Shown piece after piece: positions 1-10,716 of a DNA stretch of 10,716 bases. The notes beneath the pieces were generated by a model. It was given only the letters and a program-made list of their open reading frames with translations, was not told where the DNA came from and did no database searches. The translations under genes were made by a program, and so were the position numbers. The stretch is taken from contig LNGC01000051.1 of the NCBI GenBank assembly GCA_001587715.1, forward strand, positions 1-10,716. The letters are read 5' to 3'. Numbering within the stretch: the stretch's first letter is position 1; each line of letters begins with the position of its first letter. The stretch is from Candidatus Methanofastidiosum methylothiophilum (GTDB lineage Archaea > Methanobacteriota_B > Thermococci > Methanofastidiosales > Methanofastidiosaceae).

Positions 1-2
1 GG

Positions 3-815
3 TATGATTTAGTATTCCAACATAACAGGGAGTTTCTATTAAGTCCTAGGGGTCATGGTAAAACAATGTTTTTACCAAGGTCGGTTCTAGAACATGAAAC
101 CCTTTTTAATAAAAATTTTAATTCCCTAATTATTGGTAAAACATATAAACAAGCCAATAAAACTTTAAAAGTAGTTAAGACAGATTTAGAAGAAAATAAA
201 CTTATTTTAAGAGACTTTGGGGAAGAGCTAGATGAGTATGATTCAGTTGGGAATCAACTTTGGTATAATATAGATACTACTGACCAAATTTTAAGGGATG
301 CAACTGTAGAAGCTAATGGATTATTAGGGGATATTACAGGGGGTCATTTTAACCTTATTATCCTTGATGATATTATAGATGATGCAAATTGTCTAACCCC
401 AGATAGTAGAAGAAAAGTAATGGAATGGGTACAGGGTACAATTATTCCAATGCTTAAACCGGGAGGGTATATTTCTGGTATAGGAACTAGAAAGCATTAT
501 GATGATGCATACCAAGAGATGATAGACAGCCCCGGATGGTATGTTATTCAACAAAAAGCTATTCTCAAAATGCCCAAAAGTTTTGAATATGTTTATAAAA
601 CCATAGGTGGGCAGCAAATAGCAGTAGGAATTAAAAATGTAGTAGGGGAGTATAAAGTATTATGGCCCGATGTATGGTCATTAGAATTATTATTATTAGA
701 AAAGAAAACAATGGGGAGTATCTTATTTAATAGGGAATACAATAACGATACTTCCCAGATGAAGGGTAAGATATTAAAAGACTTCTGGCTGAATAAGTAT
801 GTAATAATGAAATAA
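3..815 (+). CDS. terL: Large terminase subunit, N-terminal ATPase domain. It is 5'-partial: the reading frame is open back to the window edge.
   Basis: Frame 0 has no stop between nt 3 and the annotated ATG at 66. The upstream translation reads YDLVFQHNREFLLSPRGHGKTMF, i.e. a Walker A P-loop (RGHGKT) lying before the annotated Met, so the true start is upstream of the window. The Walker B-like motif is FNLIILDDIIDD. The C-terminal stretch LWPDVWSLELLLLEKKTMGSILFNREY resembles the terminase ATPase-to-nuclease linker. Its position just ahead of the portal fits. Confidence 0.8.
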   Translation, partial: YDLVFQHNREFLLSPRGHGKTMFLPRSVLEHETLFNKNFNSLIIGKTYKQANKTLKVVKTDLEENKLILRDFGEELDEYDSVGNQLWYNIDTTDQILRDATVEANGLLGDITGGHFNLIILDDIIDDANCLTPDSRRKVMEWVQGTIIPMLKPGGYISGIGTRKHYDDAYQEMIDSPGWYVIQQKAILKMPKSFEYVYKTIGGQQIAVGIKNVVGEYKVLWPDVWSLELLLLEKKTMGSILFNREYNNDTSQMKGKILKDFWLNKYVIMK

Positions 816-1366
816 ATGCTACAGAGGATATTAAACTGGCACCCCCACTAGATTCTATGACTATATACCAAGGATGGGATTTAGCAATAAGAGAAAAAGA
901 AACATCTGATTATGTAGTATGTACTACCATAGGGGTAACTCCTAAAAATAAGATATATGTACTGGATTGGTTTAGGGATAGGATGGCATTCCCAGACCAA
1001 GTAAAACAGGTGAGAGAATTATATGATGAATTTAGACCTGAAAGAATTGCAATAGAAACTAATGCATATCAGTTAGCATTAAAGCAACAGGTTCTAACTG
1101 AAAGAATATTACCTATAAAAGAGATAGAGAATATTAAGAATAAAGTACAGAGAATAATTTTAAGTTCAGTGAATTATGAAAATGGGTTAGTGTATCTCCC
1201 AATAGACCACCCTTATTATAATGCATTTATGGATGAATATAGGACATTTGATGATGGAACTCACGATGATATGTTAGATAGTTTAGACATGGCGATGAGG
1301 TTAATATTAGAACCAAAAGGAATACCATTTAAACGAGGTTTAAGGAGTAAGGTACATGCAAGATAA
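797..1366 (+). CDS. terL: Large terminase subunit, C-terminal RNaseH-like nuclease domain. It lies in the -1 frame relative to the ATPase fragment; the annotated ORF starts at ATG 857, but the frame is open from 797.
   Basis: The translation (MTIYQGWDLA...YVVCTTIGV...IYVLDWFRDR...RIAIETNAYQ...DDGTHDDMLDSLDMA) matches the terminase nuclease-domain pattern: an Asp early in strand 1, a central acidic residue in IAIE, and a C-terminal HDD..D. There is no SD upstream of ATG 857. This frame is open back to 797 and overlaps the end of the ATPase ORF. Confidence 0.75.
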   Translation, partial: VCNNEINATEDIKLAPPLDSMTIYQGWDLAIREKETSDYVVCTTIGVTPKNKIYVLDWFRDRMAFPDQVKQVRELYDEFRPERIAIETNAYQLALKQQVLTERILPIKEIENIKNKVQRIILSSVNYENGLVYLPIDHPYYNAFMDEYRTFDDGTHDDMLDSLDMAMRLILEPKGIPFKRGLRSKVHAR

Positions 1367-2798
1367 ACTACCATTAGGGAGGGTTATGCCAGTAATGAGC
1401 ATTAACCCAGAAGAAAAATTAATGCGAATGTTAAGAAGGTATGACCCCAATTTCCAGTTTTTCCAGTTGCTGCAAATGGTAGATTATCCAGTAGCTAGTG
1501 ATTATGAACTATTTTTACATTACTTTAGGGGAGGGGCAGGGCCATTTATAGACTTATTTTTATACTGTGATTTAGGGGCGGACTGGACATTAAACCCAGT
1601 AGGATTCGATAGTGAGGAAGATGGGGAAGAAGCTGTAAGGTTAGTAGAGGAAGATTATTTTAGTGATAAAAGGATGAACTTTAGAAGGACAATGAATGAG
1701 ATAGGGGCATATTGTGAAATCCTAGGGAGAACTTGTTATGTAGAAACATTTAATCTAGCAGAGGATTATTTCTATGATAAAAATATGAAAGTAACCGGAC
1801 TAGATGCAATAAACCCAATGGTACTAAATGAGGAAAGTATTAAAAAGGCATTAGCAGACACCACTGGAACAGTACCCTTTAAGCAGGAAGGAGTTACAAC
1901 AGATGGAAAATATGTAGCGATTCCATTTGAACAGGAAAGAGTTTTTTATTTTACTAAAAATATTGTGCCAAAATATAGTCCGGTAGGAAATTCAGAACTA
2001 CAAAGGTGTGTAACTGACCTTAGAACCCTAGCAAGATTCCCACACTATAGGATGAAGATAGGTAAAAAATATTCAGAACTATTTAGGGTAATTCAGATTA
2101 ACACGGAGAAACTAAAGGAAACTGGTATGGGGGAAACTATAACTGAAAGTACAGAAGAAGCCCAAAAATACTTAGATGAGACAGCAGAATTTTATAGAGA
2201 CCAAGAGGATAAAGGGGGAACTGTAGCTGTATTTGATTGGGAAACATTAATAGAAAGTTCATGGGCAGGTAAGGAAGTTAAGTTTAGTGAAATAGAAAGG
2301 GATACAGTGCAAAGTATAGGGTTAAAGTTGGGAGTTCCAATGGAACTTATGACCTATGCTGCTGATGCTATGAACAGGGCAACACTCTTAGGGTTACTGG
2401 ATACATTTGTATCTAAAAGGGAGAAGGGGACTAGGAAATGGTTATACACTCCCATAATACAAAATACAGCCAATAAGATTTTAAGAATAAATGATATACT
2501 GGATGGACATTTAGAAGTTAAGTATAATCCATTCTTATCTAAAAACTTAGTGGAAGTTGCAGATATACTAAGTAAGTTATACCCAACAGGGGCAATAACC
2601 AAACCAGAAATAAGAAAACCATTTGACTTTTTACCAAAAAGATTAGATTTAGGAGGGGAAGAATGGGAAGAAGCAGGAATGGACCCCAAGCCAAATCCTC
2701 AAGCAAAAATTAATCCAGTAGAATTAGCAGAAGAAGGGGAAGGAATTGCAGAAGTTGCTAAAGAAATGCTACAGAAAGGATTAATTAACTTATTATAG
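1356..2798 (+). CDS. Putative portal protein (480 aa)
   Basis: It directly follows terL with an 11-nt overlap. An AAGGAG SD lies 7 nt upstream of the ATG. Its size and its place in the canonical terL-portal-MuF-protease/scaffold-MCP order support the call. I did not recognise a diagnostic portal motif by eye. Confidence 0.55.
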   Translation: MQDKLPLGRVMPVMSINPEEKLMRMLRRYDPNFQFFQLLQMVDYPVASDYELFLHYFRGGAGPFIDLFLYCDLGADWTLNPVGFDSEEDGEEAVRLVEEDYFSDKRMNFRRTMNEIGAYCEILGRTCYVETFNLAEDYFYDKNMKVTGLDAINPMVLNEESIKKALADTTGTVPFKQEGVTTDGKYVAIPFEQERVFYFTKNIVPKYSPVGNSELQRCVTDLRTLARFPHYRMKIGKKYSELFRVIQINTEKLKETGMGETITESTEEAQKYLDETAEFYRDQEDKGGTVAVFDWETLIESSWAGKEVKFSEIERDTVQSIGLKLGVPMELMTYAADAMNRATLLGLLDTFVSKREKGTRKWLYTPIIQNTANKILRINDILDGHLEVKYNPFLSKNLVEVADILSKLYPTGAITKPEIRKPFDFLPKRLDLGGEEWEEAGMDPKPNPQAKINPVELAEEGEGIAEVAKEMLQKGLINLL

Positions 2799-2809
2799 AG
2801 GTATAGATA

Positions 2810-3880
2810 ATGGAGAAAGTTGCAGAAGCTACAAGGGAGAAAGTAGCAATAGATGAAGCTCTGTTATGTTACCTTATAGAAAAATCTGGAATAAAAAATT
2901 TAGATGAATTTGAATTATGGGTAAAGGGAGAAGTAGAAATTAAGCCCAAAGTAGAACATGCCCATATTAAAAAAAGTAAAAAAATAAAAGTTGAATTTAA
3001 ACCAAACCCAAACTTAGGAGAAGCAGGGGCAACCAAGGAAGAATTAAACTATAGGCAAGTTCTTATTTTATACTTAAAACCAGTTTGGGATTCAGCTAAG
3101 AAAATAATTATAGAGAGCGATTTATCACTACAAGAAAAACATGTAGAGATAAATAAATTAATTGAAAATTTTATATCCAATGTTCAAAAGGTTGCACAAT
3201 CTACAGTAACAAGTAGGTATAATGCAGGGTATACCCGGATGGAAGGGTATGTAAAGAAAGCTAAATACAAAATACCTTCACGACCCAAAGAACAACCTAG
3301 ACTTGATACTTTACTCCTACAGCAAACTATGAATATAGAGGATATTGGATTAACATTAAGGGGTAAGTTAAGACAAATCCTAAATATAAAAGCAGTCCAA
3401 GATTTTTATGAACAAGGAAGAGAAGGAAAACCAGACCCGGAAAAAATAAAAAAAGCAGTTCCAAAACCTAATTGGACTGTATGTATGAAAAGAGTAGCTA
3501 AAGAACACCCTGAATGGTCAGAGGCAGAAGTTAAAAAATGGTGTGAAGTCTTTGCTTATGAGGAAGAAATTGATAAGGCAGTAGATGACAGTAAGAGAAG
3601 GGTTGATGCCATAGGAATGTTTGGATTTCTGGAATCAGATAAAGCAGGATACCTTCAAGCTGCATTATTATTATCAGTAGGAATTACAGAACTTACAATG
3701 AAAATTCCATGGGTAACTATGGGAGATGCTAATGTATGTTCAGACTGTTTAGCTAGGGAAGCAGAGGGGCCATATTATCCAGAAGATTACCCGGAAGACC
3801 AACACTATGGTGAAAGATGTGTACCCGGTGAACCTGTATTTTTCAAAGGAGTATTAGAGGATGTGTGGGATTATGCATAA
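2810..3880 (+). CDS. Putative minor head / head-morphogenesis protein (Mu F / SPP1 gp7-like)
   Basis: It sits downstream of the portal. The C-terminal region QHYGERCVPGEPV resembles the conserved H-x-N-C-R-C-x-x-x-P signature of Phage_Mu_F domains, and a nearby CSDC cysteine pair is present. SD is AGAGG. Confidence 0.45.
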   Translation: MEKVAEATREKVAIDEALLCYLIEKSGIKNLDEFELWVKGEVEIKPKVEHAHIKKSKKIKVEFKPNPNLGEAGATKEELNYRQVLILYLKPVWDSAKKIIIESDLSLQEKHVEINKLIENFISNVQKVAQSTVTSRYNAGYTRMEGYVKKAKYKIPSRPKEQPRLDTLLLQQTMNIEDIGLTLRGKLRQILNIKAVQDFYEQGREGKPDPEKIKKAVPKPNWTVCMKRVAKEHPEWSEAEVKKWCEVFAYEEEIDKAVDDSKRRVDAIGMFGFLESDKAGYLQAALLLSVGITELTMKIPWVTMGDANVCSDCLAREAEGPYYPEDYPEDQHYGERCVPGEPVFFKGVLEDVWDYA

Positions 3881-3995
3881 AGAAATAAGAGCTTATTGCA
3901 CAGCATGTAAAAGGGAAGTTAAGTTAGACCAGGTTAAGCCAAATATTATGAAGATTATTGGAACCTGTAAATGTGGAATGTTATTTAGGAAGTAA
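3873..3995 (+). CDS. Zinc-ribbon micro-protein of 40 aa (MHKEIRAYCTACKREVKLDQVKPNIMKIIGTCKCGMLFRK). It is absent from the supplied ORF track.
   Basis: The ATG at 3873 overlaps the stop of the preceding gene (ATGCATAA), suggesting coupling. The frame is clean to TAA at 3993-3995. It carries C-x2-C-x19-C-x-C, a classic four-Cys zinc-ribbon spacing. It fills the otherwise empty 3881-4014 gap and shares the orientation of the operon. Confidence 0.45.
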   Translation: MHKEIRAYCTACKREVKLDQVKPNIMKIIGTCKCGMLFRK

Positions 3996-4014
3996 AAGGG
4001 AGGGATAAAAATAG

Positions 4015-5073
4015 ATGCCATTTGAAGGGGATAAATATATTCATTTGCCAAACCCAGAACATCCTGAATCTGATTTTAGAAGATTGGGAAATGGTAATTT
4101 AAATATAGTTGCTACTCAAAACTTTGGAAGAGGTATTAAGGCAAGAATAGGATTGCTTAAAGGTACCAACGATTCAACAGCGGTAGTAGTTTATTTATTC
4201 GATAAAACCAAGTGGGGAATGGCAACTGCTAAAAAATGGATAAAAAACCATACTCAAAAAGGAAGTGGATATATGGAAGTTAAATCAATAAGTGGAAGTT
4301 TTAATTTTGTAATGCCATTTAAAAAAGCTCAAGAAGAGGAAGATGGGTATTACTATCTAGAATATGCACTAAGTACAACTGACCCGGACTTAATAAATGA
4401 CCAAATTACAGAAGAATGCATAGATGACATGATAAAACAAGCCCCCAAGCTAAACAGTTTTATGAGCCATAATTATGACAAAGTAATAGGGCCAATAATC
4501 AAAAGCTGGAAAGAAGTAACCGAAAAAGCAACGGAGATGTGGATAAAAGTTAGGGTAAAACCAAGTATGCGGAAAGAGATAGAAGAAGATATTAATACAG
4601 GGGTAAGGTATGGGGGAAGTATTGGTGGCGAGTTTATAAAAGGATATCAGGAAGGTGAGATAAGAAAAATAGAAAAAGTGCAACTAATGGAGGGGAGTTT
4701 AACGACAATGCCTATGAACTGGGCAACTAGTGGTTCAGCGAGGCAGGGGATAGCTAAAGGGTGTCCAAATAATATTTGCACCCAAATTTTAAAATCAGCA
4801 GATATTAAATTTTCAGGAAAAGATATAGGAGTTGATAGTATTCCTAACATGGAATTGATTAAAGAAATTAATAAAATAAGTTTAGAATTAAAAGCTGTAA
4901 CAATGTTGCCCGGATGGCCAGAAGAATTAGATAGTGTAATAGACACAGATAAAGCTCAACTGATGGATACCCTAGGAACACTAGTAAACAATTTAATAAG
5001 ACTAGTGGAAGATATAATAAAAGAAGAAGGAATATCCATAGAAGAGTTGCAAGCAGTGGCAGAAGCAGCTTAA
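4015..5073 (+). CDS. Prohead maturation protease (HK97 gp4 / peptidase S78-U35 family) with N- and C-terminal extensions
   Basis: Strong SD (GGGAGGG). The catalytic-His region NSFMSHNYDKVIGPI matches the l-f-n-H-d...iG motif. The catalytic-Ser region YGGSIGGEF matches S-I-G-F. About 85 aa lie before the protease core and about 110 aa after it; the C-terminal part is helix-prone and delta-domain or scaffold-like. It is located upstream of the scaffold and MCP. Confidence 0.7.
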   Translation: MPFEGDKYIHLPNPEHPESDFRRLGNGNLNIVATQNFGRGIKARIGLLKGTNDSTAVVVYLFDKTKWGMATAKKWIKNHTQKGSGYMEVKSISGSFNFVMPFKKAQEEEDGYYYLEYALSTTDPDLINDQITEECIDDMIKQAPKLNSFMSHNYDKVIGPIIKSWKEVTEKATEMWIKVRVKPSMRKEIEEDINTGVRYGGSIGGEFIKGYQEGEIRKIEKVQLMEGSLTTMPMNWATSGSARQGIAKGCPNNICTQILKSADIKFSGKDIGVDSIPNMELIKEINKISLELKAVTMLPGWPEELDSVIDTDKAQLMDTLGTLVNNLIRLVEDIIKEEGISIEELQAVAEAA

Positions 5074-5113
5074 GAAAAAGCAAAAAGGATAAGTTTTTTA
5101 GGAGGACAAAACC

Positions 5114-5830
5114 ATGAAACAAAAAGGTAAAGAAAATGATACTCAGGGAGAAGATGAAAAAATGGGGTTACTAAAGAAAACCTTAAGTACCCTAAAAGAG
5201 GTTAAAGATGCATTAACTGGAGAGGAAGGGAACCCCGGTGAAGAAGGGAATCCTGGAGAGGAAGGGAACCCCGGTGAAGAAGGGAATCCTGGAGAGGAAG
5301 GAAACCTAGAAAACCCTGCAGAAGAAGATGGAGAAGGGGAAGAAGGGGAAGGTGAAACATTGAAACCAAAAGATGTAAAAAGTATCCTTAAAAGGATAGA
5401 TGCCCTAGAACAGAAAGACTATAATCAGGAAAAAATAATCAAAAAACAGGGAGAAACAATTAAAAAACAAAACAAAACAATTGAAACCCTACAATCAGAT
5501 AAAACAGAAAAAATCCACAAAGGATTAGTCAAAGAAGCCCTTACATGTTCCAAAAAACTCAATGATACAACTGTTACCGATGAAAAATCCTTAGAAAAAG
5601 CTGTAAGGAAAGAACTAGATATAGACAAAGAAAAAGAAGTTACCGATGCAGACATTAACACCTATGTAAAAGGACTAAAGATAGCAATGAAAAGGATACC
5701 CGATGGGTATGTACCAATAATAACAGATGAAACAGTCCAGAAAGAACAGGATAAAACCAAACAAAAAATCAAAAAAATGAGAGAAAATATGAGTAAACAT
5801 GGGGTAGTTGGGGCAGAGGAATCTGAATAA
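5114..5830 (+). CDS. Putative scaffolding protein (238 aa, highly charged, with an (EEGNPG)5 repeat)
   Basis: SD is TAGGAGG. The composition is extremely K/E-rich and coiled-coil-prone (KEVKDALTGEEG..., IIKKQGETIKKQNKTIETLQ). The gene lies between the protease and the capsid gene, which is typical scaffold position and composition. Confidence 0.6.
   Translation: MKQKGKENDTQGEDEKMGLLKKTLSTLKEVKDALTGEEGNPGEEGNPGEEGNPGEEGNPGEEGNLENPAEEDGEGEEGEGETLKPKDVKSILKRIDALEQKDYNQEKIIKKQGETIKKQNKTIETLQSDKTEKIHKGLVKEALTCSKKLNDTTVTDEKSLEKAVRKELDIDKEKEVTDADINTYVKGLKIAMKRIPDGYVPIITDETVQKEQDKTKQKIKKMRENMSKHGVVGAEESE
5221..5310 (+). repeat. In-frame tandem repeat. A 36-nt unit (gaggaagggaaccccggtgaagaagggaatcctgga) occurs twice perfectly, followed by a degenerate third copy. 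It encodes EEGNPG five times.
   Basis: Direct reading: 5221-5256 and 5257-5292 are identical; 5293-5310 diverges (gaggaaggaaacctagaa). Confidence 0.9.
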
Positions 5831-5859
5831 ACTTCCCCCCATTAAAAATTTTATAGGAG

Positions 5860-6312
5860 ATGCAAAACATGGGATACCAACCAGAATATGGACATAGGTT
5901 AATAAGGGAAAGGTTTGTAGAAACCGGTGAAACAATACCTTACTACCGCATTATAAAACAGGGTACAACTGAAACCAAAGTTAAATTAGGAACTTTAGGT
6001 TGCAGACCCCTAGCTATTTCCATTCCCTCAGAGGAAGCATTCATGCCAAATGGTTCCGGTGGGATAGTACCTAGAACCGGATATGTAGCGGGTGAAATAC
6101 CAGAAGCACAAATGACAGGAATAGCATTTGTAGAACTAGCAGAAACTGTAAGCCAAGGAGAATTATGTGGGTCAAGTGCCAACGGAAGAGGAATAGCAGT
6201 TGAATTATCCCTAACAGGTATGAACACTGAAATAGGAACTGTAGCAGGCACATTCCTAGAAGGTGGAGATGCAGGGGATATAGTAAGAGTAGACATGGAC
6301 AGGAGGCAGTAA
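5860..6312 (+). CDS. Hypothetical Gly/Ala-rich beta protein. Possibly a head decoration or capsid accessory protein, judged by synteny only.
   Basis: SD TAGGAGAT lies 8 nt upstream. The gene sits between the scaffold and the major capsid gene, as lambda D does relative to E. Its stop overlaps the MCP start (TAAGATG), suggesting coupled expression. No motif recognised. Confidence 0.3.
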   Translation: MQNMGYQPEYGHRLIRERFVETGETIPYYRIIKQGTTETKVKLGTLGCRPLAISIPSEEAFMPNGSGGIVPRTGYVAGEIPEAQMTGIAFVELAETVSQGELCGSSANGRGIAVELSLTGMNTEIGTVAGTFLEGGDAGDIVRVDMDRRQ

Positions 6313-6313
6313 G

Positions 6314-7207
6314 ATGGGATTACTAACTGATGCAGCAATTAACTATTATGAGTTAATAATGCTGGAAGAAATAGAACCAAACCTAGTAGGAACTCAAGTT
6401 ATAGCAAAAGCCCCCGATATACCAGTAGGTGCTCAGCAAGTTACTAGGGATGAAATTGCAAAACTGAAAGGTAAAGCCAAAAAGGGTAAAAAAGGTCAGC
6501 CCATTCCTAGAGAAACTGGAGATGTATCTAGGAAGACTGTATTAATCCCTGAAATAGCTCACGGTTTCACCCTACACCGGAAGGACATCCAAGCTTCCCA
6601 AAGGGCAGGAACACCCCTACCAGATGCAGCTGCAAGGCAGTCCTCAAGATTAGTTCTAGAAGCCATAGAAGATATGGTATTTAATGGGATACCAGAACTA
6701 AAAATTAAGGGAATCTATGCTGATGCAGCGGATACCTATGCTGTGGAAGATGGTTATGAGTGGAATAGTTCAAATGCCCAACCATTTAATGACATGATTG
6801 CAGCTATGGGGCAACTAGCAAGCTCTGGGAAGTATATAGGAAAAAAATTAATACTTTCTCCTTTAGCTTATTGGTCAGCACATAAAACTAACACCCTAGG
6901 AGTTAGCTATATGGACCAGATTGCCAGTTTATTCCCTAACGGAAAAGCTGACATATTCCAAGCTCCTTCTACTGCTAACGGTGGAGAAACTATTATCCCT
7001 GTTGATGGTGGGGTTCTCTGCGACTTTGGGAATGGTATAGCTGAAAGGTATGTAGAAGAAGAGGTGAACCTGCAACAGGACTTTGGAATGGATGAAAATA
7101 ACTTATTCCCATTCAATGTTCTAACCTACCAGTCTCAGGATATACACCGGACAGAAGCATTCCTTAAGCTAGATAACTTGATTGATGTAGACCTATTAAC
7201 CCCATAA
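6314..7207 (+). CDS. Putative major capsid protein (HK97 fold, 297 aa)
   Basis: It is the last gene of the terL-portal-protease-scaffold series and is coupled to the upstream ORF. Its size is typical for compact HK97-like MCPs. A T-rich terminator-like tract follows it, as is common after highly expressed capsid genes. I did not verify the fold. Confidence 0.55.
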   Translation: MGLLTDAAINYYELIMLEEIEPNLVGTQVIAKAPDIPVGAQQVTRDEIAKLKGKAKKGKKGQPIPRETGDVSRKTVLIPEIAHGFTLHRKDIQASQRAGTPLPDAAARQSSRLVLEAIEDMVFNGIPELKIKGIYADAADTYAVEDGYEWNSSNAQPFNDMIAAMGQLASSGKYIGKKLILSPLAYWSAHKTNTLGVSYMDQIASLFPNGKADIFQAPSTANGGETIIPVDGGVLCDFGNGIAERYVEEEVNLQQDFGMDENNLFPFNVLTYQSQDIHRTEAFLKLDNLIDVDLLTP

Positions 7208-7220
7208 AGGGATTAATAGG

Positions 7221-7242
7221 TATTTTTTTATTTTTTTTTATT
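7221..7242 (+). terminator. Oligo-T tract (T7-A-T9-A-TT) immediately downstream of the capsid gene. It may be a terminator or attenuator, of archaeal oligo-T type or a weak intrinsic one.
   Basis: Read directly as tatttttttattttttttttatt. Only a weak 3-bp stem (ccc-ataaa-ggg) precedes it, so a canonical bacterial hairpin is not evident. Confidence 0.3.
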
Positions 7243-7254
7243 AAATAAAGGGAG

Positions 7255-7746
7255 ATGAAGCCAATGCCAGAAGAAGAAGGAAAAAAGGTAGAAGCTACTG
7301 GAACTATTTTGGAGGAAATAAATAGTGAAGAAGAAGCAGATAAAGCTATAGAAATTGCACAACAAAAAAAGGCAGAGCTAAAAATTAAACAGCATGAAAA
7401 AGAGCTAAGGAAAATTAAGTGCAAATGTGGAAAATCTTTAAAAGTAAATCCTAAAGATTTCATGGGAAGAGATGGAACCAGAGCTAAGAGATATACCTGC
7501 GAAAAATGCCAGTTACAAACTAAAGTCCAAGTAACATATAATAAGGAACTAGGAGAACTAGAACTTAAAATTAATAGGTTACAAAAAGCATGGGTAGAAA
7601 TGCACCCAAGCAAATTATCCGATGACCAGATAAAAGAATGGGTTAAGGATGAAGTGGAAAACCTAAAAAGAGGAAGGAGTAAGTTTCCAAGGAAAGAAGA
7701 GCAGATATTACTTAGGGCAATAGATTTAGCGATAAATCCAAAATAA
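7255..7746 (+). CDS. Zinc-ribbon plus coiled-coil protein, 163 aa by the track. The functional start is more likely Met4 at 7264, which has better SD spacing.
   Basis: It carries C-x-C-x23-C-x2-C (KCKCGKS...YTCEKCQ). Charged helical regions flank the ribbon. AGGGAG lies 9 nt upstream of ATG 7264. Oligo-T tracts bracket both ends of the gene. Confidence 0.6.
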   Translation: MKPMPEEEGKKVEATGTILEEINSEEEADKAIEIAQQKKAELKIKQHEKELRKIKCKCGKSLKVNPKDFMGRDGTRAKRYTCEKCQLQTKVQVTYNKELGELELKINRLQKAWVEMHPSKLSDDQIKEWVKDEVENLKRGRSKFPRKEEQILLRAIDLAINPK

Positions 7747-7759
7747 ACCCTATTATCTG

Positions 7760-7773
7760 TTTTTAATTTTTTT
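7760..7773 (+). terminator. Second oligo-T tract (T5-AA-T7) between the zinc-ribbon gene and the next gene
   Basis: Read directly as tgtttttaattttttta. The strong SD GAGGTGGG of the next gene follows immediately. Confidence 0.25.
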
Positions 7774-7789
7774 AGAGGTGGGATAGGAT

Positions 7790-8197
7790 ATGACTAATGC
7801 AGTATATAGTAAAGCTAAAGAGAAAATGTTACAAGCAGGAATTGACTTAGTAACTGGAGATGTTAAGGCAATACTTGTAGATACCCTTAATTATTATGTA
7901 GATTTAGAAAACCATGATTTCCTAGACGATATTCCAGTTGTTGCAATAACTGCAACTAGTCCAGTATTAACTAATAAATCCATAGCAGGGGGGGTATTTG
8001 ATGCAGATAATATAACCTTTACATTAGTATCTGGGAATGAAAGTGAAGCTATAATATTATATATAGATACTGGAACTGAATCAGAAAGCCCACTTATAGC
8101 ATATATTGACACTGCAACAGGACTTCCAATAACCCCTAACGGTGGAGATATAGTAATAGAATGGGATAACGGAGCTAATAAAATTTTCAGATTATAA
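7790..8197 (+). CDS. Small beta-rich conserved virion-protein candidate (135 aa), encoded just upstream of the fibre gene. It may be a fibre-attachment or adaptor protein.
   Basis: SD GAGGTGGG at -8. The C-terminal motif TPNGGDIVIEWDNGANKIFRL and the central FDADNITF...ILYIDTG pattern look like a conserved phage structural family seen upstream of fibre genes. That recognition comes from memory and is not verified. Confidence 0.5.
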   Translation: MTNAVYSKAKEKMLQAGIDLVTGDVKAILVDTLNYYVDLENHDFLDDIPVVAITATSPVLTNKSIAGGVFDADNITFTLVSGNESEAIILYIDTGTESESPLIAYIDTATGLPITPNGGDIVIEWDNGANKIFRL

Positions 8198-8215
8198 TAT
8201 CATCAGGATAAGACT

Positions 8216-10576
8216 ATGACAATAACTGGTAGTGGAACCTCTGCTGACCCTTATATAATTTATACCCTAGATGATTTGGCATTAATAGGAACTAGTCCTT
8301 ATACTTTGAATAAATATTTTAAGTTAAATAATGATATTGATGCCAGTCCTACTCAAGACCCTAGTTATAATGGAGGGACAGGTTGGAATCCAATAGGGAA
8401 TAGCACCACTAAATTTAGTGGAAATTTTAATGGGAATAATAAAACCATATCAGGATTATTTATTAATAAACCTACAACCGACAATATAGGTTTATTTGGA
8501 TACACCACTACAGGATTTAGTATTTATAATCTTATTTTGGAAGTAGATATTACTGGACAGAATAATGTAGGGGGATTACTAGGGTATTATGATGAGGTAA
8601 GTAATAGTGATGGGGATAGGGTATGGGGAATAACAGTACATGGAGAAGTAACTGGGAATAACCAAGTAGGAGGAATTGTTGGGGTTAAAGCCCACTATGG
8701 GTATATTGATGATTGTTATTCTGATGCAGTGGTTTCCGGTGCAAACCAAGTAGGAGGGATATTTGGACAACTTTTAAACCTTGGTTATAGGGGAATTGTT
8801 AAGTATTGTGATTTTGATGGAGTAGTTAATATTTCCGGGAGTAGAGGGGGATTAATAGGGGGGGAAGCTAATCAAGATGTTACTTATTGTAATGCTTATG
8901 GAGAGTTAAATGCCTCAGCAACTAGTGATTATATAGGAGGAATAATAGGATATGATATTAGCGAAGATATTAGTTATTGCAATTGCTATTCTAATATAAC
9001 TGGTAGAAATTATGTTGGAGGAATAGTAGGAACTAAAACAAAATACAATGCAATTAGTTTCTGTAGGGCTTACGGAGTAATTACTGGTAATGAGAGGGTA
9101 GGGGGTATTGCAGGACACCATGGAACTAGGGGTTATGGAAGTACATTACAAGATTGTTATTTTAGGGGAGAAATAAATGCAACTGGAAATTATGTAGGAG
9201 GCATTGCAGGGAGTTGTAGTTGGTTAATTCAAAGATGTTTAGTATCAAGTGATACAGTAATTAACAGCCCTAATTCAAGTTATGTGGGGGGAATTGTTGG
9301 ATTAGGTAATCATGGCCCGATTAATAATTGTATAAACCTTATAGATATTAATGGGATAGATTATGTGGGGGGCATTGCAGGGAAGAAGGAATTATATGAT
9401 AGTTATGTGGAAGTTCAAAACTATGGAAACATTACCGGAAGGGATTATGTAGGGGGAATTACTGGATACTTTTCTAATTATGATTATGCCCAAGACCACA
9501 AACAATGTATAAACTATGGAAACATTACTGGAAGGAATTATGTAGGGGGAATAGCAGGTAGATGTGACTGTAGGAATTGGGAATGTTATAATAGGGGAAA
9601 AGTATCTGGGCAAAATAATGTAGGGGGAATATTTGGGCATTTATATTCAAAATATATAAGTAGAGCATATAATACAGGGCAGGTTATAGGAACAGGAACA
9701 GGAATAGGGGGATTAGTTGGAAGCATTAGTGGGAGTGGGGGGGATACAAATAGTTTCTGGGATGTTGAAACTAGTGGAATAGCTATAAGTGCAAGGGGTA
9801 CAGGAAAGACTACAGCAGAAATGAAAACCCAATCAACATATACAGGATGGGATTTCACGACCCCAGTATGGTTAATTAACCCTATTTTCAATGATGGTTA
9901 TCCTTATTTAAATATTCCTAAATTTATTAGAGTTTTATCCCCAAATGGGATTACTTCTACAGAAGGATTAGGGATTCCTCTAATCAGAATAACAGTCATA
10001 CATATTATGGCAAATGGAGTTCCTTCTACTCTTCTATTTGGAATACCTAAACTTTCTGCCATACTCAGAATACAGGGCATAGATGGAACTATACAGCTAG
10101 GAATTTTTAAAACCTTAATGGAAGTTGCACTCAAAGGGAAAGGAATTAAACTATTAGATTTTGGTACTTTAAAAACATTGATGGAAGTAAGGGTAGTAGA
10201 TGGGGGAATCCCTAGTAGTATTGAACTAGGAATCCCAATGGCAATGTATCAGATAAGCCCAGAGGGAATAGACAATAGTATCACTATGGGAACTATTACA
10301 TTAATCTGGGATGAATTTATTAGACCTAATGGATTAGATTCATTTATTAGTTTTGGGGAATTAGTAACTTATATTAGATATTGGAAGGAAAATATTGAGT
10401 TTACATTAAAAGGAAGTAAAACTAATTTTGACCAAGTAGGGGGGGATATTAGATTTTTAATAGAAACCCCTAGTACAGAATTTGAACTTAAAAAACCTAC
10501 TACCCGGTTTGAATTAATACAACCAAGGGCTGGAACTAAGTTAAAATCTCAGACAATTTTTGAATTAAGAAAATAG
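8216..10576 (+). CDS. GLUG-repeat fibre or adhesin-like protein (786 aa), a candidate receptor-binding protein
   Basis: The N-terminal module GSGTSADPYIIYTLDDLALIG...YFKLNNDIDAS...WNPIGN...FSGNFNGNNKTISGLFINKPTTDNIGLFG is the typical head of GLUG-domain surface proteins. It carries 14 repeats of about 29 aa built on N-x-V-G-G-(I/L)-x-G (residues about 116-510), the closing motif TYTGWDFTTPVWLI...GYPYL, then about 7 repeats of about 22 aa (NG-I-x-S-x4-G-I-P-x6-I) and three FEL mini-repeats at the end. No HExxH or other protease motif was found. Confidence 0.85.
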   Translation: MTITGSGTSADPYIIYTLDDLALIGTSPYTLNKYFKLNNDIDASPTQDPSYNGGTGWNPIGNSTTKFSGNFNGNNKTISGLFINKPTTDNIGLFGYTTTGFSIYNLILEVDITGQNNVGGLLGYYDEVSNSDGDRVWGITVHGEVTGNNQVGGIVGVKAHYGYIDDCYSDAVVSGANQVGGIFGQLLNLGYRGIVKYCDFDGVVNISGSRGGLIGGEANQDVTYCNAYGELNASATSDYIGGIIGYDISEDISYCNCYSNITGRNYVGGIVGTKTKYNAISFCRAYGVITGNERVGGIAGHHGTRGYGSTLQDCYFRGEINATGNYVGGIAGSCSWLIQRCLVSSDTVINSPNSSYVGGIVGLGNHGPINNCINLIDINGIDYVGGIAGKKELYDSYVEVQNYGNITGRDYVGGITGYFSNYDYAQDHKQCINYGNITGRNYVGGIAGRCDCRNWECYNRGKVSGQNNVGGIFGHLYSKYISRAYNTGQVIGTGTGIGGLVGSISGSGGDTNSFWDVETSGIAISARGTGKTTAEMKTQSTYTGWDFTTPVWLINPIFNDGYPYLNIPKFIRVLSPNGITSTEGLGIPLIRITVIHIMANGVPSTLLFGIPKLSAILRIQGIDGTIQLGIFKTLMEVALKGKGIKLLDFGTLKTLMEVRVVDGGIPSSIELGIPMAMYQISPEGIDNSITMGTITLIWDEFIRPNGLDSFISFGELVTYIRYWKENIEFTLKGSKTNFDQVGGDIRFLIETPSTEFELKKPTTRFELIQPRAGTKLKSQTIFELRK
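8561..9745 (+). repeat. Array of 14 GLUG-type coding repeats, with period about 81-99 nt
   Basis: The VGG(I/L) cores fall at residues 118, 151, 179, 211, 240, 267, 295, 327, 357, 384, 412, 443, 469 and 497 of the 8216 ORF. Near-identical DNA copies exist, e.g. 9424-9461 versus 9524-9561 (ctatggaaacattac[c/t]ggaagg[g/a]attatgtagggggaat). Confidence 0.85.
9944..10396 (+). repeat. C-terminal array of about 7 coding repeats of about 22 aa (NGITSTEGLGIPLIRITVIHIMA, NGVPSTLLFGIPKLSAILRIQGI, DGTIQLGIFKTLMEV..., GGIPSSIELGIPMAMYQISPE, GIDNSITMGTITLIWDEFIRP, NGLDSFISFGELVTYIRYWKE)
   Basis: Read from the translation. The pair FKTLMEVALKGKGI / LKTLMEVRVVDGGI is also visible as similar DNA at about 10108-10150 and 10168-10210. 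Confidence 0.6.
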
Positions 10577-10588
10577 GAGGGAAGGAGC

Positions 10589-10716
10589 ATGGATACAGTA
10601 AATGAAAATTCAACTAGGGATATTAAAATTAGTTTTACAAGCCACTTAGGAAATCCAGTAACCCCGGACAGATGTTTATATAAACTAACTGATTTAGAAA
10701 GTCTTACAGAGATAGT
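10589..10716 (+). CDS. Start of the next + strand gene (MDTVNENSTRDIKISFTSHLGNPVTPDRCLYKLTDLESLTEI...). It is truncated by the window end and its function is unknown.
   Basis: Strong SD (AGGAGGGAAGGAG) lies 5-8 nt upstream of the ATG. It keeps the same strand and spacing as the rest of the operon. Confidence 0.5.
   Translation, partial: MDTVNENSTRDIKISFTSHLGNPVTPDRCLYKLTDLESLTEI

Follow-up and report, generated by a model that had tools for sequence, protein, structure and literature searches.

The window analyzed here is the whole of a 10,716-bp GenBank contig from a MAG labeled Candidatus Methanofastidiosum methylothiophilum. It is AT-rich (35.5% GC), carries every gene on the plus strand, and is the head-morphogenesis module of a head-tailed virus (Table 1). 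The terminase large subunit gene (TerL) is broken into two frames, and all the other genes of the contig are intact. The 480-aa product of the gene that follows TerL is read as the portal on the basis of gene position and its UniRef name. It had no Pfam or PHROG match, and in a cluster look-up the protein was found solely in the NCBI MAG record. A blastn search with window positions 1 to 2800 gave no match among 50,697 phage records.

Table 1. Features of the 10,716-nucleotide window, with positions counted from its first letter
Feature	Position	Strand	Remarks
TerL	3-1366	+	Broken into two frames; first 33 codons removed by the contig end
TerL ATPase-domain frame	3-815	+	Begins at residue 34 of the intact protein; ends KYVI-MK, TAA 813-815
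Zone open in both frames	797-815	+	19 nt; bounded by stops TAA 794-796 (frame 2) and TAA 813-815 (frame 0)
Lesion	806-807	+	AA vs AAA in relatives; GTAAT-AATGAA vs GTAATAAATGAA
TerL nuclease-side frame 2	797-1366	+	Remaining part of the linker plus the whole RNase H-like nuclease domain
Portal-position gene, 480 aa	1356-2798	+	Overlaps the TerL stop; AGGAG SD; intact, length as in relatives
356-aa protein	after portal-position gene	+	
Prohead protease	after 356-aa gene	+	Peptidase_S78
Repeat-bearing acidic 238-aa protein	5114-5830	+	Between the protease and capsid genes
150-aa protein	after 238-aa gene	+	
Major capsid protein, HK97/encapsulin-like	after 150-aa gene	+	Linocin_M18, phrog_264
Two small proteins	between capsid gene and 786-aa gene	+	
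786-aa GLUG-motif protein	8216-10576	+	

Several features of the genes downstream of TerL were observed. The gene for the 238-aa protein contains an 18/36-nt tandem repeat at 5217 to 5306 that encodes GEEGNP five times; two related contigs from Logan, L001 and L024, both stop near it, which points to it as a probable cause of breaks in short-read assemblies. A 44-aa ORF with a zinc-ribbon-like CxxC…CxC pattern (3861 to 3995) overlaps the 3' end of the gene for the 356-aa protein. Some relatives have it annotated as a product of 40 aa (L034), and its SNPs relative to L001 comprise two non-synonymous and no synonymous changes. The 786-aa GLUG protein is rich in GGI/VxG repeats, hypervariable and tail-fibre-like, and is likely to be a receptor-binding or adhesin-like diversity hotspot. 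Between positions 5272 and 10716, the window is 91.8% identical to L024 to L026, with 47 gaps.

The first TerL frame (frame 0, with codons starting where position mod 3 = 0) reads ...LWPDVWSLELLLLEKKTMGSILFNREYNNDTSQMKGKILKDFWLNKYVIMK and has the tail …KDFWLNKYVIMK before its stop. It contains the Walker A motif SPRGHGKT (42 to 65), the Walker B acidic pair D155/D156 (LIILDD, 366 to 371), which is invariant, and the coupling motif IGTRKH, of which T195, K197 and H198 are invariant across 32 homologues. The ATPase ORF matched phrog_38 (terminase large subunit) with an E value of 8.5e-44, and the Pfam ATPase model was below threshold on the TerL fragment of the window. The second frame (frame 2), which is -1 relative to frame 0, reads VCNNEINATEDIKLAPPLDSMTIYQGWDLA... 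up to 1366. Its nuclease domain matched Pfam Terminase_6C (PF17289; E=3.2e-9, 37.4 bits against a cut-off of 22.6), and the nuclease catalytic residues D326 (878 to 880), E385 (1055 to 1057), D456 (1268 to 1270) and D459 (1277 to 1279) are all present and invariant.

In GenBank, these frames are represented by two genes. AMQ22_01224 (KYC51663.1, 249 aa, window 66 to 815) starts at an internal ATG at 66, downstream of Walker A, and has the UniRef name "Methyltransferase domain protein." AMQ22_01225 (KYC51664.1, 169 aa, "Terminase-like family protein," window 857 to 1366) starts at ATG 857, which corresponds to Met317 of the unbroken protein, and in the intact proteins nothing sets this position apart from other conserved hydrophobic ones. 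This ATG is preceded by taaactggcacccccactagattct, with no GGAG-type or SD-like motif in the 25 nt before it. Of the window's 10 remaining gene starts, 8 have an SD motif (GGAG, AGGAG, GGAGG or GAGGT) within about 12 nt, and those at 8216 and 2810 have partial motifs only. A sequence-only reading of this DNA had ended the ATPase ORF at TAA 813-815, opened the nuclease frame at 797 after a -1 shift, and seen no SD before ATG 857, and these observations were all borne out. What is annotated as the two genes AMQ22_01224 and AMQ22_01225 is one TerL gene that a frameshift has divided in two, and the internal start and the methyltransferase name of AMQ22_01224 are annotation errors.

Comparison with close relatives showed that one base is lost from codon 302 (ATA-AAT to ATA-AT) at window 806-807. 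A conceptual fusion of the two frames was used as the query against 5.8 billion protein clusters, and it retrieved P0001, a single ORF of 487 aa with 99% identity over 100% of the query that reads KDFWLNKYVINEINATEDIK. Five independent Logan contigs that are approximately 99% identical to the window (L001 to L004 and L033, from runs SRR12814718, -19, -22, -29 and -30) read GTAATAAATGAA at the lesion. Four of them (L001 to L004) encode one 487-aa TerL, and L033, truncated by its contig, encodes a 406-aa product that extends across the junction. In an exact-word check, the intact word TATGTAATAAATGAAATAAATGC was present in all five of these contigs and the deleted word only in the window; in the DNA alignment, the relatives have GTAATAAATGAAATAAATG and the window GTAAT-AATGAAATAAATG. 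The word for the two-A allele is GTAATAATGAA, and the three-base alternatives are GTAATAAATGAA or GTAATACATGAA. A pattern admitting both alleles (…GTAATAA N{0,1} TGAAATAAATG…) had no match in the genome, viral and metagenome contig collections, and allele counts were therefore taken from protein look-ups. In a collection of 15 billion proteins, the 249-aa and 169-aa fragments came from this one NCBI contig only.

Relative to L001 and L002, the window was 99.12% identical over 5247 bases, with 45 substitutions and a single gap, which is the lesion. Between 5272 and 8304 it was 99.6% identical to L027 with no gaps, and the alignments to L027 to L031 (99.4 to 99.7%) were all gapless. The lesion at 806-807 is the only indel in the approximately 8.3 kb that is comparable with independent contigs. 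Codon 302 itself is AAT (Asn) in L001 to L004 and L033 and CAT (His) in L032 and L023. L032 (P0122, 508 aa, run SRR28820819) has ATT CAT at the junction and an intact single ORF, and the 83% relative P0002 (IMG/VR contig L023) has ATA-CAT at the junction codons and is likewise intact. At the 5' end of the contig, window positions 1 to 50 hold 12 of the 45 substitutions relative to L001. They encode DLVFQ, like P0002, where L001 encodes DLLFS, and the pattern suggests either a mosaic boundary left by recombination or an assembly broken by a mixture of strains.

More distant homologues were also uninterrupted. All 32 that were aligned, down to 34% identity, were continuous through the junction and none was split there. 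The junction lies just after the invariant Trp W295 and the nearly invariant Tyr Y299, and opens a length-variable segment. Nearly all of the 120 matches listed were 450 to 605 aa long, and none of those listed was split at the linker. Several short matches were considered as split relatives and rejected: P0041, P0049, P0023, P0024 and P0032 are cut short at contig ends and, as far as they include the junction, run through it without interruption (the contigs of P0041 and P0049 measure about 1.1 kb), and P0056, a candidate for a linker-split relative, is a rearranged fusion. TerL was frameshifted in 5 of 18 related archaeal and bacterial MAG loci (L014, L015, L017, L019 and L021). These loci, mostly Methanobacteriaceae "MFD" MAGs, have one to five frameshifts per gene. 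The breaks were scattered (at about residues 115, 190, 230 and 327; the L019 and L021 genes each have several), and this looks like the product of error-prone assemblies, sequencing error or decayed proviruses and not like a recurrent split. Such copies provide a useful background rate when single frameshifts in such data are judged.

The genomic relatives of this TerL (46 to 56% identity) are mostly found in Methanobacteriaceae MAGs (Methanobacterium, Methanobrevibacter and Ca. Methanoflexus), and the assignment of Methanofastidiosum as the host of the viral contig, which derives from MAG binning, is therefore only putative. A literature search for viruses of Methanofastidiosum found nothing specific. 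Directly upstream of TerS/TerL, the close relative L032 (3773 to 6797, run SRR28820819) encodes a TET-associated glycosyltransferase (PF20691, E=3e-35), a UDP-glucose/GDP-mannose dehydrogenase and an NAD-dependent epimerase, and these three genes may form an archaeal viral module for the sugar hypermodification of DNA. In L001 the same upstream position is occupied by other genes, one of which encodes a radical-SAM-like protein.

To place the break in the protein, an AlphaFold2 model (pLDDT 86.4, pTM 0.78) was built on the 32-sequence alignment for P0001, the intact protein with 99% identity, and not for the split product. In this model, the last ATPase-side strand comprises residues 297 to 300 (KYVI) and the first nuclease strand residues 320 to 326 (IYQGWDL). 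The intervening residues 301 to 319 are without a long secondary-structure element and are read as the predicted interdomain linker, and the break at residue 301/302 is at its start. Foldseek of the model against the PDB matched the PhiV-1 terminase (8dgc_E, 2.7e-20), T4 gp17 (3cpe, 1.8e-14), D6E (4.4e-13) and HK97 (1.5e-12), and Sf6 was also matched. The linker accounts for 3.9% of the gene length and 4.9% of the homopolymer runs of 3 or more. A random indel is expected to hit it about 4 to 5% of the time, and with a single event the position is unremarkable.

Among the closest known systems is the single-chain TerL of the Terminase_6 type (PF03237/PF17289; phrog_38), for which the structures of T4 gp17, D6E, HK97 and Sf6 gp2 have been solved. 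Like it, the gene in the window encodes Walker A and B motifs, a GTRKH coupling motif and a nuclease of the RNase H-like type whose acidic residues are D/E/D; the predicted fold of P0001 matches the TerL structures, and the gene order is that of single-chain TerL viruses (TerS, TerL, portal, protease and capsid). It differs in the one-base deletion that breaks the frame, in this contig only, and in the 33 codons removed by the contig end. Since the two domains lie on one polypeptide in all relatives and the frame is broken in the window, the gene is a disrupted member of the TerL family and not a variant architecture.

The sequence-only reading had offered three explanations for the frame change, namely, a sequencing or assembly indel, an inactivating mutation in a decaying prophage, and a genuine two-piece or recoded terminase, and had kept the last of these in view because the break falls between the domains. 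That position was upheld by the model; as an argument it has little weight, given the 4 to 5% expected by chance. Programmed recoding, by a ribosomal -1 shift within 797 to 815 or by RNA polymerase slippage, would restore a full-length TerL, and a -1 shift within the A-rich 19-nt overlap would indeed give a near-normal protein. The overlap had been described as free of X-XXY-YYZ slippery heptamers, and this was confirmed, with none of the 22 in-frame heptamers in 749 to 818 qualifying. The downstream RNA (808 to 900, 93 nt) folded at -11.7 kcal/mol, no better than shuffled sequences (mean -11.18, z = -0.19, with 74 of 200 shuffles folding as well), and no Rfam family, introns included, matched anywhere in the window. 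Transcriptional slippage requires homopolymers longer than AAA or AAAA, and it was rejected because the longest runs near the overlap are AAA at 810-812, AAA at 814-816 and, upstream, AAAA at 776-779. The two-frame arrangement is absent in every relative, including those with 99% identity, and there is therefore no conserved arrangement for selection to act on. The lambda G/GT tail assembly chaperone genes likewise consist of two overlapping ORFs, the downstream one being shifted by -1. Sites of this type have a slippery sequence and a position conserved across many phages, according to the part of PMC2147016 that cites Xu et al. 2004; in this contig, by contrast, the slippery site, the RNA structure and the conservation are all absent. 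Programmed recoding is effectively refuted by the comparative data, and we give it next to no chance. Re-initiation at ATG 816 was rejected because this codon is in frame 0 and followed by a stop after 11 codons. The insertion of an intron, intein or HEG was likewise rejected. The BtI1 terminase gene is interrupted by an intein (PMC2147016), and TerL genes interrupted by such elements share with the present one a coding sequence annotated in two pieces; here, unlike in those genes, the halves abut with nothing inserted and one base missing, and there is no Rfam intron.

A natural two-piece TerL would entail a real and tolerated deletion, after which an ATPase ending with residue 301 plus MK and a nuclease beginning at Met317 would be made separately and work in trans. 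If true, a natural two-piece terminase would have been caught at its origin, in a viable virus whose nuclease is initiated at the SD-less ATG 857, and a functional enzyme of this kind would deserve attention from the standpoint of packaging-motor mechanics. The break at the start of a flexible linker is in its favor, as are the completeness of each fragment as a domain with all catalytic residues intact, the in-frame ATG ahead of the first nuclease strand, and the existence of fragment-type TerL families in PHROGs (phrog_4758 and phrog_5573). These families, named "terminase large subunit," are ATPase-only (243-position profile) or C-terminal-only from about residue 231 (250-position profile), so that phage records evidently hold enough partial annotations of TerL for these to make up families of their own. 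The comparative evidence is against a two-piece enzyme: neither the 32 aligned homologues nor the 120 matches listed include one that is split at this point, the frameshifted MAG relatives break at other, scattered positions, and P0041, P0049 and P0056 are truncations or a rearrangement. Also against it, ATG 857 lacks the SD that most other genes of the window have, Met317 is of ordinary character, and the linker position carries its 4 to 5% chance expectation. When T4 gp17 was split at the linker, the ATPase and nuclease activities were kept and DNA translocation was completely abolished (PMC3012670). The break in the window resembles that split in cutting at a flexible linker and leaving two complete domains, and differs in that the T4 split was engineered (PMC3012670). 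Because that split loses translocation, a two-piece enzyme here is, by analogy, not expected to work, and a natural split of the T4 gp17 kind would be non-functional. We regard a working two-piece TerL as having a very slim chance. One added A gives an ORF of about 490 aa, and all relatives examined, close and distant, have a single ORF that is intact across the junction, an outcome that the sequence-only reading had named, for close relatives, as arguing for pseudogenisation or error; a designed two-piece or recoded terminase, the two taken together, is not supported, nor was the split conserved in related elements.

The lesion is private to this contig, its relatives are all one-piece, and signals for recoding or re-initiation are absent. 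We conclude, with a probability of roughly 0.92 to 0.95, that it is an unprogrammed deletion of one base peculiar to this contig, be it a mutation or an artefact. The loss of a single base from a short run of A supports the two simpler explanations that had been offered, and it resembles the frameshifts of defective proviruses and of draft or MAG records in being a short-A-run indel in one record with intact orthologues in relatives. Solely the coincidence of the break with the interdomain linker sets it apart from them.

Whether the base is missing from the DNA or only from the MAG consensus is more evenly poised. We put the chance of a real deletion, that is, a recent and private loss-of-function mutation in an otherwise intact provirus copy, at about even, and that of an artefact a little below even. 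As an artefact, the virus in the sample would have a normal codon (AAA or ACA-type) and the base would be missing only in the consensus, for example because two co-occurring strain variants were collapsed at a polymorphic position. This would account for an allele seen in just one contig, of a draft MAG, when about 15 billion proteins were covered and five near-identical contigs are intact, and for its being the sole indel in about 8.3 kb. The missing base is, moreover, the first base of a strain-variable codon (AAT in L001, CAT in L032 and L023), and both contig ends lie in strain-variable sequence (the 12 SNPs in positions 1 to 50 and, near the 3' end, the hypervariable 786-aa gene). These variable ends suggest that the sample held a mixture of strains, from which a consensus error could have arisen. 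The other genes are all intact with no further sign of decay. The substitutions between the window and L001 comprise 23 synonymous and 22 non-synonymous changes; synonymous changes are therefore enriched over random, and the lineage has been under purifying selection until recently, a pattern that counts for a recent mutation as well as for an artefact. Frameshifts in the draft sequence of the BtI1 prophage were earlier judged to be errors (PMC2147016).

Independent contigs could be compared with the window over 8279 bases, which include 80 homopolymers at least 5 bases long, 29 of them reaching 6 or more and the longest 9; all are of the same length in the window and in those contigs. Since the homopolymers, the 9-mer included, all agree and the sole indel is in a run of only 3 bases, a homopolymer-miscalling platform is unlikely. 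De Bruijn short-read assemblies also seldom create single-base indels, which further argues against an artefact. By a narrow margin, we adopt the reading that the base is absent from the DNA and not just from the assembly. Relatives of this TerL lineage are integrated in Methanobacteriaceae chromosomes (contigs of 0.35 to 2.5 Mb), and these integrated relatives, together with the binning of the contig with an archaeal MAG, fit a provirus copy, in which a dead packaging gene can persist. Because the contig carries neither an integration junction nor a host gene, we infer the provirus status from these relationships only.

If the deletion is real, the following sequence of events may be proposed. 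One A would have been lost from codon 302 of an ordinary one-piece TerL gene in a head-tailed archaeal virus or provirus. Translation of the ATPase would then meet TAA two codons later (…KYVI-MK-stop), and the nuclease domain would be stranded in the -1 frame, with neither a ribosome-binding site nor a recoding signal. By analogy with the split T4 enzyme, the two TerL fragments would probably be non-functional together, and the provirus copy would be unable to package DNA.

The gene described here is an ordinary TerL gene with a frameshift in this copy, and its biology is already known. The main use of the finding is the correction of the annotation of AMQ22_01224 and AMQ22_01225, and it has little biological import. 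Should the deletion be real, this provirus copy would be packaging-dead, which would represent a routine step in provirus decay.

Follow-up and report, generated by a model that had tools for sequence, protein, structure and literature searches.

A very probable 40-codon gene for a predicted four-cysteine zinc-ribbon protein in the head operon of a likely archaeal tailed virus

Introduction

The virus contig examined here (GCA_001587715.1, LNGC01000051.1:1-10716; the whole 10,716-nt stretch is referred to as the window) was binned with the methanogen "Candidatus Methanofastidiosum." It carries a head-morphogenesis module in which the genes follow the order terminase, portal, MuF-like gene, small gene, protease, scaffold, and capsid. 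The fourth of these raises the question addressed in this study. Between the MuF-like gene and the next gene, which starts at position 4015, there is an apparent gap (3881 to 4014) of exactly 134 nt, as given in a preliminary description of the window, and the gap is filled by a short open reading frame (ORF). Is this ORF a gene, what kind of protein would it specify, and what would such a protein do among the head genes?

Results

The head-morphogenesis module and its source

The module begins with a T7-type large terminase, of which the ATPase part extends to position 815 (NF033889) and the nuclease domain occupies positions 857 to 1366 (PF17289). The terminase gene reads as frameshifted in this particular contig (within positions 800 to 860); therefore, the virus from which this copy stems may not be viable. 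The terminase is followed by a 480-aa gene in the portal position (1356 to 2798) and, directly after the portal, by a 356-aa gene that is positionally MuF-like (2810 to 3880, plus strand). Downstream of the small ORF lie genes for a prohead serine protease of the S78/HK97 type (352 aa; 4015 to 5073, plus strand; PF04586, E = 7e-6; TIGR01543), a scaffold-like protein with a long acidic repeat, the (GEEGNP)n array, and a very acidic N terminus (5114 to 5830), a 150-aa protein, a capsid protein with the HK97/encapsulin fold (6314 to 7207; PF04454), a 163-aa Cys protein (7255 to 7746; CxC-x23-CxxC), a 135-aa phrog_644 protein, and a 786-aa GLUG-motif protein.

The label "MuF-like," which the preliminary description had attached to positions 2810 to 3880, is not confirmed. 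Two features fit it, namely, the position after the portal gene and a C-terminal CxxC...H...C motif (W-V-T-x-G-D-A-N-V-C-x-D-C ... H-Y-G-E-R-C), which we take to resemble that of the Phage Mu F / SPP1 gp7 family. Neither the 356-aa protein nor its homologue in the relative L005 matched PF04233 or TIGR01641 in the Pfam and NCBIfam searches, and tblastn of the 356-aa protein yielded no match in 50,697 phage records. Its AF2 model (pLDDT 45.6) was unusable for a fold search. The C terminus of the protein is acidic.

Because relatives of the module were located on IMG/VR viral contigs and a zinc ribbon of the TFIIB type was detected in one of the distant relatives with a score exceeding the Pfam cut-off, an archaeal tailed virus is the likely source of the window. 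No provirus relative was detected in 185,579 reference genomes, which were scanned twice (i.e., with MuF-like and portal alignments), and megablast of the whole window gave no match in the 50,697 phage records.

Extent and start of the small ORF

The small ORF (3873 to 3995, plus strand) consists of an ATG at 3873 to 3875, 40 sense codons in total, and a TAA at 3993 to 3995. Its 40-residue product is MHKEIRAYCTACKREVKLDQVKPNIMKIIGTCKCGMLFRK (CxxC-x19-CxC). The Cys codons are at 3897 to 3899, 3906 to 3908, 3966 to 3968, and 3972 to 3974 (C9-x2-C12-x19-C32-x-C34), and the translation thus matches the 40 clean codons and the C-x2-C-x19-C-x-C pattern reported earlier. With respect to the 356-aa upstream gene, which it overlaps by 8 nt, the ORF is in the +1 frame. 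Its ATG lies within the last codons and the stop (TAA, 3878 to 3880) of that gene as ATGCATAA (3873 to 3880, plus strand), just as the preliminary description had it, and all relatives keep this overlap as ATGCATAA or ATGCATGA.

A Shine-Dalgarno-like GAGGA is located inside the 356-aa coding sequence, 11 nt 5' of the small-gene ATG (3857 to 3861, plus strand). In all three lineages described below, GAGGA or GAGGT is present 10 to 12 nt 5' of the ATG, where it presumably functions as a Shine-Dalgarno sequence. The 19-nt spacer after the small gene contains a similar element for the protease gene (GGGAGGG; 3998 to 4004, plus strand), and the relatives have a corresponding purine-rich stretch before their protease genes (GGGAGG, GGGAG, or GGAG). 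No promoter-like or terminator-like site was detected on the plus strand between the genes flanking the small ORF, and the overall number of sites was lower than in shuffled sequences.

A 44-aa version beginning at an ATG at position 3861 appeared in the ORF list and was rejected, given that its start is not conserved among relatives. In L002, an in-frame TAA is present 6 nt 5' of the conserved ATG, whereas the L003 group lacks any in-frame start codon upstream of this ATG. The start is therefore placed at 3873, in agreement with the original proposal.

The ORF had also been described as unannotated. A collection of 15 billion proteins contains the neighboring protein from the same NCBI MAG record but not the sequence of the ORF, in either its 40-aa or its 44-aa version. 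This is consistent with the small ORF being unannotated in the source record. Its orthologues have already been called elsewhere, as a "hypothetical protein" or an unnamed gene, in JGI, ENA, and Logan assemblies.

Conservation and selection

Orthologues were found at the identical junction in at least eight contigs from at least seven samples (L002/L013 [57 kb, IMG/VR], L003 = L010, L004, L007, L008 [36.6 kb], L009, L011, and L012), which represent three lineages and five distinct sequences. Every close relative keeps the open frame, the overlapping start, and all four Cys, which is the pattern of conservation by which the preliminary description had proposed to judge the ORF. The 8-nt offset of the ATG before the upstream stop is constant across the orthologues. 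In the alignment, 25 of the 40 columns are invariant (i.e., the four Cys and 21 others), and the sole indel is a one-codon, in-frame deletion in L002.

The dN/dS values for the small ORF between lineages (Nei-Gojobori) were 0.10 to 0.24, with pS values of 0.41 to 0.67; at the pS values of 0.65 to 0.67, the synonymous sites are near saturation. The values for the flanking head genes were 0.08 to 0.15 (MuF-like, 0.13 to 0.14; protease, 0.08 to 0.11). The excess of synonymous changes in the small ORF was significant (Fisher P values of 2e-6, 9e-6, and 3e-3), and its variable columns were distributed over codon positions 1, 2, and 3 in the numbers 10, 10, and 21, respectively. Judging from these substitution patterns, the peptide is under purifying selection comparable to that acting on the flanking head genes.

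Each of the other five frames contains stops in at least one lineage. An antisense ORF (3893 to 4051, minus strand; 83 aa in L003) was considered and rejected on the grounds that stops interrupt its frame in other lineages. An RNA element in place of a gene was also rejected, as no Rfam family matched the small-ORF region, the folding energy was no better than that of shuffled sequences (z = +0.99), and the synonymous sites are nearly saturated. Because orthologues are in place, the substitutions follow a coding pattern, this is the sole open frame, and there is no RNA signal, we conclude that positions 3873 to 3995 very probably constitute a real protein-coding gene.

Properties and predicted fold of the product

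The free peptide has a mass of 4.7 kDa (EVKLDQVKPNIMK is an example of a tryptic peptide), and Cys accounts for 10% of its residues versus 1.1% of the residues in the large ORFs of the window. The protein is strongly basic in all lineages (pI, 9.7 to 10.0; net charge, +6.5 to +7.6; window copy, about 9.7 and about +6.5), and the basic residues K13, R14, K17, K22, and R39 are conserved. The first Cys knuckle (C9-T-A-C12; 3897 to 3908, plus strand) is part of a Y-C-T-A-C-K-R stretch that is invariant in all lineages, and the second (C32-x-C34; 3966 to 3974, plus strand) is followed by an invariant G-M-L-F-R.

The AF2 model (mean pLDDT, 83) contains four beta-strands and places each Cys pair in a hairpin turn, the first knuckle between strands 5 to 9 and 14 to 22 and the second between strands 25 to 31 and 37 to 39. 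The fold matches were not significant. Zinc ribbons, namely, those of topoisomerase I and of Rpb9-type RNA polymerase subunits, are among the best structural matches, which are weak, and the best matches in BFVD include proteins named "Restriction alleviation protein" (E = 0.45 to 0.84, not significant). Two short Cys pairs that could serve as ligands, as in a zinc ribbon, are invariant in the five distinct sequences; the second pair is CxC, unlike the usual CxxC of zinc ribbons. A metal-binding zinc-ribbon fold is predicted with good confidence. Zinc binding itself is inferred; among 14 C(P)XCG micro-proteins of Haloferax that were purified, zinc was present in only 9 (the other 5 were zinc free), and AlphaFold2 could not tell which (PMC11241148).

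Family searches

Searches of Pfam (three lineages, E values up to 10), PHROGs, and NCBIfam with the small protein produced only noise, and a profile search against all PDB sequences yielded nothing significant. The search put forward in the preliminary description, tblastn with the 40-aa sequence, detected no homologue in the phage records. A word-indexed search of 5.8 billion proteins returned one 95%-identical protein. When 1.84 billion representative proteins were scanned exhaustively with HMMER, a single cluster was matched, itself an orthologue.

Membership in four described families was considered and rejected. For Ogr/Delta, there was no Pfam match at E values up to 10, and the spacing here is CX2CX19CXC; the earlier allusion to phage late regulators is thus not borne out, with neither this nor another family matched. 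For Lar (PF14354), none of the three lineages gave a Pfam match at E values up to 10. In the case of the archaeal ribosomal protein eL42/L44e, only residues 3 to 22, i.e., the N-terminal knuckle, could be aligned (E = 3.7 to 4.4, not significant), and there was no significant full-length similarity. As for the C(P)XCG proteins in the strict sense, the length (40 aa) fits, the motifs are CTACK and CKCG, and no sequence relative was found beyond the clade itself. The small protein is an orphan outside every described sequence family and, by kind, is a one-domain Cys4 micro-protein. As far as sequence comparison reaches, it occurs only in a single small group of tailed viruses, which are uncultivated and probably archaeal.

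The preliminary description had mentioned a second zinc ribbon at 7255 to 7746. A Cys protein is indeed encoded there, but it is unrelated to the small ORF and is a core gene in all relatives, with variable Cys spacing. Paralogy between the two was rejected, given that the small-ORF profile finds one copy per locus and misses 7255 to 7746.

A variable junction between the MuF-like and protease genes

The small ORF is absent from two more distant relatives that have the same head gene set (L005/L006 and L014), which indicates that it is dispensable for the module as such and agrees with the earlier remark that it is not a standard component. In L005/L006 (MuF-like protein 40% identical), only 27 nt separate the MuF-like stop from the gene for a protease-scaffold fusion of 656 aa. 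L014 (portal 44% identical) has a MuF-like gene of 270 aa, next to which are an ORF of 57 aa without Cys and a stretch of about 2.4 kb with seven reverse-strand ORFs that have no Pfam match; 3' of these are a 599-aa protease-scaffold fusion and then the capsid gene. The small-ORF profile detected no copy anywhere in L005 or L014. Because both lack the ORF and differ in the content of the junction, the junction is variable in this virus group, and the small ORF is, from these comparisons, a lineage-specific accessory.

The protease of the window carries an extra 86-aa N-terminal domain, which is absent in L005. The lack of both this domain and the small ORF in L005 gave rise to the idea of co-insertion. 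The idea was rejected, as the domain is present in L014 (37% identity from residue 6) and the ORF is not. A search with the N-terminal 104 aa of the protease yielded no candidates.

Discussion

A zinc-stabilized module made with the head proteins

The explanation that we favor, with slightly better than even confidence, is that the small gene specifies a zinc-stabilized protein module that is translationally coupled to the late head genes and serves in head assembly or in the virion. The two Cys pairs, predicted to be at the tips of the two beta-hairpins, most likely hold one Zn2+, which would stabilize the fold. The gene appears to lie inside the late head-morphogenesis operon with neither a promoter nor a terminator of its own. 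Given that its ATG overlaps the MuF-like stop by 8 nt, ribosomes terminating on the MuF-like gene probably reinitiate on the small gene. For overlapping gene pairs of bacteria and haloarchaea, such coupling is established. The small protein would then be produced alongside the head proteins, in similar amounts, and it may act as a small metal-stabilized binding module during head assembly or travel in the virion.

For a 40-residue Cys4 hairpin module, little besides binding seems possible, and the charge suggests DNA/RNA or an acidic partner. Candidate partners would be the acidic scaffold N terminus, the acidic MuF-like tail, or the packaged DNA. A head-assembly or virion cofactor is favored because of the combination of the basic charge, the acidic scaffold array, and the acidic MuF-like C terminus. 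We infer both the translational coupling and this role, with operon position being weak functional evidence, and we regard the head-assembly or virion-associated role, taken by itself, as tentative and a little short of an even chance.

Other explanations

The protein might instead be an anti-defense or host-takeover accessory ("moron-like"), encoded at a point in the head module that tolerates recombination, made late or carried in the virion and directed against restriction, CRISPR, another defense, or a host protein. The variation of the junction, which consists of 27 nt in L005, of the small ORF in the window clade, and of the 57-aa ORF together with the reverse-strand ORFs (about 2.4 kb) in L014, is in keeping with such a role, as are the limitation of this orphan to one clade and the name "Restriction alleviation protein" among the nonsignificant BFVD fold matches. 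In addition, the equivalent junction in Mu-like Pseudomonas phages houses anti-CRISPR operons (PMC3993853). However, the small ORF has neither its own promoter nor an Aca-like regulator, it is co-oriented and probably translationally coupled with a structural gene, and it is strictly orthologous in the clade and constrained like the capsid genes, which is not the behavior of a swapped cassette. Moreover, it matches neither Pfam Lar nor any other family, and late expression fits this function poorly unless the protein is packaged. We therefore consider this explanation unlikely. A more specific analogy, in which archaeal tailed viruses would possess an accessory slot that is the counterpart of the Mu-like anti-CRISPR locus and the zinc ribbon would possibly be packaged and injected with the DNA, is slightly less likely again. 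If it is true, the junction, with the small ORF here and the 57-aa ORF and reverse-strand cassette in L014, would be a place to mine for new anti-defense genes of archaeal viruses.

Also rather improbable, to about the same degree as this analogy, is a regulator that binds viral DNA or mRNA and thereby tunes either late transcription or the rate at which the protease and scaffold genes downstream are translated. The strong positive charge and the conserved K13, R14, K17, K22, and R39 would suit a regulator of this type, and small archaeal zinc-finger regulators of a neighboring gene are known, e.g., Brz (PMC2253796). The weak resemblance of the N-terminal knuckle to the RNA-binding protein eL42/L44e (E of about 4) points in the same direction, but this similarity is not significant, neither Ogr/Delta nor any other regulator family was matched, and a location in the middle of the operon, among the late structural genes and not ahead of them, would be unusual for a regulator.

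It is very unlikely that the peptide itself is irrelevant, the ORF being either a chance product of a spacer or a relay that carries ribosomes from the MuF-like gene to the protease gene. The ORF bridges the two genes almost exactly, and an ORF of this size alone would not be rare, as an ATG-initiated ORF of at least 38 aa occurred on one strand in 2.0% of 200,000 random 140-nt stretches with the dinucleotide makeup of the window. An ORF with a comparable Cys quartet, however, occurred in only 5e-6 of the same simulated stretches, and a relay is unneeded in L005, where 27 nt suffice. The low dN/dS (0.10 to 0.24) at near-saturated synonymous sites, the invariance of the four Cys and 21 other residues, and the in-frame indel contradict both versions, which we regard as largely refuted by the substitution pattern.

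The most improbable explanation is a recoded C-terminal extension, in which a programmed frameshift before the stop would fuse the zinc ribbon to a fraction of the MuF-like molecules: the ORF does overlap the 356-aa gene in the +1 frame, and MuF-family proteins often have variable C-terminal extensions, but stops in the small-ORF frame 6 nt (L002) and 15 nt (L003 group) before the ATG leave a shift window of only 11 to 23 nt, no slippery sequence is conserved there (the three lineages have AAATTATG, GGATTATG, and GGAATATG), and the conserved ATG with an upstream GAGG offers a simpler reading.

Implications

The gene proposed here, most probably coding for a zinc-stabilized module of the head operon, is a fairly ordinary finding that will be of little surprise to a specialist. 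A virus from a methanogen lineage about which little is known gains one small gene, and the numerous tiny Cys4 proteins of archaea and their viruses, the majority without a known role, gain an orphan family. The finding also illustrates that real genes under selection are hidden by the length cut-offs of MAG annotation, even in well-understood virus modules. The tight coupling to the head genes would narrow the hypotheses to an assembly cofactor, virion cargo, or a late accessory. The variable junction between the MuF-like and protease genes in this virus group is the broader lead.

Comparison with known systems

In Mu-like Pseudomonas phages, the site of the anti-CRISPR operons is flanked by the Mu G homologue on one side and by the protease/scaffold gene on the other (PMC3993853). 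The small ORF has the same position, among the head genes and directly upstream of the protease/scaffold gene, and the likeness extends to the encoding of small orphan proteins and to the variation in junction content across the wider group. Each of the Mu-like loci, however, forms an operon by itself, with its own promoter and an associated HTH regulator (aca), and the loci are swapped between near-identical phages, whereas the small ORF is a single, probably translationally coupled gene with a conserved orthologue throughout the clade. A second gene would not fit into the 134 nt, no promoter-like site was detected on the plus strand, and the same orthologue is present under purifying selection in three lineages. 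The Mu-like junction is thus a positional precedent, not a demonstration.

The late transcription activators P2 Ogr and P4 Delta are similar to the small protein in that they are small, phage-encoded, four-Cys zinc proteins. They are about 70 to 80 aa long, have the spacing CX2CX22CX4C, form their own Pfam family, and are encoded outside the head operon.

One-domain zinc-finger micro-proteins (<70 aa, with little beyond one four-Cys site) are common in archaea and often unannotated (PMC6562870, PMC10716476, PMC11241148, and PMC2253796). The small protein resembles the C(P)XCG proteins found in Haloferax volcanii (such as HVO_2753 and HVO_0758) and Brz of Halobacterium in its size, its single four-Cys site, and its missed annotation. 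It differs from them in being viral, in being encoded in a capsid operon, and in having no sequence homology to them, and its motifs are C-T-A-C-K and C-K-C-G instead of the two C(P)XCG motifs of the Haloferax proteins. The haloarchaeal zinc-finger micro-proteins are also acidic, whereas the small protein is very basic. With the classical zinc ribbons (e.g., the C-terminal ribbons of Rpb9/TFIIS, the N-terminal ribbon of TFIIB, and those of topoisomerase I), it would share the architecture predicted by the AF2 model, in which the knuckles are at hairpin turns beside a small antiparallel sheet.

Cysteine-containing proteins of the window and its relatives

A 163-aa protein with a Cys quartet is encoded directly 3′ of the capsid gene in the window (7255 to 7746) and is kept in all of the relatives, including those without the 40-aa ORF. 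Its gene lies at 6227 to 6715 in the 57-kb relative that carries the 40-aa ORF (L002) and at 9761 to 10258 and 14155 to 14649 in the two more distant relatives that do not (L005 and L014, respectively). The spacing of the cysteines varies (i.e., CxC-x23-CxxC in the window, CxxC-x26-CxxC in L005, and CxxC-x22-Cx4C in L014), and the protein had no family match. This protein is a core Cys4 component of the head module. Kinship between it and the 40-aa ORF product was considered and rejected; the two are unrelated.

The N-terminal knuckle of the 40-aa protein (KEIRAYCTACKREVKLDQVK; residues 3 to 22; window 3879 to 3938) resembles the N terminus of the archaeal ribosomal protein eL42/L44e at a level that is not significant (E value of about 4). 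Other Cys proteins are encoded in the distant relatives. In L014, two tiny ORFs of 46 and 42 aa (2470 to 2610 and 3421 to 3549), each encoding a Cys quartet, are located 5′ of the terminase gene. L005 encodes a 208-aa protein (203 to 829) whose zinc ribbon is of the TFIIB type (PF08271; 31.8 bits, exceeding the cutoff), a hint that the virus group has archaeal hosts.

Large terminase and downstream genes

The large terminase gene of the window (1 to 1366) is broken near 800 to 860. Its ATPase part extends past the 5′ end of the contig and ends at 815, and the coding sequence continues in another frame (..NEINATEDIKLAPP.., followed by an ATG at 857). Across the sequence matching this break, the 36.6-kb relative (L008) has one unbroken terminase ORF of 494 aa (5999 to 7483). 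The break appears to be a frameshift of one base within a run rich in A/T, with assembly error, decay, or recoding as its likely origin. In L008, the genes for the small and large terminases are immediately preceded by ParB_N-domain and radical-SAM genes (3338 to 5418).

Only one window gene, that for a 135-aa protein (7790 to 8197), strongly matched a known family of phage proteins (phrog_644; E value, 3.7e-42). The following gene (8216 to 10576) encodes a 786-aa protein with many N/D-Y/x-V-G-G-I/L-x-G units and a weak match to the Pfam GLUG motif (E value, 0.014). It is probably a fiber or adhesin-like tail protein, and its counterpart in L002 is diverged.

Organization of the protease and scaffold genes

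At the junction where the window carries the 40-aa ORF, L014 has one forward ORF of 57 aa and seven ORFs on the reverse strand (82 to 138 aa), none of which matched Pfam. This region (8136 to 10662) appears to be an accessory cassette inserted between the MuF-like and protease-scaffold genes.

The first 86 residues of the window protease (4015 to 4272; ..YLFDKTKWGMATAKKWIKNH..) form an N-terminal domain with no match in Pfam. L014 has a counterpart (37% identity); the L005 protease is without this domain and starts at a position aligning with M87 of the window protein. In the scaffold-like protein, the N-terminal region contains (GEEGNP)n, encoded by 4.9 copies of an 18-nt tandem repeat (window 5217 to 5306), and L002 has another acidic, low-complexity, TEEE-rich stretch at this site. 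In the window clade, the protease (352 aa) and the scaffold-like protein (238 aa) are encoded by two genes (window 4015 to 5830), whereas they form a single fused ORF in L005 (6300 to 8270; 656 aa) and L014 (10933 to 12732; 599 aa). The fusion in L005 and L014 is like the protease-scaffold fusion of phage Mu gene I.

What the first reader, a model, noticed from the sequence alone, without database searches (positions are those of the whole stretch)
7255..8197. No tail tube, tape-measure or baseplate genes between capsid and fibre
After the major capsid gene only two small genes (163 aa and 135 aa) intervene before the 786-aa fibre. The usual block of connector proteins, major tail protein, tail chaperones with a frameshift and a tape-measure protein is absent. 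Possible explanations are:
- a short-tailed, podovirus-like particle;
- a head-fibre arrangement;
- a GTA-like or otherwise reduced particle;
- the tail module lying downstream of the fibre, which is not the usual order.
Basis: inference. Interest (0 to 1): 0.55.

Follow-up and report, generated by a model that had tools for sequence, protein, structure and literature searches.

The report
Archaeal virus fibre cassette before tail genes
The tail genes are not missing: the window is a short contig of a long-tailed archaeal virus that stops just before them. The one unusual feature is a swappable side-fibre gene set placed between the capsid gene and the neck genes.

Summary
Only a 163-aa and a 135-aa ORF lie between the major capsid gene (6314-7207) and the 786-aa ORF (8216-10576).

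The "reduced tail" reading is wrong. The window is a complete 10,716-bp contig from a Candidatus Methanofastidiosum MAG, and it ends 128 nt into the next gene. In five collinear relatives, one of them 92% identical in DNA, the fibre gene is followed by:
- four or five small connector-position genes;
- a 243-aa protein homologous to a structural protein of the archaeal siphoviruses psiM2 and psiM100;
- a chaperone pair with a -1 frameshift site;
- a tape-measure gene of about 1,120 aa, then tail-tip genes.

Neither small protein is an adaptor or a tail tube.
- The 163-aa protein is a zinc-ribbon protein that always follows the capsid gene in this virus group.
- The 135-aa protein is a homologue of mycobacteriophage Bxb1 gp31, the "tail wing arm" (PDB 9d93).
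- The 135-aa, 786-aa and following 111-aa genes form an accessory cassette. A collinear relative lacks all three.

The 786-aa protein is a GLUG beta-helix with C-terminal repeats. The same repeats occur in the proteins encoded next to the arm gene in mycobacteriophages. It is the only diverged gene between otherwise 99-100% identical genomes. It is most likely an arm-mounted host-binding fibre. Where it attaches on the virion is unresolved.

The parts
1..1366 (+). Large terminase subunit. It is cut by the left contig end (it begins at about residue 39) and is interrupted by a 1-nt frameshift near 806, which splits it into ORFs 66-815 and 857-1366.
   Evidence: phrog_38 E 1e-39 and 7e-31; Pfam Terminase_6C. 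tblastn against the intact 494-aa TerL of L009 changes frame at 806.
1356..2798 (+). Portal protein candidate (480 aa).
   Evidence: It sits directly after TerL. It is 79-81% identical to its orthologues in L009 and L013. The L009 orthologue is 46% identical to the L017 protein that carries a weak PF04860 Phage_portal hit. There is no direct family hit in the window.
4015..5073 (+). Prohead serine protease (352 aa).
   Evidence: Pfam Peptidase_S78 E 7e-6, above its cut-off; phrog_80.
5114..5830 (+). Scaffold-like protein (238 aa) with a GEEGNP x5 tandem repeat.
   Evidence: Its position, and its fusion to the protease in L017 and L019. The 18-nt tandem repeat lies at 5217-5306.
6314..7207 (+). 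Major capsid protein, HK97 fold / encapsulin-like (297 aa).
   Evidence: Pfam Linocin_M18 E 2e-14; phrog_264 E 5e-16. It is 100% identical in L003.
7255..7746 (+). Core zinc-ribbon protein (163 aa; probably 160 aa from the ATG at 7264). It has an N-terminal charged helix, a CxC...CxxC zinc ribbon and a C-terminal helical part. Its function is unknown. It is not part of the fibre cassette.
   Evidence: It has 23 family representatives among 1.8 billion proteins, with C56, C58, C82 and C85 invariant. It lies directly after the capsid gene in L017/L018 and L019 as well, and L017/L018 have no fibre. Family members give only generic zinc-ribbon hits. There are no PDB or phage matches.
7790..8197 (+). 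Fibre adaptor (135 aa), a homologue of mycobacteriophage Bxb1 gp31, the 'tail wing arm'.
   Evidence: PDB 9d93 chain Ra, E 4e-15. phrog_644 E 4e-42. 59% identity to Wildcat gp46 and matches in 444 phage records. 37% identity over 124 aa to the N-terminally extended Bxb1 gp31 reading frame. More than 4,188 clusters, nearly all of 135 aa.
8216..9916 (+). The 786-aa fibre protein, residues 1-567: a right-handed beta-helix built of GLUG-type repeats (...NYVGGI.G...).
   Evidence: AlphaFold2 pLDDT is mostly above 90. The best Foldseek match is 3n6z, a putative IgA1 protease GLUG domain, E 4e-5. There are thousands of PF07581-bearing homologues, and the DNA repeat families D1, D2 and D4 lie here. 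There is no signal peptide or transmembrane segment.
9917..10576 (+). The 786-aa fibre protein, residues 568-786: a virus-specific C-terminal domain. It has 6-7 repeats of about 20 aa of the form 'G-I-x-S-x-x-x-[FLM]-G', then a conserved 'W..FI.pNG[LI][DE]S.I.FG' repeat, a helix, and short 'T.F.L' strands. It is the proposed oligomerisation and docking end.
   Evidence: It is not foldable as a monomer (pLDDT below 50). phrog_13352 'minor tail protein' E 1e-6 at residues 662-717. blastp E 1e-5 to the N-terminal repeats of Wildcat gp45, with the same repeats in Kumao gp32 and Marvin gp88 and a match to that N-terminal region in Corndog gp64. The terminal repeat is conserved in L013, L023 and L026. 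There is no match in the phage collection by tblastn.
8750..10550 (+). Sharply bounded hypervariable tract inside the fibre gene. It is 65-80% identical in DNA to L003, against 99-100% in all flanking DNA.
   Evidence: Sliding-window identity and per-gene identity.
10589..10716 (+). First 42 codons of a 111-aa Ig-like beta-sandwich protein. It is the last gene of the cassette and is cut by the contig end.
   Evidence: Sequence read. The full-length gene is present in L003, L009, L013, L023 and L026 and absent from L017. The family has 8 clusters. The AlphaFold2 model is a 7-strand sandwich, pLDDT 79. Fold matches are generic Ig/macroglobulin domains and small phage proteins, including weak matches to BppU-N and to N-termini of tail fibres.

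Best explanation
The window is a truncated contig of a long-tailed, siphovirus-type virus, most likely of an archaeon. It covers the head module and stops just before the neck and tail genes.

Between the capsid gene and the neck genes lie two separate things:
1. A core zinc-ribbon gene (163 aa) of unknown role. It follows the capsid gene in every relative examined.
2. An accessory, exchangeable fibre cassette: the 135-aa adaptor (homologue of the Bxb1 gp31 'tail wing arm'), the 786-aa fibre, and a 111-aa Ig-like protein.

Proposed mechanism, all inferred:
- The 786-aa protein oligomerises and docks through its C-terminal GIxS...FG repeat domain onto the 135-aa arm.
- The arm is held on the virion by another protein. 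The 111-aa Ig-like protein is the candidate, because no gp30-like wing base exists here.
- The N-terminal GLUG beta-helix projects outward and binds a host surface structure.
- Recombination confined to the fibre gene changes host or receptor specificity between otherwise identical viruses.

Shown:
- the gene identities;
- the tail module downstream in relatives;
- the cassette's presence or absence and its variable content at one fixed site;
- homology of the arm to a structurally located virion protein;
- the hypervariability of the fibre gene.

Inferred:
- the arm-fibre contact;
- which end of the fibre is proximal;
- the attachment site on the particle. I favour the tail or neck axis, as in Bxb1, over the capsid shell;
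- host binding.
For: Tail module downstream:
- L003 is 91.8% identical to window 5272-10716 in DNA and has an identical capsid protein. After its fibre gene come genes of 111, 133, 127, 143, 155, 243 and 149+50 aa, then a tape-measure protein of more than 1,026 aa (PF10145 at 42.3 bits against a cut-off of 33.2; phrog_58 E 9e-17).
- The same order holds in L009, L013/L015, L023 and L026.
- The chaperone ORF pair overlaps in the -1 frame, with CCCAAAA or CCCAAAG heptamers.
- The 243-aa protein is 36% identical (E 7e-27) to ORF18 of psiM100, annotated 'putative structural protein', and 32% identical to ORF18 'structural protein' of psiM2. In psiM2 that gene sits in the tail-tube position, ahead of the tape-measure gene.

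Cassette:
- L017/L018 (capsid protein 59% identical) run capsid, zinc-ribbon gene, then directly the homologues of the 133-aa, 125-aa, 143-aa and 148-aa genes, the tail-tube candidate and the tape-measure gene. There is no arm, fibre or 111-aa gene.
- L023 adds a 203-aa gene. L026 has 116-, 336- and 210-aa genes and a 1,405-aa GLUG protein at the same site.

Arm:
- PDB 9d93 'Tail wing arm, gp31', E 4e-15.
- PMC12646305 states that gp31 and the gp33 'brush' bind the gp30 wing base and no other tail protein.

Partner motif:
- The fibre's C-terminal repeats match the N-terminal repeats of the proteins encoded beside the arm gene in Wildcat, Kumao, Marvin and Corndog.
- The terminal repeat is conserved even where the fibres are only 35% identical.

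Host-interaction role:
- The fibre is the only diverged gene: 76% identical at the protein level against 96-100% for its neighbours (window vs L003), and 36% against 53-84% (window vs L013).
- The divergence has sharp boundaries at about 8750 and 10550.
- The protein has no signal peptide or membrane anchor.

Precedent for arm-linked fibre genes encoded out of order: cluster S phages such as Marvin carry them in the right arm of the genome.
Against: - No part of the tail module is in the window itself. The argument rests on relatives, although one is nearly identical.
- The connector assignments are positional, with only weak PHROG hits (E 0.035-0.057).
- No gp30-like base was found in the archaeal loci, so the only experimentally known docking partner of the arm family is absent.
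- The first ~180 residues of the fibre are the conserved part between window and L003. In many phage fibres the conserved end is the anchor, which argues for N-terminal rather than C-terminal docking.
- F116-like podophages have the arm gene, but the simple repeat-pattern scan found no repeat-bearing neighbour, so the motif is not a universal partner signature.
- The C-terminal domain could not be modelled.
- The archaeal host rests on metagenomic binning and on similarity to psiM2 and psiM100, not on a host link.
Confidence: 0.72

Rival explanations
1. Head or neck fibre. The arm and the GLUG fibre are mounted on the capsid shell or at the collar just below the head, as with phi29 head fibres or T4 whiskers. 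On this reading the gene position between the capsid and adaptor genes reflects the physical position.
For: - The cassette sits between the capsid and adaptor-position genes in all five relatives that have it.
- In F116-like podophages the arm gene directly follows the SU10_adaptor-family head-tail adaptor gene and lies a few genes after the capsid gene.
- On a Sulfolobales MAG contig the arm gene follows a YonB-family gene.
- No gp30-like tail-tip base is present.
- The cassette includes a small Ig-like protein of a kind often used for decoration.
Against: - The only family member with a known location, Bxb1 gp31, is on the tail tip.
- In mycobacteriophages the gene lies among the minor tail genes.
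- Gene position is not a reliable guide for this cassette, as Marvin shows.
- There is no similarity to any known head fibre or decoration family.
Confidence: 0.3
2. Reduced-tail particle. The virus is podovirus-like, GTA-like or otherwise lacks a long tail, and the 786-aa protein is its only tail appendage.
For: The only support is the lack of tail genes within the 10.7-kb window.
Against: - The window ends 128 nt into the next gene.
- The 92%-identical relative and four others carry connector-position genes, a tube candidate, frameshifting chaperones, a tape-measure protein of about 1,120 aa and tail-tip genes directly downstream.
Confidence: 0.03
3. The 786-aa GLUG protein is not a virion component. 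It would be a moron: a cell-type surface adhesin carried by a provirus and expressed for the host's benefit, or for superinfection exclusion.
For: - The first ~570 residues are homologous to thousands of cellular GLUG surface proteins.
- The fold matches a Bacteroides GLUG protein.
- Morons often sit at module boundaries.
Against: - There is no signal peptide, transmembrane segment or sorting domain, unlike the cellular homologues with T9SS or PGF-type domains.
- The gene is co-oriented and tightly packed with late structural genes.
- It is always paired with a homologue of a proven virion protein.
- It carries a C-terminal domain shared with mycobacteriophage minor tail proteins.
Confidence: 0.07

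Closest known systems
Mycobacteriophage Bxb1 'tail wing' (gp30 base, gp31 arm, gp33 brush; PDB 9d93; Freeman et al., Cell 2025, as cited in PMC12646305)
   Same: - The 135-aa protein is a clear sequence homologue of gp31 (E 4e-15 to the solved chain; 37% identity over 124 aa).
- The arm gene is followed closely by the gene of a distal appendage protein.
- The module is accessory. The Bxb1 relative Hami1 lacks it, and here L017 lacks it.
   Different: - There is no gp30-like base (FN3 domain plus D-Ala-D-Ala carboxypeptidase).
- The distal partner is a 786-aa GLUG beta-helix, not a glycine-rich 'brush'.
- The genes lie between the capsid and neck genes, not at the end of the minor tail genes.
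- The host is probably an archaeon.
- The location on the particle is unknown.
Arm-adjacent minor tail proteins of mycobacteriophages Wildcat (gp45), Kumao (gp32) and Marvin (gp88), and Corndog gp64
   Same: - They are encoded immediately next to the arm gene.
- They carry tandem repeats of about 20 aa, of the form 'GI.SAEAFG' (Corndog gp64 matches that N-terminal region by BLAST).
- In Marvin the cassette is also displaced from the canonical tail block.
   Different: - In the mycobacteriophages the repeats are at the N-terminus. Here they are in the C-terminal domain, which implies the opposite polarity.
- The rest of the proteins are unrelated.
- Those phages also have a gp30-like base.
Methanobacterium phage psiM2 and Methanothermobacter phage psiM100 (Leisingerviridae; archaeal siphoviruses)
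   Same: - The tail-tube candidate of the window's relatives is 32-36% identical to ORF18 of these phages, which the records annotate as a structural protein.
- The overall order terminase, portal, protease, capsid, small connector genes, tube, chaperones, tape-measure is the same.
   Different: - psiM2 has no gene cassette between the capsid and connector genes.
- The capsid protein has no detectable match in the phage collection.
- psiM2 has no arm homologue.
GLUG-motif beta-helix surface proteins (Pfam PF07581; for example BACOVA_03286, PDB 3n6z; the IgA1 protease family)
   Same: Residues 1-567 have the same repeat and the same beta-helix fold.
   Different: - The viral protein lacks a signal peptide and a cell-anchoring domain.
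- It ends instead in a virus-type repeat domain.
- It has no protease domain.

Membership tests
Bxb1 gp31 'tail wing arm' family (phrog_644) | Sequence homology to gp31 or phrog_644 over the whole length | tested here: met
   PDB 9d93_Ra E 4e-15; phrog_644 E 4e-42 covering residues 1-135; blastp E 3e-24 to the N-terminally extended Bxb1 gp31 reading frame.
Bxb1 gp31 'tail wing arm' family (phrog_644) | Conserved size of about 135 aa | tested here: met
   The window protein is 135 aa. Nearly all of the best 120 of 4,188 clusters are 134-136 aa.
Bxb1-type tail wing (complete system) | A gp30-like wing base (FN3 domain plus D-Ala-D-Ala carboxypeptidase) encoded nearby, on which the arm docks | tested here: not met
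   tblastn with four base homologues (Bxb1 gp30, Wildcat gp44, Corndog gp62, Kumao gp31), alongside other wing-region proteins, found nothing in the window, L003, L009, L013, L015, L017 or L023. All four other mycobacteriophages examined have a base homologue. Only part of each archaeal genome was available.
Bxb1-type tail wing (complete system) | Physical location on the tail tip | not testable with these tools
   Needs cryo-EM or complex modelling. Only one homologue has been located experimentally.
Long-tailed (siphovirus-type) tail module | Tape-measure protein gene | tested here: met
   It is not in the window. In the relatives L003, L009, L015, L023 and L026 the protein is 899-1,120 aa. 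For L003, PF10145 scores 42.3 against a cut-off of 33.2 and phrog_58 gives E 9e-17.
Long-tailed (siphovirus-type) tail module | Pair of chaperone ORFs upstream of the tape-measure gene, linked by a programmed -1 frameshift | tested here: met
   The -1 frame is open for 70-85 nt across the end of the first ORF, with CCCAAAA (L003) and CCCAAAG (L009) heptamers. Frameshifting itself is not shown.
Long-tailed (siphovirus-type) tail module | Tail tube protein, with no sheath | tested here: inconclusive
   The 243-aa protein matches psiM100 ORF18 at 36% identity and psiM2 ORF18 at 32%. The records annotate these as structural proteins, and in psiM2 the gene is in the tube position. There is no Pfam or PDB hit. 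No sheath-sized gene lies between the connector-position genes and the chaperones.
   There are no such hits in Pfam, PHROGs or PDB.
GLUG-motif beta-helix proteins (PF07581) | GLUG repeats forming a beta-helix | tested here: met
   The Pfam hit is below its cut-off (16.2 against 20.5 bits). However, most of the best homologues carry PF07581, the AlphaFold2 beta-helix has pLDDT mostly above 90, and Foldseek matches 3n6z at E 4e-5.
phi29-type head fibre or capsid decoration proteins | Homology to a known head-fibre or decoration family | tested here: not met
   No Pfam, PHROG or PDB match of that kind was found for the 135-, 786- or 111-aa proteins. Only the gene position resembles that arrangement.

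The most novel reading that the evidence does not exclude
The 135-aa arm family could be a universal, length-invariant plug-in socket used by tailed viruses of both Bacteria and Archaea to mount interchangeable accessory fibres. It has more than 4,000 clusters, is about 55-60% identical across hosts from Mycobacterium to Methanofastidiosum, and has no Pfam entry.

In this archaeal virus group the socket would work without the only known base (gp30). It would sit at the head-neck junction. It would hold a cell-derived GLUG adhesin by its C-terminus, the reverse of usual fibre polarity, through a conserved GIxS...FG repeat that is the socket's recognition motif.
Probability: 0.2. Interest if true: 0.6.

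Novelty: new variant of a known kind. Interest (0 to 1): 0.35.

Why it matters
As stated, the finding is mostly an effect of the contig ending. This is an ordinary long-tailed virus, and that alone is of little interest.

Three things remain useful:
- It gives a gene map for an uncultured virus group linked to Methanofastidiosa and Thermoplasmatota, for which almost nothing is described.
- It shows that the recently defined Bxb1 'wing arm' protein belongs to a very large, tightly conserved family. That family reaches archaeal viruses and can operate without the known wing base.
- It identifies the likely host-range determinant, a GLUG beta-helix fibre exchanged by recombination at a fixed site between the head and neck genes.

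If the arm-repeat docking idea holds, it would give a simple rule for recognising accessory fibres and their adaptors in metagenomic viruses.

Tried and rejected
- Megablast of the whole window against the phage collection found no match.
- An exact look-up of the 786-aa protein in the assembly index found nothing on record. The capsid protein worked instead.
- PDB sequence searches gave nothing meaningful for the 786-aa protein, the 163-aa protein, or three tail-region proteins of the relative L003: the 243-aa tube candidate and the 133- and 143-aa connector-position proteins.
- tblastn against phages found no match for the fibre C-terminal domain, the 163-aa protein, the 111-aa protein or the capsid protein.
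- The Bxb1 structure paper (PMC12124961, doi 10.1016/j.cell.2025.03.027) is not held. The roles of gp30, gp31 and gp33 were taken from PMC12646305.
- Bxb1 gp30, gp32 and gp33 show no similarity to the 163-aa or 786-aa proteins.
- Stepping along the IMG/VR contig with a DNA pattern returned only a 1-kb locus. A protein query from L009 was used instead.
- The context of the second GLUG protein of the same MAG (AMQ22_00079) is not on record.
- Fold searches of the 111-aa model gave only generic Ig-like and macroglobulin-like matches.
- A diversity-generating retroelement was considered for the hypervariable tract and rejected. The divergence is 20-35% over about 1.8 kb, and the window holds no template-like repeat outside the gene.
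- A tailspike-enzyme reading of the beta-helix was rejected as unsupported. Foldseek matches to HK620, P22 and CBA120 tailspikes have E above 0.05 and TM-scores of about 0.2.
Full report
**1. Observation**

The + strand of the window carries a tightly packed, co-oriented late-gene block:
- Large terminase at 1-1366. It is cut by the contig end and has a 1-nt frameshift near 806 (phrog_38).
- A 480-aa portal candidate at 1356-2798.
- A 356-aa protein at 2810-3880.
- A prohead protease at 4015-5073 (Peptidase_S78).
- A scaffold-like protein at 5114-5830, with a GEEGNP repeat.
- A 150-aa protein at 5860-6312.
- An HK97-fold major capsid protein at 6314-7207 (Linocin_M18 E 2e-14; phrog_264 E 5e-16).
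- A 163-aa ORF at 7255-7746.
- A 135-aa ORF at 7790-8197.
- A 786-aa ORF at 8216-10576.
- The first 42 codons of another ORF at 10589-10716.

No tail-tube, chaperone, tape-measure or baseplate family matches anything in the window.

**2. Where the window comes from**

The 786-aa and 135-aa proteins are KYC51673.1 and KYC51672.1 (locus tags AMQ22_01234 and AMQ22_01233). They belong to a metagenome-assembled genome named Candidatus Methanofastidiosum methylothiophilum, and their contig is 10,716 bp long. The window is that whole contig, so whatever lies beyond the fibre was simply never assembled with it.

**3. The tail module is downstream**

The capsid protein is encoded, residue for residue, on other public contigs. 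L003 belongs to a 25-kb Logan contig and is 91.8% identical in DNA to window 5272-10716. It continues past the fibre gene with genes of 111, 133, 127, 143, 155, 243, 149 and 50 aa, and then a protein of more than 1,026 aa.

- That last protein is a tape-measure protein. PF10145 scores 42.3 bits against a cut-off of 33.2, and phrog_58 gives E 9e-17.
- The 149- and 50-aa ORFs are arranged like the G/GT chaperone pair. The -1 frame is open for 70-85 nt across the end of the first ORF and contains CCCAAAA (L003) or CCCAAAG (L009).
- The 243-aa protein is 36% identical (E 7e-27) to ORF18 of Methanothermobacter phage psiM100 ('putative structural protein') and 32% identical to ORF18 of Methanobacterium phage psiM2 ('structural protein'). 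In psiM2 that gene lies after four small genes that follow the capsid gene, and before the tape-measure gene. This is the tail-tube position.
- The 133- and 143-aa proteins give only weak adaptor and Neck1 hits (E 0.057 and 0.035), so their roles are assigned by position.

The same order is found in four more relatives:
- L009 (fibre 66% identical);
- L013/L015, from an IMG/VR contig of 57 kb;
- L023;
- L026, from a 71.8-kb contig of a Thermoplasmatota MAG.

After the tape-measure gene, L015 carries seven more probable tail-tip genes. These include two Dit-position paralogues and a protein with a weak Prophage_tail match. Glycosyl- and methyltransferase genes follow.

The podovirus-like and reduced-particle readings are therefore refuted for this virus group.

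**4. The two small genes are not one unit**

*The 163-aa protein.* It has no match in Pfam, PHROGs, PDB or the phage collection.
- An exhaustive HMMER search of 1.8 billion representatives found 23 relatives. All but one are 147-205 aa long, and four cysteines are invariant (C56, C58, C82, C85). This is a zinc ribbon flanked by charged helices.
- Individual members hit only generic zinc-ribbon families.
- In every context recovered the gene follows the Linocin-like capsid gene directly.

*The collinear relative without a fibre.* In L017/L018 (capsid protein 59% identical) the zinc-ribbon gene is followed at once by the homologues of the 133-aa, 125-aa, 143-aa and 148-aa genes, the tail-tube candidate and the tape-measure gene. 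There is no 135-aa gene, no fibre and no 111-aa gene.

So the zinc-ribbon gene is a core gene of this group. The 135-, 786- and 111-aa genes are an accessory insert at a fixed site.

*Variable content.* The insert differs between relatives:
- L023 has an extra 203-aa gene.
- L026 has 116-, 336- and 210-aa genes and a 1,405-aa GLUG protein.
- The arm homologue and the 111-aa homologue are present in every copy of the cassette examined.

**5. The 135-aa protein**

It matches phrog_644 over its whole length (E 4e-42). It also matches one solved structure: chain Ra of PDB 9d93, 'Tail wing arm, gp31' (E 4e-15). This is mycobacteriophage Bxb1 gp31. The alignment extends into the reading frame upstream of the annotated Bxb1 start (37% identity over 124 aa).

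PMC12646305 summarises the cryo-EM work as follows:
- gp30, the wing base and a D-Ala-D-Ala carboxypeptidase, binds the tail spike.
- gp31 (arm) and gp33 (brush) bind gp30 but no other tail protein.
- A relative of Bxb1 lacks genes 30-35, and a gene 30 deletion mutant is viable.

The family is large and unusually uniform:
- 444 phage records hold a match. They include mycobacteriophages of several clusters, F116-like Pseudomonas podophages and marine phages.
- More than 4,188 clusters match in the large protein collection. Nearly all are 135 aa long and 55-61% identical to the archaeal copy. None has a Pfam domain.

The gene's position varies:
- In mycobacteriophages it lies at the end of the minor tail genes.
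- In Marvin (cluster S) it lies in the right arm of the genome with two displaced minor tail genes. The literature describes this location as atypical (PMC9872701).
- In F116-like podophages it follows the SU10_adaptor-family adaptor gene, a few genes after the capsid gene.

**6. The 786-aa protein**

*N-terminal part.* Residues 1-567 are homologous to thousands of GLUG-motif proteins, mostly cellular surface proteins.
- They are modelled with high confidence as a beta-helix (pLDDT mostly above 90).
- The best structural match is the GLUG domain of BACOVA_03286 (3n6z, E 4e-5). Tailspikes match only weakly.
- The protein has no signal peptide, transmembrane segment or sorting domain. This argues against a cell-surface moron.

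*C-terminal part.* Residues 568-786 are virus-specific and could not be modelled as a monomer (pLDDT below 50).
- They hold six or seven repeats of about 20 aa with the core G-I-x-S-x-x-x-[FLM]-G.
- These are followed by a conserved repeat (W..FI.pNG[LI][DE]S.I.FG), a helix and short T.F.L strands.
- This region hits phrog_13352 'minor tail protein' (E 1e-6) and the N-terminal repeats of Wildcat gp45 (E 1e-5).
- Kumao gp32 and Marvin gp88 carry the same repeats, and Corndog gp64 matches that N-terminal region by BLAST. Each of these genes lies directly beside the arm gene.
- The terminal repeat is kept in L013, L023 and L026, although those fibres are only about 35% identical overall.

I infer that this repeat domain is the oligomerising, arm-proximal end, and that the GLUG helix is distal.

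Two caveats apply:
- F116-like podophages have the arm, but the simple repeat-pattern scan found no such repeat protein beside it.
- Between the window and L003, the conserved part of the gene is the first ~180 codons. In many phage fibres that pattern marks the anchoring end.

**7. The fibre is the variable gene**

- Window versus L003, protein level: capsid 100%, 163-aa protein 98%, arm 99%, fibre 76%.
- Window versus L013, protein level: neighbours 53-84%, fibre 36%.
- In DNA, window and L003 are 99-100% identical from 5272 to about 8750 and 97% identical after 10550. Between those points, inside the fibre gene, identity falls to 65-80%.

Such a bounded mosaic tract is the usual signature of a host-specificity determinant exchanged by recombination. 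The repeated GLUG-unit DNA offers substrates for that exchange. A diversity-generating retroelement is unlikely, given the extent of divergence and the lack of a template repeat in the window.

**8. The 111-aa protein**

Only eight clusters exist. The model is a seven-stranded Ig-like sandwich (pLDDT 79). It gives generic matches to macroglobulin and Ig domains, and to many small uncharacterised phage proteins. Weaker matches include a BppU N-terminal domain and N-terminal parts of tail fibres.

This protein is always the last gene of the cassette, and L017 has the usual four connector-position genes without it. It is therefore an extra component. I propose it as the candidate base or accessory for the arm, but nothing here tests that.

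**9. Where the fibre sits on the particle**

This is unresolved.
- For a tail location: the only homologue with a known location is on the Bxb1 tail tip, and Marvin shows that arm cassettes can be encoded out of order.
- For a head-proximal location: the cassette lies between the capsid and adaptor-position genes, the arm gene follows the adaptor gene in podophages, and no gp30-like base was found.

I favour attachment on the tail or neck axis over the capsid shell, with modest confidence.

**10. Host**

An archaeal host is suggested by three things:
- two independent MAG assignments, to Methanofastidiosum and to Thermoplasmatota;
- the tail-tube candidate matching only psiM2 and psiM100 in the phage collection;
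- the absence of any bacterial-phage match for the capsid protein.

Binning is weak evidence, and no integration site or CRISPR link was examined.

**11. Verdict**

The virus is long-tailed.

What is less ordinary is the cassette. It combines a Bxb1-type wing arm without its base, a GLUG beta-helix fibre with mycobacteriophage-type repeats at the opposite end, and an Ig-like protein. It is inserted at a fixed site between the head and neck genes of an uncultured, probably archaeal virus group. This is a new variant of a known kind of accessory fibre system, and its interest is modest.

Noticed in passing
window 1-1366: The large terminase gene is cut by the left contig end (it starts at about residue 39). 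It also changes reading frame near 806, in an A-rich run, compared with the intact 494-aa orthologue in L009. This could be an assembly or sequencing error, or a pseudogene.
   Followed up: partly
window 5217-5306 (in ORF 5114-5830): An 18-nt tandem repeat encodes (GEEGNP)x5 in the scaffold-like protein and produces spurious collagen and tail-fibre hits. This gene is, after the fibre, the most divergent gene among the relatives (53-69% identity).
   Followed up: partly
window 7790-8197, and more than 4,188 protein clusters elsewhere: The arm family is remarkably uniform. Nearly all members are 134-136 aa long and about 55-61% identical to the archaeal copy, in viruses of Actinobacteria, Proteobacteria, cyanobacteria and archaeal MAGs. 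It has no Pfam family. Why such a small virion protein is so constrained across host domains is unexplained.
   Followed up: partly
window 7255-7746: A zinc-ribbon protein with four invariant cysteines is encoded directly after the capsid gene in every member of a small virus group (23 representatives). A zinc ribbon in the middle of a head-neck gene block is unusual, and its role is unknown.
   Followed up: partly
P0019 (AMQ22_00079, 952 aa; 54.8-kb contig of the same MAG): A second protein in the same MAG has the same architecture as the fibre: no signal peptide, a GLUG helix, C-terminal repeats of about 20 aa and a beta-strand tail. It is probably the fibre of another virus or provirus rather than a cell-surface protein. 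Its genomic context could not be retrieved.
   Followed up: partly
L017 4784-6580; L019 4677-6461: In more distant relatives the prohead protease and the scaffold are fused into one protein of about 595 aa. In the window they are separate genes.
   Followed up: no
window 7208-7254 and 7747-7789: Both intergenic spacers flanking the 163-aa gene contain long T runs. These may be oligo-T terminators of the archaeal type, following the highly expressed capsid gene. They were not tested.
   Followed up: no
L015 15016-18364: Directly after the tail-tip genes, the IMG/VR relative encodes two glycosyltransferases and two methyltransferase-like proteins, one of them fused to a CTP-dependent riboflavin kinase-like domain. 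They may modify the virion or the host surface.
   Followed up: no
L012 15524-15934 (Bxb1 gene 31): The family alignment extends about 30 codons upstream of the annotated Bxb1 gp31 start. The annotated and deposited 106-aa chain may therefore lack the true N-terminus.
   Followed up: no

What the first reader, a model, noticed from the sequence alone, without database searches (positions are those of the whole stretch)
8216..10576. Fibre/adhesin with GLUG repeats, a cysteine ladder and an unfamiliar C-terminal module, sited where a tail module would be expected
The 786-aa protein has the stereotyped N-terminal head of GLUG-domain surface proteins (PY..Y....L......Y.L.NDID.S....WNPIG.....F.G.F.GN...I..L.I).
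- Repeats: it carries 14 VGGI-centred repeats of about 29 aa and ends them with the canonical TYTGWDF...GYPYL.
- Cysteine ladder: almost every repeat has a Cys about 8-12 residues before the VGG core (DDCYSD, KYCDFDG, TYCNAYG, SYCNCYS, SFCRAYG, QDCYFRG, QRCLVSS, NNCINLI, KQCINYG, RCDCRNWECYNRG). The canonical GLUG repeat, as I recall it, has N-S-Y-A-T-G at this position. A Ser-to-Cys swap in every rung would stack one cysteine per turn of a presumed beta-helix, in a stacked metal-binding, thioether or disulfide-like arrangement.
- C-terminal module: the final 200 aa are a different repeat architecture, about 7 units of 22 aa (NG-I-x-S...G-I-P) plus three FEL mini-repeats. This part could be the actual receptor-binding tip or an intramolecular chaperone.
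- Context: for a capsid-associated GLUG protein this combination looks uncharacterised. It is the obvious host-range determinant.
Basis: partly seen in the sequence, partly recalled or inferred. Interest (0 to 1): 0.8.

Follow-up and report, generated by a model that had tools for sequence, protein, structure and literature searches.

The report
Swappable GLUG adhesin fibre of virus
This gene encodes a long surface fibre of a tailed virus found in a methanogen genome bin: a beta-helix 'sticky' domain borrowed from cell-surface proteins, joined to a repeat known from phage tail proteins; it is exchanged as a cassette between otherwise near-identical viruses, but its cysteine pattern is ordinary for the family.

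Summary
Two of its interpretations fail.

- **Cysteine ladder.** It is the family norm. Cys is the commonest residue at that rung position in 119 homologues (34%, against Ser 24%), and the solved GLUG-type structure 3n6z also has NCY rungs.
- **Genome position.** The gene is not in the tail-fibre slot. Syntenic relatives place it between the capsid gene and the head-tail connector genes, with the tape measure and tail-tip genes further downstream.

New findings:
- Residues 1-570 fold confidently as a GLUG/IgA1-protease-type right-handed beta-helix.
- The "unfamiliar" C-terminus is a divergent array of the GIxSxxxFG repeat of phage minor tail proteins (phrog_13352/8501), followed by a lineage-specific tail.
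- The 135-aa gene just upstream is a homologue of mycobacteriophage Bxb1 gp31, the "tail wing arm" (PDB 9d93). In mycobacteriophages this gene also sits next to GIxS-repeat proteins.
- Two viruses that are 97-100% identical across the portal-to-tape-measure region they share differ only in this cassette (31% identity).

Best reading: a virion-borne accessory adhesin fibre that affects adsorption specificity. Its attachment site is unknown. It is a new variant of a known kind, of moderate interest.

The parts
7790..8197 (+). 135-aa partner gene, a homologue of mycobacteriophage Bxb1 gp31 'tail wing arm' (phrog_644). It lies immediately upstream and co-varies with the GLUG cassette.
   Evidence: phrog_644 E 3.7e-42. 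PDB 9d93 'Tail wing arm, gp31' E 4.1e-15. It is 54-59% identical to Wildcat gp46 and Kumao gp33. Homologues sit directly upstream of GLUG genes in L001, L002, L003, L004 and L008. Identity is 72.6% between L001 and L002, against 97-100% for the other genes.
8216..10576 (+). Whole ORF: 786-aa GLUG fibre/adhesin (NCBI AMQ22_01234), with no signal peptide and no transmembrane segment.
   Evidence: The maximum 19-residue hydropathy is 1.54 and is not at the N-terminus.
8216..8500 (+). N-terminal cap ('head') of the beta-helix, residues 1-95 (GSGT..DPY ... GLFG).
   Evidence: It matches the consensus of 52 homologues. pLDDT is 89-98. Identity is 56-82% between cassette alleles.
8501..9754 (+). Beta-helix rungs, residues 96-513: 14 VGG-centred repeats of about 29 aa, with Cys at the rung turn position in 10 rungs. 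This is the most variable part of the protein.
   Evidence: pLDDT above 90. Identity is only 27-31% between alleles, and the length varies from 306 to 418 aa. One recent rung duplication lies at 9418-9459 / 9511-9552.
9755..9910 (+). C-terminal cap of the GLUG domain, residues 514-565 (FWDVETSG...TYTGWDF...GYPYL).
   Evidence: consensus FWDTETSGQ..S..GTGKTT.EMKT..TYT.WDF..IW.I....N.GYPYL. pLDDT is 79-98.
9944..10372 (+). Array of 7 'GIxSxxxFG' units of about 22 aa, residues 577-719. It is homologous to the repeat of phage minor tail proteins (phrog_13352/8501).
   Evidence: phrog_13352 E 1.2e-6. A profile of this region finds 588 representative proteins. All ten of those hits that were scanned match phrog_13352, at E 2.6e-16 to 4e-164. 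It matches Kumao gp32 and Wildcat gp45. AF2 gives no confident model.
10373..10573 (+). Lineage-specific C-terminal tail, residues 720-786, with short beta-strand mini-repeats (IEFTL, IRFLI, TEFEL, TRFEL, TIFEL). It is the proposed virion-proximal anchor.
   Evidence: In 1.84 billion representatives it is found only in the same virus group plus one weak hit. Between divergent alleles it is better conserved (36-38%) than the adjacent repeats (18-22%).
10590..10716 (+). Start of the next gene, cut by the contig end. It is the homologue of the 111-aa protein that precedes the head-tail adaptor in relatives.
   Evidence: Synteny with L001 12380-12715. The first two thirds of it belong to the variable cassette.

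Best explanation
The gene encodes a virion-borne accessory fibre (adhesin) of a tailed virus or provirus binned with Ca. Methanofastidiosum.

**Proposed parts**
- The N-terminal 570 residues form a GLUG-type right-handed beta-helix. This is the same module used by cellular surface proteins and IgA1 proteases. It is proposed to be the distal, ligand-binding and rapidly exchanged part.
- The C-terminal 220 residues are seven GIxSxxxFG units plus a lineage-specific beta-strand tail. They are proposed to form the shaft and anchor.
- This C-terminal part is proposed to dock the protein to the particle together with the product of the upstream 135-aa gene, a homologue of the Bxb1 'tail wing arm'.

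**Role**
- The cassette is swapped by recombination between near-identical viruses. It therefore most likely tunes adsorption specificity: to the host envelope, or to the matrix in which hosts live.
- By analogy with Bxb1 wings it is probably an auxiliary adhesin, not the essential tail-tip receptor-binding protein.
- The cysteines are an ordinary small-residue stack of the GLUG rung, with no special chemistry implied.

**Shown:** fold, homologies, synteny, cassette exchange, pairing with the arm gene.
**Inferred:** presence in the virion, orientation (N-terminus distal), site of attachment (neck, capsid or tail), the ligand.
For: - **Viral structural operon.** The window has terminase, a 480-aa ORF that occupies the portal slot in the syntenic relatives, S78 protease, a scaffold-like gene and an HK97-type capsid protein upstream, all on the + strand.
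- **Conserved slot.** Relatives L001, L002 and L004 continue with a head-tail adaptor (phrog_541), Neck1 (phrog_5), a tube-like 239-aa protein, a tape measure of 1,120 aa (PF10145) and tail-tip genes. A different virus lineage (L006) has a GLUG gene in the same slot.
- **Fold.** AF2 gives pLDDT above 90 for residues 1-570 as a beta-helix. The best structural match is 3n6z, then the IgA1-protease N-domains, then tailspikes. A family profile hits 3n6z at E 4.6e-30.
- **Not a secreted cell protein.** There is no signal peptide or transmembrane segment. The gap to the upstream gene is 18 nt.
- **Cassette exchange.** L001 and L002 are 97-100% identical in protein from portal to tape measure. The exceptions are the GLUG protein at 31% and its immediate flanks. 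DNA homology stops and restarts at the gene borders.
- **Where it varies.** Within the protein the rungs vary most. P0011 and the L004 protein are 30% identical in the rungs but 59-81% in the cap, C-repeats and tail.
- **C-terminal repeat.** It is the phage minor-tail-protein repeat.
- **Arm partner.** The upstream gene is a homologue of the solved virion protein Bxb1 gp31. It is adjacent to GIxS-repeat proteins in Kumao, Wildcat, FeliMaine and prophiFSIL01-1.
- **GLUG genes at tail tips elsewhere.** In L007 and L011 a GLUG protein sits directly after the tape measure and Dit genes.
Against: - No direct evidence places the protein in virions.
- The C-terminal 216 residues could not be modelled: pLDDT is below 50 in the full-length run and 42.7 with a repeat-enriched alignment. 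The shaft/anchor role is therefore inference.
- The Pfam GLUG score is below the gathering threshold.
- The gene lies in the head/neck part of the operon, whereas the characterised arm homologue and the GIxS proteins are tail-tip components. The site of attachment is therefore open.
- Bxb1 gp30 (wing base) and gp33 (brush) have no detectable counterpart here.
- Host assignment rests on metagenomic binning only. No relatives were found in GTDB representative genomes.
- The window's TerL carries a frameshift, so this copy could belong to a defective element.
Confidence: 0.6

Rival explanations
1. It is the primary receptor-binding tail fibre or tailspike of the virus. It would be encoded out of the usual order, assembled at the tail tip, and essential for infection.
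For: - Beta-helix fold, with weak similarity to tailspikes and to the phi29 gp12 appendage.
- Cassette hypervariability typical of receptor-binding proteins.
- GLUG proteins occupy the post-tape-measure/Dit slot in L007 and L011.
- The arm homologue and the GIxS-repeat proteins are tail-tip components in mycobacteriophages.
Against: - In four syntenic relatives and in a separate lineage, the gene lies between the capsid and connector genes, not after the tape measure.
- The IMG/VR relative of this virus has a further set of tail-tip genes of 245, 266, 131, 403, 444, 389 and 333 aa after the tape measure. These could supply the primary receptor-binding protein.
- The Bxb1 wing to which the arm belongs is dispensable (PMC12646305).
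Confidence: 0.17
2. It is a capsid decoration or head fibre. The C-terminal tail would bind the capsid lattice and the beta-helix would project from the head, mediating adherence to surfaces or matrix in the manner of Hoc or phi29 gp8.5.
For: The gene follows the major capsid protein gene by two small genes and precedes all connector genes. This holds in two virus lineages.
Against: - No homology to any known decoration protein.
- Both recognisable partners, the GIxS repeat and the wing-arm homologue, are known only from tail appendages.
- Gene order alone is weak evidence of location.
Confidence: 0.13
3. It is an enzymatic tailspike: the beta-helix would be a depolymerase that degrades a host surface polymer rather than simply binding it.
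For: It has a right-handed parallel beta-helix. Foldseek lists capsule depolymerases, pectate lyases and tailspikes among weaker matches.
Against: - Those matches have E of 0.08 or worse, TM of 0.29 or less, and rmsd above 10 A.
- The significant matches are non-catalytic GLUG/IgA1-protease N-domains.
- No catalytic family was detected in Pfam.
- The rung surface is the least conserved part of the protein.
Confidence: 0.05
4. It is not a virion protein: a host-type adhesin carried as cargo (a moron) and expressed from the provirus on the cell surface.
For: - The N-terminal 570 aa are homologous to thousands of cellular GLUG surface proteins.
- The TerL frameshift hints that this copy may be a resident or defective provirus.
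Against: - No signal peptide, transmembrane segment or cell-anchoring domain. The cellular homologues carry T9SS or PGF-type sorting domains.
- Tight co-directional packing inside the structural operon.
- A conserved slot across relatives.
- A C-terminal phage minor-tail repeat and an adjacent virion-protein homologue.
Confidence: 0.05

Closest known systems
GLUG-motif proteins (Pfam PF07581), with or without Peptidase_M26_N. Solved example: PDB 3n6z (Bacteroides ovatus BACOVA_03286, 'putative IgA1 protease'). Also the N-terminal beta-helix domain of streptococcal/Gemella IgA1 proteases (6xja, 6xjb, 7uvk).
   Same: - Same N-terminal cap, VGG-centred rungs of about 28-30 aa with the I-x-N-C/S-Y turn, and the FWD...TYTxWDF...GYPYL end cap.
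- A family profile hits 3n6z at E 4.6e-30.
- 3n6z is the best Foldseek match (E 1e-4, TM 0.59 normalised to the target).
- The Cys ladder is shared.
   Different: - No signal peptide, no protease domain, and no cell-wall or T9SS anchor.
- Instead it carries a phage-type C-terminal repeat and sits in a viral structural operon.
- The Pfam model itself scores below its threshold.
Mycobacteriophage 'minor tail proteins' carrying the GIxSxExFG repeat (PHROG 13352 / 8501), for example Kumao gp32 and Wildcat gp45.
   Same: - Same repeat unit of about 22 aa.
- Same immediate genomic partner, the 135-aa phrog_644 protein.
   Different: - In Kumao and Wildcat the array is N-terminal (5 units), followed by a different globular domain, and the gene lies at the end of the tail-tip cluster.
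- Here the array is C-terminal, much more divergent (E 1e-6 to the PHROG), follows a GLUG helix, and the gene lies between the capsid and connector genes.
- The function and structure of the repeat are not established anywhere that I could find.
Bxb1 tail 'wing' (gp30 base, gp31 arm, gp33 brush); PDB 9d93; Freeman et al., Cell 2025 (cited in PMC12917162); PMC12646305.
   Same: - The gene upstream of the GLUG gene is a clear homologue of the arm, gp31 (E 4e-15).
- Like the wing, the GLUG fibre is best read as an accessory appendage.
   Different: - No counterpart of gp30 (D-Ala-D-Ala carboxypeptidase base) or of gp33 (glycine-rich brush).
- Bxb1 gp30 has no GIxS repeat.
- The attachment site in this virus is unknown.
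Beta-helix phage appendages and tailspikes (phi29 gp12, P22/HK620/CBA120 tailspikes).
   Same: A right-handed parallel beta-helix used as a virion-borne host-interaction module. Exchange is modular.
   Different: - Only weak structural similarity (E of 0.1 or worse).
- Those proteins anchor by the N-terminus. Here the conserved, virus-specific part is C-terminal.

Membership tests
GLUG motif family (Pfam PF07581) | Match to the Pfam GLUG HMM at or above the gathering score | tested here: not met
   16.2 bits against a cut-off of 20.5, E 0.014, one stretch at 291-321. The model is only 28 positions long.
GLUG motif family (Pfam PF07581) | Significant full-length homology to proteins that carry PF07581 | tested here: met
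   5,016 proteins at E of 1e-3 or better. The top hits have E down to 1e-152, most with PF07581 precomputed, and several are named 'GLUG motif-containing protein'.
GLUG motif family (Pfam PF07581) | Right-handed beta-helix of VGG-centred rungs with conserved N- and C-caps, as in solved 3n6z | tested here: met
   AF2 pLDDT above 90 for residues 1-570. Foldseek best hit is 3n6z. The profile hits 3n6z at E 4.6e-30. Cap motifs match the consensus.
GLUG motif family (Pfam PF07581) | Small residue (Cys or Ser) at the rung turn (I-x-N-C/S-Y) | tested here: met
   Ten rungs have Cys at this position. In the homologues it is Cys 34% and Ser 24%. 3n6z has NCY four times.
Phage minor-tail-protein GIxSxxxFG repeat (PHROG 13352 / 8501) | HMM match of the C-terminal region to the PHROG | tested here: met
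   phrog_13352 E 1.2e-6, 28 bits, residues 662-717. The match is weak but is supported by the reciprocal test in the next row.
Phage minor-tail-protein GIxSxxxFG repeat (PHROG 13352 / 8501) | A profile of the region retrieves bona fide family members | tested here: met
   Profile A2 finds 588 representative proteins. All ten that were scanned hit phrog_13352, at E 2.6e-16 to 4e-164. It also hits Kumao gp32 and Wildcat gp45.
Phage minor-tail-protein GIxSxxxFG repeat (PHROG 13352 / 8501) | Adjacent phrog_644 (wing-arm-like) gene | tested here: met
   Window 7790-8197. The same pairing occurs in Kumao, Wildcat, FeliMaine and prophiFSIL01-1.
Phage minor-tail-protein GIxSxxxFG repeat (PHROG 13352 / 8501) | Location in the tail-tip gene cluster, or on the tail | tested here: not met
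   The gene lies between the capsid and connector genes in the window's relatives. Physical location is not testable here.
Bxb1-type tail wing (gp30/gp31/gp33) | Arm protein (gp31) homologue | tested here: met
   PDB 9d93 chain 'Tail wing arm, gp31', E 4.1e-15.
Bxb1-type tail wing (gp30/gp31/gp33) | Base (gp30 carboxypeptidase) and brush (gp33 glycine-rich) homologues | tested here: not met
   BLASTP and HMM comparisons of the GLUG protein with gp30 and gp33 give nothing better than E 2.9. No such gene is in the window.
Tailspike depolymerases | Catalytic beta-helix with a recognisable enzyme family or active site | tested here: inconclusive
   Only weak fold matches (E of 0.08 or worse) and no Pfam enzyme domain. 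Activity is not testable here.
Capsid decoration / head fibre proteins | Binding to the capsid lattice | not testable with these tools
   Only the gene position after the capsid gene supports it. No homology to known decoration proteins.

The most novel reading that the evidence does not exclude
The arm-plus-fibre pair is a portable adhesion organ shared between bacteriophages and archaeal viruses. The arm protein is 54-59% identical between this element and mycobacteriophages. In this lineage the pair has been fitted with a beta-helix captured from cellular GLUG surface adhesins and mounted at the head-neck junction. The virus would then display the same kind of adhesin as cells in its habitat, and change its target by whole-cassette exchange. 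This would be a neck- or head-borne host-mimicking adhesin, not a classical tail fibre.
Probability: 0.15. Interest if true: 0.6.

Novelty: new variant of a known kind. Interest (0 to 1): 0.42.

Why it matters
Very little is known about how tailed viruses of methanogens and their relatives recognise cells.

- This locus gives a concrete, testable candidate for an adsorption-specificity cassette. Natural allele swaps exist in otherwise identical virus backbones.
- It assigns a context to two widespread but uncharacterised phage elements: the GIxSxxxFG repeat and the phrog_644 'wing arm' family. It links them across bacterial and (putatively) archaeal viruses.
- It removes a false lead. The cysteine ladder is a normal structural feature of GLUG beta-helices, not a new metal- or thioether-based chemistry.

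Tried and rejected
- **Special Cys ladder.** Rejected by rung statistics in 119 homologues, by PDB 3n6z, and by loss of 2 of 10 ladder Cys in the 66% orthologue.
- **C-terminal module structure.** The full-length AF2 run gave pLDDT below 50 for 571-786. A second run on the C-terminus, with a 32-sequence alignment enriched in repeat homologues, gave mean pLDDT 42.7. There is no usable model, so no structure search of the C-terminus was possible.
- **Sequence searches of the C-terminus.** The PDB gave nothing credible. Pfam gave nothing. Word-indexed homologue searches found only two fragments.
- **Close phage relatives of the whole window.** None by megablast.
- **Host confirmation through proviruses in GTDB representative genomes.** Two scans with the capsid protein found nothing.
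- **Genomic context of the MAG's second GLUG protein, P0019.** Not on record. Its relative P0023 was used instead.
- **Literature on GLUG in phages or archaeal viruses.** Nothing relevant was found. The primary Bxb1 structure paper is not held.
- **Diversity-generating retroelement-like repeats or long DNA repeats in the window.** Only weak rung repeats and one 42-nt rung duplication were found.
- **Coordinates of the AF2 model.** They are not available to scripts. Side-chain orientation and S-S distances of the ladder could not be measured; only the secondary-structure register could be used.
Full report

Yes. Window 8216..10576 (+) is one 786-aa ORF. It is identical to the NCBI protein AMQ22_01234 of a Candidatus Methanofastidiosum methylothiophilum MAG. 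The window is that protein's whole 10,716-nt contig.

The N-terminal motif, the repeats and the end cap are all present:
- There are 14 [VIR]GG[ILV] cores at residues 118-497, with mean spacing of 29 aa.
- The closing STYTGWDF...GYPYL lies at 541-565.
- All of these agree with the consensus of 52 aligned homologues.

All 14 cysteines lie between residues 167 and 457. Ten of them sit in the same register, 12-16 residues before a VGG core.

The last 220 residues contain seven units starting at 578, 601, 621, 643, 664, 684 and 706. They also contain three exact FEL motifs.

**2. The GLUG part**

Pfam's 28-position GLUG model scores only 16.2 bits (E 0.014), below its 20.5-bit threshold. Membership is nevertheless secure on other grounds:
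- 5,016 proteins match at E of 1e-3 or better. The best unrelated ones reach E 1e-152, and most carry PF07581.
- A profile of 52 family members hits the solved structure 3n6z (B. ovatus 'putative IgA1 protease') at E 4.6e-30. It also hits the N-terminal domains of IgA1 proteases at about 1e-15.
- AlphaFold2 models residues 1-570 with pLDDT mostly above 90, as a regular beta-helix.
- Foldseek's best PDB match is 3n6z (E 1e-4, TM 0.59 normalised to the target). IgA1 proteases follow. Tailspikes, pectate lyases and phi29 gp12 match only weakly.
- A few uncharacterised viral proteins in BFVD share the fold, including one from a metagenomic siphovirus named 'putative immunoglobulin A1 protease'.

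**3. The cysteine ladder**

In the model's secondary-structure register, the ladder Cys is always the second residue of the two-residue turn between two strands of a rung. This holds in 10 of 12 consecutive rungs; Val and Ala fill the other two. So the cysteines do line up, as any equivalent position in a beta-helix must.

This is the family norm, not a Ser-to-Cys innovation:
- In 1,627 rungs of the 119 best homologues, the position 12 residues before the core is Cys in 34% and Ser in 24%.
- The alignment consensus itself reads NCYS.
- 3n6z has IVNCY, IKNCY, IENCY and YENCY.
- The query's Cys content (1.78%) equals the homologue median (1.76%).
- Its ladder occupancy (9 of 13 by an automatic count) ranks 33rd of 120, against a median of 0.57.
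- In the 66%-identical orthologue P0002, two of the ten ladder Cys are replaced, by Gln and Asn.

I could not read model coordinates, so burial and S-S distances are untested. Nothing calls for metal, thioether or disulfide chemistry.

**4. Genomic context**

All genes in the window are on the + strand:
- TerL, in two ORFs;
- a 480-aa ORF, matched by no library here, that lines up with the portal-slot gene of the relatives (the L006 counterpart has a weak Phage_portal hit);
- a 356-aa gene;
- an S78 protease;
- a 238-aa acidic protein;
- a scaffold-like gene;
- an HK97-type capsid protein (PF04454/phrog_264);
- a 163-aa gene and a 135-aa gene;
- then the GLUG gene.

Three relatives do show it:
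- L001, a Logan contig of 36.6 kb, whose GLUG protein P0002 is 66% identical;
- L002, an ENA contig of 17 kb, carrying P0011 at 32% identity;
- L004/L005, from IMG/VR UViG_3300037067_020745 (57 kb).

In all three the gene order after the GLUG gene is: 111 aa, 133 aa (head-tail adaptor, phrog_541), 125 aa, 143 aa (Neck1/tail completion, phrog_5), 148 aa, 239 aa, 153 aa, 44 aa, then a tape measure of about 1,120 aa (PF10145). A tail-tip block follows, of 245, 266, 131, 403, 444, 389 and 333 aa.

The gene therefore lies at the head/neck boundary, not in the tail-fibre slot. A separate virus lineage (L006) carries P0023, a relative of the MAG's second GLUG protein P0019. Its GLUG gene occupies the same slot. 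In yet other viruses (L007, L011) a GLUG protein follows the tape measure and Dit genes directly.

**5. A swapped cassette**

L001 and L002 are 97-100% identical in protein for every shared gene from portal to tape measure. The exceptions are:
- the GLUG protein, at 31%;
- the 135-aa protein, at 72.6%;
- the 164-aa protein, at 85.6%;
- the 111-aa protein, at 79%.

At the DNA level, identity is 97-100% up to L001 position about 9300. It falls to about 70% through the end of the 164-aa gene and through the 135-aa gene. It vanishes across the GLUG gene, where L002 also has an extra 203-aa ORF. It recovers at about 12565, inside the 111-aa gene.

Within the protein, the rungs are the most variable region: 27-31% identity, with lengths from 306 to 418 aa. 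The C-terminal tail is better conserved (36-38%) than the adjacent repeats (18-22%). P0011 and the L004 protein are 30% identical in the rungs but 59-81% in the cap, C-repeats and tail.

This is the pattern expected of a virion protein whose distal part, the helix, meets a changing target while its proximal part, the C-terminus, meets a conserved particle. Two adjacent rungs share 95% DNA identity over 42 nt. Rung duplication therefore contributes to length change.

**6. The C-terminal module**

It is not unprecedented. A profile of residues 566-786 was searched exhaustively against 1.84 billion representative proteins. It finds 588 proteins (154 at E of 1e-10 or better). The matches come through positions 9-150, which are the GIxSxxxFG units, and usually appear as multi-copy arrays in proteins of 500-2,500 aa.

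All ten such hits that I scanned match PHROG 13352, annotated 'minor tail protein', at E 2.6e-16 to 4e-164. Five of them also match PHROG 8501. The query itself hits phrog_13352 at E 1.2e-6.

In annotated phages the repeat occurs in mycobacteriophage minor tail proteins such as Kumao gp32 and Wildcat gp45, as five N-terminal units. Among the representative proteins with a repeat match of E 1e-5 or better (131), the array is C-terminal in 68 and internal or unclassified in 59. It is N-terminal in only 3.

The last 65 or so residues hold the beta-strand mini-repeats, including the three FEL motifs. They are essentially confined to this virus group.

AF2 gave no confident model for this part, either in the full-length run or alone with a repeat-enriched alignment (mean pLDDT 42.7). 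Low confidence in a monomer prediction would be expected for an oligomeric fibre, but this does not demonstrate one.

**7. A conserved partner**

The 135-aa gene just upstream (7790-8197) matches phrog_644 at E 3.7e-42. It is 54-59% identical to proteins of mycobacteriophages Wildcat (gp46) and Kumao (gp33), and of Shewanella and Pseudomonas (Hollowayvirus) phages.

It is 37% identical to Bxb1 gp31, annotated 'tail wing arm' and solved in PDB 9d93 (E 4.1e-15). According to PMC12646305:
- the Bxb1 wing base gp30 contacts the tail spike;
- the arm gp31 and the brush gp33 contact only gp30;
- deleting gp30 leaves a viable phage with a modest defect.

In Kumao and Wildcat the arm homologue is the gene next to the GIxS-repeat protein; in FeliMaine and prophiFSIL01-1 the two matches lie about 1-2 kb apart in adjacently numbered genes. 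Homologous proteins of about 135 aa also sit immediately upstream of GLUG genes in two unrelated elements:
- L003, which also encodes a pseudomurein endoisopeptidase-type Peptidase_C71;
- L008.

The arm gene and a GIxS-bearing fibre gene therefore form a two-gene module that moves between very different viruses. The GLUG protein has no similarity to Bxb1 gp30 or gp33.

**8. Interpretation**

Shown:
- a GLUG-type beta-helix;
- a phage-type C-terminal repeat;
- an adjacent homologue of a solved virion protein;
- no export signals;
- tight packing in a structural operon;
- a conserved slot in relatives;
- whole-cassette replacement between near-identical viruses.

Inferred:
- the protein is a virion-borne accessory adhesin fibre;
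- the helix is distal and sets specificity;
- the C-terminus and the arm protein attach it to the particle.

Where it attaches is open. The gene position suggests the neck or capsid, while the known relatives of both partners are tail-tip components.

'The obvious host-range determinant' overstates the case, because other tail-tip proteins exist and the Bxb1 wing is dispensable. A non-virion 'cargo adhesin' reading is unlikely for the reasons listed as shown. A depolymerase role has no specific support.

**9. Caveats**

- The archaeal host assignment rests on binning alone. Two scans of GTDB representative genomes with the capsid protein found no provirus.
- The window's TerL carries a one-base deletion relative to the intact L001 gene. 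This could be an assembly error or a sign of a defective element.
- I found no literature on GLUG proteins in viruses.

**10. Verdict**

It is a new variant of a known kind: a modular phage fibre that combines a cell-type GLUG beta-helix with the minor-tail GIxS repeat and a wing-arm partner, in a putative archaeal virus. Interest is moderate (0.42).

Noticed in passing
window 1-1366 (junction near 806): The large terminase is split into two ORFs (66-815 and 857-1366) by a single-base deletion, relative to the intact 494-aa TerL of the relative L001. The contig also starts inside TerL. This is either an assembly error or a defective element.
   Followed up: yes
window 7790-8197: The 135-aa 'wing arm' homologue is 54-59% identical to mycobacteriophage proteins (Wildcat gp46, Kumao gp33). 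The rest of the window has no close phage relative by megablast. That is strikingly high conservation across putative archaeal and bacterial viruses with very different G+C content.
   Followed up: partly
window 5114-5830 (repeat at 5217-5306): A 238-aa acidic protein between the protease and scaffold-like genes carries a perfect (GEEGNP)x5 tandem repeat (18/36-nt period). Pfam and PHROGs score it weakly as collagen-like or tail-fibre-like. Its role is unknown.
   Followed up: no
window 7255-7746: A 163-aa protein between the capsid gene and the arm gene has a CxC...CxxC zinc-ribbon-like motif and no family match. The 3' part of its gene lies inside the variable cassette in the L001/L002 comparison.
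   Followed up: no
L002 6709-7320: The L002 relative carries an extra 203-aa ORF between the arm gene and its GLUG gene (weak phrog_31512 match). This ORF is absent from the window and from L001. In addition, the L002 GLUG protein P0011 has GIxS units at its N-terminus as well as its C-terminus.
   Followed up: partly
window 9418-9459 and 9511-9552: Two neighbouring beta-helix rungs share 95% DNA identity over 42 nt, indicating a recent rung duplication.
   Followed up: yes
L003 3504-8090; L008 8155-12142: Unrelated small-gene elements carry the same trio of genes: a protein of about 190 aa, an arm-like protein of about 135 aa, and a GLUG protein ending in GIxS units. In L003 the trio lies next to a Peptidase_C71 (pseudomurein endoisopeptidase-type) gene. 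In L008 it lies next to a PG_binding_1 protein. This suggests the cassette serves viruses of hosts with different cell walls.
   Followed up: partly
L006 12980-13387; L007 9558-9980; L011 6550-6972: In other GLUG-bearing viruses the small neighbouring gene is a PF23140 'Gp80' protein of 135-140 aa, not the phrog_644 arm. This would be a second type of partner.
   Followed up: no
L005 15016-18364: The 57-kb IMG/VR relative encodes glycosyltransferase- and methyltransferase-like proteins directly after its tail-tip genes.
   Followed up: no
P0003, P0006, P0024, P0037, P0041, P0042, P0044, P0074, P0083 (homologues): Many signal-peptide-less GLUG proteins end about 25 aa after GYPYL with a single unit of the form G[IL]DSxxxFGC. 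I did not determine whether these are complete proteins or ORFs that continue by frameshift.
   Followed up: no
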